Shown here: in pieces, positions 1-64,000 of the stretch
How the letters are laid out: each line of letters starts with the position of its first letter
Position numbering within the stretch: the stretch's first letter is position 1
Source of the DNA: Fistulifera solaris
Lineage: Eukaryota
Length of the DNA: 64,000 nt
Assembly: GCA_030295235.1 (NCBI GenBank)
Contig: AP026164.1
Span: 1 to 64,000, forward strand
Direction of reading: 5' to 3'
Translations under genes and position numbers: made by a program
Notes under the pieces: generated by a model
Told to the model about the DNA's origin: nothing
Seen by the model: only the letters and a program-made list of their open reading frames with translations
Databases searched by the model: none

Positions 1-294
1 GGGAGTTAGAACCAAAGCTACTCATTGAAGTGTCAGACTGAAATATATGTGAAAAAGTGAAACGAAAAATGGAGAATTCAGTCGAATGTCAATCAAGATT
101 ACATTCTGACATTAGGAAATTAGGAATGAATATTAGGTTCACGTTATGTCAAAAAGAGCTAGCAAGACAGGTTGACGCTGCGTAAAGTCAAAACGCAGCA
201 TCCGTGCGATGTGCCATGACTAGCGACGAACGATTTTAACTCTAATGATTTTTGTGATGAATTTTTCTTTCGTGACTGATCAATAGTCATTCGT

Positions 295-385
295 GATGTA
301 AAGTTGTACACTTTCATCAAATTTTGATGAAAGTTTCCGTTGCATGATGAAAGTTGTACACTTTCATGAGATTTTGATGAAAGTT
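295..385. repeat. Two 50-bp tandem units built from alternating inverted GATGAAAGT/ACTTTCATC motifs
   Basis: aagttgtacactttcatnnnattttgatgaaagtt occurs at 301 and 351. It contains the palindromes atgaaag-ttgtaca-ctttcat and actttcatcaa-att-ttgatgaaagt. Confidence 0.8.
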
Positions 386-816
386 AGTGTCTATGTAAGT
401 TTCGGCTTGCGCGCTATATAGGATAGGGCTTAGAGCTTTATGATACACTTTTGTATATAGTGGATCGACAATTTCTATTAGTCTAGAAAAGGGTGTACAC
501 ATAAGTACAATGCAACAGTCAGGGCTTAATTCCCGCATCTTTCAGAGAAGGACGTTAAAATTCTGCCTCCCAGTACAAGATTACACGTAGCGTCTACGAC
601 GATGCAGGTGAAAACCAAAAAAGCTCCATGCAAGTGTATAACACCGTAAGGGGGCTAGTTACTACAACATGAAGAATGATGATTGATTAAATCATCTTTC
701 TTACTGTAATGGTTTATAGAAAGCTACAATCCAAGACGCAGGGACTTAAAATTGTTTCACTTGATAGTATTGACCTAAAAGTCTCATGTCACACATCACC
801 GACAGTCGACGAAAGA

Positions 817-1376
817 TTACTCCTTGTTTACCTCGGGGGTCGAAGATTCTTTATTGCGGGCTTCCCAGTCCTTCTTTAGTGACTCAGCATACGACTCTTC
901 TGCTGATTCTTTGTCGACTTTTTGTGGCGGCATCTGTTGTTGGTATCGCTGTGAATGCTCTCTGTTCATGACATCGCGCACCAACAAGCCAGTCTTGGGG
1001 TCACTTATCCATTTATCGGAATCACGGCTATCAATCATGACATGCGAAGCAACATCTGGGGCCTGTACGCCATCTTGCTTCGGTCGGTACGAAGTCGATC
1101 CTGATTTCCACCAATCGGGTATTTAGGAGTAGGTCGTCTCGCTTGCGTCGACTCATTCGGCTTGGAAGAACGCATACTAGCTTCTCTATCGCGATCAGCA
1201 GAAAGCTTATCTACCCATTGAGGGCTTCCCATAACCTCTGCTTGCAACGATGGATCGTTCGCAGCAACGAACAGAAAAGTCGACGACGCTTCTTTGACGG
1301 AAGTTACCTTGGGAACGACAAAAGCAGCCTGCGCTGCCGCTGCCAAGATGACAATGTTGAGCAGAGATTTTACCAT
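817..1376 (-). CDS. Hypothetical protein with a probable bipartite plastid-targeting leader (one apparent frameshift near 1095)
   Basis: MVKSLLNIVILAAAAQA-AFVVP resembles a signal peptide plus ASAFAP-type motif. ORFs 1035-1382 and 817-1038 join if one C is added to tacccgat (KYPDWWKS). Confidence 0.55.
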
Positions 1377-2300
1377 CGTCACTGTCGCTTTGATCGTTTT
1401 TTTGCTTTTTGACTTCGTCTAATATAAACAAGCAAACAAAGGAACGTTGTGTGTCGAGCATATATCGCTTCGCTTGTTTATATTACTTGTATCGTCGCCA
1501 GATGTCACGGTCGTGCGGCCTTTTGTGCGTACAAGGTATAAGCTACCGTACCTGGTACCAGGTACGTCACTGTTTTCTTTTTTTGGCGATGCGTTTCGCG
1601 GAACACAAGAACTCAAAGAACAATTTTGCGGACGGAGACAGACTGCTATCGTCTTGCCGGCGGCTGGCTACCAGGTACGACGTACGACCGCTCATCGCAA
1701 TCATTTTCGCCATCGTTTTTGTTCTTTGAAAAAGATGGTTTGATTCATTATTTAACCATGAAAGTCAAACGTGAAATGAATCAAGAAACGCTATAACATA
1801 ACTTCACTGCTAGTCCCTGTGATGCGATTGATAGGTTTTGCATCCGTCTCACGTCGGCTACCGGTTGACGCTAATGCAAACAACGCTCGATTAATCGAGC
1901 CAATTCGAAGAACGATTGATCACTCTCTACTGATGAAGGCATACGATGAAGTTGAAATCCTTCGTAAACGATGAGCGATGACTATTGAGCATCAAGATGA
2001 TTTGATAGTTCGCAGTACGAATAGAATATTAATACTTTCCGCCCCTAAAATAAGATTAGAGCAACAAAGTGGAGAAATGCATAATCGATTACGTTGTCAA
2101 TAAAAGCTTTAAATCTCAACGTCTATTTCTTGAGTACAGCAAATTATTGCTAAAGATTTTATGTAACTCTGGTTTGTTTCTGTCGAAACCCACGCGTCAA
2201 AAAAGCGACTCAATCAAAGAATGCTATCAAAGGCCCCACCAACGTAATGGAGAACAGGGCTTCAATAATGTATCCGTCCGATCCCTATATTTGAGTGTCC

Positions 2301-2993
2301 TTACAAGTAGCAAACTTGATACAAAATGCGAATCGGTGTGACGTGAATCCTTTCCTGTTGAAACTCATCAATGATTTCAGCCGCTCGCTCGTCGATTTCG
2401 TCGGCGGCGTGCTCAAGTCTCCAACACAAATCCAGAGCAACTTGTCCCTGCAACGCTGCTTCTTGTGGATTGTCTTTTGTGTCCAAACAGATTACATGAA
2501 TAGGTTTGAAATCTTCCGTCGGCTCCCGTATTTGTAAGTCCTCGATGACAGCATCATAAATGCGCTCTTCAAACGCAATGACAACAGCGTGTGACTGAAT
2601 AACATCCGTGGGAGTATCCTGCCATCGGTTAGGTGCTCGCTTAACGGCAGCTCCTCGGCGGCAAAGCTGAAGAACTCCGTTTCTCGAAAAGTATTCAGCG
2701 TCGTCTAACGCCAAATTATGAAACATGTGCTCATACGGCGTGCCAAATTTGAAAATTTTTGGCTCCATTGCTGTTTTCCCTGGAAGTCGGACCTGCGTTC
2801 CAGAGCCATACGATTCGACGCGCAAACCTGCGTTGCCAAGCACTAAATGTGCTTCCATCGAACGATTGATATTGGACGAGCAAACGACACCAAATGATAT
2901 TTTTGACTTTGGCAGGTGATTTTCCAAAGGGGCAATCCCCGGTGGAGTGACGGGACGAGGCAGAGATGGGCCTCCAGAAGAGCGGCTGGACAT
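2301..2993 (-). CDS. SSU72: RNA polymerase II CTD phosphatase Ssu72
   Basis: Motifs VVCSSNINRSMEAH (CX5R), SYGSGTQVRLPG, FGTPY, FEERIYDAV and DTKDNPQEA. Likely ATG at 2993. Confidence 0.93.
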   Translation of the reverse strand: MSSRSSGGPSLPRPVTPPGIAPLENHLPKSKISFGVVCSSNINRSMEAHLVLGNAGLRVESYGSGTQVRLPGKTAMEPKIFKFGTPYEHMFHNLALDDAEYFSRNGVLQLCRRGAAVKRAPNRWQDTPTDVIQSHAVVIAFEERIYDAVIEDLQIREPTEDFKPIHVICLDTKDNPQEAALQGQVALDLCWRLEHAADEIDERAAEIIDEFQQERIHVTPIRILYQVCYL

Positions 2994-4951
2994 GATAGAC
3001 AGCGAAGGGACGACCGAGAAGAGAAAAATCGAACTTCGAAAGGGCGAAATGTTTGATAGCAAGAAGCACGAAAGCAAGAAGTCTGGTTCTTGTTGCGTAC
3101 TCTAGAAAGCTTTCTGATGGAAATCTAGCGAATAAACTGAACTGGAAACTTGGTTTCTGTCGACATTAACAATGCAACAAAAACAAATGAGTTGCGGACA
3201 CGATGGCGCCTCGAACGCGCGATGCGTTTTGTCGTCCTGCGGCCTGCGGTTCTCTATGCCGGGACTCCGGTCTTCCAAACTTCCGGGACTGATAAGGTTT
3301 CAGTCGAAAACGAGTCGTCGGAATATTGCCTATTGCTGACTCGGACGACACTGTTTATAAGCTAGCAATTGACGCGGTCCATTCTTGTCATGGTAGCTAT
3401 GAGTATGTTGACTTGAAAATAATTCATTACGGAGTACTTCGTAATGTCTCATCCCTTGTCAGGGCATAGTTTCCACCGGGACGGCGAAGTTGACTTTGTT
3501 CAATGCTATAACGTCGGAAGCCGTGAAGCCCTGCTAGTAGACTATTTATCTACATATACCAGGTCATTAAAGCAACTCATTTAGGCGTGACAATCAAATC
3601 CTTCATCGACTTTGCTCGTGAACCCTTTCCAATGAGATTACCGCACACTCTTCAAGTAAGCTTAGCATATTTGCGACCAATGGATGTGTGTAACTCTCTT
3701 CAGCATGTGTTATTTTTCAAATTGTTGAATGAATGAACCGCGTCAATTTTTTTACTGGAATTTATTCACTTTATTACCAATACTTTTTACAGCGAGGTCT
3801 TACTGGTACAAGAATTGTTAGGCGGTAAACGCAATCCCGAGCTGAGCCGAAAGTGAGCTCCGAGTCACTAAATACTACGGAGTAAAACCGTATTTGTAAT
3901 GCATCATGTACAATCTGTAATAGATTGAACATCAGACGTTCCGGCTTTTGTCGCTGGACGCTGGATTCACGTTTCCACGATCAGAACGGGGAAAGTGAGT
4001 TAAAAGAGCTAAGAGCAAAATAAAAAAATCCACTGAGAACAAAACAAATTTACGACAAGATTACGACAATTGTAACCAAGTCCGCTCGAGATGCACGAGA
4101 CACAAGACATAAGACGCAAGACACCATCGACCATCGACTAAAAAAGAACGGCGTAGGCGTGGGTTTGAGTTTTGAGTAGTGAGTCCAAGTAGTGAGGAGA
4201 AATTATTGATTATTGGTAGCGGGGAGAAGGAGAAGGAGAGGCCTGGCCTGAGGCCTGTGGCCTGTCCATTTGAGTCATTCGCCCTCAACTGTGAACTGTG
4301 AACTGTGACACCTACTTTTTCTTTACTACTTAACTTCAGCTTGCAACAACAAGTTCTCCGGAAAACGCTGACGGCGGTATAAGGTGTAAGGTGTGATGTG
4401 TGATGTGTGAGGGCGTGAGGCCATTCACCATTCGCCATTCGAACTTGGCATGTAGAATTTGTAATTTGGAATAAGTTCTTAGAGTAGAGGGGCAATAGCA
4501 ACTTGAAAGTGCTCTTCATCAAGAACAGAAGATTTTAATTCTTTATTCTTTAGTCCGGCCGAAGTTTTATCGGACAAATGGACATTTTCGGGACTGTGAT
4601 CTGTAATCTATAATTGTCGCAATCGCCCCTACTCGACATTTTAATCCATACTCGTTGACAAGTAATTGCAAGTGAATGTAAATGCTCCGAATGAGTAGGG
4701 AAGTCTAACGTCAAAGAAATCATAAGCGGTGACACAATACGAACGCGGAAAAAGTGGAAAGGCAACAACCCAACTAAAGTTAAGATAGGCTTCCCGACTC
4801 ACGACCAAATGAAAATAGACGAGTTTTCTGATCTTTGAACGACGCAGCAAAGAGCTTCGTTCCATAAAATTTAAATCTTCCTCATTCTTCATTCGTTCCG
4901 CAAACTCGCACCAGCATACCCAAACCGCATTCCAAAATTACAGCACCGAAC

Positions 4952-6091
4952 ATGAGCTCATCCGCTGTACTTCCGACAGAGGCGCAGTTATCTCAGTCTC
5001 CTGTTAAGCAGCTTCGAAAAACGCGGAAATCGATTCAAAAGTACTTCCAGCTTGGAAAGGTTATGTCCATTGGTCAAGACAACCCCTTCACGATTCATGC
5101 AGTCGACGAAGAAATGTTTCGGTGCTTCTGGTCGTTGTTCGCGGAGACCATGGTTGTGGATGGGGCTTTGAAGCGACCTACTAAAGAGAAGATATCCGTC
5201 CTGGTGAGCAAGAAGAACGATTGCCAAGTTTGTCTCATCGCGCACCACATGCTCAAGCAAATTTCCGATAAGGTCAGTGTCGATGAAGCCGACCCTTACT
5301 TAGAAGATGCACTTGTGTTCGCCGAGGAAGTGCTCATGGCATCGCACAGCGGCCATGAAATCAAAATTCCAGCACACACCACGCTAAGCACAGAGGCCCA
5401 AGCCGAAGTCGCGTTGATCGTATTGGTCAAAACACACATGAATCGCACTACTAGTGCCTTAGTCGGTGAGCAGTTGTCCACGGCCGCTTTTGGGGTCCCC
5501 CGCGTGGTAGCGAAGCGCATGGAAAGCAAGGGTGTTGTGAACGTCTTCAGCAAACTCCTGGCTCCCTTTCTGGCACGCGGTATCAAGGCAAAGTACGAGC
5601 CAGGTATCACCCGAAATCTATTCAAACATGTCGTAGATGATCACTTGACGTTGCCTTCGCATCTTAAAGGTGCAAGGCTCGCCGGAGCTGAACGTGGTAT
5701 CGCCTTGGCGCGAATGCACGCGGCTATGGACACCATTTACGAAACTCGTTTAGAAGACACTATGCTTCCACGAGCTATTGTTCACTTTGTAGACGACGCA
5801 ATACCTCCTACAGGTACGAGCCCGGGGCAAATGTCGAGTTGGATTTTAGTCCACATGAGAAAGTCGATTGCGGCAGCGCTGCCTGATGAAAACCATCAAT
5901 CCCTTGCAGCGCTTCTATTGTTCGTCGCGTACTCCCCCAAAAGTATACAACGCTTGACTCAGTGGGAGCAGATAGTGAAACGCTTTGGCATCAAGAACGC
6001 TAAACTATTGGTCTTGTGGTTCTCAATGCGATTCACCCTTTTAAATGCAGCTGGTCTTGAGCAGGCAGCCATAACTCATTTCGACAATTAG
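4952..6091 (+). CDS. AhpD/carboxymuconolactone-decarboxylase-like protein
   Basis: Intronless 379-aa ORF containing KEKISVLVSKKNDCQVCLIAH, which matches the AhpD E..A..VS..N.C..C..aH motif. Confidence 0.7.
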   Translation: MSSSAVLPTEAQLSQSPVKQLRKTRKSIQKYFQLGKVMSIGQDNPFTIHAVDEEMFRCFWSLFAETMVVDGALKRPTKEKISVLVSKKNDCQVCLIAHHMLKQISDKVSVDEADPYLEDALVFAEEVLMASHSGHEIKIPAHTTLSTEAQAEVALIVLVKTHMNRTTSALVGEQLSTAAFGVPRVVAKRMESKGVVNVFSKLLAPFLARGIKAKYEPGITRNLFKHVVDDHLTLPSHLKGARLAGAERGIALARMHAAMDTIYETRLEDTMLPRAIVHFVDDAIPPTGTSPGQMSSWILVHMRKSIAAALPDENHQSLAALLLFVAYSPKSIQRLTQWEQIVKRFGIKNAKLLVLWFSMRFTLLNAAGLEQAAITHFDN

Positions 6092-6135
6092 CCAATTCTT
6101 CAAACTGTATTCCATTCATAGCACGCAATGTACAT

Positions 6136-8745
6136 TCAGTCTTCTACGGCTTGAAAGTCACAATTCCATGTGTCATGTTGCTCTGTATCGATACTTATCT
6201 TCAATACTCCGGCGCGTCCATGGCTTTGCACTTGCATCGAAAAAGAGTCGCGCGACTCATCTTCTTCGTCTGAATCCACCGAACGTAGCGATATGGCGTC
6301 GTCCCTATCTCCGTCAATTCCAGTCTGACCAATCTTAGAGACCAGTTCATTTGCATGGTAGTGAACTCGAGAAATGTGAGAGTCCGGACTCAATCCAGAG
6401 AGCAGCAGCGTCCGCCCACGCGCCAAACGTTTGACGACTGTTAACGGTAGACCCCGAGGGTCACCATTCACAAAGCTAGCAATGGATGCTTCGACAAGCG
6501 ACATTGTTCCGCTTGCTCTCGAATCCATTTTAGTTGCTCGCTCGTTTCGTTAAAATCTTGGGTCGCTTGCATCACCAAACACTGTACGCCTAGCCGCCAA
6601 GCTTGAACGAAGGTGGATTGCTTATCATGGACGACTATTGGAATGGACTCGCTGATTTTGGCCAAGAATTTGCGTGCCTTTTTGGTCAAGGGTGACACCG
6701 AAGTCACCACTACCATATGAGGACGCGACTTGTTGATAAAAGCAATTGCCAACTTCAATAGTTTGGCATGGTGTTTCAGAGTACTTTCATCTTCTGTATC
6801 AATATTATTGGATATGAACCATGGATGGATCAACTGGTACACAACAATCTGGGGCAAATTCACTGCTAATGTCCCGTACGGATCATGCAGGGTAGCTTTG
6901 GGCGCTTTGCCCTGGTCATCGTTCATCTGAGTCAACCCAACTACGTCGTGCGTGTCGAAACGAATTTTGTTCAGTCGAGCGTCGATAGAATCCGCGAAAA
7001 ATCGAGCGTAAACACGCGGCTCTCGCAACCATTGACACCGATCTAAAACGTGCATTACGGCGCGGCGATCTTTGTTGGAGAGTTTTAAACAATCGTAGCG
7101 GGGCGATCCATCACCAGGTGGATGCTCATCGAGAAGAGCCACATATCTCCAAGCGTCTTGATGAATGGCTTGGGCCAAAGGTCGAATACAAAGGTCTCGC
7201 AAAGAGGGAAGTACAGTTCCCGTCATGCCATTTGAAGTAGCATGATTCTCAATTAACTCGGCAAAATAAGGATGCTTCCGAATGATATTGTACGCCCGCC
7301 CATCACCTTCAGTCATATCGTGTTCGACAATCTTACCAAGGGGATTGCTTGCGGACGGAAAAACAAAGCCGGATGCACCTATTCTTTGAGTTGGATCGTG
7401 TCGCATTAACTGTTGAATCAAATCCCAAGCTTCGTCTTCTACAATTCCGACTGGACGCCGCAGGCAACCTTCCCGCTTAATTTTCAAAAAGGCTAAGTAT
7501 GGCGAAGGACAACTAAAGGGAGTCATACCGGTCTGCATGATATAAAACATACAACCTAGAGCCCATAGATCTGCCGCATGATTGGCACCACATGCACCTT
7601 CAGCTTCAGCCGTTTGAGCTTCTTCCATTCCCGATGTCCCGTTGACAGCCTCTGGACTCATAAAATCTGGCGTTCCTACAAACTCTGGTCCATTCAAATC
7701 GCGCTTCACACAATCCTTTGCTGTCCCAAAGTCAATTATGACAACGTGTCGTTTCGCATTGAGCAGCACATTTTCAGTCTTTAAATCGCGGTGCACAATG
7801 CCGTGGCGATGCATATGCTCTAAAGCATCAACCATTTGAAACATCCATTGACGGCAACACGAAAACTTGTGACAACCGACCATGCATTTGTTTTGATTCT
7901 CGTCGTGCTTCCATTGACACTGATTCCACAAATCGTAAGGGTACAACTCCATCAAATAGTAAATAGTATTGTAGTCTTGAAACGCGTGGTACATTTGTAC
8001 AATGTATGGATGAGGCGGAAGTCGCTCTAGAAGAATACGTCGTTCCATTTGAATTTCATTGTAAACGTTTGGATGCTGTCGCTTGGCTAGATCTGCAGCT
8101 TGTTTCTTTTCAATGCGTTTGAGCGCGAATGTTTCCTGCGTCACTTTGTGTTGCACTACTACGATCTCGCTGAAATTACCGTGTCCCAATGTATCATTAA
8201 TGAATTTGAATTCCTTGATACTAATCGGACGCAAAACTGTTTTGATGGATGTTTCTGGCGCTGTCTGTTCCGTTTGTTGTTGTCGCTCTTGCAACTGACA
8301 TTGCAACTCCTTCCATGCTTTTTTCTTGTTCGAGTTCGATTGCGGTCGTTGCTGACAACATTGATTGAATGATATCCGATGCTTCGGACCATTTTTGCAG
8401 GGCAATGAGTGTTTTCGTCAATCGGTATTTGGCTTTATTGATGAGAGCCGTATTAGGAAGATTATTAGACGAAGAAGAGGCCGTTAACAAGTCGACAGCA
8501 GTCTGTGCATCTTCTTGCGATCGCTCATATTCTTCTTGCTGAAAATAAACAGCCGATCGATTACATAACAACACGACTCGTAGCTTGTAATCAGTTTCAT
8601 CTGTCGATAAAGCATTCAAACCTGCCGTGTACAAACTCAACGCCGCATCGTAGTTGCCTTGCTTAAATTCGTGATTTCCACGCAACCGGAGATCGTCGGC
8701 TTCAGCTTGTGCAGATGAATAGTCGCTGGTTTCTTCGATCGTCAT
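6136..8745 (-). CDS. TPR + PDK1-like AGC Ser/Thr kinase + degenerate metallophosphoesterase-like C-terminus (two homopolymer frameshifts near 8320 and 6472)
   Basis: TPR motifs GNHEFKQGNYDAALSLYT and LLCNRSAVYFQ. Kinase motifs LGHGNFS, ALK, HRDLKTEN, DFGTAK, EFVGTPDFMSPE and DLWALGC. Three ORFs join at A/T runs. Confidence 0.8.
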
Positions 8746-8950
8746 GATTAGCTTCGAAAAGAACGTCAAGGGCGATTAATTGTACGGAGTAGCATTTATT
8801 ATGAAATCGCTTAATGTGCGTTTTGTAGCGTGTTACGTGTTATATTGCGTCTCCGGTTTTTGTTAGTGTGCGCGACACAAAGTACCCCTCCACGTGGAAT
8901 GACGGTAGAAAGCGAGAAAGCGACATGTCAGTACGCCGTACGAAGGATTT

Positions 8951-9009
8951 TAGTCATGAGTCAGGAGTCGTCATGAGTCATGAGTCAGTCATGAGTCGAG
9001 TCATGAGTT
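8951..9009. repeat. Tandem GTCATGA/TGAGTCA motif cluster in a divergent promoter
   Basis: tagtcatgagtcaggagtcgtcatgagtcatgagtcagtcatgagtcgagtcatgag. Confidence 0.7.
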
Positions 9010-9101
9010 TCTTTGTGAAAGGTCTCATCGCCGCCGCCGCCGCCGCCGCTCTGCGCGCAAGCGCCTTCATTGCGTTTCATTGTGTGTGTTTGTTAAAAGC
9101 C

Positions 9102-11873
9102 ATGTCATCGTCTTGTAATTGCTTGAATTGCCATCGCAAAGCCTGCGGTTACTGCTCTTCATGTCGTCAAGAAACTAGCGACGAATGTGTATTTCGGAGT
9201 TGTCAAAGCGTGGCGTATTCTTACGATTCGCAAGTAAAACGAAAACAAGAAGCGCATCGTCTCGCGAACGAGTATCTACTATTAGAATCTCTGTATCAAG
9301 AAGTTTATCTTGCAGAGTCTAGCCCGCCTACACATGCTGTGAGTGCTTTAAATAGCGTGACGAATATAGACGATGGCTTGTTTTCCTACAAAATGACGGA
9401 ATGCGATGCGAGCGATCCATCGTTCGTGACTGCCCCTGATGTCCAGGAAGAAGAAAAACATCACCAATCCAAGCCATCTCCCTTCAAGTGCGATAATTGT
9501 TCCTCTTGTCACCGAGGAGTCTGCAACATTTGCATTTATTGCAAGAAACGAGACGCTTTTACTAGAAAGACAAACCGATGTCCTTTTCTAGTTTGTGATA
9601 GCGCATCTTACTCGATCAGTTCTATCAAGGATTACAAAGAATGGCGTCACGGGCTGTTGAGGCAGACCCAGACAGATTAAGTAATTTGTATGAGAAATTG
9701 TATGGCGATACCGGCTTTATGACGAAACAACAAACAAAACGCGAAAAGGAGAGACAGTCGTTTCTGGTCAAAATGTATGGACAAGATGAAATCACGTCTA
9801 CTGGGCAACGCACGATTATGCTCCGATCGAAATTTGAATCTAAGCCGAATTCCGTCGCTATCAAAGAAGAAGATGATAATTCTTTTCTCAATCACAAAAT
9901 GGTACCTATTCGTGTACTACGGAAGCGCAAGTTTGCAGCTATAGAAGAATCGCAAGAATCCGTTATAACCAACCGCCGCTCACCCAACAAGTCGCGACAT
10001 GATCTGTGTCAGAAATGTGAAGGATGTTTAAGACAGCCATGTGGACTTTGCCTTCGATGTACGTCGTCGCGGAGTTGCGTGTTCTGGATTTGCCACAATT
10101 ACGTCTACAAATCAGCGTATAAGCAGAAATTGATGGGGCGCATTATGTCTTCATTGAAGCACACAGCCAATGAATGCGGGGATAGTCCACTTCAAATTTT
10201 AGCTGATGCTGTGATGGCGGGTCCGCTGTCCTCGCATCTAGTCCGCAAGGGTTGCCACGAACCTCTTCTACAAAAGTGCGAGACCGATCTTCACGACAAA
10301 TCAACGGGACGATCCCAACCATGTGGTAGTTGTGATGGATGCACGACCACAGATTGCGGGCTGTGTGTCCACTGCCAAGGTATGGGTTATGGTGACAGGT
10401 ACAAATGCATATTCCGAATGTGCCATGATTGCGACTACGCCCCTCGTACTTTAATGAATATGGCTGGTTACGTACTGAAGTCGTTGGACCTTACCCGAAA
10501 TCAAGACGGCACTAGCCCTTTGGATTGTTTTGCCATGACAATTGTGAATGGGCCTCTTGCTTCTGTTGCGGGAAAAATTGCTGAGGGAATAGCAGAAAGA
10601 GCGAGCAAGAAAGCATTTCTCATAAAAAGTGAAGCAGCGACGACAAAGCGAATCAGTGCTTGTGGTAAATGCAGAGGCTGTTCAATTAAAGATTGCGGGC
10701 TTTGTATCCATTGTAAAGGAATGAGTCTATATGGGCGCCGTAAATGTGTATTCCGAATATGCCACGAAGTTGAATATGCATATACATCCAGGAGTAGGAT
10801 GATTGGGCACATCGAACAATCTCTAACCCTCACCCGGCGAAACAATGGTACCAGCCCATTGGACAACTTAGCCAAAGCTGTTATGGAAGGACCTTTTGCT
10901 TCGCATCCGCGCAAAATAGCACAAATAGTCGAGAAGTGCAAAATAAAGGAATCCGACAAAGAAACGACTACGAGCCGTGTTTCGTCCCGCTTAAAACGGA
11001 GTGATTTGGAGATTTTCACTACTTCCACGCGTCCGTGTGGATCGTGTGCAGGCTGCATGTTCACGGACTGTGGGCTGTGTATACACTGCAAAGGCATGGG
11101 TCACGGTGGCCGCTGTAGGTGTGTATTCCGAATATGTCAGAAACGCGACTATGCGCCATCGACCATGATCAGTCAACGATGTTACATACGAAAATCTCTT
11201 GCTCTTACCCGTCGAAGCGATGGTTCAAGCCCTTTGGATAGCACTGCCAAAGCAGTAATGGAAGGTCTCCTAGTTCTACGCCCGCGAAAATATATTGATT
11301 TGGTTCACGACGAAGACATTTCGGCGGCAGGGGAAAGTAATGGGAGCTGCTCATCTAAGGATTCTCATGAACTTCTTAGAGGAGAAAATGAGCCCGATGC
11401 AAGTCCGTGCCATTGGTATCAAAGTTTCTTCGGGCTCCCTCACCCAGGATATTTGCATATAAAAGGACTTGGCTGGAATGATGACACGTTTGATTGGAAA
11501 GAATTTATTCTTACTCTGGAGGCGCTCTCCGATACCGAGCGACAATCGGCCATCTATTTCAACTATCAGCAAGCCATTGAGCTATCCAATGCAGTGCAGC
11601 AGAATCACACGGAAATACAAAAACTTGAACGTGCGTTGATTGCATCTATTTTTTTTACTGGTCGGCTTGCCGAGTTCACCCGAAAAGGTTTTGCTCGACA
11701 AGGCCCGCCATTCCGTCCTACTCTATTCGCTGCATTTTGAAGATGATCGGCGTTTGATGACAATGTTAACTAGCAACTTGAATTACCAGGGCGACCTTCA
11801 ACGCCTTTTGAAAAACTCTAAGTTGCAGGAGCTAGAACCAAGAGACTTCGCGAAAAAAGTCCGTGATCTGTAG
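9102..11873 (+). CDS. Protein with six zf-CXXC-like domains (frameshifts near 9652 and 11650)
   Basis: Six CxxCxxCxxxxCGxCxxC...CxxRxC-type units near 9114, 9489, 10005, 10322, 10661 and 11036. ORFs 8868-9680, 9641-11740 and 11640-11873 join at G/T runs. Confidence 0.75.
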
Positions 11874-11944
11874 ACAGCTTAAAACTAAAACTGTTCTACA
11901 AGCACATACTTTTACAAATGTCCAGAATAAGGGTGCTTACTAGA

Positions 11945-13674
11945 TTACTGTCGCTTGCTGACCGTAATGCGATCATCAATTCGTAAAATAGTAATGGCAG
12001 CCTCTGTGGCAAAGCGCAATGACTTGATCTTGGAAATGGCCGGTTCTACTACGCCAGCGGCGAGGTTGTCTCGAAGTGTACCTTCGAACAAATCCAACCC
12101 CATATGATATTTGCCCTGGGCATGGTGACTGCGCAATTGTGCAACGAGATCAGAGCTATCCAACCCCGCATTGATCGCGAGCTGCTTAGGAATCACCAAG
12201 ACCGCATCTGCGAATTCCAAAAGGCGACTTGCTCACGCGAACTCATGGTACAAGCGTGTTCCTGCAAAAAGACACTCAATGCGGCTTCCACAGCTCCACC
12301 GCCCGGAACCAGGCTATTTGATTCCAACAGACGTTTGACGACACAAGCAGCATCATGCAATGCGCGATCAATTTCGTCCAACATGTATTCATTGGCACCA
12401 CGCAAGAGAACTGTACTGGCACCAGCACCTTTGCATTCATGAAACTGCAAGACTTCAGTATCGCCAACTTTGACTTCTTGCACAAATTGGCATTCTCCAA
12501 GGTTTGCCGGATCGACGGATTCGTTTCCTTCCATATCAGCGAATGTCGTCATAATGGAAGCTCCGGTTGCCTTGGCAAGACGTTGCAATTCCACCAGAGG
12601 CACGCGACGCGCACAGAGAGCCCCTGCCTCCACGAAATACTTCATAGCAATATCGTCGATACCTTTCGTGGTCAAGATGACCTTGGCTCCCGCTTCCAAT
12701 ATCATTTGAATTTTCTGCTTGACCAAGTCCATCTCGTGCTGCTTAATACGTTCGACTTCCTTGGGATCAGTCACTTGCATTTGAACTCCCATTCCCATAC
12801 GATGACGTTGCAGATTCATATCCAAAAGCGCGATTTTTACACCACCTTCCAAGTAAGTGGGCATACCCTGCGCTGCTCGACTGGTGTCAATGCAAAAGCC
12901 ACGTGGCAACAATTGACTATCTAATGAGCTTTTCCCGTGCACTTTGACGATGTGCAATGCTCCCAGAGGATACTTAGTGACTCTATTCTTCTCAGTAGCA
13001 AGTGCTTGAACAGCTTGCACAGCCATTCGCGCAAAGAATCCATCTTCTCCGCCGATTAATTTACTGGAGAGACTGGTCCGTGCAGCTTGCACTAGATGTT
13101 CATCCGACAAAGACGACGTTTGAACGAGCAAATCGGATTTTTTGAGGTAACCAATAGCGGCTTTGAGCGCTTGACGATATCCCGTAATGACCGCAGTGGG
13201 ATGCAAAGAGTTTTTGCTAATCAAATCCTGCGCTCGTCGCAAAAGCTCGGCAGCCAACAACACGACAGACGTCGTTCCGTCCCCCACTTCCTTGTCTTGC
13301 AAAGACGCCAGATCGACCAAAAGACGTGCGGCGGGATGATCGATCGACAACTGCGACAAAATAGTGGCTCCGTCGTTGGTAATCGTCACATCACCGATGT
13401 CATCAACTAACATTTTATCAAGTCCGGTAGGACCGAGACTACTTTTGACAATGTTTGCGACCGCAATTGCGGCTGTGACATTCGATTGACGCACTTCCAT
13501 GCCTTGTTCGCGAGAGCCTCCGAGAAACTACACAAATGAAGGAAAGAACGAAAGAAAGAAGGTAAGATAATATCTGAGATTGATGTGCATCCACTGGTCA
13601 ACCGAATTTACATTCATGCATCGACTTACCAAGCCTGTTCCCGACGCCGTAGCACCGTCATAATTCCCTGGCAT
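11945..13674 (-). CDS. CCT1: T-complex protein 1 subunit alpha; exon 1 13630-13674, intron 13528-13629, homopolymer frameshift near 12220
   Basis: Motifs NIVKSSLGPTGLDKMLVDDIGDVTITNDGATIL, EVGDGTTSVV, VPGGGAVEAAL and KIKSLRFATEAAITILRIDD. GTAAGT...TAG intron. Confidence 0.95.
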
Positions 13675-14360
13675 GATAAGTAATAGCTTAAATAGTAAAA
13701 TAAAGTGTTAAAGCGAAGAACGTTGAGTAAAAAGTAATAAAGGACACAATGCTCATTGTAACACTTCTCGGTTGTTATTATGTTACTCCGTATGTTTGTA
13801 GGTGGACGTCGTACAGACCGAAGTTAACTCGATGGGCGGCTGACGGGCGGGATTGCGGTCTGAAGTTCAATAAGTATGCGACGTGCAAGCCGCCATTTAG
13901 ATTCATGCAAGTCTAATCTAACCGGAACACATTTTAAAATGTAATCCAGTGTGTAATTACTTTAGAACAGCAGGCTTCAGCAGTCTAGCTCTACTCTAGC
14001 AGCCTGGCTCAGAAGGATTTTGATTCATGACTGAAATGCAGTCGCTGCAAAATGTCGTTTACACAAAGTTTCTATAGTAATGACAGAAAGCGATGGTCCG
14101 GATGACATCAATTGCCTAACTTTACACCACCCATGATTTCTTATTGTTGTTAATGTGTCGGACGACTTTTACGCCGACGGTAGCACTTGACTAAGCCCAG
14201 AGCAAGAAGGCCTAAGCTCGTGAGGGTTCGCGCTTCATCATAATCAACACCCGCCTAGAAAGTTAAGTACAACAAGCGTTGCAACTTTATCACTACCTGT
14301 ACTTATTTACGTATTACTTGAATATACACGTGGAATTAGACTTCGTTTCCCCTTCGTTGT

Positions 14361-15786
14361 TTACCCCTCAGCCTGCTTCAATTGTTGCTTAAAGGTTTGT
14401 ACAGCCGGAATCTGGTTGGCTACCGGTACACGGACAAAATCACTGTAATACGCTCGCCAGTTCTGATTTTTCTTGAGCTGATCGGCTTTCTTGGGTCGTC
14501 CGTAATCATCATTCTCTACCACACGAGCATGTTGGGCTTTCATAAAGTGATCGAAATAATGCTTGTACGACGCTTCATCGTGATTCACTCCCAACAAGTT
14601 GTCTAACGTCGTCTTTGTGAAAGGAACGCTCTCGTCCATCGCATCGAGGTCTTCGGGACTCGACGCCGCAACGAGGGAGCAAATTAAATAAAAACCTTTG
14701 GTAAAGGGCAACGCCATTCCTTGGTCACGTAAGACTTCCGCAGCTTCGTCCGCAAAGTCGTCACACTCCGAGCAATAAGGCGCTACCTCCTCGACGTCTT
14801 TCATCCATTCGACTTCCGCATCGGTATCAGAACAAGAAAGAAAAAGTCATTGGATTTTGTGCCGGATTCAGCCGATTGATTAACAGCTTAGTAATTCCTT
14901 CTTTGGCGAGAAGACCCCCGTTGGGTGTACCGTCGCAAAGAGATAGCGCGCGATACTTCGATTCGCCCCCATTGCAAAAAGACTCTTGCAATTTTTCAAA
15001 CACCGGTGTACCTCCCATGGGCCCTCTTTGAAAGCAGGCATCGATTTGACGATACGCGTCAACCAGAAACGACTTAGGATCCCGACCTAGTCTCTTCAAC
15101 GAGACCCGATCTGGGCGATTGAGAAAACAAACTTGAATTTCCTGAAACGGAACGTACGCCAAGATTTCCAGCATCTCCTTCAATCGAGCATGTGCTTCTT
15201 GCCAGCGTGTTTGCGTCTGTTTCGTGGCCGTCAGTGTATCCGATAAAAGCGTCATCGAGCCGCTATCGTCAACCATGAATTCCAACACCTCAAATTCACT
15301 CAACATCATGAGTTTATTCATCAATCCCATCGGTACTTCGTATTTATTCAAAACACTCCCGAGTTCATCAACCATAGTATCCGGTTGCATTCCAGCTTCC
15401 ATAGATATTTCCGGTTCTTGCATCATTTCAATTGTAGCGTTCGTACTTTCACTAAGAGCGAATTCCTTTCCCCCGGAAGAAGCTACACTTGCTTCATTAA
15501 GAGCTTCATGATCTTCCATGTTTGTTACAACAGGCAAAGCAACGTTAGCGTTCGCTACCGTTGTCGCCGGCTTTCCTTCCGTTGCTTCTTTCCATTTCTT
15601 AAATTCCGGGTTGAGCTTCATCACACCATCAATACGAACATATTTCTTTGGAGGCGTAGAAGATGCACTCCCTGTATAAGATGTTGTTGCTGCTGTCATC
15701 GACACAGCAGGGTTGTAAGGTGGGGGATTGCTAGATGCCGGAGGAGGAGGATTATTCAGGGCTTGCGAAAACGGATTGTAAACCAT
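14361..15786 (-). CDS. von Willebrand factor A domain protein with Pro-rich N-terminus (frameshift near 14842)
   Basis: MIDAS-like FMVDDSGSM, TRWQE, GGTP and DGTPNG. Continues into ORF 14361-14804 (…SCSDTDAEVEWMKDVEE) across a T-run. Confidence 0.75.
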
Positions 15787-16546
15787 TTTTGTGCTTTTAA
15801 ATTGCTCAGCGCAGTATAAAGGTACCGACAAGAAGATTTGACTTGTAATTATAAATAATGTGATCTTGACTTCAAGTTTTGTTGTTTTACCAGGTATTTT
15901 GTAATGAAAGTGTCGAAGTCGACGATCGAGGAAACGAGAGTTCGCAAAGCTCGCAACATCATCTTGCGCAAACGCAACAAAACACTCAGAAGCTCGATTA
16001 AAAAGAAGGCAATCCCAAGACCCAAATGACAAACACGACTGACTCAGCCTACGTGCAACCGTCGACCGTCTCATGAGGTCATGAACTGCAGGCTGCAGGT
16101 ACATGTTTAGTAGTCAGTAGTCTTGACTTTTGTGAGTGCTCTCTCTACACTCCACGCTACAGAGTAAAAGGCGATGGGGAGTGAGTAGTGAACAGTGCCA
16201 CGTAGGCCATAAAAGTCATTCGTTGCACTACAAGGCTCTATACTACGTTTTCAAAAACAACTGCTTCTTTCTCGTCATTTACAGTACAGTATTATTTTTT
16301 CTCCTCGCAGCTCTTTTTCTCCTTTCGTCGTCAACAGAATACCAGGTAGACAACCTCCCTCGCAACTCTCAACCATCAAAGCATCACACGAATCTGACAT
16401 CCATCAGCATCACCTTTCCATTATCAAATTATTAACGACACTTCAAGCAAGCAGTCTCTAAATCTGCTCCTTACTACCTTCTCAACAGCGCTTGCTCATT
16501 GTCTTTCAACGTTCCCTTCCTCTCAATATCTTTTGCAACACAGGCA

Positions 16547-18106
16547 ATGGTATGCGTAGGGCGTGTATTCCTTTTCGGAGTTGCCTTATCGATCTTTCTC
16601 GCAACAGGCAGCTTTGCTTCTTCTAACGTGGAAACGGAATCGCCTTTCTGGATTGTGATTGATGGCGGTTCGACCGGCAGTCGATTGCACATTTTCGAGT
16701 TTATTGATGATCGTGTCGAGCGACGAGGATCTTCACGAGCAAATTTCCCATTGAGCGCATTCGGTCGTACCGGAGAGGATCTGTTAAAGCCTTTGAATGC
16801 AACAAAAGTAGCAGAGCATTTGTTGCCGACTTTTGTGTTTGCTGCTGAAAAAATTCCCAAGCAATATCATGCGTCGACGCCAGTTTATTATCAAGCTACG
16901 GCAGGGATGCGTTTGTTAGACGACACTGAACAAGAAGCCTTGTACGATGCTTTGTATCAGGGACTCGTTGAATCGCCCGATTTCATGTTTTCCAATCTAC
17001 AACGAGAAAACATTGCTACTTTGTCTGGCGAAGCGGAGGGATTCTATGGAGCTGTCGCAGCAAATTATTTACAAGGAACAATTGATGTTGATTTGAATTT
17101 TATTGCAACAGATGCTGCCCCTATAGGGGCTTTGGATATGGGAGGATCGTCGACACAGATTGTATTTCTACCTTCACTTTCGTCGGGTTCATCAACCCCC
17201 GACAATTATTGGAGATCTTGTGTCAGTGATGATCTCATGACGCATGAACCGATTCTAATTGAGGCTGCTTTACAGGATTGTCACAAGGCGCAGTCATCGA
17301 ATGAGTTGCCTTCTCGCTTGAATGGGCCCGACTTTTTTGCTACATCGTACTTATCCTATGGCGTCGAGAAATTTAGGGAAAGATTATGGACTTTATGGGT
17401 CAAGGAACATGTGGAAAACATTAAACCGAATGAATGCGACTTGGGAGTTGTCGAAAATCCGTGCCTGTTTCCGGGCTACTCTATCGAATGGATGGGACAC
17501 ACATTGAAAGGAACTGGAGATGCTGGCAAATGTATTGAGCAAGTCAAACGACTGATACCACATCCCCATCAGCCGGATCACGATCATAAACTTGGAACGC
17601 ACGTTGGAGGCGTAGAACATCCGCAAGTGCAAGGAAAGTTCCTTGCAATGTCACTCTACTTTTTTACGCTGGATAGTTTACGAGTCCTCAGTGGGCACGA
17701 AGCGTTGGAGTTGTCTTGGCCCTCACCTAGTATCGCTGAACTTTATGACGCTTTGCCAGGACTTTGTAGTCGCGAATGGCATACTGATTTGTCAATCAAT
17801 GGCAAGCATGAGTTCACGTCTGATGATGTATTACCGCACCGATGTTTGGAAAGCGTGTATCTGGTGACCCTTCTTCGTGATGGCTTCGGCTTTTCGATGG
17901 ACTCACGAGACATTACCTTCACCTTCCTTGTTGATGGAAACGAGGTTGAATGGGGTTTGGGCATGGTATTAAGTCTACATGCTGCACAACACGCCCGTCA
18001 TGAAATGGAGCAAGAAGATGATAGTAATTCGACACATCGTCGGGCTACAATCCCGAAAGTGGGACAATATCTTTGGGAATTTCTGACAGAGAACTTTCTC
18101 TCGTGA
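16547..18106 (+). CDS. GDA1/CD39 family apyrase (NTPDase)
   Basis: All five apyrase conserved regions are present: IDGGSTGSRLHIF, ATAGMRLL, SGEAEGFYG, DMGGSSTQI and EWGLG. Hydrophobic N-terminus. Confidence 0.92.
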   Translation: MVCVGRVFLFGVALSIFLATGSFASSNVETESPFWIVIDGGSTGSRLHIFEFIDDRVERRGSSRANFPLSAFGRTGEDLLKPLNATKVAEHLLPTFVFAAEKIPKQYHASTPVYYQATAGMRLLDDTEQEALYDALYQGLVESPDFMFSNLQRENIATLSGEAEGFYGAVAANYLQGTIDVDLNFIATDAAPIGALDMGGSSTQIVFLPSLSSGSSTPDNYWRSCVSDDLMTHEPILIEAALQDCHKAQSSNELPSRLNGPDFFATSYLSYGVEKFRERLWTLWVKEHVENIKPNECDLGVVENPCLFPGYSIEWMGHTLKGTGDAGKCIEQVKRLIPHPHQPDHDHKLGTHVGGVEHPQVQGKFLAMSLYFFTLDSLRVLSGHEALELSWPSPSIAELYDALPGLCSREWHTDLSINGKHEFTSDDVLPHRCLESVYLVTLLRDGFGFSMDSRDITFTFLVDGNEVEWGLGMVLSLHAAQHARHEMEQEDDSNSTHRRATIPKVGQYLWEFLTENFLS

Positions 18107-18814
18107 GAATCGTCGCCAGTCTTTGAACTGTACAGGTCTATTTAGAACAAAACACTGCAGATTGTTTTATATCGCGTTACTTCAACAGTGCAAACAATCT
18201 GAGCTCCTGTGTAACGACGAGTGGCAGATGACATTTCGGCACTGTTTTCTTGTGTCGTGCACACTTTGGTCGGCAAATGTTTGAGTAACAAACATTTATC
18301 CGCGATGCATAATTTGCGAACCAATGAAATTACAGTTAGTTCTTTTGTTTATCCGTATACTTCTCAGATTGCCACACGATGATCCAGGTTGGTAGTTAGT
18401 TGTTAGTTGCTGTAACCTTAGCTGTCTGTCTGTTGTCCTAGTTTGACAAACTGTCGCGCATTGCGCGCGCAGGCAGCCGCAGGATTGGCCGTCTGGCCTC
18501 ATTCCGTTCTCTACTGAACGTTTACGGACACGTGGCACTTCCGGCTTCCGGATCGTTTATACCACACAGCTGCGTACATTCAGTATTACAGTCGTGGGTC
18601 TTGGGTCATTCCACGCGCGCCGCTCCTCATCGCCAGATACGAAATTACTCTAAGCTATGATGTAGTCTTGCGTCCGCGTACCTCACCGAAAAAGATCGCA
18701 GACCGCAGACGCAAACGCGAAATAATCGATCCGCTGCAGCTATACAAAGTATTATTGTTGTTGCGCCTCCTTTTCATCCAACAATAACATTCTATCTTTC
18801 ACACAATTATCACA

Positions 18815-19468
18815 ATGAAGTGGACTATTGCTACATTCATCGGCGCTGCTGCCGTTGCTCAAGCCATTGAGCTCACTCCGGAGAACTTTGACGCTGAGAC
18901 AGCCGGAAAGACTGTGTTTATCAAATACTTCGCTCCTTGGTGCGGTCATTGCAAGAAATTAAAGCCCGATTGGGACAAGTTGATGGAAGAATTCAACAGT
19001 AATCCCACTCAGCTTATCGCTGATGTTGATTGTACTGCTGAAGGAAAGCCTTTGTGTGATGCTGTCGGCGTCCGAGGTTACCCGACTCTCAAATGGGGAG
19101 ATCCGTCGGCCTTGGAGGACTACCAAGGAGGACGTGATTACGAGACTTTGAAGGCCTTTGCCGAGAAGAACTTGAAGCCTGTATGCAGCCCTGCTAACAT
19201 TGACTTGTGCGACGCTGACAAGAAGGCTCAAATCGAGAAGCTCTTGGCCATGCCTGATGCCGAGTTAGAGAAGTCCATTCAAGAGAATGTTGACGCCATG
19301 AAGAAGATCGAAGATGAGTTCAACGAGTTTGTTCAAGGTCTACAAAAGCAATACCAAGATGCCACCTCGAAGAAGGAAGCCGACTTGGCTGCCATCAAGG
19401 ACTCTGGTTTCGGCTTGATGAAGGCGGTCAAGGCGCACAAAGCTAAGGGTGCCAAGGATGAGTTGTAA
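18815..19468 (+). CDS. ER protein disulfide isomerase-like protein (single thioredoxin domain + coiled coil)
   Basis: Signal peptide, FAPWCGHCKKL, VRGYPTLK and C-terminal KDEL. Confidence 0.92.
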   Translation: MKWTIATFIGAAAVAQAIELTPENFDAETAGKTVFIKYFAPWCGHCKKLKPDWDKLMEEFNSNPTQLIADVDCTAEGKPLCDAVGVRGYPTLKWGDPSALEDYQGGRDYETLKAFAEKNLKPVCSPANIDLCDADKKAQIEKLLAMPDAELEKSIQENVDAMKKIEDEFNEFVQGLQKQYQDATSKKEADLAAIKDSGFGLMKAVKAHKAKGAKDEL

Positions 19469-20759
19469 GATTGCATTGAAATAGTCTTAACGGATAGTCA
19501 AAGAATCAAAATAAACCTTTGGGTTCATGACATGTTTGCTGAACGATTCCTGCGCGTGTTAGCTACGCTATCGTAATCGCAAATGAACGTTAGAATCGAA
19601 AAAGAAATATGCGACCTGATATCATTTAATATACTAGCCTAGATCCATGGTGCGGATATTGATATTCGACATCAGTTGGAGTGAGCGGGTCGTTGAGTTA
19701 GGTAATCATGATGAAGTTCTGATGATGTTCTTCCGATAAAAGATTCTCCATCAGAAGAAATTGGGCTGTAATCGAAGGAGCACCAGTCACAGCTCTATTC
19801 TCTTGGAAGACTCACGACCATCGACTACTAAACAAGCGCCCTGGTTGAATACATCAATAATGTACAACCCGCGAAACATTTCAGCAATGTTTCTTTGCGT
19901 TGTTGTGGCCATTGCGCGTATCGGCCTGATCAAGTTGTGACGCGGTAGCATTGTCGTTACATCATTGATGCGTATCAAGTTGGAAGCACTTAAGACACTG
20001 CTCTCCTTATTCGACGGCTAGTCAACTCTACTATATTGCTTACTCCGTGACGTGAACTACCGACGAGAAATACGAGCGAGGAATGGAAAGCTTAATAGCC
20101 TTACATCATTTTTTGACGTCTTGAAGAAACTTTCGTCATTGTCATTCAAGCAGCAATATTCCAAAGAAGCAGATAGTCGTCAAGTCGAATCCCTACTTTC
20201 TCGTAGCGCTCTCGAACCTCAACGATACCACGATAAATTCTCCACAGCAAGACGCACGTCGTTGTTGTGTGAAAGCTCTGCAAATCGTCATGCTGATTTT
20301 GTCACTTGATTTATTGTCGACAAAGGTAACTTCATATCAACTTTCTAGTTCATTTGTTGTTTTGCTTAAACATGACGTCGCATCAGTCTCAGACACGGTC
20401 TCATGGTTATTGCGTTCATTACTGTGGTCATCTGTCTCTATGACCTCAATGCTCTCTGCCGAACAGAGAATGTTCTCCCCCTCATAGTCAGGGCGCCTTC
20501 GCCTTTCTTGACGTTCGTAACCACCTCCTTTGGGAACAGAATCACCTTGTTTATTGCTAGCAAAGATTCGACTGTTGTTGATGATAATAATTGATAATTG
20601 ACTCCATTAAAAAAATGAAAAACGAGTCAGTCCCGACAATGAGTCCCGTATCCCGTGCAATCAATCAGCAATCAGCAATCAGACAATCAGCAATCAGTAA
20701 CCTTAATAGAAAAAGATAGTACTGAATTTTGAGAGTTCAAATACCACAACGACACTTTA

Positions 20760-22089
20760 CACGGACACGGGACAAGACCTTATTATTACCTGGTACACAA
20801 AACATCATTGCATGTTTTTTTTTCTTTCCATCCCCATTTCGCGAGAATGCAATGCATCCACCGCGAGCTTATTTCTTACCAAATCAAAGAGCTTCTGACT
20901 AGCCTTCTGATTGCATCAAATATATTATTTTTCAATGTCGCATCAAGAGATTCAACAGTACATCCGCAATTTGGCGAGTGATGACGACCATGTTCGTGAA
21001 ATCGCCGTCGTGGCTCTCGGTGAGATCGCAGACGAATCCATTGAGGGTCGCAATTTGGTCTTGCAGGCGGGTGCTATGCAAGCAGTACTCTCACAGATCC
21101 ATGAGAAGTCTACCTTGCGCATGGTTCGCGAAGGCTACCCTGACTTTGTCTGCGTTCTGTGACAGGAAGCCCCACATAGCCTTCGAGTTGGTTCGTCTTG
21201 TACTGCCTTACTTGATACAACTAATCCACAATGGGGATCCAGTAATTATGACTGATGCTTGTTGGACGCTCAATTACATCGTGGCTAGCGCTCCTGAGGA
21301 ATATAAGCAAGCAGTTGTCGATGCCGGAATCATTTCCCAGCTGCTTGCCCTCGTTTTGCATACCCCGTAAGTACTTTCTGGCCACACAAGTTCACAATCA
21401 TCAGCTGCCGCTATTTTGTCTCACTCTTGCCCGTCTTTAGCGTGGATATTCAGACCCCGGCACTCATGACTATCGCAGGCATTACTAGCGGCAATGATTT
21501 ACAAACGCAGTATGTTGTCGATAGTAACGCTCTCCCTTGTCTATTGGGTCTTCTCTCGAATCCTCATTCGGATATCCGCAAGACATCATGCACTGCTATC
21601 TCGAACATTACAGCGGGGACTGTGCAACAAATTCAAGCTGTTATTGATTCGCACATCATCTTTCCGCTGATTCAGCTTCTCAGCAGTGCCGAGTTTGGGG
21701 AACGCAAACAAGCCGCTTTTGCCATCTCCAACGCCATTGGTGGAGGAAACCAGCAACAGATCTTGTTTATCGTGAACGAGGGCTGCATGTCGTCCGCTAT
21801 GCGATCTGTTGACAGTTGCTGATGATCAGGTTGTGATGATGACCCTCGATTCCTTGGAGAAAGTTTTGATGGTTGGTGACGAAGAACCTCGACGACTCCT
21901 GATCGCAGCTCAAGGTCTGATTAAAATGGAGAGACTCCAAATGACTTCTTGCAATGACATTATTTCCAAAAAGGCCCATGAGATAATGCTAATGTACTTC
22001 GAAAGTGAAGTAGAAGAAGTTTCCGAAGACGACCTGATTGCTGAAATTGAGCAAGAAGGCAATTTCACGGGAAATGTGGATGCTGAAGA
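20760..22089 (+). repeat. Left arm of a ~1.33 kb inverted repeat
   Basis: From acggacacgggacaagacc to aatttcacgggaaatgtggatgctgaaga; reverse complement of ~32385-33718. Confidence 0.92.
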
Positions 22090-22117
22090 ACATGGAGAGA
22101 CTCCTGTCGCATCCTAG
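20935..22117 (+). pseudogene. Truncated, divergent importin-alpha-like gene, copy A (intron 21367-21440; frameshifts near 21130 and 21790); may be functional if the indels are errors
   Basis: ARM repeats VREIAVVALGEIA, DACWTLNYI, AVVDAGI, TSGNDLQTQYVV, ISNITAGTVQQIQAVID and AISNAIGGG..QI.FIVNEGC..LCDLL, matching importin-alpha from about ARM3 to the C-terminus. Confidence 0.85.
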
Positions 22118-22564
22118 CAACTACATTTTCAAAAAAAGCCAAAGATATGATGCTAATGCTCTTTACCCAAATCACAATTTCATGGGAGATGCGGTGATGC
22201 ATGCCGAACGAAAACTACCACAAGAATAGATAGCATAATATTTCCAATATCTAACAAACACAAATCTCTATATTTTGTACTGTCTTCGTAAATACAATTG
22301 TGAAAGATAACATTCATGGCGGAAATGTTTGCAAATGAAGTTGAATTCTGTTTGACAACGCTATGAGAGCACCAAAGCACACGTTTTATCTCCGGTGCAA
22401 AAGACACTGGCGGCAATCTTTCTTGGGTTTGACAGAAAGTATCCGAAACATGTCTCAGCATCTTCATAAAAATTGACCACATGGACAAGAAAATCGCCAA
22501 AGGAGCGAAACTCACAGTTGATTGCTACGTCGATACGGGTCACGCGCTGGTTGCAATGACGCCA

Positions 22565-23250
22565 CTTTGCAAAGTGGTTCCGTCTATGCGAGACCATCTC
22601 ATCGAATCGAGACAAGGAACGGCGACTGTAGCGTCATCAAGCGACGACTCGGTAGCACCATAAACCATGAAAGACTACATGCTCTTAGAAAGCACCGGGC
22701 GCAGCAAACCTTCAGTAAATATTTCTGAAAAACGAGCGCGACCGAAGTCCCTCCCAGTCTAACACTATCGAAATCGAGTTCGTCCACAAAGCTAATTTTC
22801 AGCGACTTTTCGCAGAAATCTTCATCAGAATTAATTATCGCGAGATAAGATTTGGCTGCTGTACAATTATCATGACAGATCAGCCATCAGTCGACACTTA
22901 CCGAAGCCGCTTTGCAAAGTGGTTCCGTCTAAGCAAGAGCTCCTCATCGAATCGAGACAAGGAACGGAAATTGTTGCGTCATCAAGCGACGACCCGGTAG
23001 CGCCATGAAAGACCACATGCTCATAGAAAGTACCGAGCGCAGCAAACCTTGAGTAATACTCTCTTAAAACGAGCGACCGAAGGCCCTCCCAGTCAAACAC
23101 TATCGAAATCGAGTTCATGCCATAAAGCTAATTTTCGGCGACTTTTCGCAGAACTTTTCATCAGAATTAATGATCGCGAGCTTAGAATTGACTGCTGTAC
23201 AATCATCATGACAGATAAGATAAGAGATCAGCCTTCAGTCGACACTCTTA
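22565..23250. repeat. Tandem duplication of ~345 bp
   Basis: ctttgcaaagtggttccgtct…cagtcgacact at ~22565-22900 and ~22910-23250, moderately diverged. Confidence 0.85.
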
Positions 23251-24477
23251 CTGATATTTTATGATTGTAGTCCATGTCGGTACATCCAAGCGATTCGACG
23301 TGTGGGCGATATATGATAAGAAGTCTAATATCGTATAAAACGTTTACTAGTCAAGAAGAATAAGCTCTCCGGTGCTCTCTGTGGTATCCATTTACCTGGT
23401 ACAGGACATAATATGATCCGAGTTACCCCTGATAGAGAAACACCATATGCTAAGTATCGTGCGTGTTACTTAGGTATTCAAACCATGCTAACGTTACACG
23501 AGCGTTAATTTAGCCGTTGGAAGTATATGTTTCAGCGATGCCCTTCATTCATTATTTATTTGTGACAAGAGACAAGAAGCCAAAACGCGACCGCAACAAC
23601 GCGCGCAGAACAAGAAAAATCATCAAAATGATCGCATTGTTGTTGCATCTCTTCCCCTTTACAAATCATCATTTATCGTTCGAATATTTACTATACTGAC
23701 TGCGCAGAGAAATGAAAGCATTAAGCTATCGACTTCGCAAGAAGAAGCTGCAGGCAAAGCACGCCTTCGTCATCAGAAAGAATCATCGCGGAAGCACGCT
23801 CCTTTCGGAACTGTCGTCGCAGGCGGCGAAAGCTTCCGTGTCTCGCTTGATCGCCAGCCGTCCTTCCGAACAAGCTCATCAGCTCTTTTGCAAATCGATG
23901 AATTGCTTCAGGTCGGGACGCAGGATGATTTGTTGGCGGCCGTCGATTCCCTCAAAACTCTTTTCGCACGGTGTGTGCGCTCTCGAGAAAGCTTTTGATA
24001 TGGCTCGGAAAGAGAACTTGGAATGCTCGCTACTTCAGAATAAGTTGTTGATTCGTTTTCTATCGGGATGCATGCGCTACCGTCGTGATCCAAAAACCCG
24101 GTATATTGCTATGACAGCCATGAACTGTATGAGAGACTGCTCCCATGCCTTGAAATAAACAAAAGCAGTCTCACTTGCTTTCGGAACTCTATTGTCGGAT
24201 TTGTAACGTTCGGTTTTTCGATGTTCTTTGAGGTTCTGCCGATCGATGCATTGGTTGAGAAGTTGTTTTGAGACTTTGTTCGAATCTTTCTACGTTACCA
24301 GAAGGAACTTCAGCGTTACTTCCAGGCCATTAGTTGCGTCCCGATCCGGCACCACCTTGGTGAATAACCAGATTGGCACACAAAGCAACTGGTTGAGGCT
24401 CTGTGGTAGCATTGACTGGACATTCTGGTGGTCTCGTTGTAAAGTTCCAGAGCTAAATCTCTTGCTATCTTAACAAT

Positions 24478-25461
24478 GGTGAGGCGTTCGATGTATCCTT
24501 CCGCTTTCGCCAAAAGGCGGGAGGAATGCGCTTATCGCTTCCGTGTCGCTGTCAGGTTGCGAGCTTGCATCGGAAAGGCTGTTGTATCAACTGTGTTGGA
24601 AAGGCCTCCACGAGAGCGGAACATGGGTTGATCGCAAGGTTCGAATGTATGTAACTGCGTGTCGCCATCGAAATCGACGTGTTCGTAGCTCTTTGAATTG
24701 TCAAGAATGTTCAAAGGATTGCACAATGAGCAGTCTGGTGATAGCTATCCGCTATTTGAAACTTGTATTTCAATGAATGGGAACGGTGAACGACAGAGCA
24801 ACCATTGGGGATACGGTACCAGTATCCTTGGTGCACGCGAGTGTCGTGAAATACTGCCCCTCAGTTTGAGTGGAAGAAGATTGTGGTTGCGAGAGGGACT
24901 CTGGCGGTCGAGATGGACTTTTCGTTGCAGATGTTTGTCGAGTGATCAAAGTTAGCTGTCAAGTGAAAGTGGTCTTACTTCGCGGCGGACATGTGATGTC
25001 GATTCCGAGATTTTCCAAAGGGAGTTATCAGCTTGTTGATGAATGGCATGTCGAAGCTTGTTGTGCTGATCGATTAAGATGCATTTGACTGGATTGACTT
25101 GTCTTTGAATTTCTGTGATCAAAATTTGCTTGGTTTTGATTGGAGCCCGGTTGCAATGCGTTAGCATAGTAGAGAAAGTAATACTATAAAAGGACAAGTT
25201 GAAAAGGACATCAATTTATAAAGCAACAGATCACGGATTGTAAGTTTGCAATCACTGGAAATGGTTTGCCGCTGGCATTTGGATTCCAGGATGGTCGACT
25301 TCAAACTGATTTCGATGTGTCGACAATTTCTTTTCTACCCCATTATATCAGCTCGAGACAGCCATACAGACCTTTTCGGAAGGAAGCTCAACGTCCAAAC
25401 ACTGTGAATACATCCCGTGTTCCTGAAACAGTCTGGGATCTCGATCTGGGTCATAGAATCC
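24478..25461. repeat. ~980 bp direct repeat, copy 1
   Basis: gtgaggcgttcgatgtat…tcgatctgggtcatagaatcc recurs at ~31171-32157. A ~95-bp internal piece recurs a third time at 25462-25557. Confidence 0.9.
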
Positions 25462-25559
25462 AGTGTCGTGAAATACTGCCTCTCAGTTTGAGTGGAAGAG
25501 GATTATGGTTGCAAGAGGGACTCTGGCGGTCGAGATGGACTTTTCGTTGCAGATGTTCA

Positions 25560-25910
25560 AGAAATGCTGCAATCGGTGATTTGGGTCAAACAAAGAATCT
25601 GTGATAGTTCTAGAAATTTTGGAATTCGTGTTTGGGTCAAACGAAGTTTCTTTGGTCGTTCCAGAGACTCTGGAAAGTGTGTTTTGTATGAAACAGAGAT
25701 TCTGTGCTTTTCCAGAAATTCTGGATTAAGTGATTTTGGTCAAACAGAGATTCTGTGGATCTTCCAGAAATTCTGGAGCCGGTGTTGTGGGCCCAACAGA
25801 CATGAATATCTAAACTCTAAACGGTAGAAACAGAGATGAATAATCGGTGATTGGGTCAAACAGAAATTATGTGGAATGGTAGTTCAGTAATTCTGGAAAA
25901 TGTGCTTTGT
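25560..25910. repeat. Degenerate ~52-bp tandem array with palindromic cores (about 5-7 units)
   Basis: Units resemble aaacagagattctgtgg…ttccagaaattctggaa…tgggtc. Confidence 0.85.
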
Positions 25911-26379
25911 TAGAAAGGCGCCTTTCGGCGTCTGCCCATCGCTCGCTTTGCTCGCGAGCGAATAATATACGGAGTATAACCCAAAATTGTCACGGAAATG
26001 CGGATAGCGGGCAGACTACTAGGGACTCAGCCAATTTAGCTGCACGACCTAATGCAAACTCCGATCACCAACTCGGAAGCACCCGGGGCGAAACCTCATG
26101 GGAGTGGCCCAAGGGTCTTTGCACGATTTGGATTGATCGTGAAGGCGTGAAAGGTTTGCAAGCAACGCGATACAAGAATGTGAGAGCCACATACATGAGA
26201 TCAGAACGTCAAGATAAAACAAGACCTAGTCCGATGGCAAGTGACATTCTCGGCGGAATCATCACCCAGTGAGATTCCACTTTCTTCATTTGTCGGATTT
26301 GTAAAGGCTTTATAAATTTGTTGTTTGGAAAACTTTGACTGTTTATCGTCTTAGCTCTACCAGATACTTCCTCTTCTGT

Positions 26380-27758
26380 TGTTCGCGAAACGTGGCGACT
26401 TGGTTGACAGAAAATACTTCCAATTTCTGTCCGTCGATACGTGAGGCATTTAGTCCGTACCTGGTATTTATTAAGGTAGAAGTAAACACCCGGTACGTAA
26501 AACTCAAAATGATAAATCGGCGCATTAAGGAAGATACCACTGAAGCACCGCGTCAGTGGCGACACTTCACGCTCGAAGAGAGCGACAGCGACAAGAATGC
26601 TGCAGGAGCAGGGGCTTTTGCTGAGCCTGGGGTTCCTAGCATGGGCTTTTCAATTCCGTCATTGAATCCAGCTCCTTTGCCGCGGCGATGGGCTTCTCGT
26701 TTGCTGTCCCTGCAAAGCGCCTTCTAACGACAGCAAAAACCTTTGTTTTTGGGGCTGCACCTGCTGCCTCCACGGCACAGTTCACTGGTAGTGCTTTCGG
26801 AGATCCTTCCGCATCAACACCCTCAGTCTCTGGGGAGGAAGTGGAGCGCTTGGAGAATCCACGAAAAGAAGATTTATTCAATATACACAAGGACATTGTT
26901 AGCACGACTGATGTTCATGAAAAAGAACGATTGATTTACAAGGCGATGCGCAACATTGGAAAATTCAAAAAGACATTTATGATGCCACGAAAAATACTTC
27001 TTCGGTGGCTTCTGAAACTACTGCAGCTCCCTCTTCCGGGACGTCAGCAACAGCTCCTATGGCTGCGCATACAATTGCTACAAGTAGCTCAGCCACATCG
27101 AGCTGTAGATTCTCTTTGGTGCTGCCGCTGGCTCGGCTGCAACATCCACCTCTGACTCCTTCCTCGAGTGCTGGATTCTCGTTTGGTGCGGCCAGCGACC
27201 CCGCTGCATCCTTTACCACTCCTTTCTCGAGCGGTGGATTCTCTTTTGGTGCTGCCGCGGTGCCGGCTGCATCATCCTCTGCACAAACTTCACCCGTCGA
27301 TAACACAACCGCTCCTGCGAAGGATCCAGCTCCCAACCACGGCCGAACCCAGCAATGAAAACTTCGACGGCCCATGCAGTAGCACTCATACAGCAAATTG
27401 CGGATCCAGATTGGGATGATATTGGAAGCTTTGAACCTGTCACGATTTATCGTAGCGAAAATGGAACATGGACGCCTTTGCAACAGAAAACAAAACTCCG
27501 ATTACAAACATCCAAGACCGATTCGGGTTGTCATCGTATGGTTGCTCAAAATATGATGGGAATAGTGGCCATAAATATGCGCATACAGTCGGGAATGTAA
27601 TTTATATTTGCGGAAAAACCCGGCAAGCGGGGACCTGTGGGGACAATTGTCTTTGGAGGGATTAATGATGCTGTGAAAGGTCGGCGTTCATGATCAAAGC
27701 TAAAGCTGATGTTGCAAAACAATTGCAGAAGCAGTTAGATAAATTGTCCCGTAAATGA
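26380..27758 (+). pseudogene. Degraded Nup50/Nup2-like nucleoporin (FG repeats + C-terminal Ran-binding domain)
   Basis: FG-type motifs GFSFGA (x2), TFVFGA, MGFSF and SAFG. RanBD-like W…KLRLQ…HRMVAQNMMGIVAINMRI…KPGKRG…AKQLQKQLDKL. In-frame TAA at 27598-27600 plus several frameshifts. Confidence 0.7.
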
Positions 27759-28389
27759 GCTTCTGTTGTGATGTAAGGAGGCCTTCGATCGTAATACATT
27801 CTCCTCGTGACTTGCACACTTTGTTACCGGTATGATAAGACGCTTGTACATTACATGATAACTTTTCGATCGTAATCATTGCTAATATATAATACCTGGT
27901 AGTATTTTGGCTTGCCATTGTGCCTGTATCGTTTCTGCTTTTTTTGGCATTTTGTTGTTGCGTTGTTGCCGTTGTCGTGCCAAGTCTCAAATGTAGATAT
28001 AAAAGTTGCTATCGTGTATTGCAAACGGCTGCCACATCGTCCGTGCGATGATACCATTTACTTGTACCTAGTACTTTCTCCTTGTAGCTGAACGTGTCGT
28101 TCTTGGATTCGTCGTATGCTCGTAAGGTAGGGATCCGAGCGATCCCTGTAGTAGTTCGGGTTTCTCTATCTTTTCTGCGGACGAGCAAAATCTGCTTTCA
28201 AAAGTTATTATATCTCCAAGAACATGCTTTGGACGAAAAAATCAATCTTTACATCAATCAATCTTTAACTCCTGTTTAAAATGTCGATCACAATCTCGAC
28301 CTCAAAAATCTATAGTAAATATGCAAATTGGGACGGAGCCCGATATTAAAAGCCCAACTTCCCTCGCAAAACTGGACATCTCCCTAAGG

Positions 28390-28790
28390 AACACCACATT
28401 CTTATCGTCACGTCGCGACACATACATATTCCGGCCGAATCATATAAACGACGTCGACCCATATACATTCTATTCACGGCTTCAAGTACGAACTGTCCGC
28501 GGCAATACCGCCAGCGACGCAATTCTCTTCGAGTTTCAAGAAGAAGCACCGATTGGATACGAAAACCTGCGTTTAGTCGAAGCTGAAAGACAAACAATAC
28601 CAACAATTAATTATCCGCTCTTCTCCTCAGCTCAAGAATTCGAACACGATATTCTTGATAAAGATATCGAGAAAACGACTTGGTTGATGATCATTGCAAG
28701 ACGATTCTCTTGTTTTTTTGTTGTTATCGTTCAGAGGAACAAAAAGTAACCACCCCATTTTTTTTGAAAAATTTGATAAAAAACTCCGCA
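28390..28790 (+). mobile_element. Probable degraded Helitron RepHel fragment
   Basis: YIFRPNHINDVDPYTFYSR…FEFQEEAP…IPTIN… then, after a frameshift, DDHCKTILLFFCCYR. This resembles the Y..RP..LE….EF / F…HP / IP / YAK..LLLF.PFR series between the Helitron Rep and helicase domains (judged by eye). Confidence 0.5.
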
Positions 28791-29869
28791 CAAATTATTA
28801 GGCATTTTTGCTACATTTTAAATTTAGTGTAACAGTACCACTTGGACACTCTCCTGTCACAGTCGCAAATAAATGAAGTTTCCAGTAAGCCCTAGCATCG
28901 CTATAGTGCCAGAAAGTACTTCTACGACATGGGATTCACCGAGGCTGAAACCCGGAAGATACAACGTATGCTACACGTCACATCACTTTTCCGCCTCACA
29001 AAAAGGCGCAGCCCACAATCATGTCAACGTGACTGCAGATTGCAGCTGATCGAAAACTCGCGCGAAACGACGTACGCAAAAAGAGAAAAATGATTCGCAT
29101 TCCGATGTCGTCGTCGAAACAAGCAAAAAAATTGTAACAAGGCGCTCAATGAAATTTAAAGACTGGGTTCGAATGAACTAAGTCAACATGTTTGATAAAG
29201 ACAGTGATCGGCAGAAGTGATAAGCTGAAAGCCAAAAGTCGATAAAGTTTGAAAGACCCAACTTGGTTGTGATGGGCAACATTCGAACAAATGAGCAGTC
29301 AGAGAAGCAAAGCCTTTATGCTTTCCGTCTAGACTGACTCGAAACTGAAAAAGCGCCATTTGGGTCGAAACTGGACTCGATACCACAATAGTTCTTACGA
29401 AGGAAAAACAGCGACGAAGTTTCCAGAGTCAAAGGAAACGTGAATAGTCGATTCCTTACCATGAATTGGTGATTCAAATCAATCGAAGCTGAATTGCGTA
29501 ATAGCGACGTGCAAAGACGCAGGAAGTCGTCAGGCATAGCACAGAGTTGCTGAGAATCAATTTCTCTCGAAACGTAACAAATGACCAAAAGTCAAGCCAC
29601 ACTTAAAGAATGGCAAAGCAATGATATACTCTTGCCGAAGCAATCTGATGGCGATATAAAAGAGAAAAAAAATGCCGCAGGTGCAAACGAAAGTATGTTT
29701 AGCAAGGGGGCGAAACTGCTAAGGTATAACAGGCACATAGTGCGACTAAATTTAATACAAGAGCTATTGCTCAAATTTTTTACAAAGAAAATCCCACAGT
29801 GGTAAATGTAAGGTGAATATGACAGTTAACGCGCTCAAATGCAGGTGCAAAGAACAGCATGAGCAACTA

Positions 29870-30665
29870 TAGCTGTGGAACTTCCAGAATTTCTGGAAAC
29901 GTTGTTGTGGTTCAAACAGAGATTCTGTAGTAGTTCCAGAAATTCTGTAATCGGTAATTTTGGCAATACAAAAGTCTTTGGGGGTTCCAGAAAATCTGGA
30001 ATACATGGTTGGGGTCAACAGAGACTCCATAGTAGTTCCTGAAAGTCTGAAATTGTTGTATTGGGCAAATGAAAGTCCATGGGCTTTCCAAAAATTTAGG
30101 AGGCAGTGGTTCCGGTCAAACAGAGGTTATGTGGTCATTCCAGAAAATCTGGAATTGGTGTTATGGCTCAAACAGAGATTCTGTGGTCATTCCAGAATTT
30201 CTGGAATCGGTTTTATGGGTCAAACAGAAATTCTTTTATTGTGCAAGAAATTCTGGAAGATGAATCGAAGCTTTTGAAACAAACAGAGATGAGTCGGTGG
30301 TCGTTCCAGAAATTCTTAAAAGCGTATTTTGAAACAAACAGAGATTCTGTAGGTGTTCCAGAAAATTTGTAATACGTGGTTTGGGTCAACAGAGATTACC
30401 ATAGTAGTTCCAGAAAGTCCGGAATTGTTGTATTGGGTCAAACGAAAATCTATGGTCCTTCCAAAAATTCTGGAATCGAAGCTTTGGAAACAAATAGAAA
30501 TTTTGGAATCGGTGTTATGGGTCAAATAGAGATTCTGTGCACTTTCCAGAAATTCTGGAATCGAAGCTTTTGAAACAAACAGAGATTTGGTGGTCGTTCC
30601 AGAATTTCTGGAAAGAGTGCTTTGTAAGAAACAGAGATTCTGTAGTAGTTCGAGAAAATCTGTAA
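29870..30665. repeat. Degenerate ~52-bp tandem array with palindromic cores (about 15 units)
   Basis: Consensus approximately aaacagagattctgtggtcattccagaaattctggaatcggtgttatgggtc. Confidence 0.92.
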
Positions 30666-31170
30666 TTTTTATACTCCGTACTTCGGAACAAATAGAGTCA
30701 TTATTGCGTGCGATGTGCGATGTTGGAGATTGACGGAACGGAGAAAGAATGAATGAAGATCATCGAATAATCGAATGTCGCCGCGCGTACGTTTGCGCAT
30801 CTGTCCGCGAACGGCGACGACTCGTGTCTGAGACTGACGAGACTGCTTCGATGCGCCGACGACCATGATGCTGAACGCTGAACCGCCGTTAAAAATACGC
30901 AACCCGATCATCGAAATGCGAAAGGCGCAAGACACAATACAACTTTTAAGATTGGATCTACATCAGCAAGTACTGGTAGGACTATGTTTTTAAGTGGCCG
31001 AAGTAGCGGTGGAAGGTAGAAGGCAGTCCAAAATTTTTTGTCGAGTCCTCCAATCATAAAATACTTGGAGATGGCATCCAGCGGTTGAGGTGTGGTGTTG
31101 TGAAACCGGATGCGGCAAGTTGATGTTGGACTTGTTGCCTGCAAATAATGTTGTTGATAACAATATAACA

Positions 31171-32157
31171 GGTGAGGCGTTCGATGTATACTTTCGCTTT
31201 CGTCAAAAAGCTGGAGGAATGTTTTCATTGCTACCTTGTCGCTGTCAGGTTGCGAGATTGCATCGGTAAGGCTGTTGTATCATCTGTGCTGGAAAGGCCT
31301 GAAAGAGAGCGGAACATGGGTTGATCGCAAGGTTTGATTGTCTGTAACTGCGTATTGCCATCGAAATCGTCGTGTTCGTAGCTCTTTGAATCGATGAGAA
31401 TGTTCAAAGCATTGCACAATGAGCAGTCTGGTGATAGCTTTCCGCTGTTTGAAACTCGAATTCCAATAAACGGGAACAGTGAACGACGGAGCAACCATTG
31501 GGGATACGGTATCAATATCCTTGGTGCAAGCGAGAGTGTCGTGAAATACTGCCTTTCAGTTTGAGTAGAAGAGGATTGTGGTTGCGAGAGGGACTCTGGC
31601 GGTCGAGATGGACTTTTACCGTTGCAGATGTTTGTTGAGTGATATCAAAGATAGCTGTCAGGTGAAAGTGGTTTTTACTTGCGGCGAAGTGTGATGTCAA
31701 TTTCCGAGATTTCCCAAAGGGAGTTATCAGCTCGGTGATGAATGTCATGTCGAAGCTTGTTAAGCTGATCGATTAAGATGCATTTGACTGGATTGACTTG
31801 TCTTTGAATCTCTGTGATCAATTTTGCTTGGTTTTGATTGGAGCCCGGTTGCAATGCGTTAGCATAGTAGAGAAAGTAATACTATAAAAGGACAAGTTGA
31901 AAAGGACATCAATTTATAAAGCAACAGATCACGGATTGTAAGTTTGCAATCACTGGAAACGGTATGCTGCTGGCATTTGGATTCCAGGATGGTCGACTTC
32001 AAACTTATTTCGATGTGTCGACAATTTCTTTTCTACCCCATTATATCAGCTCGAGACAGCCATACAGACCTTTTGAAGGAAGCTCAACGTCCAAACACTG
32101 TGAATACATCCCGTGTTCCTGAAACAGTCTGGGATCTCGATCTGGGTCATAGAATCC
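31171..32157. repeat. ~980 bp direct repeat, copy 2
   Basis: Matches 24478-25461. The right-hand ~400 bp is nearly identical; the left part is visibly diverged. Confidence 0.9.
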
Positions 32158-32308
32158 TTCGTCCTCTGGATCACAATAGAATTTAAAGGGGATGAACATA
32201 GCGCGATGACAATGTGGGCAACCGAGTCGTATCTCGCGATCAAGGTAATTTGGGTTGCGAACATATTCAATGGTGGCCTCAGTCCTTTCTCTTGGTTTTC
32301 TGCCAGCT

Positions 32309-33541
32309 CTATGCGGGATCGCCCGGTTCATTATACCCATCTAAGCTAGCTTCCTCTACATCTTGGAAGGGTTCAATTACTGTATCTTCAACATCCACAT
32401 TTCCCGTGAAATTGCGTTCTCGCTCCATTTCAGCAATCAGTTCGTCTTCGGAAACTTCTTCTACTTCACTTTCGAAGTACATTAGCATTATCTCATGGGC
32501 CTTTTTGGAAATAATGTCATTGCAAGAAGTCATTTGGAGTCTCTTCATTTTACTCAGACCTTGAGCTGCGATCAGAATGCGTCGAGGTTCTTCGTCACCA
32601 ACCATCAAAACTTTCTCCAAGGAATCGAGGGTCATCATCACAACCTGATCATCAGCAACTGTCAACAGATCGCATAGCGGCATGCAGCCCTCGTTCACAA
32701 TAAACAAGATCTGTTGCTGGTTTCCTCCACCAATGGCGTTGGAGATGGCATAAGCGGCTTGTTTGCGTTCCCCAAACTTCGGCACTGCTGAGAAGCTGAA
32801 TCAGCGGAAAGATGATGTCGCGAATCAATAACAGCTTGAATTTGTTGCACAGTCCCCGCTGTAATGTTCGAGATAGCAGTGCATGATGTCTTGCGGATAT
32901 CCGAATGAGGATTCGAGAGAAGACCCAATAGACAAGGGAGAGCGTTACTATCGACAACATACTGCGTTTGTAAATCATTGCCGCTAGTAAGGCCTGCGAT
33001 AGTCAAAAGTGCCGGGGCCTGAACATCCACGCTAAAGACGGGCAAGAGTGAGACAAAAAACAGCGACAGCTGGTATTTCGCGAACTTGGCGTGACCAGAA
33101 AGTACTTACAAGGTATGACGAGCGAGGGCAAGCAGCTGGGAAATGATTCCGGCATCGACAACTGCTTGCTTATATTCCTCAGGAGCGCTAGCCACGATGT
33201 AATTGAGCGTCCAACAAGCATCAGTCATAATTACTGGATCCCCATTGTGGATTAGTTGTATCAAGTAAGGCAGTACAAGACGAACCAACTCGAAGGCTAT
33301 GTGGGGCTTCCTGTCACAGAACGCAGACAAAGTCAGGGTAGCCTTCGCGAACCATGCGCAAGGTAGACTTCTCATGGATCTGTGAGAGTACTGCTTGCAT
33401 AGCACCCGCCTGCAAGACCAAATTGCGACCCTCAATGGATTCGTCTGCGATCTCACCGAGAGCCACGACGGCGATTTCACGAACATGGTCGTCATCACTC
33501 GCCAAATTGCGGATGTACTGTTGAATCTCTTGATGCGACAT
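32309..33541 (-). pseudogene. Truncated, divergent importin-alpha-like gene, copy B (intron 33032-33109; several frameshifts)
   Basis: Same ARM motifs as copy A, with near-identical exon 1 translation. Different C-terminal tail (…EEASLDGYNEPGDPA). Confidence 0.85.
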
Positions 33542-33718
33542 TGAAAAATAATATATTTGATGCAATCAGAAGGCTAGTCAGAAGCTCTTTGATTTGGTAA
33601 GAAATAAGCTCGCGGTGGATGCATTGCATTCTCGCGAAATGGGGATGGAAAGAAAAAAAAACATGCAATGATGTTTTTGTGTACCAGGTAATAATAAGGT
33701 CTTGTCCCGTGTCCCGTG
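32385..33718 (-). repeat. Right arm of a ~1.33 kb inverted repeat
   Basis: Reverse complement of 20760-22089. Confidence 0.92.
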
Positions 33719-34009
33719 TGCGTGTGAGCTGTCGTTAATTGATCAGTGCCGAATTTTCCTCCTATCAAAATTGCTAAATCAGATTTTCTGCTTTACCATA
33801 CCAAATGGATTTTCACAGACTTTCCGTCTGATTCAAAACGCTGGTTGCTTCAACTCACGACTGGGTTTTAGTCAAAGACTTACAGATACTGGTACTGATG
33901 GTACTCCTTCATACTCCGTATGGTATTTTCCCAGCCGCGACGATCGATTCTGTTACGGAGTACCTTGATTCGATGATTCATAAATTACTAGCCTCTTGCA
34001 AAGCGCACA

Positions 34010-34896
34010 ATGAAGCCAGTTTCAACATTAACAACCATACTAATTCTCCTTCATTTGAATGTAGAGAAAGCGGCCGGCAATTCACTTTTCATGGGATTAG
34101 TTGGGAGTGATTTCGTTCTTCTCGCTGCTGATACATTTGTCACTCAATCCTGGCAGATTCAAACAGTACAAGATCCCATTCGAGTGCATCGTAACATGGC
34201 TTTTGTCAGCTCGAGTCAGCGCTTATTGAATATTGTTGAAACGCATGCGATCGCAGAGGAATACAATCAACTAGACTCGGTCGGATCCGATGTAACAATT
34301 GTGAAGGCAACAACCGGTCTCATTCAGCAGAAAACGCCTCCTTCCTTGCAAGTTAAAGGAATGGCGCAGTTTCTTCGACAATGTTTAATGCAACAAGATG
34401 CTGAAACAGGTTGTTTAGTCGCAGGAATGATGGAACGCAATCAATACGACGAAAGCATAGACGATGACGACCCCTTCGCGGGTCACGTTGTACAATCGCA
34501 ACTGTCACAAGTGTTGACGACTGCGGATCGCCTACTTCCTCCTTTGCCAGATGCATCTCTTGCTACTAGTTACCAAGCTGTCGCCGTAGACAACATGAAG
34601 GAACCTCTCTACCAGCCATGTTTATATTGGCTAGACGCGCACGGTTCTCTGTTGACTGTTCGTTACGCAGCAATAGGCTACGCGAGTTCCTGGATGTGGG
34701 CTTGGATCGATCAAAAATACCGTCCAGATATGACGTTGACTGAGGCAATCTCGCTTCTCACTGAAGGTTGGAGGACGTTACAAGCGTCACGATCCTTTTG
34801 CAATCCAAACTTTGTTTAAAATACATGGATGCAGACGGAAACTGGCATGTCGTTGATGAGGAGAGTGTTGGGGGCGCGCTTACCAATTGCTACTGA
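34010..34896 (+). CDS. Divergent 20S proteasome beta subunit (PSMB2/Pre1-like) with N-terminal signal peptide (frameshift near 34816)
   Basis: MGLVGSDFVLLAADT, CLVAG, LYWLDAHGSL…YAAIGYAS…IDQKYRPDMTLTEAISLL; shifted frame ends F.LKYMDADG. Confidence 0.75.
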
Positions 34897-36311
34897 TGGT
34901 CATTACAAACGAAAGCGCGCCAATTGTTTATGCGAGGCAACAACTGCGCGCGCTTTCTCGTTTGGTTTGCGATCGCCAAATATGAATCGATAAGACTTGT
35001 GTTCAAAGGACGACCAGAGTCATTCGGATCTATTCCTTCCACTAAAGAAATTAAGCGATGTCGAGTCGGAAAGAATGCATTCTTAGAATTTGGAACGTCT
35101 TGATGCTAATACGTTTACAATCGAAGGCCATAGGCCATAGTCAGCTACCGCTTTAAAATTTCAAATGCGCTAATAATGACGTTTGGAAAAAATACGTTTC
35201 AAGTAGAAGAGATAGCATAGACTGTTGAAATTTGAAACTCTACGGTGCATTGATATTAGAGCTCTGACACAGAACAGCATTGTGTCGGGGGCTTCGAGAG
35301 AAAGCCAAGTCGTAAATCGCTCCATATGGTAATCTGTTACGAGGATTCAGGTCTCGAGTGGTTTTTGTTGGTTAACAATCATGGGCACATTGTTCCCGAG
35401 AATTCACATCAGCAGATAACTTGGCACCCTTCTGTATGATCAAAGGGGGTGCTCTAGTCTAACTGTGAGAGTCGTTATCCCCTATCCCCGGTTACGTTAG
35501 GGTGGAAACCCGTTGTTGTGGTCTTCAAGCTAACTTTCATCTTTAGCAACATTGGCATTCCGCATTAACTAAACAAGCCTTGACATTGACAACTAGACAA
35601 CGGACTACGGAGTAACTTGACATGCCGCCCTCGGAGGATCATCATCTCAGAATCAAGCATCGAACAAGAAAAAAGTGAGAAACGCTTAACGCAAAACCGT
35701 AAGCGACTGAATTGTACAGTCTGCCCTATTCTCCTGTTGAACTTGTGCCCGGTCAAGAGTCAAAAGCCTAATCACGACTACTAGTCGTGATCGTTTATAT
35801 CTTTCACAGATGAGCCTCTAGGTAAAAACTGTGCGTGTACTTTTACGGTCACATTGTCGCGCGTTCGGATCGGATTCCGGAGTGAAAGTGAAAGTGAATG
35901 GTTAATTCGGCCGTTACAGAGATATTACAATCCAGAACGACTGCGACACGAACCGTGTCAGAAACTGGCACTCGTGCACATTGCCTCCCATAGTAAATGC
36001 GGACAATTCTTTTAGTGATTAACATAAATCAGTAGTCTTCGGCTCACCATCATTTCATTCGTTGTCTTCCTACACTTTTCTTAAGAGTAAAACGTAAAAC
36101 GCCCCCGTCGAAGTCGTCGAAGGCGAGTTTCTCTCTTTCGCTCTTACATCGCAAATCATCTCCAATAGCAGGAAAACGGCCGCAAATCTCTCGAACGCCC
36201 AAAAAAACGGGTCTCGGTGGCGAGCAGCAGTCTTTTAAAAAATCGCAAGATTGCACAAAAATAATTTCCTTTTCTTATTTGATTGCACACTTGAATCACT
36301 AAACGAAAGCC

Positions 36312-36954
36312 ATGACAATCAAGGTAGAACAACCTTTCCTGCAATTGCTACTGGATCGTTCACCGCAACACTCTCCGCTGCAAGACTCCTGTTGTTGTAA
36401 CGAAAGCGATGATTATTCCGTGTCAACTTCATCGACTTTTCCCTTTTCAGATACCTCCATCTCCGACGATGATGTTGTACGCAGAGTCTCCTTTGCAGAT
36501 GAGCTTGTTTCGGAGGTTGTAACACGGCCGCGTACGCCCCTTCAAGACATCTCGCAGCTTTATTATTCGACAGAAGATATCGCATCGTAAGTCGCAGTAC
36601 TGCTTCTACGTGATTCGAGCTTTTTTCGTCCGGACATATCTCTGACAGTTTTTTTCTTTTTTTACTGCTGTTCTTTCATTCCAGATTTCGTCAAGACTAT
36701 CGCCTTGAACGAAAGCTTCTCTCTGAGTTATCGTTAGACTATTCGACAGCAAATGAAGAGCAATTGGAACGCCTGACTGCAGGCTGGTCTCCTTCTTCGA
36801 AACACTTTATTCATCGCGTGGTTGTGGTTTCTCACAATGGCGTTGAAACTTTTTCACAAAACCTTCTCAACAAGCCCCTGCTTCTTGCCAAGCTGATGAT
36901 CAAGCCTTCTTCGATAACGATTCGTTTTGGAGTGGTTCAATCACGTGGTATTAG
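36312..36954 (+). CDS. Hypothetical protein with an RVSF (RVxF) motif; intron 36587-36684; frameshift near 36852
   Basis: RRVSFADELVSEV…LYYSTEDIA|SFRQDYRLER…FFDNDSFWSGSITWY*. GTAAGT…CAG intron. Confidence 0.6.
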
Positions 36955-37497
36955 CGTGCTCGAACCAACCGTTTATCCTGCATACGCATACATACACTGT
37001 ACATGCTTTATACGTTTGCACATTCTTGGGGTTGGATACATCTGGGTGGCAGGGGCTTGAGAGACAAAAGGTTATTATTCCGTACTATTTTTGAAAAGAC
37101 ATAAATTCATACACACGAGGCTATGATTGTTTGATCTCCATGCTCTTTAATACATGGATGTTTCCCGCGCTGGGAAGATGTAAATCTTCTGTACTTGTAT
37201 CATTTAATGAACAATTATATTTATATCATTGAATTCATCAGACCTAGTCGAGCTTGAGAGGTTGAAAAGCAAGGAGGTCGTTTTCGTGTATCGTTTCACT
37301 AACTGAGTCACGTAAGCCTCTAGCGTAGGATGACAGACGTTCGCGCACGCATTGGCGCGGAAATTTCTGTGCATCCGGGTTTCATGATGACAGTAAGACG
37401 TTTGCTTATTAGTTGGAGCATCTCACTGAAATGATTGCATAGCATTTAGACTAATATCTTCTTTCGATTGAAACCCAACGATTCAGCTCTTTGAAAT

Positions 37498-38658
37498 ATG
37501 AGTAACAATGATCTCCTTCTAAGTGCTGCGCAAAAGAATCAACCTGATCGAATTCGCCAACTAGTCGAGCAACAAGGCGTCCCGGTAAATCATTCGAACG
37601 CTGTCGGGCAATCTGCGTTGCACATTGCTTGTTTGTGGGGGCATGGTACGTGCGAATGGTTTTCCTATATATCCCTTGCCTTATTCGTACATATAACTTC
37701 TGCCAATTTGAATGTCGTCTATTTTCTTACTCGTTATCCTCTCTACTCTGACTACCTCGTATGCAAACACTACGTCGCGATGATCCTACAGTCGAAGCTG
37801 TAACGGCACTTCTTGAGCTAGGTGCACCGGTAAATGCGCAGAATCGGCTAGGAAACTCAACACCGATGCATATGGCGGTTGCCGGGAGAAATCACGAGAC
37901 TATTGGAACGGTTCTCGACTTGCTTTTTGCAATACGGGGCCGATGTGAACATAACAGATGTACAAGGACAGTTGCCCTTTGATTTTTGTCCTCCGCATGC
38001 AGAATGGAAAGATAAAGTAGCACCTGCACCGCCGTTATGGTATAGTGCCCTTAAGAGAGTCGACTTAGAGGCTTTTCGATCATCTTGTGAGGATGATGCG
38101 AATCAGCTCGGTGCACCAGATAAATGGCAGTTTCGAGGATATTCGGTAGCAGATTGCATGTTTCAAATCTTTATTGAAAATGAATACGATGAGTTGTCAG
38201 TTGTTTTCCCCTTTGTGGCATTTTGGCTTAATCAACAATACACGCATACAATCCCCAACGACGAAGAGTCGTTCTTTGCACAATACATGCAGCAGCGCCG
38301 CCCACACCATCCGGAGTTGGTAAAACTACTACAACCATATTTTCCTTCTGATATGTGGCAATGGCTGCATCGCAGTGCCCGCAAAAACGATTTAGCGACT
38401 GTTCAGTATTGCATTGATGTTTTACACGTCAGCCCGAATTTACAAGGACGACAAGGCATGACAGCTCTACAGTTTGCGGCGAGATCGGGACAAATGCAAG
38501 TACTGTATTATTTGCTCGATCTTCCTATCATTGGCGTCAACATTACCGATGATCGCGGCCAGACTCCGCTGGATGCAGCACGTAGTAATCATCGTCAAGA
38601 AGCGGTGGCTGCTATCGAGCAAAAGCTAGGCCTTGTATCTAGTATCGACGAGAAATAG
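37498..38658 (+). CDS. Ankyrin repeat protein; intron 37646-37791; frameshift near 37926
   Basis: GQSALHIACLWGH, STPMHMAV, GMTALQFAARSG and GQTPLDAA. Confidence 0.85.
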
Positions 38659-39357
38659 AAAGGGGATAGATCACTAAGACTTCGATTGTGGCTCAGAGCC
38701 AACGTGGGATGACAATCTACACTTCCGCGATTATCTATATTCAAAATGTAGATCATCCGTAGTCTAGGACCATGCGTTATCTGTCCCAATCTTCTCACTC
38801 GATCAGTCCTTTCTGTGTACTCAGCCCGATGATGATAGCTAGTTGAGGTTTAACACGACATGCTTGTATCGCTGGCTAAGATGACCTATTGTCTAGTTTG
38901 TTTTCGTCGCATAAGAAAACATCAACACATGCTGACTACATAGTATTGTAGGGAGTATGACGTAGCACCACCAAGTAGATTGTGAGCAGAAACTTCTTTT
39001 CCTTGGCTCCTGTCAGTGCAATAGTTATGTTTTGTAGGTCAACTTGCACTATAGTATTGGGTCGCTCTAGTTCGTTTCTAAATAGTGCGTCGTCGCATCG
39101 TTACCCGTGAGAAAGTCTTTGTGTCTTGTCGTCATAAGACTGATTGCCAAGACTGAGATCTTGCGTAGTATCTTTCAGAATAGCGATAATAGTACCGAAT
39201 CAGTCGTTTGGAATGACCGTAAGGTAAACAAATGACCCTGCCGATCGAGAAATAAAACAATAAGCGAGGCTAAAATCTTTTTTTCATTCTATTCTTTCAG
39301 CCATCTCTTGACTTCCATCGTCACAACCAAGACAACAGCAAACAAAACGCTCTCAAA

Positions 39358-40161
39358 ATGGCCACTACAGCAGAAGACGAAGAAGCGAAACGCCTTATGG
39401 GTGAATGGGGTCTCGACAAAGAGGACATCCAAGTCGACGATGTCCCCGACGACGATGACGACATTCACACCTTCGATGATTACATGGAACAGTATCGTCG
39501 TGAAGATTGTGTTCCGCATGATGATGAGCTCGATCATATTATTCTAGGAACTAACAATTTGGAAGAAGCTCTAAAGCAGTTCTACGAAATGACTGATCTC
39601 AAACCGATCATGGTCGTTTCGTTGAAAGGCGTCGGCACAAAGAGTGCTCGCCTTGCATTCGAGTCTTGTCAGTTCTTGGAGATTATGGGCCCGGATCCAG
39701 CACACATGGGAATGCCTCTAGCCAAGAAACTTGCGGCGCTTCCCGACGGTGAATTGGTGCCCTTTCATTACGCCATTCGCTCGAAAGACAAGATGAAGGC
39801 CGAAATCTGGAAAGAATGTGACTTGACGTGCGACAAAGTCACCATGGTTTCTCAAGATCGAGGATCGGCATGGACTTGGACCATGGCTATCCTAGAAGGA
39901 CATGATCAAGGTGGTCTTGTTCCTTACTTAGTTGACTGGGGTGAGTCGAAACATGCGGCAGCTCGATTGCCGGTCATTGGTTCGTTAGACTCCCTCAAGG
40001 TCACAAGTGGCTCCGATAGTCCTGTTCACACACTCTTGGACGGTATCGGACGTGTGACGGTAGCTACAGGTAAATCTTCCTTGGAATTAACTTTCACCAG
40101 TGCCAAAGGAAAGCATACCTTCAAGACACTTGTTCCGGGAGGAATTGAATTTCCCAAGTAA
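39358..40161 (+). CDS. VOC/glyoxalase-like (Glyoxalase_3-type) protein with acidic N-terminus
   Basis: LDHIILGTNNLEEA, GTKSARL, FLEIMGPDP and GLVPYLVDWG. Confidence 0.75.
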   Translation: MATTAEDEEAKRLMGEWGLDKEDIQVDDVPDDDDDIHTFDDYMEQYRREDCVPHDDELDHIILGTNNLEEALKQFYEMTDLKPIMVVSLKGVGTKSARLAFESCQFLEIMGPDPAHMGMPLAKKLAALPDGELVPFHYAIRSKDKMKAEIWKECDLTCDKVTMVSQDRGSAWTWTMAILEGHDQGGLVPYLVDWGESKHAAARLPVIGSLDSLKVTSGSDSPVHTLLDGIGRVTVATGKSSLELTFTSAKGKHTFKTLVPGGIEFPK

Positions 40162-40593
40162 TTCAGGCGAGACCAAAGAGTAAGAACTATGAAATAGGTA
40201 TATTCGTTTTGTGAAGTAATTGAATCTCATAACAGGTATAAAATTTATCTAGGGTATAAATGTTTCTGTGCGTTATGTTACACAGACTTTTGGAATTTTC
40301 CTCTGTTTTTGGGAGCGGACAAAAGGAGGAGTCTTGCTTACGATCGGGTTTGTGACGGTTGTTGCAAGCAAACCATAGAGCAATCACTTTCCGACATCCC
40401 ATTCTACAACATCTAGATAACTTAGACATGGAATTACGAGAAACGAGAAGTTCGGTTTATGGTACAAGTACAATATTCTATGAATCTTTCACTCGCAACA
40501 ATAGCTGGTATTGCAAACCGATTCGTACAAAGAGAAGCGAGTCACGATGCTGCTCATCCGTTTTTTTTGCTTAAATCTTTAACGAAATCCTCT

Positions 40594-41537
40594 TTAGAAG
40601 TTTGACACCGAGTCACGGCCCACTGGGATTTGTATAAGTGGACTTAGCATGACAGAGCTCACATCGGTCGTGGAACAATTCTCCAAACGTGTCAAAGCAA
40701 ATGGTTTATTTTGAAATTTCGACGGAGATTGAGTGCCAGTGCTAGTTGATTTCCTTTGATCCTGTCCACTTGCTGCGTGATGGTGGTAATTGGGTGCGTA
40801 TTGTGCATTTAGAATAGACCGCTCTTCGTCTTCATCTTCCTCATTGTTTTGATTTTTATCGATCGATCGTTTCGTGTTTTTCGGATTACATAATAGCTTG
40901 ATAACTAGTGGGTGCTCTCCAAGCTTCTTTGCCACCATCCAGTGTTCCAACGCTTCCGTCGTCTCCGTCATGATCGTCATCGAATCGAATACTTGATCAA
41001 CAATTTTGTATAGTTGCCGGACAGTGAATGTCTCGTCTCCGAAATAGGCCGCGGTCGCACAAATACCTTAAGTAAAGAAAAGAAAGAAAAAGAAGCGAGT
41101 GAGTGAGTGAGTGAGTTTGTTCACGACAGTCTCAATTTCTGCGAGGATAAAAACGTACTTTTAAGAATTAGAACTGTTTCCTGAGATGTGACGGCATCAT
41201 TCGTATCGATGATTGCGAAGCAAAACTGTAATACTTGTTCCATTGATTCACCGGGACAGCACAAGGGCGCCAATGATAGACTGTAATCCAAGCAAGGTAC
41301 TTTCCCATCTCCTTTAAGATCCCACATAGTACAAAGCAGTGTCAGAATGTCTCTGTCTGTGACGGAAGTAATCTTCGCATGCTGTAAGGCAGCATGGAAG
41401 TGATTCCGTGAAAAGCAACGTGTCCCACGCGCCAATTGTTTACAAGCTATGTGTAAATCCATGACTTGATGCTTGGTGAGTCGCATGTATTTGGCGACAT
41501 GCGGCGTAGCCAATTGATTGGAATGATTGTTTCCCAT
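40594..41537 (-). CDS. EF-hand protein (calcineurin B/recoverin-like), possible N-myristoylation; intron ~41068-41157
   Basis: MGNNHS start; WDLKGDGKVPCLDY; FCFAIIDTND; spliced continuation SICATAAYFGD. Confidence 0.65.
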
Positions 41538-42142
41538 TATGATTTCTGAATATAAAGCTACCGTGTGCTCGTTTGCTGTTTACGATCTCTGACAAAATGT
41601 ATTTGAATGCTGTTTGTTGCTTGTTGGCTATCGTGTTCTGGTTCTCGATGCTGGTCAACTACGGAGAATACATATCTTTCGAACGAATGATGGGATGTAA
41701 AGAACATGAAAAAAGTGTGCGTTTGCAGCTCAACGGCTTGGCCACAAAATGCTCGAAGAAATTGTGTCGGTGATGTCAAACTCCGGTACTCAAGATCATA
41801 GAGGTGTGTACCATGGAGTTAGCGGTGGGTGTGTCTTCAACGTATGTCGTCTACATAAAACTTTTAGTGACGCGGAGTCTAAAGGGCCCAGAGCATACGA
41901 CACAACACACGACTAACGGCAACGACTCGTGACTCGTGATCAGAAATGAGCCTTTCGTCTGTCCGCGATCCACGTCGCTATAATCTACTCCGTATTGCAG
42001 GCAGCATCGCATTCTTTTGCGTCAAACTACAAACTACTGGTACCAGGGATCAATCACAAATCTATCATCTATCATCTCTTCTTTGCAAAGCAGCCTTCAT
42101 TCCTTTTATTCTCTTTTGTTGTTGTACTCGTCAGCTGTAAGA

Positions 42143-42541
42143 ATGCTTACTTCTTTATCCTTAGCGTGCAAAACCGTGCAACGAAATGTGCTAAATAGAT
42201 CACAACAGCCACAACAACTCTTTCAACAGCAACAAGTTCGATTCATGGCAACGAAAAAAGCCGGAGGTTCGACAAACAACGGCCGCGATTCTGCCGGACG
42301 ACGTCTAGGTATTAAAGTTTGGCCCAATACATCGTGTCAAGCAGGAGCCATTCTTGTACGACAACGCGGACAAACCTTTCGAGCGGGCGAAAATGTAGGA
42401 ATGGGTCGCGATCACACGCTCTTCGCCAAAGTAACCGGCCAGGTTAAAATGACAAAAATGATGAGTAATCGTAACGAAAAGCGTAATGTGGTGCATATTA
42501 TTCCAGCAGAGACGTTGGGTACAGCGCACGATACTGTGTGA
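42143..42541 (+). CDS. MRPL27: Mitochondrial ribosomal protein bL27m
   Basis: Presequence followed by [23 protein letters not shown]…ILVRQRG…[14 protein letters not shown]. Confidence 0.92.
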
Positions 42542-42725
42542 GAATATAAATCGACAAGATTATAACATTTCGGTTTTTAATCGCTATCAAAAAATATGCA
42601 GATCGTACTGTTGCTCATCGGGGAACTGGCTTTCAAAGATTCAAAGGAGGTTCATGTTCTTCCCCTTTGTTCACGTGCAGGAGCGGCTGATACGTACTAA
42701 TTGTCATAAAGCTGCGTCGCCCTCT

Positions 42726-44236
42726 TTACATGAACATGTTGGAGTTGAATGAGTTCGGGGGTTCCAAGTGATCTGGATTAGGTTCGCCCGGTAACTGTTT
42801 GCGACTACTTCCACGTCCTCGGGGATCCCCTTCCGGGGGTCGTTGTCGTCGAGGGTCACCCACTACTGGTCCGAAGGGATCGAAGCGGGGTTGCATCGAC
42901 ATAGCACCATGGCTGCCATTCGCTTGGAACATGGGATGATCGGGACCCATAAGGTTGCCTGGGTAAATACTCTGCATTGGAAATTGGGGACTGGGGTACA
43001 AGTCACCAGCAAAATCACCAGGGTGATGAGGCACTGGCGGACTGAGATAAAACGTCGGCCGTCCATCCGGGCCAACCGCTTCGAAACTGGGCCGCGTCTC
43101 CAGCACTGTTGCAGTGTGAGTCGGAAGAGGCGGCGGCACGGACTGACGTGTGGGTAGAAAAGCGACCGTACTATCAACGTAAGGCTCCTTCTCCAAATTC
43201 TCCATCTTGTACTGCCCCAAGTCAAAGACTCTCCCAAACTGCGACAACAAGTCTGCTATTTGCTTGTAATGCAATATAGGTTCGCTCGGTTTCGTCGCTT
43301 TTGCAAATGAATCTAAATTGAAATGTTGGGATAGTGGAAAGGACAAAGTGGGAGCGTCTTGCGTAGTAGCACTATCACTTTTGCTGTTGGGTTCTTGCGA
43401 CAAGATAACATGCAATGTTGGCTCCTGGCTTGTTTCGGTAGGCTGATTTTCTAAGCGTACCGTCAAAAGAATACTCGATCATTTCGATAACGCAATGTGA
43501 TTTGTTCTTTGTCGGGGACCCACGGCTGCGGGAGAAATGTTGTTAAAGGGCGTACCGGCGCCGCAAATCCAGTCGAAGGCGCGGTCTCTGGAATCCCGGT
43601 ACAAACAAAGCCATGTTGCAACAGAACGGCATGCAACAAAAGCACTATAGCTTCCGATGGTTCTTTGACACGAACACGTTGCTCCGCAAGAGTCGTAATA
43701 GCAGCCTGTGTCATTTCTTTCCCCCATGCCGTTGTTGTCGTTCCGCGTGAGCTATCGATATCATTGCCGTTCTCGTTAACATTTGAATCAGCAATTACGT
43801 CTTCCCAGTCGTCCATATTTGTGTCGTCGTTCGTGTAATCTGCGGAACGCATAAAAGAAGAAGACTTGTTTGAGTCAGATAACAAGAAAACGCGTTTCTC
43901 TTGTTCGTTGAAATCGATGCTGTCGCCGTTTAAATGATTGAACTCGTTCGTCGAGGAAGTTGTTGACACAAATGCTGATGTTTTCGCCTTCTGTTGCTGA
44001 AATTTCTGATGTAACACACGATCTCTAGCACGCTGTCGCAATTCACGATCGATTCCTTGCAGAGCCGCAGCAATCGCTGGATTCTGTTCGTTCTGGTCGC
44101 TTTGATTGCTGAACAAAGGACACTTTAAAATGTAATCTCTAAGCAAATACAAGTCCCTGTCTTCTTCATTCATGATATCGCTGATGTTATAGTTGTTTGT
44201 CATGTTATTCTCTTTAAAAGGAATGGATCTTTTCAT
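42726..44236 (-). CDS. PSMF1: Proteasome inhibitor PI31-like protein (frameshift near 43466)
   Basis: FP-domain-like AIVLLLHAVLLQHGFVCTG. Pro-rich tail GNLMGPDHPMF, PRFDPFGP, GEPNPDHLEPP…NMFM*. Confidence 0.8.
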
Positions 44237-44987
44237 GAGAAGAACGAGATAAATGAATGCATGAGAAAGTTTGCGGATGTGCCTGTACCATCAGTACTGG
44301 AGTCTACGTACAAGATGACCCACCCTCTGAAAAATGTTTTGATGAGAACTGTCATGAATAAGATATCTCATAGGGGTCGGGGTATTCTAAAGAGGGCCAA
44401 GGGGATCAAACAAGTAGTAGCCCATGCTTGCACAATTTGATCTTTAAAATCGTTTCGATAAATGCGTCTTTAATTGATATTTCCAGGCCAGAGTCTCCCG
44501 TCATTAATACACCTAAAACTGCAGGTTAAACGTTACCACGACTGCTTTTAGTCATGAGTCGACAACGTTGCGGAAGTCGCAAATACGATGCATCAAGCCT
44601 CACTATAAGCCTCGCCTATTTCCTAACATTGCTTACTTCCAATGAGCGCAACTATTATTGTTCTTTTACAATCAATTCGTAGATGGGTGTTGGCGAAATT
44701 ATTGCCAACCAGACTGTCCCATCGATCACTGTAGCGCCAAGTGTAGGCTTAACTTCAACAAGACTGCACTTCAGTCACGAGTCATGAATATTATACACCG
44801 AGCAGACACCGAGTAGTATAATAACAGTGCTATCTATGACTAGGTGCCAAGTACAACTTCAGTGCTCGAAAACGCCGGACAAATCTTTCTTTCGTTGCGC
44901 CAGTAATGGTGTTGCGTTATGCAGAAAGTTACAACTTATTTGGTCCCCGTCACGTAAACTCGAAAAATGAAGTTTTTAGAGATGCAA

Positions 44988-46479
44988 CTACTCCGTTAAC
45001 TGGTTTTGAATCCATTTTAGGATCGCTGCTGATGTCATTTGACCTGTATACAAGACCGGTCTTCGTTCTTTTGACAACACCAAATACAACGTCGGTGTTA
45101 CTTCTACTTCAAAGCCGGCTTCTTCCATGGCAGGAGTAGGCTGATCCACAGTAATGTCATACCGTGCTACCTGTATATTGTGATTTAGAGCCGAATCTTC
45201 ACCGTGCTTCACAACACTAATGACTTGTTCCATGGTTGGCGCAAAGTCTTGACAGGCACCACACAACGGCGAATAAAATTCCAGCAACAGCACGGTTGAG
45301 AGAGTCTCTATAACGTCGAAAAATGAGACAGCCGTCAATTCGTAATCACATTCCAAACAGTCAATCGTCGGCAATTCGAAAGCAACATTCTGTTGAATGG
45401 CTTCTAGTCTCATTCTATCCAGTTTTTCCAAATGATGATGCATCCCACATTCTGTTTGATTTAAACCCACAAATCGTCCACTCCGTTCAGCCGCTGTACT
45501 CGCAACCGCTCGTGTTGTCATGGTATCGCCAATGCTTTTGTATCCCCGATCGTGTAGCGGATTGTACGGGACATCGTGTTCCTGCAAATAGCTCCAGACT
45601 TGTTCGTAGGTCCAATCGGCCAACAAATTGACTTTCAGACGCTTGGGTCGGTCGGAAACATCTTCTTTATCAAAGTCCTCCCATTCTACAAATTGTAACT
45701 GACTCCGTTCATCTCCTTGGTCACGACGTCGTCCCGTAAACCAAACATGCGCCTGCAATTCGTCCAAGGCTCGTTGCAAGGGCTCCACTTTCGAATAATA
45801 AGCGTATTTTTCGGGATCGGTGCGATACAAATTATCACCGCCGTAAAATGCATCAAAGGCTTGCCGTGTGGGTGTTGCACTACCAGGCACCTTGGGTGTG
45901 TAAACACGCAAATCCAGATCCGGATAATGTTCTTGTACGGTATCGTAGAACTGATAGGTTTCCGGGAAAAGATGCAAGGTATCAATCGTTACAACGGTGA
46001 TCAGCGATAACACATTCATCTGTGCCATGACATCGAGTAAGACCATTCCGGTAGACCCAAGACTGGTGACTGAGATAACTTTGTGCTGTGGCTGTTGCTC
46101 GTAAATCCAGTAATTCAGTCGCTCTCGTAAGGAAAGAGGCGATAAATAGTCATTGAGTTGTTGCAGCGTTTCAAGAGAAGGCGGAAAAGCATTTAGTAGA
46201 GGAGCTTTTCGTTGAGAAATCCTTGAAAAAGGTGTTGGAATCTGTATCAGTCGAACGGCGAAAAAAGGCAAGAAAAAAGAAAGCCAACAAAATCCCTCTG
46301 GTCAATCGTCGCCGGCGTTGATAAAATATGCACAATCGTTGATAGAGAATGATTACGAGCGAAAGTCGTTGAGATGCTTGATGAATGCTTTGACTGTGAT
46401 GATGATGATGCTGTTGTTGATTGTAATTATTTATTCTTGTCGGTTGCGAATATTGATAGTGCTGTCTCGGATGCTTCAT
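44988..46479 (-). CDS. PAPS reductase (Met16-like) with N-terminal signal-anchor and C-terminal thioredoxin domain (homopolymer frameshift near 46263)
   Basis: SLGSTGMVLLD, DTLHLFPETY, KVEPL, TGRRRDQG, PYNPLHDRGYKSIGD and ERSGRF…TECGMH; thioredoxin LEFYSPLCGAC; N-terminal RRRRLTRGILLAFFFLAFFAV. Confidence 0.85.
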
Positions 46480-47010
46480 TGCATTATTTACTCCGTAGCA
46501 TGAAAGAAGATCGACCACAATTTATAACAAGAAGGCAGGCAATTCTGGGCTTGTAAGGCTTCAAATCGAATTTGATTTCCTCCGTAGTCTAACTTTGAAA
46601 GCGAAACGTTGTATACAGGAGGAAAGATAGAATAGAATGGGGAAATAATAAGGTGCAATAATAGGAATGGAAGTTTTCCTAGATGCATGGCAGTATATTT
46701 TTTGTCGGTGCAGAGGAGACCCGGATGCTTTCAATCCCGACCTTACTAAGTTTGTCACAATATTACCGCCAATCTTACATTGAAATAGGTTTATCATACC
46801 AAGAAAATTTGAAGACCCGGGTGTTTTGACGAATGGAATTGTTTTTTACGAAGTCTCCACAGCAAAAACCTTGTTATCTACCACTAATGAGGCCTTTATT
46901 ATCAATCGCTTACGGTTCAGGAATCAACCTATCGTCATCCTCAGTTGGTGCTATTTTATTGTGGTCGTAAGGCATGATTCTGGTAAGATTTAGTTAGGGT
47001 GTTGCCTACC

Positions 47011-48120
47011 TTACACTCGTTGCTTCGACTTGAATGTTAACATTTCATCGCCTATTTCAGAATAGCCGTGGTCGTACAAAGGATTGTAAGGAATACGGTT
47101 GGTTCTCACGTAGTTCCATATCTGCGCATTCGTCCAGTATGCCAACGGATTGATCTTTAGTCGACCCGCATTGTCTAGTTCGAAACAGCGCAATTCTCCA
47201 TTTCGTGTGCTTTCACGTGTGTCAGCCGTCAGATACACGGGCACATTCTCCAATGCCCGTTCTAAAGGTTCTGTAATAGTCAAATAGTCATACCGCGATC
47301 TATCCTTTCTCCAGATATTTCCGAAGTGTTTGTCGAACGCTTGTTTCTCGGTGAATCCGAAAGGTTGATAGAACTGATAGTTCACATCTTTGTAATAATT
47401 TTGAATCCGTTGAATCAAATGATAGGTTTCCGCAAATTGGTGCAAAGAATCCATGGAAACGACGGGAAGGAGCAATTCGTGCTGGTGTGTTTCCGCTAGC
47501 AGAACCATGCCGTGCACGGTAAATTGATTCCATTGCACAACGTTGTACCTCTGTTGTCTCAGCCATTCAAGGATACCAGCTGTCGCACTATTCATTGCGG
47601 CATCTTCATTCGTATTACCGGGACACAATTGTTCATTCAGTAGATCTAAATCTTGTATCGTGGGCGGCATATTGTGAAGGGATTTGTAGCGTCTCAAGTT
47701 CGAAGAGGAGGGCGCCGATAGGGAAGTCTTGAACTTGGACTGTGTAGAATTACTGTGCAGTAACATGTCCTTCCGATCCCAACGTAGGAATAAGACAGTC
47801 GGAACGATCAAGCATACCATCAAGAATAGTCCACGAGTCAGACAAGAGGGCAGTAGGGGACGAGACTCGCAGGGGTAGCGTATTGGTTTGTGAGGGCGAG
47901 TACCACGTCGTAAGGTAGTTGAAACCAAACCATCCGTAGATGCCGTGCGAACAACACTGCTACGGTTACAAGTACCGTTGATGTTGTTACCGATGATGCT
48001 ATTGTGACTATTGCTTTTTGGGCTAGGATGAGGACTCTGATGCAAGGGTAATAAAGCCGGTTCTCTACGAGAATTCGGTCCCCAAGAGACATTTCGCTTC
48101 ACTGGGCTTGTCACTTGCAT
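47011..48120 (-). CDS. Degenerate PAPS-reductase-like protein with N-terminal signal-anchor
   Basis: TM LTRGLFLMVCLIVPTVLFL; DSLHQFAETY; YDYLTITEPL; KINPLAYWT…IPYNPLYDHGYSEIGD. Ends before the ECG motif. Confidence 0.8.
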   Translation of the reverse strand: MQVTSPVKRNVSWGPNSRREPALLPLHQSPHPSPKSNSHNSIIGNNINGTCNRSSVVRTASTDGLVSTTLRRGTRPHKPIRYPCESRPLLPSCLTRGLFLMVCLIVPTVLFLRWDRKDMLLHSNSTQSKFKTSLSAPSSSNLRRYKSLHNMPPTIQDLDLLNEQLCPGNTNEDAAMNSATAGILEWLRQQRYNVVQWNQFTVHGMVLLAETHQHELLLPVVSMDSLHQFAETYHLIQRIQNYYKDVNYQFYQPFGFTEKQAFDKHFGNIWRKDRSRYDYLTITEPLERALENVPVYLTADTRESTRNGELRCFELDNAGRLKINPLAYWTNAQIWNYVRTNRIPYNPLYDHGYSEIGDEMLTFKSKQRV

Positions 48121-48888
48121 GATGATGAGGAAAATAGGACACTTCTGAGTCTTTTTGCTCACGGCTACTCTTCCTCTCAACGCAACTGATTGTAGTGAAA
48201 AGAGACAGTGCTCTCGCTCCTGGCTATTACGAGCAATCGGATCGGTTGCTTTGCTATTCTCAGATATTCTTTGCTAGCTTCAATGACCTTGTTGTTGCGC
48301 GCTCGTATAGCTTAAAATGGCTCTTTTGCGCTTGCTGGTATCTCTAAAAGTTACAATAAAGGACTGCAAAGCAACTCGGATAGTATAACTTGTCTTCTCT
48401 TGATTCATCGGCGAAAGTGCAATGGTGTTTTGCAACGAGGCGCACTTTGTGGCATCCAAGACTTCGATGCTTCGATGGCATCTTGTCGATGACTTTTTGA
48501 ACTATAACTTGTCTGGTGTCTTTTCGCAGCCGCTACGACATCAAATATACACTGAATATTATTTATCAGCTGTAGTATAGTGTTAATGTGAAGATTTGTC
48601 AGATCGGTTCCGACACGCCACAGTTTACTAGAGAGAGAGATTTTAGTTAGAGGTTCATACAAAGTAATGAAGTGGGAATGGGGAGAAAGAAGAGGGCAAT
48701 TGCGACTTCTTTATTATGACTGCAAATGGCGACTACTCGTGACTCGCAACCCGAAAGGCTCGGCCAAGATCGATGCGGCCAGTCACAAATTATTGCGGAT
48801 CTCTTTTGTTTCGCTGCCTTGCTATTATTCTCTAAACCATTTTGGAACAATCATTTCATGACACTTGACCTTGACGCATCATCAAAGT

Positions 48889-48889
<1 letters not shown>

Positions 48890-48921
<32 letters not shown>
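48890..48921. repeat. (AG)n microsatellite
   Basis: About 15 AG units. Confidence 0.95.
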
Positions 48922-48925
<4 letters not shown>

Positions 48926-49160
48926 AGATTCAGTCAAATACATGAAATTGAGGTTTCGTCGTTTTCAGCATCGAAGAAAACGTTTTCAATGCGGACCTTT
49001 ACAAATTAAAAGCTTACTGTAGAACAAAAGGCGAAAAGGTTGGTTACATCATATAGTTAATCACTCTTAAGGAAAAGACGACGTCAGGGGCTCTCAGTCC
49101 ACATGCGCTTAAAATGGGTTCATTAGCAATCAAAAGTAAAACTCCCGTCTGTATTCCTTT

Positions 49161-52100
49161 CTACGCATCCATCAACTCGGGAAATGCTCCTTTCAGTCGA
49201 GCAATCTCTTTTCATTTGCCAGTACTTTATTTGGAAGTTCGGCATGGACCGTCGAAGCGAGCAACATAGAGCTTTTCTCAACCTTCAAGATCGGATTAAT
49301 ATTATCTTGTACGACCGTTCCCCTATGAAGTAAAATAGAATGTGGTCGTGTGAGTTAAAAAAACACCGAGAGATTACGCGCTAGAGAACTCGAAAATTGG
49401 ACTTACATGACAGTGTTTTCAAAACAGTGAGAAACTGCAATCACAACGTGCAGCTCGGAACAATCGATCGGAAGAGTACCACTTCGACTAATGGCGTCCA
49501 ACAAATCAAATGCTTTCGTTTTCTCGGAGTCAAGATCACTAGACGTCAAAGAATACGTCTCGGGCGATACTAGTAAATTTTGTTGCCGCTTCCTGGTCCA
49601 CAAATCACCTGCCTTGATAACCGTAGAATGAAGTGCGTTGTCCTTATCGAGCACTTCTAGTTTTTGATCGAGTATTCTTGGTATCAATGTAAAGTCATTT
49701 GCCACACCAGCTTCACCCTGGGAAAGATTTGTCAAGTTAGAACTTGGCGTCTTTTGCTCTGCATCCGCTCCAACTTGGACATCCATCAAGTCGTAGGTGG
49801 TTGCACTTTCCCCGGGAACGGATTGTGGCGGAGGTGCGATGCACGACATCGCCATCTCTGGAGTAAAATCTGATTGCACCATCCTTGGGGCAGCCATGAG
49901 TTTTCTCACCCGACGCACCTTTTACCTTCGGAACGAATATAGATTTCACCCTGCCCTACGCCATCACCATGTCCTCCCGTTTGTTTGTGCATCATCTCGG
50001 TCCTCATGTCAGCTTTCATTGTTTCCTCGTCTAGTTGCTTTTTCTTTTCCGCCGCAATAACGTCTGTTACTGCCTTAACATATTCCTTCACCAAAGCAAC
50101 CTTTTCAGCGTCAGTGGGCAGTGTAGTACTGGCATGCTGCAACGAGAGCAGATCACTGGGTATCTGATAGTCCACGAAGAGCGACATAAGATCTTGGGTC
50201 AACTGTATCTCTTTAGTAAGTGCATCGTCCGGCAAACCCAGTAACCGCTCCAACTGCGGCTTTAGTTGAATGACACAAACGCCAAAGATAGATGATTCTA
50301 ATTGCATTGAGCGAAAGGAGTTGGCAAAGTCTTGCTGCTCGGGGAGACAATGAAGCAATTGCATCCTTGAAGTCCTTGGCGGAAGGTAATACGTTCGTGA
50401 TCAAGGGAATAAGCAATTCATCCTTGTTCTGAAGAATAATTGCGTTCTTGGGATTGAGTTGATTTGGTCCCATTATGTTACCAATGATCAGCAAGAAACT
50501 AGAGAATTGACGAGCCCTTGCCGCGAGTTGAAACAACGGTTCCACCGGAGACGACTCGAATCGATGCTGGAGCCAGCCGTGCAAGAAACATCCACCTCGT
50601 AGTTCGACGGACGTTGCTGCGTTAATAGGTACAAACATCGACGTTCGACCAGTGTCAGGCATTTTTCGGACCCAGGTGTAGACTGGATCGATTTGACTAT
50701 CAACGTTTTCAATGCTTAGCATACCATCTGGGTAATGATCGGGTCGGCGAACTGCATATGTGAAAGGAATAGGCGCATACTTGTCGCCAAAGAGCTTTTG
50801 TGGTGGTACCTGATGTATTCTTCAAACTCTTTCCCGTCCACTTCCTTTCCTATTGCTTGAACAAGTTGTTTCTCTAGCATATTTTCGACATAGTCCAGTC
50901 CTTCAACTGTTTGCTGTACTATAGTGGAAAGATGCTTGCACAGCAAATATGTTGTCGCCTCGAGATTGGACACTAATCGCATGAGCTGGGAAGGAGGAAA
51001 TGACTTCGACGTATCTGCAATGGACGCTTGAAGTGAGCGATTCTGCTCTCCGAGAAATGCTGCCACATCACCCAGCGAAAGAACTGATCCTTTTTCCAAC
51101 AGCGGTATAACCGGGACAAAAATAGTCTCATCCGTAATGCTGCCCAGGTCTGGTCCTTTGTTGCTTGTCCCATCCTCGGTGGGGGATGCGGGCTTGTGTC
51201 GATTTTGAATGCCGTTTTGTACTCGAGTCAAGTAATATGTTGAAACCCGCTGAGTCCACAGTTGCAACTCATGTTCAAATTGTACCGCTTCGTCTACGTT
51301 CTCATTACGACGAGGTGTCTTGCACGAATGCTTCGTTCGATCAATGTAAAACTGACATTGCTGTTCCTTCGGAGAAATCCGCTGAAGCATCCAAGTCAAA
51401 TTCAGCTCGATAGGACGATGCGAAGTTCTTTCCGCAAGAGGACTTCTCGGTTTTTGACTTGGACTAGCACCTGTCGCTTGTCCTGCGGCGATAATGATTA
51501 CTGTCGAGACGTTGCGTGCTTGCAGTTCGATACAATTCTCTGGATCACTTCCCTTGTAAATGAGCAAACGATGCTGCACCCCGACTTTCCAGTGATGCTC
51601 TTTGACTTTCGTAACGACTTTTGTGCTTATAGTTTCCGTTCTTTCCCCTCCGAGTCCCAAAAGGAGGTGCGCTGCACGGTAGTCTCGACTTCATGCTCAA
51701 CGTTGCTTCGGACGGAAACAATGTTTTCTTTCAAATAAGAACAGGTATCTTCTGCCTCCAAACGAAGTGTAACAGACTGCTTGTCGTCGTATACCCACGA
51801 TAGAACTTGCTGAAGCTTCTCTCCGTCTAATCCTAATCGTTCTAAGGCGTTTAATTTCGCAGCAATAGAAGTGTTGACAAGAAACTCGGCGAGAGCATAC
51901 TTGTCGTCGTACTTGTGATCCTCGTCTTCATGAGCTAGCTGAGGGTGACGTGTCGTATCTAAAATAGTCTTCACTCTTGCAAGCGCCTTGTCAACTGATC
52001 AAGAAAAGCAATAATGTAAGAATGAGAAGGATTTCAATCGTATCTTGCATTCTCGTCGCAGAGACTGTGCCCTCTTGCTGCTCATGCTGCGGTTCTCGCG

Positions 52101-52161
52101 CTCAATTCGACGTACCTGAAATCAGAAATTGCGTTTCGATGAATGTGTTTGTGTATCTCAT
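49161..52161 (-). CDS. Large hypothetical protein (~930 aa); introns ~51995-52115 and ~49324-49406; several frameshifts
   Basis: Contiguous same-strand ORFs 51627-51974, 50716-51660, 50213-50722, 49906-50364 and 49403-49918 with protein-like composition, plus canonical GT-AG introns. Function not recognised. Confidence 0.7.
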
Positions 52162-52695
52162 GATGATAGTGAATAAAAGAAGTTGATAGCGTTTGCTTGA
52201 GATAATCTATTGTGGCTTTTGCTTGTTTGACACTCGGAAGCATAAACATCGCGAAAAGGGAGAGGAGAAACAAGAAAAGATCCAATCGTACATCTTGCCT
52301 GTAAGAACGTTTCCAGTTTGAGACGCAGCGCGACAAAAACACAAGTACCGTACCAGGTAAAGGCCAAGTTTATGTACCGGTTACTCTGTATACCTGATCC
52401 TTACTGTACATAGTATAATGAAAAATTCTTGACTTCGTACTTTGTATTGCATAAAACATAGACCTACCACATACCAGGTACAAGAAATTCGCTTCCGTTG
52501 AAATCGCAGGCCGGTTGACTCTAGATCAAAACCTCTAGCATATTTAGGCGCGAAATTTGAATACAGTCGAAAAAATTCGAAATGCTCTAAGTAAACGTAC
52601 CACGAATGTCCGAACGGAAATATGCTTCAATTTTCGCCCTACGGTACCGGTAGTCAATATTCTTACCAGTAGCTATAGGCTATAGGCAACTAAAA

Positions 52696-55600
52696 TCATT
52701 CCTTTTGCTTAGATTCACCTTTCCTTTTCGACGCACCACTCTTTTGTTTGCCTCTTCCACCGCTGCTGCCATTAAGATCCAAATTCCATTTACCATCCTG
52801 TTTGCGATTGGTTTCAATAGACCGTGCTGCTCCGTACGTATCTTCCCCGCCCGAATGCTGGGGATTCTTACAGTCTCCATTCGCATCCACTAGCTTACCC
52901 CAACGATTTCGTTTCGTGTCTTTCACTCTGAGTTCGACTGGACCATGAGCAAAAACGCACTTGTTCTTCTTGCGCATAGGGCAGCTCGTTCCATAGCTTA
53001 CATCCCAGTGGTTGCACAATCGCGTACGAAATTTGGGGTCTTCGGCACATCGCTCTAAATTCGTGTCGCGCTTTCGTAAACTTGCGTCTACCCGTCGTAT
53101 CCATTCTTCGTCGGAACGACTCCAGCCACGGCAATGCAGTGATCGCGCAGCTGTACTTCCATGCCAAATGATCACATCGCCAACTGTATTTACATCCAAC
53201 GGTAAAGAACTGACGTCTTCACCATTACTGGCGCTGCGTAATATCGTTCCAGCTACATCTGCAGTTCCTTGTGGATCGGATTCCAGAGGAGATTCTGGAA
53301 TCATTTCCGGTACATTTTGCCGAGGTAACACCGTGGCATGACGGTCCTTTGTAGGCGTCCCTTCTCCTCGTTCGTCTACTTCGACTACTTCTGCAAGAGC
53401 TTTGTCTCCTAATCTCTTCTTTTGTCCGTAGTGAGCTATGTTATATTTGACAGATAAAGGATCGTCGACAGTCAGGTATTCACGACAAAAATTGTAGCAG
53501 TGAATCAACAGCCGGGGAAAACGCTGTTCAAAATACTCCAACAATCCATCTGTTTTCGACTTAAGAGTGTTTTTCAAATTGTCGGACATTTCGTCAAAGT
53601 GATGATGTTTGTTGCGCATAAGCCGGAGTAGATCACGCACCGAAGATGGATCATACGTACGAAAGCGCTGAACATTACTTAGAAGCTCAGGCTCCAGTCC
53701 GTTGTCCCAAGAAGTTCCAACTACCTGAGCAGCTCCTTGTTCTACAGCAAGGAGACGTGTCATGGTCTGAGAAGTAACATCGTAGTCCATTTCCAGACGA
53801 TCCGAGAATTCACACAAAAAAGCAAGCCGACGTTCGGCAGACCAGAAGAAAGGATGCTCACATACTTGAGAAGCTGTTGGGCGAAGTAAAGGATTACGCT
53901 GCAGCATGGAAGCCACCAAATCATAAGCATCCAGCGATATGTCTTTGAGGGCGTCAAGTTGAGGCCGATTGTGCATAATGTTTGCTTCCCTTTCGTACCA
54001 TTCTCCAAATGGGTGCGAGCCTGGTTTCAAAGTTGAGTAGAAAATACAGCCCAGCGAGAAAACGTCTACCGATCGACTAGTTCGACCGCTTAGACAGTTG
54101 TCAGCAGGAGATGAGCCAGAAGCAGATTCTGGATTCAGGCTGCCTTCCGAACGGACGCTTCCGTCCGACGGTATCCGCCTTGCCATTACCTCAGGTGCCT
54201 GCCAACCAACACTTCCTGGACCCGCTTCAGCGAAAGACGCCTTCTCCCCGTTCCATACGCCTCTTAACGACGACTCATTCAGTAAACTAGCTCCGTAGCT
54301 ACTTTGGCCAACCAGCTGTTTTCCTAGTCCCATATCCGATATCTTCGCTACATAGAGCCCGCGCTCGAACAGTCTTATAGGGCTTTCATCATCTTTTTTG
54401 TCGTCCTTTCTCTTCGACTTTTGATTCCGCGAATCGGCGAGCAAAATATTCGCTGGTTTCAAGTCGCGATGCACGATTCGTAACCGATGCAGATGTCGCA
54501 CACCATTAGCAATTTGCACGAGCAATGATCGCGTTGCTGCCAAAGATCTAACTTTTGGTTCGCTGCAGAGTGCACCAATGAGATCGTGCAGCGATAAATC
54601 GCACAATTCCAGGGCTAAATAAACGAAATCACCACGTGTTTCTTTCAAAAAGTATCGCACAACATTGGCGTGTCCGTCACTTTCAATCAGCAGTGAGATC
54701 TCTCTATCCGCGCTGGCATGGTAAGCTTTAAGCATTCGCTTGACTGCTACTTGTCGACCGTCCAGCAGGCCTTTGAACACCACTGTTCCGTGTCCACCAT
54801 AACCGAGAATAACATCGTCGTATACTTGGATTACCCCACCTTCTTCGGTAGGCGACGTAGATGATGACACGTCCCCACTTTCCGCCAAATCTTTCAGCCG
54901 CTTCCGTCGTCCCATTTCAAATGATACAACAAAGATCAGCGCTACCGTTGGTGGTAGCCATGAACCCAATATTCTCAGAATCTTGTGCTGTTTTTTCTTT
55001 TCTGTCATAGGTATGTGATAATATGATGGTATGTATCCATAGTCAGGATGAAACAAAGGGACAATCGCAGTATCCTCTGTGTATTCTCCCACCAACATTG
55101 GAGCAAATGGATTCTGTCCCGCATCGTAAAGACAAGCCGGAAACTTGGCATTGCCCGGATGACAACTACCGACGTCGTCTACGTGCACTTCGCCATTACT
55201 GGTTATTTCCGGTCGATCGGGGCCGTCAATGATTTTCTCTTTCGACGCGTCGTGCATCGGTGAATGATACTTGAGAGGCATTGCATACAGTTGTCCTGAC
55301 GGAAGTGCCGCAATGATTGTTTGTTCGTCATCTGTTGAAGGGGCCCGGAGCTGTCGCTGAATCTCTCGAAGTAGATACTCCGGTGAGTTGTTTGGAATGG
55401 CAGGATCCGGAATGATCGTCACGGGCAAACTAGAGCCCGACGCCACATCTACGGCAAATGCAACCGGTGACTCAAAAAAGTCTTCTGCCATCCAAAGAAC
55501 ATTATTTTCCTGTCGAAACGCCAATACTCCACTCGGAGTTGCAAATAGGGAACCTTTGTTTCCATCTCTCGCAAGTGGCAATCTCGAATTCGAGTACGCA

Positions 55601-56586
55601 CCTGGTTCCGGCGGTTCCCACGGTTGTCCACTTCCTAACACCATGTCATTTATGGATAAGATTCTTCCTTGCGTAAACTGGACATCCATAATACCCCGTC
55701 TTGGTTCTTGAATTGATATGGTTTGATCCACACGTCCCAACCATACAACATATGTTTCGTCATGAGACGGATTGCTGCACGTCTCACCCGAAATGTGCTG
55801 CAGAATTTTCCCGGTTCGACTATCAATGGAAACCGCCATGGTGTGTCGACTTCCGGTATAAATACGGCCCCTATTATCAACGAAAGGTACCCGTGATACA
55901 AGCTCACTCATGGTAGTCGTGACAGTCACTTCATCTGTTGCTTGTCGATCAAGCATGCCATCGCGGAGAGGAGCTGTCAAATGAACTTTTCCATCAATAG
56001 AGGGTACCGCGGACGTTTTCCAAACAAATTCGTCCTCTTTTGCTGTTGATTTGGTCGTTGTATAAATAAGGGGCGCCAATAGGGAAGCCTCTGCTGCCGC
56101 AGTTTGTCGATCCTGAAATTCGTGGACATTCTCTTGCGAGGATGTCCGCCAAACAGTCTTTCCTGTCGATCGTGAAATGCCCGCCATCGTGCCATCAACA
56201 GCCACCACGACTAGTATGTCACTGCAGTTCGCAGTATCGTTATTTTCTTCCTCATCCTCGGTTCCATCTGTGGTTGAGTAGCGCGAAGAGTCATCGTAGT
56301 ATTGTTGCAAAGATGTATCTTTTTCGTTTCTTTCAAGGACTTTGGTCAATTGCCACATCGGTCTATCATTTAACTGTAAAGTGGTTAAATCCGCACCTAC
56401 TTTCCGGTTGTTGTGAGCATTATTTGAGGAAGGAGGATGCAAAGACGTAGGCTTCGCAGTTTTTGCCGAGGCTAAAGTTGTGTGTTGCCGAAGAACCGCA
56501 TCAAGAAAGAATAATGCTTGCACGAGAACAAACTTCTTTCTGTGTTGCTTTATATAAAAAGCGTGCTTGTCTCTATTTGCGTTCAT
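52696..56586 (-). CDS. IRE1: IRE1 kinase/endoribonuclease with an extra C-terminal CCCH zinc finger
   Basis: Luminal domain VDGTMAGISRSTGKTVW; TM ILGSWLPPTVALIFVVSF; kinase LGYGGHGTVVF, VAVKRML, HRDLKPANIL, KISDMGLGK, GWQAPE; KEN domain SVRDLLRLMRNKHHH. Confidence 0.95.
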   Translation of the reverse strand: MNANRDKHAFYIKQHRKKFVLVQALFFLDAVLRQHTTLASAKTAKPTSLHPPSSNNAHNNRKVGADLTTLQLNDRPMWQLTKVLERNEKDTSLQQYYDDSSRYSTTDGTEDEEENNDTANCSDILVVVAVDGTMAGISRSTGKTVWRTSSQENVHEFQDRQTAAAEASLLAPLIYTTTKSTAKEDEFVWKTSAVPSIDGKVHLTAPLRDGMLDRQATDEVTVTTTMSELVSRVPFVDNRGRIYTGSRHTMAVSIDSRTGKILQHISGETCSNPSHDETYVVWLGRVDQTISIQEPRRGIMDVQFTQGRILSINDMVLGSGQPWEPPEPGAYSNSRLPLARDGNKGSLFATPSGVLAFRQENNVLWMAEDFFESPVAFAVDVASGSSLPVTIIPDPAIPNNSPEYLLREIQRQLRAPSTDDEQTIIAALPSGQLYAMPLKYHSPMHDASKEKIIDGPDRPEITSNGEVHVDDVGSCHPGNAKFPACLYDAGQNPFAPMLVGEYTEDTAIVPLFHPDYGYIPSYYHIPMTEKKKQHKILRILGSWLPPTVALIFVVSFEMGRRKRLKDLAESGDVSSSTSPTEEGGVIQVYDDVILGYGGHGTVVFKGLLDGRQVAVKRMLKAYHASADREISLLIESDGHANVVRYFLKETRGDFVYLALELCDLSLHDLIGALCSEPKVRSLAATRSLLVQIANGVRHLHRLRIVHRDLKPANILLADSRNQKSKRKDDKKDDESPIRLFERGLYVAKISDMGLGKQLVGQSSYGASLLNESSLRGVWNGEKASFAEAGPGSVGWQAPEVMARRIPSDGSVRSEGSLNPESASGSSPADNCLSGRTSRSVDVFSLGCIFYSTLKPGSHPFGEWYEREANIMHNRPQLDALKDISLDAYDLVASMLQRNPLLRPTASQVCEHPFFWSAERRLAFLCEFSDRLEMDYDVTSQTMTRLLAVEQGAAQVVGTSWDNGLEPELLSNVQRFRTYDPSSVRDLLRLMRNKHHHFDEMSDNLKNTLKSKTDGLLEYFEQRFPRLLIHCYNFCREYLTVDDPLSVKYNIAHYGQKKRLGDKALAEVVEVDERGEGTPTKDRHATVLPRQNVPEMIPESPLESDPQGTADVAGTILRSASNGEDVSSLPLDVNTVGDVIIWHGSTAARSLHCRGWSRSDEEWIRRVDASLRKRDTNLERCAEDPKFRTRLCNHWDVSYGTSCPMRKKNKCVFAHGPVELRVKDTKRNRWGKLVDANGDCKNPQHSGGEDTYGAARSIETNRKQDGKWNLDLNGSSGGRGKQKSGASKRKGESKQKE

Positions 56587-56920
56587 GTCTTCCGTCTTTG
56601 ATGTAAACAGGACTTTTTCGAATAAGATTCAGAAATCGAGAAACGATAAAGGGTAGATAATCTGAGCTTCCTAATGTCATCAAATTGTCCTTGAAGACTT
56701 CGTAGCAAACAAACAATTCTTTCCACACCGTCCTATTTTGCAAGCCGGTCTCCTTGTTGATCGTATACAAGGATCGATAAGAATGTAATAAAAGCCAAGC
56801 GAGGCAAGAAATGATAAATGATCATCACCGTCGATGACAGCAGACGGAGAAAAGCCTGTTACTGGCATCTCGCCGCGCGATCCCCTTGCGTGGTCAATCG
56901 AGGAAATATTATCACCCGAA

Positions 56921-57135
56921 CTCCCAGATTTTCTGTGGACGTGAACATGCCACGGATTTTCAGGGTAGGTGAAAACACGACACACCCCCGGATTTTCTGG
57001 GGATGTTAAAATACCACATACCCAGATTTTCTGGGTATGTGAATATGCCACACTCCCAGATTTTCTGGGAGCGTAAAAACCACTTCGAGATTTTCTGGGG
57101 ACTTGGAACACCACATCCTGACATTTTCTTAAGGT
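56921..57135. repeat. ~33-35-bp tandem array (about 7 units) with CCCAGA-TTT-TCTGGG palindromic core
   Basis: Units start near 56921, 56954, 56986, 57020, 57054, 57085 and 57117. Confidence 0.85.
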
Positions 57136-57422
57136 ACAAAAATCCGTGACCAAATGCCGCAATACAAGAACTAATCGAAGAGCGCGCCTTTAGCAAATGG
57201 CCTTTATGTACAGTGACGAATACTTTGTAAGGTGCCATGAACTAGTTCGGATAATCTGCGGCGATATCCCTACTTGAAAGTCAGAAGTCAAAACTAGACT
57301 AAGCAGTTTCCTTGGCTTTATTCATGCTCTCTCTAATTTTGATTATCTTTGTATCAGTCTTGTTTCATTCCTTCCTTGTTCCTGATTGTGCATTGTGCCA
57401 TGGTATTTATTGTCCTTTTACA

Positions 57423-58436
57423 TCAGTTTTCGTGATGAATCAACTGATACAATCGTCGACGTGCTTCCTCTACATCCGCCGGCTCATTTGAACGAAACAC
57501 CCCGGCGGATCGCTCACTGTCGTTGCTCATTTGACTGCATCCAGAGCGTTGTCGATTAACCAGAGCTCGGGTGTAATCCGAGCGACGCATCGATTGTCCC
57601 AATCTCTTCAGTGTGCGTTGGTACTGCACCTGCAACTCGAACGCGTCCGGTAGACTAATCGAAGAGTTACTAGCTTCCGGCGTAACACGAAAGGCCGGCG
57701 CACTGCGCGCAGTACTGCTTTGAACGGTATGGCTGTTGTGACGAGACAGTTTGGTTTTCTCGAACAAATTGATCTCGTTTGGAACGGGAGATCGACAGGG
57801 ATCTTCCGACGGTTCGTGCAAGTGCTCTTGCACCATGAAACTGCGATTCTGCGTCATGGGATGTTCGCTGTAGAATGAAGGCGCATTCTCCAAGATTCGA
57901 TCAGGGATGCGTTCCGCAAAATGCGTTGGCGCATACGTTGCCGATTGCGAATGCGACAAGCGCCCCCGTCTCGAATTTGCTCTCTGAGGAGGATGAAATC
58001 GTTGACGTGGAAATTCCTGATGCGTGAAGGAATGCTGTCGCGCGGGAAGGTGCGATCCCCGAACGGGCTGAAGCGAATGATAACGCTGCGGCTGTTGCCT
58101 TTGAAAGTGGGGATCATGCTGCGCGTACATACTTGAAGAATAGTCTTCAGATACTTTGTGCTGTTGATTATTCGTGTGAAAGTGATGCTCATCATCGAGA
58201 GGATCTCGATTGAGCTCATCGTCGTTTAGAAAATCATCATCAGCAACGATCTGATCGACATCATCTTGCATAATAATTCCCGCTAAAGACTCATTATCGT
58301 CAAGACTCATCAAAAAGTCATCATCGACAACTCCATCTATCACAGAATTGTCATCCTCAATCATTTCAGCGTCAAAGTCGACCTCGCTGCTATCCCACGG
58401 TGTCTCCGTGATTCCGAATGAATCATCGTCTGCCAT
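57423..58436 (-). CDS. Hypothetical low-complexity protein (acidic N-terminus; C-terminal helix YQRTLKRLGQSMRRSDYTR)
   Basis: Intact ~337-codon ORF. Confidence 0.65.
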   Translation of the reverse strand: MADDDSFGITETPWDSSEVDFDAEMIEDDNSVIDGVVDDDFLMSLDDNESLAGIIMQDDVDQIVADDDFLNDDELNRDPLDDEHHFHTNNQQHKVSEDYSSSMYAQHDPHFQRQQPQRYHSLQPVRGSHLPARQHSFTHQEFPRQRFHPPQRANSRRGRLSHSQSATYAPTHFAERIPDRILENAPSFYSEHPMTQNRSFMVQEHLHEPSEDPCRSPVPNEINLFEKTKLSRHNSHTVQSSTARSAPAFRVTPEASNSSISLPDAFELQVQYQRTLKRLGQSMRRSDYTRALVNRQRSGCSQMSNDSERSAGVFRSNEPADVEEARRRLYQLIHHEN

Positions 58437-59697
58437 GCTTCGTTCGTGTATTTGAAGGCTTTGCAATCAGAATAAAGAAGTATGTTTCTAGAGGTAATTG
58501 CTGCGTTTCAGTATTTCGCACAGGCCGACTGCACCTCTTGGGTATCTTTGAATGGCTTGCTGTGTTGTGTTGTGCGTTGCTGTTGCTGTTTGCTATGATA
58601 CCTGGTAACACCCACAAAAAGATGAAGAAAATTTTGGCTGGATCCTACGAAATTGCCGTAAAAAGAACGTGGGGACTTGGTCAACGGCGACAAAAACCGA
58701 AACGAAGCACGCCCTCCAAAATTTTTTCGCAAACGAGATGCCGTCTTGTCGAAACAACAACATGCGTGGAAGTCGGACAAAATTAGTGCCACGTATCTAC
58801 AGACTTGAAATATATAGAATATCTTTATCATACAAAAACACCCGCGAGAAACAAAAAGTATGAGAAAGACCTTTTAATTATCGAGTACCGGACTCCTTTC
58901 GTCAATCACGAGGAAGCAATGGAAAAAGTAAGAGGGGACATGTACAGTCCTATGACAAGTACCGTACCGGAAGGGACGTTAAAAGTTTGCCTCCCAGTAC
59001 AAGATTCTACGTAGCGTCCACGACAAGGCAGAATTTTAACGCCGTTTCTTCGGTACCGGTACCATGAAACCGAAACACGATAAGAAACGGAAGTGGGGTG
59101 CAAGGTGCAAGTACTTGTAGCATGACGCACTCCAGACTTCGAAGTTCCAAGCTGGGCACGGCGTTTAAAAATTCCCCGCGTTGCTGTCGCTGCTTGTTCG
59201 GAAATACCTTTTCGATTAGGGTTTTCATAACACTGTCGCACAGTCTCTCCCCGTACGGAATTTTGTAGAGGCTGTGTTACTACATAAAAGACCTCGTACT
59301 TCGTCTCCAAAGGGGTTCCTCGTTAGTGGCGATATCTATTCATTGAGTTATAGATATTGAATGTTGTATTTGAGGATGTTGCAGTTATAGGAATGAATTA
59401 TTCGTCAACTTTTGAAATACTCCGTTCTACAGAGTACTCCGTAACAAGGACTGAAAAACTAATGCGAAATATAGGCGTCCTTTTTCTACGACTCAGAAAA
59501 CTTCAGTCCCGCCAAGCGTCTAGAAAATCAATTTTCAATTTAGCTCTACATCTTTGAAGTCGGTAGTATTGATCTTGACAGTGTTGTAAGAGGGACCTAC
59601 GTCGATTGCGTTCCAAATCTCAATGAACTCTTCTATGAAATCGTCCGTTGTCTAGCAGTCCGTATTCTTCAACATTGTGCTCTAGTACTTCCACTTC

Positions 59698-60408
59698 TCA
59701 CAATTCCTTGGGCGCGAGTGCCATGATCGTAAAGCGCACTTCATTGGGATCGCGCGCCATGAATTTTTGCACCAAAGCACACGCGTCAACTAACAAGTTC
59801 TGACAAGGACCATGACACACGGGCCCCTCTTTTCGCCCATCCAGTTCGTACAATTTCCCATTGACAGCCATCAAAGCCACAAAATGCGTGATAATATCAT
59901 CATCAAGAGATCCACGTGTTGTTGCATTCTGTTCACTGCTCGTAGCTCGATCGTGATGTTGAGCAATCTGCTGATCCTGTTCGAGCTTTTGAGCGCGTTC
60001 GATTGATGACAGTGTTTGTGTTGCTTGAGCGAATTGCGCCAGCCACGAATCGGGAACTAATAGTTCCGCGGGACCGTTGAGTAAAGCATGTAAAAGCGCA
60101 ATAGTCCCACAAGCGTTACCGATGCGTTGTTTAATGAACCAAATGTCGCTCGATTCTTTCACAATATTTTCGGGAGGATCTTGGTGAGCATTTTGGACGT
60201 CTGTCAAGGGATACAACAACAGAACGGCTTGCACGGGCTGCGCAATCATTTCTAATGCCCATTCTTCAGTACTAAAAACATCGACGAATTCATATGCTTG
60301 CGAATATCCAAGTTTGCGAACGTAATCATTGACAAGATCCGGGTTAGACTCCAAAGGAAACCATTTGTGCTTTTCTTCTGTATTGCTGCTGTTATGTTCC
60401 TGCGACAT
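59698..60408 (-). CDS. Ubiquitin C-terminal hydrolase (peptidase C12, UCH-L3-like)
   Basis: WFPLESNPD, KQRIGNACGTIALLHAL, HFVAL, LYELDGRK and RFTIMAL. Confidence 0.93.
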   Translation of the reverse strand: MSQEHNSSNTEEKHKWFPLESNPDLVNDYVRKLGYSQAYEFVDVFSTEEWALEMIAQPVQAVLLLYPLTDVQNAHQDPPENIVKESSDIWFIKQRIGNACGTIALLHALLNGPAELLVPDSWLAQFAQATQTLSSIERAQKLEQDQQIAQHHDRATSSEQNATTRGSLDDDIITHFVALMAVNGKLYELDGRKEGPVCHGPCQNLLVDACALVQKFMARDPNEVRFTIMALAPKEL

Positions 60409-60717
60409 TATACTCGTAGAAAGAATTACAGATAGTGGTACGAAAAGAGAACGAAAGAACGACGATAGATGCATAGACGAATGTCAAACAAACACCAACG
60501 AAATAGATACAGTACTTGTCTGGATCAACAATTTTTTGTCGAACTTTATCAATATCCGGGTTTTCCTCTGTCGATAAATTTCCTACGGGGCCTTCGTGAA
60601 ATGCACGTATCGAAATGTTCGTATTTTCCTAAAGTTTTTACATTTATTGCATTGCAATAGTCTGTCTAGACAATGAAAATTTATCAATAAAGAATCACAA
60701 AAAACAATTCACCAAGA

Positions 60718-61869
60718 ATGAAATTTGACAGATATCCGGTTCTTTTAACAGTATTTATGCTGTGTTGCGTGCTGGAAACGGGCAAGGCGATCAAGTCCTT
60801 TCCGCCTGTCGATGAAACGCAATTATTTCCTCTTTTAGAGACGAACCTTTCTCCATACAATCGCGAAATCCAATGCCCCGGATCATTTCTCGCTAAAGAT
60901 TCGATCAATTTTACAACGATTGACATCGCTGATTACCATGAAGACGAGTATCTGTCACTCAAGCGCTTCCTTGACTCATCAAATGCGTTTGCAACGAACC
61001 ATCCTCAGCAATCGCAAGAACTAGCAAAAGATAACAAAAATTCGAATCTCAAATTTACAAAAACGGGCACCACCATTGTTGGAGTCGCGATAGATGGCGT
61101 CTGCGTCCTGGCGGCCGATACACGCGCAACAGCGGGGAGTCTTGTAGCCGATAACCGAGCCGAAAAATTGCATCTTTTGAATGCACGAACAGTGGCGGCC
61201 GGAGCCGGGACGTCAGCGGATTTGCAGCACATTACTCGAGAATGTGCTGCCGTAGCGGCCTTACAAGCGCGATGGAATCAAGTAGGGAACGACGTCGATA
61301 GTAAACGGGAGGATACTTCTTCGGTCCTCGAATTAGTCTACTGGTTACGAAAGCGCTTGTATGAACGCAATGGAGCATATCAAGCCAATTTGATAGTCGG
61401 AGGCATTCATCACAATGGAAAAGCACAGCTACGGGCTATTCATCCGCATGGGAGTGTCGATGTTGTACCTTTTACTGCATTAGGATCTGGAGGTATGGCA
61501 GCCATGAGTGTTTTGGAGCAAGGATATCCGGCGCTAGCTAGGGCAGACGATCCTCGACAAGCCGCCCAAGAGTTGTGCATTCAAGCTATTCGTGCCGGCA
61601 TTGAAAATGATCTAGGAAGCGGATCGCAGGTTGATATCTGTGTTGTCGACGCGAAAGCGGGGTGTGTCATGACACGGGGAGTTCATCCGGAAGAGCGTTT
61701 GCCCACTATGGACGAAAGATTAGACGATATCGGTGACACAGGAGGTGTCAATGGTTTTGGAAAGGTTCCTTTTGTGTTGCAAGCTCCGCGTGTTGTTCGA
61801 CCCAGCGATATGGAACTGCGAATGAGAGAACGAGAGCTATGGAGTTCGCTTATCAACGATGTTGAGTGA
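60718..61869 (+). CDS. 20S proteasome beta2 (PSMB7/Pup1-like) subunit with N-terminal signal peptide
   Basis: KTGTTIVG, LAADTRAT, AGAGTSAD, IHPHGS…FTALGSGGMAAMSVLE and AGIENDLGSGSQVDICV; leader MKFDRYPVLLTVFMLCCVLETGKA. Confidence 0.9.
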   Translation: MKFDRYPVLLTVFMLCCVLETGKAIKSFPPVDETQLFPLLETNLSPYNREIQCPGSFLAKDSINFTTIDIADYHEDEYLSLKRFLDSSNAFATNHPQQSQELAKDNKNSNLKFTKTGTTIVGVAIDGVCVLAADTRATAGSLVADNRAEKLHLLNARTVAAGAGTSADLQHITRECAAVAALQARWNQVGNDVDSKREDTSSVLELVYWLRKRLYERNGAYQANLIVGGIHHNGKAQLRAIHPHGSVDVVPFTALGSGGMAAMSVLEQGYPALARADDPRQAAQELCIQAIRAGIENDLGSGSQVDICVVDAKAGCVMTRGVHPEERLPTMDERLDDIGDTGGVNGFGKVPFVLQAPRVVRPSDMELRMRERELWSSLINDVE

Positions 61870-62193
61870 TGGTGAAAACCGGCGACCTGTTGTTCCTAAC
61901 ATCGTGTTACGAATACGTTGACCTTTTAATACTTGCTTTATTCCCACGGTAAACGCAGGCCTTTTGTGGCATTTTTCCACGGATTGAGGGATGATGCATC
62001 AATAGCGGTTTTCGAACTCTTTAGACATTACTGGGGCAGAATGTTTTAATTTATGCTAGAAACTGCCGTACCGAGTGGATCTTTTCCTCTCTACTCTTAT
62101 TTGTTGTTTCATGTTTCACTTTGTAATTAGTGGACTCAAAACAATTAAGCTGTAGTGCCTGTTATGACAGAATCGGCTTAGGCATTATCTTCC

Positions 62194-64000
62194 TCAGATT
62201 AGAAAAGACTTTTCGGTCATTGACTCTAGAAGAAGTATGCGAGTGCCTTCGAACATGATACTGCGGACGGAACAATCCCATCCAACCCGATCCTCGAGTC
62301 TCGACTTTAGATTCGCAAACGCCTGAGCTGATCTTTGTTTGGCGCTTTGCGCATTCATGGCGACAAGGATCTCAGCGGCAGGTTCCAGAACAACTACATC
62401 AGCTGCGTCGCCATTTTCAGTTTCAATACAGAGACCAAGGCGATAGTAGTAGCTGTCATCGTCGGCCTTTGTAAGGATCTTGTCTATCGACGAAATGCTT
62501 GACAAAGAGGGAATAAGATTTTTGAGAAACACGCGGCCTGTAAAAACTCCATCGTCGTACGATGTAAGCAACTCTTGAAGCGACTTCGTTTGAAAAGAGA
62601 CATTGGAGCGGAAATCGGCACATCGCCGTTTTCAATTTCTAGCTGCTCAAGGGGGAAGGATCCCGCTTTCCGCGTTTCGTTCTTCACCACGGCGCGCATC
62701 ATGTTTTTTCAATAGATCTATTACCTCGAAGCAATCGTCAGGTATTGGCGTCACGTGCGTTACACCTCTACTGTAGGCAACCGTTAAGCAGGTCAATTGC
62801 TTGTAAAGTATATTGTCATCCCAGGCATTCCGCAAGCGAAGGAAAGTTCCGGGTTGCAAGTCTTTAATCTGTTCCCAATGAGGATCTTCCCAAATAGCAA
62901 CATTCACCACTCGACCCGTTATTTGAGTTGGGGGGTCAAGACCCGATTTGCGACAAGCAGCTGCTAGTCGAGTTAAAACTTCAGGTGAGGGGTCGCCATT
63001 CTCGTTCTGTTCATCAACTGGGTTCGGATCCGAAATAGGAATTCCGGTTCCGTCCCAAACACGCAAAAATCCCCTAGGAACATTGCCAATCAAGTCTCCC
63101 GCTGGCATTGGATAGACTCCAGTAATCATAACAGAAAAGTCGCCCTTGAATCCAGATGAGAGTGTCAAGGACTCTTGTGGGACATGCAGATTCGACAATG
63201 TGCACTGGTATTGGCTTCGCAGGGACGGGAAGTTACGCTACCATGTTGAAACGCGATATGTTAGACGATATTATGATCAAAGAACAACCATAGACTCATC
63301 GATCAACAAAATAGTTTCCACGAACCTGTCTCTCTTGACCCCAAAGCCAGAGTCGTTCCATTTCCTTTTTTTCACTCTCTGTCGTCTCGGTATTTTGACT
63401 GGCGACATACGTCCATTCCCACACACCCTCACTTTGTTCTTCTTTCCGACAAACTAGAAAAGAGCTTTGCTTCAGTCCAGTCAGTTGTACATTGCCTTTG
63501 AATTTCTTCACTTCTAGTCGATGCATCCGAATCACGTCACCGGCGAGCCGAACATGTGGGAAATGATGCTTTCCGATACCAAAAATATTTATTGAAATGG
63601 ACTGCGGTTCATCGTCCACGTTGCTTGGTGCAATGCTTTCATCTATCAAACTGACAGTCATCATCCAATCTGATTCTTTGAGCTGCCGCGCTGGCGTAAA
63701 AGACAGGACTACCGCCATCACATCACACAAGCATTTCTCACTTCGATCTCCCGCATGAATACTTTGATAGCTTTCGTACTCGGCATCCAAATCGCTCTAT
63801 GAACAGAAACGAAATAAACTATCGTGAGTATATAGTTGTAGGAATGCATAGAATGCGAAATCGTCGAATCAGCACTTACAAGTTTGATGTAGGTAGAATC
63901 CGATTGCGATACAAGCTTTAAGGGTCGCTGCTCGGCCAAGTCACAAAATGGACTGTCTTCGATTCTAACAGGCTCTACATTGACACCATGCTCTTGACAC
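62194..64000 (-). CDS. POT1: POT1-like telomere ssDNA-binding protein (5' end beyond the window; intron ~63799-63880; frameshifts)
   Basis: OB1 DVMAVV…DWMMTVSLIDES…INIF…P…AGDVIRMHRLEVKKF; OB2 LRVWDGT…PGTFLRLRN. Confidence 0.8.

Follow-up and report, generated by a model that had tools for sequence, protein, structure and literature searches.

The interval between positions 20760 and 33718 of the window (the whole 64-kb stretch of DNA analysed, from the diatom Fistulifera solaris, 'L' chromosome 5 of one of its subgenomes) carries a 1.33-kb inverted repeat at both ends and looks more like the outcome of local duplication and decay than like a mobile module. The explanation that we favour, with moderate confidence, is that sequence around one native gene, FisN_5Lu021, was duplicated and rearranged at the DNA level under relaxed constraint. 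The original prediction had described the interval as a nuclear-transport island, and derived or truncated copies of nuclear-transport genes are indeed clustered here, the parents of the Nup50 copy and of an ARM-repeat gene fragment not being neighbours; however, the mobile cassette, the captured importin-α truncations and the interacting pair of proteins that were part of this interpretation are not borne out. Of the sequence features claimed, the inverted repeat, the importin-α-like genes, the Nup50-like sequence, the direct repeat and the arrays were recovered, in contrast to the Helitron, the absence of intact genes and a detectable Ran-binding domain (RanBD). The anatomy of the interval, the parentage of its pieces and the loss of canonical interaction domains can be regarded as established.

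Anatomy of the interval

The PDI-like and proteasome β genes named as neighbours are present as a thioredoxin-domain and a proteasome-subunit ORF, respectively, and between 19.5 and 34 kb there is only one ORF of at least 200 aa versus 23 in the remaining window. However, the statement that the interval has no intact recognisable gene appears overstated, since the deposited annotation has the gene models FisN_5Lu017, FisN_5Lu020 and FisN_5Lu021 inside it, and the window departs from their proteins and from read contigs chiefly by indels. The features are as follows.

18788-19468: left flanking gene, thioredoxin-domain ORF
20759-22092, + strand: left arm (FisN_5Lu017), core gene FisN_5Lu021 copied in part and inverted
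22083-22193, + strand: final ARM segment in a putative second copy, older and diverged, directly after the arm boundary
22561-23216: tandem duplication of a 336-nt unit (1.9 copies, 86% matches)
23706-24131, + strand: ARM-repeat gene fragment, closest deposited protein FisN_7Lh362 (chromosome-7 tag; E 1.1e-42)
24471-25461, - strand: direct-repeat copy A, in which the 3' end of the core gene (starting near codon 501) is copied together with DNA downstream of it
25462-25557: 96-nt repeat, repeating 24840-24935 and 31535-31632
25552-25800: tandem array 1, 51-52-nt unit, ~4.4 copies, palindromic core
25989-26445: fragment of a multi-copy sequence, also in RNA-like runs (X1 depth ~750)
26509-27761, + strand: Nup50/Nup2-like paralogue FisN_5Lu020 (P0034), FG repeats, TAA stop at 27598-27600
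29882-30666: tandem array 2, 52-nt unit, ~11.4 + 2.7 copies, family and orientation as array 1
31166-32157, - strand: direct-repeat copy B, core gene 3' coding end and downstream region
32381-33719, - strand: right arm, 176 nt of upstream sequence and ~375 codons from the start of FisN_5Lu021
33541 to ~31950, - strand: core gene FisN_5Lu021, IBB-less importin-α-like ARM domain, acidic linker and undescribed C-terminal domain
33992-34819: right flanking gene, proteasome-subunit ORF

Read contigs and deposited proteins disagree with the window at indels, so that many of its frameshifts cannot be relied on. One frame step is needed with respect to the protein P0002, but at least six, together with short out-of-frame runs, with respect to P0034, and at position 27455 the window is contradicted by all three runs and by the deposited protein.

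The two arms (20759-22092 and 33719-32381) are identical at 1299 of 1343 alignment columns, 13 of which are gap columns, and each consists, as predicted, of upstream sequence (176 nt) followed by an importin-α-like gene in which Pfam detects Arm and Arm_3. The matches to the latter, representing the atypical C-terminal ARM repeat, reach 26.1 and 25.3 bits in the window ORFs and 43.5 bits in the relative P0012, the cut-off being 28.8. Across the 64 kb, a profile built from 19 importin-α proteins matches nothing but the two arms, the alignment covering profile positions 126-482. In the left arm, FisN_5Lu017 has its ATG at 20935, an intron at ~21363-21432 and a novel tail running to a stop at 22115-22117, and P0002 matches it at 216 of 216 residues with a frame step at ~21790. 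Since only the right-hand copy continues beyond the arm boundary as the relative P0012 (79% identical) does, the left arm is a copy of the right-arm gene and not the reverse.

None of the 29 substitutions between the arms falls within 20759-21353 (595 nt), while the remaining part is 3.9% diverged, and because the first 595 nt are identical a recent gene conversion between the arms is suggested. Over the coding part, Sd is 4.8 at 240.8 sites and Nd 16.2 at 821.2 sites, and the resulting pN/pS of 0.98, drawn from no more than 21 coding differences, would be consistent with relaxed constraint (pN/pS ~1). Gene-bearing palindromes, e.g., on sex chromosomes, are homogenised by arm-to-arm gene conversion. 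The present locus resembles them in having inverted, gene-carrying arms with an identical next to a diverged part, but its arms are only 1.3 kb long, the spacer measures 10.3 kb, the copy in one of the arms is truncated, and conversion is deduced. As to the sequence at 22083-22193, a direct repeat (D14; 71% over 45 nt) and a tblastn match of aa 164-207 of P0012 (41% identity, E 2.9e-4) hint at an older, diverged copy of an ARM segment; since the importin profile matches it only with E 9.6, this reading is a weak one.

The direct repeats reported inside the island were confirmed, with 919 of 999 positions identical between 24471-25461 and 31166-32157. Residues 501-563 of P0039, a 568-aa homologue of the core gene from elsewhere, match 25455-25267 in copy A, and both copies share an in-frame TGA (25350-25348 in copy A). 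Copy A, like the left arm, is a partial copy of FisN_5Lu021. Reading this 1-kb repeat as an LTR was rejected, as neither a reverse transcriptase nor an integrase was found in the 120 interior ORFs scanned, and as it codes for the C-terminal domain of FisN_5Lu021.

A native gene family derived from importin-α

Exon 1 of FisN_5Lu021 extends from ~33541 to 33114 and is followed by an intron to ~33040 and by exon 2. In tblastn, aa 1-67, 66-212 and 226-330 of P0039 match 33541-32477 and aa 441-528 and 540-566 match 32337-31956, and phmmer with the ORF at 32044-32340 (- strand) finds P0039 with E 8.3e-10. The in-frame TGA of the core gene (32048-32046) lies ~30 codons short of the end of P0039.

With respect to domain composition, P0039 contains five Arm stretches but has no match to the IBB domain (PF01749) at E up to 1. 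Its Met1 is aligned with the Met of the window genes (20935 and 33541), and both fall at canonical ARM3. With its start at what corresponds to ARM3, the family is without IBB and ARM1-2, and ~8 ARM repeats (ARM3-10) are present as compared to ten in importin-α. The right-arm gene thus belongs to a small, native IBB-less family derived from importin-α, and the proposal that the arms are captured truncations of canonical importin-α was rejected: the homologue has an aligned start codon and natively lacks the IBB, and the left arm copies the right-arm gene.

The kinship to importin-α is nevertheless clear. ARM3 to ARM10 are homologous, a C-terminal Arm_3 repeat is probable, and canonical diatom-like proteins are 62-67% identical over a 118-aa query corresponding to about ARM6-8. 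In a fold search with the ARM domain model of P0039 (residues 1-333, pLDDT >90), the best matches were all importin-α chains, including the 'Importin alpha 7 delta IBB' engineered for crystallography; 2yns_A matched with E 6.2e-24 and 46% identity, and ~333 of ~422 target columns were aligned. The conserved Trp and Asn residues of the importin-α ARM repeats are the NLS-binding positions. In ARM3 and ARM4 of the family, however, this signature is gone (alignment A3), the canonical AVWALGNIAG being replaced by AVVALGEIAD in the window and by AVSVLGEIAD in P0039, and ATWTLSNFCRG by ATLTLSAFCDR or ATLTLSRFCRG. ARM7 and ARM8 still have the Asn, whereas the Trp remains in P0039 alone, in its ARM7, and is replaced in both repeats in the Fistulifera copies. 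In further contrast to importin-α, the family adds an acidic linker and, after it, a C-terminal domain of ~125 aa that belongs to no Pfam family.

A Nup50-family paralogue, an ARM-repeat fragment and dispersed repeats

The nearest relatives of FisN_5Lu020 are FisN_35Lh047 and FisN_35Hh047, to which it is collinear from their residue ~50 to the C-terminus with its FG repeats kept (five FG and four FSF[GAS] motifs in P0034, with a 63-nt period repeat at 27098-27277). Among the 34 columns that distinguish the 35L from the 35H parent, the copy has the 35L residue in 16 and the 35H residue in 6 and matches neither parent in the remaining 12, by which it derives from the chromosome-35L Nup50 gene. 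Both parents contain the Pfam NUP50 domain (PF08911; E 4e-9 in P0035 and 2e-9 in P0036), while P0034 has no Pfam match to it: homology starts at parent residues 44-52, and no trace of residues 1-43 was found in the ~2.5 kb upstream (24000-26500). As the N-terminal NUP50 domain is the importin-binding part according to the PDB titles 3tj3, 2c1m and 2c1t, the island can hardly be said to unite two interacting components of nuclear import.

At the other end, the TAA falls into the middle of the presumed Ran-binding domain, and recognisable homology runs on to 27761. While the FG repeats and the kinship to Nup50 agree with the nucleoporin relic proposed earlier, its Ran-binding domain is named only in the UniRef entry of P0034 ('RanBD1 domain-containing protein'); there was no Pfam match at E up to 10 in the read-through translation or at E up to 1 in the parents and no PDB sequence match for the Nup50-type sequences, and the model of the parent (pLDDT 40.5) was too low for a structure search. 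Of the 83 columns in this presumed RanBD half, 82 are the same in both parents, and 23 of these are changed in the copy, so that many copy-specific changes lie exactly where the parents are near-invariant. Because the deposited FisN_5Lu020 has an open frame of 363 codons despite a residue divergence of ~25% from the parents, past or present selection for the frame is hinted at. Contigs from RNA-like runs match the copy's own sequence, with no other letters at 26734-27107 and one at 27318-27533.

The ARM-repeat gene fragment spans approximately the N-terminal ~85 residues and residues 270-325 of its 546-aa parent FisN_7Lh362. An internal stretch of ~550 nt is absent from it, and contigs of ~88% likeness have 549-560 extra letters at position 23966. 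In the parent, Pfam Arm remains under the cut-off, but Vac8 chains are matched with E 4.7e-6 and the nearest Atlas clusters are TMCO6 (score 0.96, 184 of 256 features), which can serve only as a lead to a TMCO6/Vac8-like identity; what the window contains is a broken part of the gene.

The palindromic arrays were found as described, every 51-52-nt unit containing the palindrome TTCCAGAA-A-TTCTGGAA. Since the X1 depth across the arrays is 324-912 (439 in the bin 25308-25891 of array 1 and 324-623 at array 2) versus ~20 for single-copy contigs, this 52-nt family is multi-copy and genome-wide. The fragment at 25989-26445 had no match in Pfam, Rfam or Atlas, and over 457 nt X2 record 9 departs from it at 30 letters and with 6 gaps.

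Origin of the cluster

Neither a mobile-looking cassette nor a Helitron-like fragment, both of which had been proposed, is recognisable: among the 120 interior ORFs of at least 45 aa scanned (those outside the arrays, which contain 22 more), none reached a Pfam cut-off, no transposase, reverse transcriptase or integrase was found, and neither a helicase nor a Rep family appeared at E up to 0.5. In addition, the flanks at 20759 and 33719 have no direct repeat in common that could represent a target-site duplication, and together with the missing transposase this led us to reject a foldback or composite inverted-repeat transposon. Since the arms retain their intron and no poly(A) tract follows the Nup50 stop, retrocopying is unlikely and the copies therefore arose at the DNA level.

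The same observations weigh on the possibility that the Nup50 fragment, and perhaps others, was carried here by a non-autonomous element with the 52-nt arrays as its subterminal repeats. Such a transduplication would account for arrays of one dispersed high-copy family on either side of the Nup50 copy and for the high-copy fragment directly upstream of it; however, the arrays are in direct and not in inverted orientation, and 26476-29395 shows a single-copy-like X1 depth (25-43), which makes this origin improbable. More improbable still is that the inverted repeat or its placement results from misjoined repeated or divergent copies and that the interval as written is not real. Although the window differs from read contigs by 1-3 gaps per 1.1-1.9 kb (15 gaps and 10 other letters at 26416-29007), none of the listed contigs crosses an arm junction, and depth is low (4.8-6.5) in the bins of the right arm, this depth is expected from the single placement of contigs that fit both arms (109 records). 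Moreover, the arms differ from each other, unique sequence adjoins them on all four sides, a read contig carries right-arm-type letters at 21719, 21771, 21921 and 21929, and two distinct proteins, one per arm, have been deposited.

Rather unlikely, but to be taken more seriously, is a functional, fast-evolving nuclear-transport locus, from which the IBB-less importin-like protein or proteins and an N-terminally remodelled, RanBD-truncated Nup50 would be expressed as decoys or dominant modifiers, the setting being, jointly and at the same low probability, genetic conflict or defence against viruses or retroelements entering the nucleus. In Drosophila, Segregation Distorter reportedly involves a truncated RanGAP, and the present locus shares with it and with the Drosophila nuclear-transport duplicates the presence of extra diverged or truncated copies in one lineage. 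These recurrent duplicates, which set a precedent for such a locus, arose through RNA intermediates according to the title of PMC8645118, whereas the copies here are DNA-level. A functional locus would fit with parents from chromosomes 35, 7 and 5 gathered by theme, with a conserved family having an intact member in P0039, and with the open frame and RNA-like contigs of the Nup50 copy; a pN/pS of ~1 can also be given by a mixture of positive and purifying selection. Against it stand the missing NUP50 domain, the altered Trp/Asn signature, a +1 frame step common to both arms (~21130 and 33346) and the TGA shared by the direct-repeat copies.

According to the favoured explanation of duplication and rearrangement, the cluster would have formed around the native FisN_5Lu021, with its start at the ARM3 equivalent and its extra C-terminal domain. 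Its first 1.33 kb would have been copied in inverted orientation, giving the left arm, and its last ~1 kb in direct orientation, giving copy A; between those copies a duplicate of the chromosome-35L Nup50 gene, truncated at its 5' end, would have been inserted, and a fragment of the ARM-repeat gene closest to chromosome-7L FisN_7Lh362 in the same interval, where the genome-wide arrays are also found. Most pieces (the left arm, copy A and the ARM fragment) would be non-functional, while the core gene and the Nup50 copy may be evolving under relaxed or altered constraint. The order of these events, like the gene conversion and the loss of function, is deduced rather than directly demonstrated. 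An explanation by intact parents that are simply neighbours does not apply to the Nup50 copy and the ARM fragment, because their parents are tagged as chromosomes 35 and 7, respectively.

Some observations sit less easily with duplication and decay. Three ARM- or nuclear-transport-related pieces from different chromosomes within 11 kb have more of a common theme than would be predicted if duplication were random; for a foreign fragment found here, the chance of being a nuclear-transport gene is, as a rough estimate, ~1 in 100. The open frame of FisN_5Lu020, its own-sequence contigs in RNA-like runs, the unreliable frameshifts and the small number of coding differences also count against duplication and decay.

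It may be, although we consider this unlikely, that raphid diatoms possess an undescribed family derived from importin-α, lacking IBB and ARM1-2, changed in its NLS groove and equipped with a novel C-terminal domain, which was amplified in the lineage of the Fistulifera L-progenitor and joined by a neo-Nup50 without its importin- and Ran-binding ends, and that the result would be a fast-evolving locus modifying nuclear transport in conflict with viruses, retroelements or meiotic drivers.

Setting, flanks and reliability of the sequence

The window is gene-dense except for the interval, 23 of its 24 ORFs of at least 200 aa being located outside 19.5-34 kb. The closest database proteins are FisN_5Lu017, FisN_5Lu020 and FisN_5Lu021, which are annotated in Fistulifera solaris as hypothetical and lie on a contig of 603,765 bp. 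According to PMC5935921, this diatom is allopolyploid; its homoeologous gene pairs number 9007, while 2441 genes are found on one chromosome of a pair only, the share of chromosome 5 'L' being 33. The genes of the interval carry 'Lu' in their locus tags, and the Nup50 parents (see below) are paired as 35Lh047 and 35Hh047; from this tag pattern, 'u' probably stands for 'no homoeolog annotated'. The arrangement of the interval is as follows.

Features of the interval and its flanks
18788-19468: thioredoxin-domain ORF, left neighbour (ORF/Pfam)
20662-20697: (CAATCAG)x5 microsatellite, ending 60 nt short of the left arm, in the outer flank
20759-22092: left arm (FisN_5Lu017), inverted copy of the 5' part of the core gene
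24471-25461: copy A of the direct repeat, second copy of the 3' part of the core gene; residues 501-563 of P0039, a 568-aa homolog of the core gene, match 25455-25267
25552-25800 and 29882-30666: arrays of a 51-52-nt unit with the palindrome TTCCAGAA-A-TTCTGGAA
31166-32157: copy B of the direct repeat, last ~65 codons of the core gene plus downstream DNA
33719-32381, minus strand: right arm, promoter and codons 1 to about 375 of the core gene (FisN_5Lu021)
33992-34819: proteasome-subunit ORF, right neighbour (ORF/Pfam)
Each arm: 176 nt upstream, ATG (20935 / 33541), exon 1, GT..AG intron (about 21363-21432), exon 2

The two ordinary flanking genes of the original prediction are thus present as the thioredoxin-domain and proteasome-subunit ORFs. 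The former occurs in two diverged versions at high read depth (up to 1123), and in one contig of an RNA-like run 215 nt of it are skipped (18995-19211). A subtelomeric location was dropped, as TTAGGG or CCCTAA runs are absent from the window.

Over 18300-35800 the window was compared with Logan assembler contigs of three public runs, which stem from a single study of 2015 and whose type is only guessed: X1 behaves like genomic DNA, with 30 of 30 bins covered and single-copy contigs at a depth of 18-21, and X2 and X3, RNA-like, leave most of both arms, among other parts, uncovered. The contigs of X1 differ from the window by no other letters and by 1-3 gaps per 1.1-1.9 kb, and over 26416-29007 by 10 other letters and 15 gaps. 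Alignment of the deposited FisN_5Lu020 to the window requires six or more frame steps as well as short out-of-frame runs, and at 27455 the Ser encoded by the window is contradicted by each of the three runs and by the deposited protein, which has Asn. Since contigs and deposited proteins disagree with the window at indels, its frameshifts are unsafe evidence of dead genes, and the assembly behind the window may be another one than that which was annotated, or one that is less polished. The predicted lack of any intact recognisable gene is therefore in part an indel effect, and deposited models exist for FisN_5Lu017, FisN_5Lu020 and FisN_5Lu021.

The importin-alpha-like gene and its partial copies

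The inverted repeat (20759-22092 versus 33719-32381) is identical at 1299 of 1343 columns and bears in each arm, as anticipated, an upstream region followed by an importin-alpha-like gene with Pfam matches to Arm repeats and, below the cut-off, to the importin-specific Arm_3 repeat. When the whole window was searched with a profile of 19 importin-alpha proteins, matches were confined to the two arms; a candidate fragment outside them, at 22087-22194, reached an E value of only 9.6 and was discarded. There is nevertheless a faint suggestion from sequence similarity that the last ARM segment may be present once more, as an older and diverged copy, directly after the left boundary. Past the arm boundary, the right copy continues like P0012, a 79%-identical relative (…DVEVEDTV.EPFQD…), and the left copy ends in a new 10-residue tail; on this sequence evidence the right copy is the more complete of the two.

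All 29 substitutions between the arms fall in the last ~740 nt (3.9%) and none in the first 595 nt, a distribution that would fit a recent gene-conversion tract over an older duplication. Twelve substitutions and several indels cluster at 21354-21413, from the last part of exon 1 into the intron, and this cluster, where the 595-nt identical stretch ends, may be the boundary of a conversion tract. The pN/pS ratio between the arms is 0.98 (Sd 4.8 / 240.8, Nd 16.2 / 821.2), so that purifying selection between the copies appears undetectable, a value based on only 21 coding changes. FisN_5Lu017 and the left arm agree in 216 of 216 residues only when one base at about 21790 is skipped. An extra base, at about 21130 / 33346, is common to both arms and, as it lies within the identical stretch, could be explained by a single consensus error.

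The 3' part of the core gene recurs in the 1-kb direct repeat, whose two copies are identical at 919 of 999 positions and share an in-frame TGA (32048-32046 and 25350-25348) about 30 codons short of the end of P0039. The first Met of P0039 aligns on the Met of the window, its ARM repeats match over residues 1-330, and its residues 441-528 and 540-566 match 32337-31956; the right-hand gene therefore spans 33541 to about 31950. By this alignment the FisN_5Lu021 family natively begins at the equivalent of the canonical ARM3, and in P0039 no IBB was matched by Pfam search. The ARM domain of P0039 was modelled with a pLDDT above 90 (residues 1-333), and its best structural match was 2yns_A (E 6.2e-24, 46% identity), with all chains listed in the top 50 ranks being importin-alpha or karyopherin-alpha. 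In contrast to canonical importin-alpha, the Trp/Asn pair in ARM3 and ARM4 is replaced across the IBB-less family, and in the Fistulifera copies the Trp of ARM7 and ARM8 as well. The Trp/Asn positions of these repeats are those which we take to bind NLS cargo.

The C-terminal domain matched no Pfam family, was modelled in P0039 at a pLDDT of 25-63, and, of 1.84 billion cluster representatives, was clearly matched by a single other one. Searched against the same representatives, the minus-strand ORF 32044-32340 just inside the right arm retrieved three proteins at E up to 0.001, namely FisN_5Lu021 itself, P0039 (E 8.3e-10) and P0040 (E 9.9e-4). In P0040 (712 aa) a W..YCD..G.G.YDP..H..FL motif is repeated many times in tandem. 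One of its units is similar to YCDPEDEGFYDPDRD within the C-terminal domain of the importin-like gene (E 9.9e-4), and this repeat may represent the repeat type of that domain. In a metagenome scan with P0039, a single locus was confirmed out of 55 pattern matches, an importin-alpha-like sequence at 1050-1964 of a 2147-nt contig (L001) with 30% identity to P0039 residues 46-343. Judged from titles and abstract openings, none of the papers listed in a literature search dealt with importin genes in F. solaris.

The Nup50-like copy and other interior sequences

The Nup50-like sequence corresponds to the deposited FisN_5Lu020 (363 aa), whose only relatives in a word-indexed search (three proteins among 12 candidates) were its parents FisN_35Lh047 and FisN_35Hh047. 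Pfam identifies a NUP50 domain in both parents (residues 3-67) and no family in the copy. The copy is homologous to them from parent residues 44-52 onwards, and the ~2.5 kb upstream (24000-26500) contain no trace of the preceding ~43 residues. It is this N-terminal part of Nup50 that is named as importin-alpha-bound in the titles of PDB entries 3tj3, 2c1m, 2c1t and 1un0. At the other end, a TAA at 27598-27600 cuts the copy in the middle of the C-terminal domain, with similarity extending beyond it (residues 268-388 of P0035, one of the two parents, match 27328-27681 at 66%) and the last ~20 parent residues recognisable in another frame up to 27761.

The original prediction of a relic with FG repeats and a RanBD holds for the FG repeats, which the copy has kept as in the Nup50 family, and for its Nup50-family parents; a RanBD is found only in the UniRef name of FisN_5Lu020, with no match by Pfam (copy at E up to 10, parents at E up to 1) or in PDB sequence searches, and the structure model of the parent (pLDDT 40.5) was too poor for a fold search. 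Of the 34 columns that distinguish the two parents, the copy shares 16 with 35L and 6 with 35H, and the other 12 match neither (16/22, one-sided p about 0.03 by our own binomial arithmetic); this suggests that the copy arose from the L-lineage gene once the two progenitors had split. In the presumed Ran-binding region, the first half is identical between the parents at 82 of 83 columns, and the copy differs at 23 of these 82, so that the strongest parental constraint has been lifted or changed in the copy. Contigs of the RNA-like runs match the copy's own sequence at 26734-27107 (no other letters) and 27318-27533 (one), suggesting that it may be transcribed, with the run type only guessed.

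A further fragment, at 23706-24131, derives from FisN_7Lh362 (P0037; E 1.1e-42), a 546-aa ARM-repeat protein with a basic KRRRVE stretch at its C-terminus, for which Vac8 chains matched at E 4.7e-6 and TMCO6 proteins form the nearest Atlas clusters (score 0.96), the latter being a lead only. Contigs about 88% alike to this fragment have 549-560 extra letters at 23966 and a different sequence after 24131, and are also found at high depth in the RNA-like runs (127-214 in one).

The predicted direct repeats and palindromic arrays are borne out by the 1-kb repeat and the two arrays, and a 96-nt triple repeat is also present; none of the interior repeats (direct, tandem, 96-nt, arrays) occurs elsewhere in the window. 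By their depth in X1 (324-912 versus about 20), the arrays and 25989-26445 occur in many copies per genome. Joints between the two arrays in contigs match over 24-49 nt on each side, in most cases with foreign or unspecified letters in between; they were taken for members of the array family from elsewhere in the genome, and not for deletion alleles. The segment 25989-26445, whose depth in the DNA-like run is some 35-fold that of single-copy sequence and which is also present in the RNA-like runs, gave no Pfam, Rfam or Atlas match, the Atlas query (ORF 25883-26269) returning none that was usable. At 22561-23216 there are 1.9 tandem copies of a 336-nt unit (86% matches); the short ORFs that they contain on either strand match no family.

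Origin of the interval and its implications

The best supported account, which we regard as somewhat better than an even prospect, is that duplication and rearrangement took place at the DNA level in the L lineage, around a native importin-alpha-like gene of unusual type, whereby most pieces would be non-functional and the two larger genes would be under relaxed or altered constraint. A cassette of two interacting partners, as originally proposed, is weakened by a Nup50 copy without its importin-binding end and by an importin-like family without IBB and ARM3-4 signature. Capture by a transposon is improbable: in a six-frame Pfam scan of 120 of the 145 interior ORFs (leaving out three arm ORFs and 22 in the two arrays) nothing reached the curated cut-off (best E 0.018), and neither transposase nor reverse-transcriptase nor Helitron remnants were detected, leaving the supposed Helitron-like fragment unconfirmed. 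A foldback transposon was rejected because target-site duplications are absent outside the arms, an LTR retrotransposon because the 1-kb direct repeat codes for part of the core gene product, and a retrocopy origin because the arms retain an intron and poly(A) is absent after the Nup50 stop. With no mark of mobility found, the interval can hardly be called a mobile-looking cassette. Rfam searches over 19500-35000 yielded sub-threshold hits only (mir-3167, 29.6 bits versus 86; rli117, 23 versus 87).

Two odd points bear on the probability of the alternatives. All three gene-derived pieces are related to ARM proteins or nuclear transport and come from different chromosomes, and the deposited Nup50 copy has kept a 363-codon open frame despite about 25% divergence. 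Both would favour a functional, fast-evolving nuclear-transport locus, which, judged from sequence, is unlikely yet deserves a real share of the probability, more than transposon-mediated capture. Misassembly of the interval is less probable still, although none of the contigs listed bridges an arm junction.

If duplication and rearrangement around the native gene is true, the interval is a clear case of an allopolyploid diatom subgenome building a private region of partial duplicates, and also a warning that indel errors can make expressed genes resemble relics. CRISPR ribonucleoprotein editing is reported for F. solaris (PMC13276009). The part of most promise is the IBB-less importin-alpha-like family with its C-terminal domain lacking a Pfam family, and a lineage-specific Nup50 copy beside it would make the hypothesis of nuclear-transport conflict testable outside animals.

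Follow-up and report, generated by a model that had tools for sequence, protein, structure and literature searches.

A diatom sulfonucleotide reductase-thioredoxin fusion with a conserved basic tail and hydrophobic helix, a candidate membrane-anchored enzyme

Gene structure and reading frame

Gene A lies on the minus strand at positions 44988-46479 of the window, a stretch of 64,000 nucleotides from Fistulifera solaris, and every element described in the original prediction was found in place. The gene is carried by two frames offset by one base. The upstream frame opens with its first ATG (46477..46479, minus strand), taken as the start codon from the way in which the frame reads and from the proteins P0131 and P0132, which also begin MKHPRQ; from there it runs through a basic cluster, QRRRRLTR, to GILLAFFF. 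The downstream frame (46271-44988, minus strand) comprises 427 codons, begins LPFFAVRLIQIP and ends with the stop codon at 44988..44990 (minus strand). The product, of about 496 residues, is most likely intact and continuous across both frames. Directly upstream, on the same strand (47011..48120), lies gene B, a PAPS_reduct-like paralogue with a hydrophobic helix of its own and with neither a catalytic tail nor a thioredoxin domain, which, as far as its sequence tells, is catalytically dead and anchored.

The original prediction had restored the frame by correcting one T in a run of Ts. A single surplus base does separate the frames, but it belongs to the T6 homopolymer at 46273..46278 (minus strand; A6 on the plus strand) and not to the T-run at 46261-46266, which was rejected: the letter missing from independent contigs is at 46273, and the proline of the corrected junction (...FFF / LPFF...), as found in the orthologues P0001, P0131 and P0132, is preserved only by the former run. 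These three orthologues read across the junction in one frame. Contigs of run X1 omit one letter at 46273 at 22.6 of 22.6 depth, a figure that includes depth otherwise identical to the window and is counted as 1 contig in the table, and contigs of run X3 do so at 8.6 of 8.6 depth. Run X1 is labelled 'RNA?', which is a guess, and it was treated as DNA because its contigs cross intergenic DNA. Since independent contigs lack the base and three close orthologues are uninterrupted, the break most likely arose in the assembly, as an error in the homopolymer. An intron in place of the frameshift was considered and rejected: the GT...AG pairs in the frame overlap (46171-46301) are 15, 36 and 47 nucleotides long, all very short and none congruent to 1 modulo 3, and the contigs show no joint.

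A genuine frameshift in this copy of the genome, leaving a young pseudogene or only a 352-residue product that starts at an internal Met, is highly improbable: the window sequence as given does carry T6 and two frames, and the public models of the gene A locus (P0130, 352 aa) and of the Fistulifera solaris protein in the same 90% cluster (P0129, 356 aa) begin at an internal Met, but the whole X1 depth at the site lacks the base, no further stop or shift occurs across about 1.5 kb, the contig differences within 44988-46271, among the 40 of 139 listed, are at third codon positions in 26 of 35 places, and an internal-Met start would delete conserved N-terminal helices and the SLGSTG motif of the reductase. 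The first in-frame Met past the hydrophobic helix sits behind SLGSTG, so that the fold would be cut short by initiation further downstream. The tail and helix recur, within a single uninterrupted frame, in orthologues at 93%, 87% and 70% identity, which argues against their presence in gene A by chance. The public models of the locus and of its closest named relative appear to be truncated, the candidate anchor being hidden by the internal-Met start. Among metagenome loci, only relatives of ≤42% identity were found (L001-L013), and the contig of the 93% orthologue was not found.

Reductase and thioredoxin domains

By its domains and motifs, gene A belongs to a family, found across diatoms, of sulfonucleotide (PAPS/APS) reductases that have no Fe-S cluster and end in a thioredoxin domain. 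The PAPS_reduct domain (PF01507; 45507..46076, minus strand) is matched at residues 66-255 of the 427-codon frame with an E-value of 2.4e-44 and 151.9 bits, against a cut-off of 22.5, and it contains, on the same strand, the motifs SLGSTG (46047-46064), IDTLH (45972-45986), YAYYSK (45789-45806), TGRRRDQG (45714-45737) and GDTMTT (45513-45530). The catalytic tail NQTECGMH, with Cys275, is located at 45438..45461 (minus strand) by alignment to yeast Met16 (2oq2), the ECGMH of gene A being aligned with the catalytic ECGIH of the yeast enzyme. The E, C, G and H of this motif are invariant across 54 relatives, and the NQT that immediately precedes it is the sole N-x-S/T sequon of the ORF.

The 427-codon ORF has five cysteines in total, C275 of ECGMH, C305 and C308 of CLEC in the interdomain linker, and C337 and C340 of CGAC. 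As all five are accounted for in this way, the Fe-S cysteine pairs, CCxxRK and GCxPCT, are absent, and YAYYSK and GDTMTT fit the signatures Y/FxxxxK and GDxxxT/S by which the Fe-S-less class is defined (PMC2275785, legend of Fig. 4). The earlier description of a Met16-like reductase devoid of an Fe-S motif and with an intact ECG-H is thus borne out by the PF01507 match, the alignment to 2oq2 and the cysteine count. The AlphaFold2 model of P0001, the 93% identical orthologue, has a pLDDT of 88.9 and is matched by Foldseek to 2oq2 (E 1.8e-20) and 4bwv (E 2.5e-18). As to the substrate, section 9 of PMC2275785 states that no sequence rule tells APS from PAPS use in Fe-S-less enzymes, and the authors of the papers on diatom fusions, in their passages on such enzymes, regard them as likely APS rather than PAPS reducers (PMC2275785; PMC11350084; PMC3901274).

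The reductase is followed, as predicted, by a thioredoxin domain (PF00085; 45006..45338, minus strand), matched at residues 312-422 of the same frame (E 1.1e-11; 45 bits against a cut-off of 23.5), whose active site CGAC is at 45252-45263 (minus strand). The linker between the two domains harbors an extra CxxC, CLEC (45348..45359, minus strand), which recurs at this position in 66 of the 80 fused relatives among the best 120 matches. The closest solved sequences to the thioredoxin domain are PDI-family a-domains (3idv, E 1.6e-12), and Foldseek returns PDI, ERdj5 and ERp46. The C-domain of plant APR is also described as PDI-like, and PDI-likeness is no proof of ER residence; it was therefore set aside as a luminal sign. 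Cysteine depletion was set aside as well, since relatives with an ASAAF motif share it. The reductase-thioredoxin fusion itself is already known, as 'APR-B fused to thioredoxin' has been in print for diatoms since 2008 (PMC2275785, section 9; also mentioned in PMC11350084 and PMC3901274).

Basic tail, hydrophobic helix and candidate compartments

The N-terminal tail, as delimited by alignment of N-termini, comprises codons 1-61 (46297..46479, minus strand); it is rich in Q and H, then leads into a juxtamembrane motif, and is predicted to be cytosolic. The motif, ..QRLS..I..QR..(F/L)Y(Q/H)R+R/K, is common to gene A, P0001, P0003, P0004-P0008, P0012 and P0035. It is kept ahead of the helix between clades that are only about 45% identical, which would not be expected of a discarded signal peptide. 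The hydrophobic helix, a signal-anchor candidate of about 19 residues (46239..46296, minus strand), was delineated from the sequence, the alignment and the hydropathy and model of an orthologue, and it spans the two frames, from GILLAFFF in the upstream one to LPFFAVRLIQI in the downstream one. It begins at residue 62 in the window and at residue 43 in P0001, with no Met nearer to it, and its uncharged core is 14 residues long with K/R on both sides in gene A's clade and several others. In P0001, the Kyte-Doolittle 19-residue mean is 1.98 (about 2.0 for the gene A segment, which has an Arg inside), the net charge is +7 over the 15 residues before the helix and +3 after it, and AlphaFold2 models the tail motif and the hydrophobic stretch as one 37-residue helix (residues 23-59, pLDDT 83-91). 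The following stalk or linker, identified from the sequence and the alignment (46188..46238, minus strand), is basic, rich in Ser, Thr and Pro and free of acidic residues, and may represent either a stretch akin to a transit peptide or a stem in the lumen; the composition of the P0001 linker (S+T 0.18, D+E 0.06, K+R 0.12) is compatible with each.

How widely these features occur was assessed in the best 120 matches, which yielded 80 fused proteins, 73 of them with an N-terminal extension of at least 25 residues. By admittedly crude hydropathy and charge rules, a hydrophobic 19-mer (Kyte-Doolittle mean ≥ 1.5) is found in 59 of the 73; it starts at residue 20 or later in 48 of these 59 (median 36), and its N-terminal flank is the more positive one in 46, whereas the two flanks are equal in 5 and the N-terminal one is the less positive in 8. 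The mean reaches 2.5-3.2 in many relatives, and the 'complete' transcriptome ORFs P0016, P0018, P0042 and P0060 contain the segment. The basic cluster and hydrophobic helix of the original prediction are thus present, and the anchor-like helix is kept both in the orthologues at 93%, 87% and 70% identity and in most N-extended relatives. The conserved tail and helix were not found in the literature searched, and among openly accessible papers none was found that describes a membrane anchor or an ER/Golgi site for a diatom APS/PAPS reductase.

Under the positive-inside rule, a helix that lies well within the protein and is preceded by a conserved tail of strongly basic character is predicted to leave the N-terminus in and the C-terminus out. 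This part of the type II reading proposed at the outset stands, while residence in the lumen has become one of two live readings. Our preferred proposal, held with somewhat less than even confidence, is a type II signal anchor that leaves the enzyme facing the lumen of the ER, the chloroplast ER or the Golgi. Built on the gene structure, the domains and motifs and the conservation of tail and helix, it would assign topology, compartment, substrate and electron donor as follows. The tail and the helix would constitute an uncleaved signal anchor, the tail staying in the cytosol and the reductase and thioredoxin domains facing the endomembrane lumen. There, Cys275 on its flexible ECGMH tail would attack the sulfate of imported PAPS (or APS) to form S-sulfocysteine; the fused thioredoxin, with its CGAC and perhaps with the help of the CLEC pair, would free sulfite, and would then be re-reduced by a luminal thiol donor.

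A small-x-small-aromatic cleavage motif was not found in gene A's clade by a crude regular expression applied to P0001 and P0003 and by eye in the window. Homologues of a plant carrier linked to PAPS transport are predicted, for P. tricornutum, at the plasma membrane/ER or at the chloroplast-ER membrane (as given in PMC9546453). The supplement of PMC6683858 lists for T. pseudonana a distinct isoform whose presequence is of the classical plastid type, and also an ECGLH-type isoform with an internal RRR and hydrophobic segment; given the former, the family of gene A need not supply the plastid. Several points weigh against a luminal anchor. The stretch past the helix resembles a diatom transit peptide in being net positive, Ser/Thr/Pro-rich and about 6% acidic, the NQT sequon next to the catalytic Cys would be open to glycosylation within the ER, and the oxidising conditions of the lumen are poorly suited to a reductase that runs on thiols. 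A subclade in the same part of the tree has an ASAAF-type plastid motif (P0037, P0043, P0136). Diatom reductases of this kind have also been called plastid-targeted (in PMC2275785) or 'probably cytosolic' (in PMC3901274).

In the main competing explanation, the helix provides ER entry as one half of a bipartite signal for the plastid or periplastid. The linker would pass the protein onward from the chloroplast ER, cleaved or not, and the protein would serve as an assimilatory APS/PAPS reductase in the stroma, in the periplastidial compartment or at an envelope membrane. In diatoms, the ER-entry signal doubles as the opening half of the signal for plastid/periplastid import. Cleavage is conceivable because the 14-residue uncharged core has the length of a signal-peptide h-region, and both in gene A's clade and in P0004-P0008 the linker is basic and Ser/Thr/Pro-rich, with hardly any acidic residues. 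Many other family members, in contrast, have acidic linkers, with a D+E fraction of up to 0.27. Plastid presequences have been assigned to sulfate-assimilation enzymes in algae with secondary plastids (PMC2275785, section 5), and Thalassiosirales relatives bear an ASAFAP-like ...IFASAAF... in a clade placed near gene A with weak support (81), but neither in the window nor in P0001 or P0003 is a plausible cleavage site followed by F, W, Y or L. Furthermore, the helix begins 43-62 residues in, with no internal Met closer, and is thus not at the extreme N-terminus, the tail ahead of it is conserved in sequence, and T. pseudonana has its separate classical plastid-type isoform. On balance, we consider this explanation less likely than the luminal anchor, though a serious one.

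An anchored enzyme whose catalytic domains face the cytosol (N-terminus out), or a cytosolic one whose helix is not inserted in a membrane, is very unlikely. The second T. pseudonana isoform is called 'probably' cytosolic (in PMC3901274), PAPS/APS and thiol reductants are present in the cytosol, and the helix of gene A is only moderately hydrophobic (19-mer mean about 2.0, with an internal Arg). Against this, the tail of about 60 residues, with a net charge of +7 beside the helix, would have to cross the membrane in an N-out orientation, and the segment is both more hydrophobic in many relatives and kept in 59 of the 73 N-extended proteins among the best 120 matches.

Eukaryotic sulfate reduction is regarded as a soluble process of the plastid or the cytosol. 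If the luminal reading is correct, sulfur metabolism in diatoms would gain a further compartment through an anchored reductase that brings a thioredoxin of its own, and part of the reduction of sulfur may occur in the endomembrane system rather than in the plastid or the cytosol. Luminal sulfite could then be the entry of cytosol-activated sulfur into the plastid complex or could feed sulfonate or sulfolipid synthesis, or else the reaction could throttle PAPS for sulfation, although control of PAPS for polysaccharide sulfation by gene A, as first suggested, is pure inference. The enzyme would be a candidate site of use for cytosol-made PAPS, given that no plastid APS kinase is predicted, as well as a candidate source of sulfite for the abundant diatom sulfonates, and the 'probably cytosolic' second isoform of T. 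pseudonana would have to be reinterpreted. More broadly, and more doubtfully than the location itself, diatoms might possess a family of type II anchored luminal reductase-thioredoxin enzymes beside the plastid APS reductase, which would turn cytosolic PAPS into endomembrane sulfite, with the tail as a sorting or regulatory signal and the dead paralogue as a partner subunit.

Comparison with known systems

The T. pseudonana protein 24887 (Patron, Durnford & Kopriva 2008) has several features in common with gene A: an Fe-S-less PAPS_reduct domain with ECGxH, a thioredoxin CxxC domain at the C-terminus, origin in a diatom, and an N-terminal extension predicted to enter the ER. As far as a comparison by description goes, the signal peptide of 24887 is short, lies at residue 1 and is followed by FAP, and its thioredoxin motif is WCQFC, whereas in gene A the helix is internal and preceded by a conserved basic tail of about 60 residues, an aromatic cleavage motif is missing, the linker has the extra CxxC, and the thioredoxin motif is CGAC.

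Yeast Met16 PAPS reductase (2oq2) is the best solved match to gene A in sequence (E 7e-39) and the best fold match to the P0001 model (E 1.8e-20, TM-score on target 0.83). It has the same catalytic tail and is likewise without an Fe-S cluster, but it is soluble and cytosolic and has neither a fused thioredoxin nor an N-terminal tail and helix. Physcomitrella APR-B (4bwv) is also Fe-S-less and close to gene A in sequence (E 1.4e-33) and fold (E 2.5e-18); it lacks a thioredoxin domain and an anchor, and the literature describes the moss protein as targeted to the plastid. It shows that a reductase can be without the cluster and yet need not be specific for PAPS (PMC2275785, section 9).

Plant APR follows the same two-domain logic, with a reductase followed by a thiol-disulfide domain of its own (thioredoxin/glutaredoxin-like). 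It differs in being a soluble stromal enzyme and in holding a [4Fe-4S] cluster through CC...CxxC pairs that are missing from gene A. The reductase part of the E. coli CysH-thioredoxin covalent complex (2o8v) matches gene A with an E-value of 1.1e-29, and the complex is the structural model for the resolution by thioredoxin of S-sulfocysteine on an ECGLH tail. In E. coli, CysH and thioredoxin are two separate soluble proteins, whereas in gene A the two parts are fused and predicted to be anchored. Finally, the nearest solved kin of the gene A thioredoxin domain are the a-domains of PDI-family proteins (PDIA4, PDIA3, PDIA6, ERdj5, ERp46), all of which are ER-luminal; they carry CGHC where gene A has CGAC, and in gene A the domain is a single one, fused to a reductase.

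Reading frame and integrity of the locus

The gene for the reductase-thioredoxin fusion (gene A, minus strand, 44988-46479) is split between two frames. The upstream one opens at the ATG at 46479 and contributes 69 useful codons; it is Q/H-rich at its beginning, later reads QRLSLVIILYQRLCIFYQRRRRLTR and then GILLAFFF, and contains, as the original prediction had it, a basic cluster followed by a hydrophobic helix, which continues into the second frame. This second frame, one base off the first, is 427 codons long, extends from 46271 to the stop at 44988 and begins LPFFAVRLIQIP. The two overlap at 46171-46301, and joining them requires the loss of one base. An intron does not account for the frame change, since the candidate GT...AG pairs span just 15, 36 and 47 bases; it is also contradicted by aligned contigs, in which no joint is seen at the overlap.

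These contigs, from two public sequencing runs (X1, and X3, a wetland-metagenome relative about 92% alike), were aligned to 44900-46700. One letter is absent at 46273 in both, at 22.6/22.6 depth in X1 (one contig counted in the table) and 8.6/8.6 depth in X3. This position is the first base of an A6 run, 46273-46278 (T6 on the coding strand). A surplus T had thus been postulated correctly, but it lies in a run seven bases upstream of the one chosen, 46261-46266. The corrected junction reads FFF followed by LPFF, with the proline retained as in orthologues. Two full-length models, P0131 (493 aa, NCBI) and P0132 (501 aa, JGI; belonging to the cluster of P0002), are associated with the 90%-identity cluster of the best match; both start with MKHPRQ and cross the helix in a single frame. 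Gene A is probably intact, the T6 run being most likely a homopolymer error, and a true pseudogene, in which the frameshift would be real, is very improbable.

Two sequence variants of the locus are present in X1 over 44900-46700, one identical to the window and the other 8-10% different. Third codon positions account for 26 of the 35 listed differences within 44988-46271 (40 of 139 rows covered), a bias that indicates purifying selection. Two near-identical public models, placed on different contigs and one of them named Fistulifera solaris, likewise share the protein cluster, and together these observations fit two diverged genome copies, either homeologues or haplotypes.

The public model of the locus, P0130 (352 aa, 44988-46046, minus strand), is in the same 90%-identity cluster as P0131. 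The tail, the helix and the opening helices of the fold are all absent from it, and the F. solaris protein GAX17380.1 of that cluster (356 aa) shows the same truncation. Both start at an internal Met behind an SLGSTG motif, and the anchor is therefore missing from public annotation.

Catalytic domains and neighbouring genes

The 427-codon frame matches PAPS_reduct (PF01507) over residues 66-255 (E 2.4e-44) and thioredoxin (PF00085) over residues 312-422 (E 1.1e-11). Yeast Met16 (2oq2, E 7e-39) is its top match among solved structures, followed by Candida PAPS reductase (7rge), moss APR-B (4bwv, E 1.4e-33) and E. coli CysH (2o8v), and its ECGMH lines up with the catalytic ECGIH of a solved relative. 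Five cysteines are present in this frame, C275 in ECGMH, C305 and C308 in the linker motif CLEC, and C337 and C340 in CGAC. The Y/FxxxxK and GDxxxT/S signatures, which separate PAPR/APR-B from Fe-S APR (Patron et al., PMC2275785, Fig. 4 legend), are both found. The Met16-like, Fe-S-less reductase fused to a thioredoxin domain with CGAC, as first proposed, is fully corroborated by these matches.

The motifs are observed, and the activity is predicted from family membership. By analogy, Cys275 on its flexible tail would attack APS or PAPS to form S-sulfocysteine, which the fused thioredoxin would resolve with release of sulfite, and the resulting disulfide would then have to be re-reduced. The second CxxC, CLEC (45348-45359, minus strand), lies in the linker between the two domains; a CxxC recurs at this position in 66 of the 80 fusions among the best 120 matches listed, and it may be a redox relay or a metal site. 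The sole N-x-S/T sequon of the ORF, NQT (within 45438-45461, minus strand), directly precedes the catalytic Cys, where the family consensus is GLNxTECG.

About 530 bases upstream of gene A lies a paralogue, gene B (47011-48120, minus strand; PAPS_reduct, E 1.8e-26), in which a long tail likewise precedes a hydrophobic helix. Gene B terminates soon after the GDEM motif, without the ECGxH tail or a thioredoxin domain. Of 66 family columns at least 90% conserved, 33 are retained in gene B, 13 are altered and 20 are missing; the alterations affect the SxG loop, the invariant Lys and GRR, which is replaced by ADT, among others. The same end point is seen in orthologues that are 82%, 64% and 75% identical (the third over 64% of the query), and gene B has a narrow distribution, with eight matches in all, four of them close and one being the window's own protein. 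It is thus a conserved paralogue and probably an inactive one (a pseudoenzyme).

At higher coordinates on the minus strand, a 1296-codon ORF (52696-56586) that combines a protein kinase domain with a Ribonuc_2-5A (KEN) domain is, judging by these domains, an IRE1-like ER stress sensor; its C-terminal extension includes a Cys/His-rich stretch that by eye resembles a CCCH zinc finger, with no Pfam match. Neighbouring ORFs match PI31_Prot_N (43463-44236, minus strand, E 1.9e-07), Glyoxalase_3 (39358-40161, plus strand, E 2.3e-17) and ankyrin repeats (38158-38658, plus strand), and no link to sulfur metabolism is evident from these domain matches.

A conserved tail before the helix

Searching 5.8 billion proteins yielded 4609 matches among 8000 scored candidates. 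The closest orthologues are 93%, 87% and 70% identical, and the remaining listed matches reach at most 48%. Among the best 120 of the 4609, those named are diatoms (Cylindrotheca, Epithemia, Amphora, Thalassiosira and MMETSP transcriptomes), and the nearest ESM-Atlas cluster is also from Bacillariophyta.

The N-termini of these 120 were surveyed with simple in-house rules. Eighty are reductase-thioredoxin fusions, 73 of which have at least 25 residues preceding the conserved domain, and a hydrophobic window (mean Kyte-Doolittle of at least 1.5 over 19 residues) was found in 59 of the 73. Together with P0131 and P0132, which read through it in one frame, these relatives answer in the affirmative the question of whether orthologues keep the anchor-like segment. 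The hydrophobic stretch begins no earlier than residue 20 in 48 of the 59 (median 36), and its N-flank is more positive than its C-flank in 46, equal in five and less positive in eight. Five of the 14 without such a window (P0002, P0010, P0025, P0034, P0083) have a sub-threshold peak at residues 0-2. The segment is included in four transcriptome ORFs labelled 'complete' (P0016, P0018, P0042, P0060).

In the N-terminal alignment, a motif preceding the helix, approximately (Q)RLS..I..QR..L(Y/F)HR.K followed by 14 uncharged residues and R, is conserved in the gene A clade, P0004-P0008, P0012 and P0035, groups whose overall identity is only about 45%. They fall into three branches of a 25-row group, with one row outside, at weak support (SH-aLRT 81, IQ-TREE quick). 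An AlphaFold2 model of P0001, the 93%-identical orthologue, built with a 54-sequence alignment (mean pLDDT 88.9), places motif and hydrophobic stretch in a single helix, residues 23-59 (pLDDT 83-91). Conservation before the hydrophobic core is expected of a retained cytosolic tail, not of the discarded n-region of a signal peptide, and the conserved tail and anchor-like helix of the family are real. The tails of yeast Golgi glycosyltransferases carry a signal, (F/L)(L/I/V)xx(R/K), that binds Vps74/GOLPH3. The L-L-Y-H-R form of the motif resembles this signal and the I-F-Y-Q-R of gene A fits it loosely, which we take to be a lead rather than evidence.

Location of the enzyme and relation to known reductases

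The favoured reading, with somewhat less than an even chance of being correct, is that the helix is a type II signal anchor that is not cleaved, the tail remaining cytosolic while the enzyme faces the lumen of the ER, chloroplast ER or Golgi. Such a luminal PAPS consumer would fit the P. tricornutum homologues of a plant PAPS/adenylate carrier, whose predicted sites are the plasma membrane/ER or the chloroplast-ER membrane, and the report there that no plastid APS kinase is known (PMC9546453). Two points against it are that a reductant would be needed in an oxidising compartment and that the Asn of the NQT sequon, beside the active-site tail, could be glycosylated in the lumen. The luminal interpretation offered initially is thus partly supported; the location it proposes is plausible rather than proven, since plastid import in diatoms has the same beginning.

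The main rival, in which the helix serves as the ER-entry half of a signal for plastid or periplastid targeting, is rather unlikely, and draws on the basic, Ser/Thr/Pro-rich, nearly acid-free linker after the helix, the shortness of the uncharged core (just 14 residues) and an ASAAF motif in a related subclade. A crude search for small-x-small-aromatic residues near the end of the hydrophobic segment matched 14 of the 59 proteins. Among the matches, P0037, P0043, P0045 and Cyclotella atomus P0136 carry IFASAAF at the end of the segment, by its sequence a good ASAFAP-like plastid motif; the Thalassiosirales subclade with it is listed as these four, P0134 and P0139. The same search found no motif of this type in the gene A clade. 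The IFASAAF proteins also have the conserved basic stretch upstream of the segment, and upstream of an internal Met, so the boundary between the two kinds of N-terminus is not sharp, and one of them, plastid-type or anchor-type, may have arisen from the other. That the enzyme faces the cytosol or is unanchored is very unlikely. The boldest reading, in which the endomembrane system of diatoms holds a whole family of sulfonucleotide reductases that are anchored and luminal, is somewhat less probable than the signal anchor of gene A.

Fe-S-less APR-B homologues, some with a C-terminal thioredoxin, have been described in secondary-plastid algae; they were argued to reduce probably APS, and 'an additional stramenopile isoform' is mentioned at the clade base (Patron, Durnford and Kopriva, 2008; PMC2275785). 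A 2024 review repeats 'APR-B fused to thioredoxin' (PMC11350084). Gene A is a member of this known fusion class; its tail and anchor-like helix are undescribed in the full-text literature searched, where no paper was found that gives such an enzyme a membrane anchor or places it in the ER or Golgi. Bromke (2013; PMC3901274) lists two T. pseudonana reductases, each carrying a thioredoxin CxxC, and assigns one to the plastid and the other 'probably' to the cytosol. Among the proteins listed in the PMC6683858 supplement, T. pseudonana 24887 opens at residue 1 with a short signal peptide, followed by FAP, the reductase and a WCQFC thioredoxin, and an ECGLH-type protein has its hydrophobic segment about 55 residues in, behind RRR. 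Judged by these sequences, T. pseudonana has at least two isoforms, a plastid-type enzyme and the gene A family coexisting in one diatom, and the gene A family therefore need not be the plastid enzyme.
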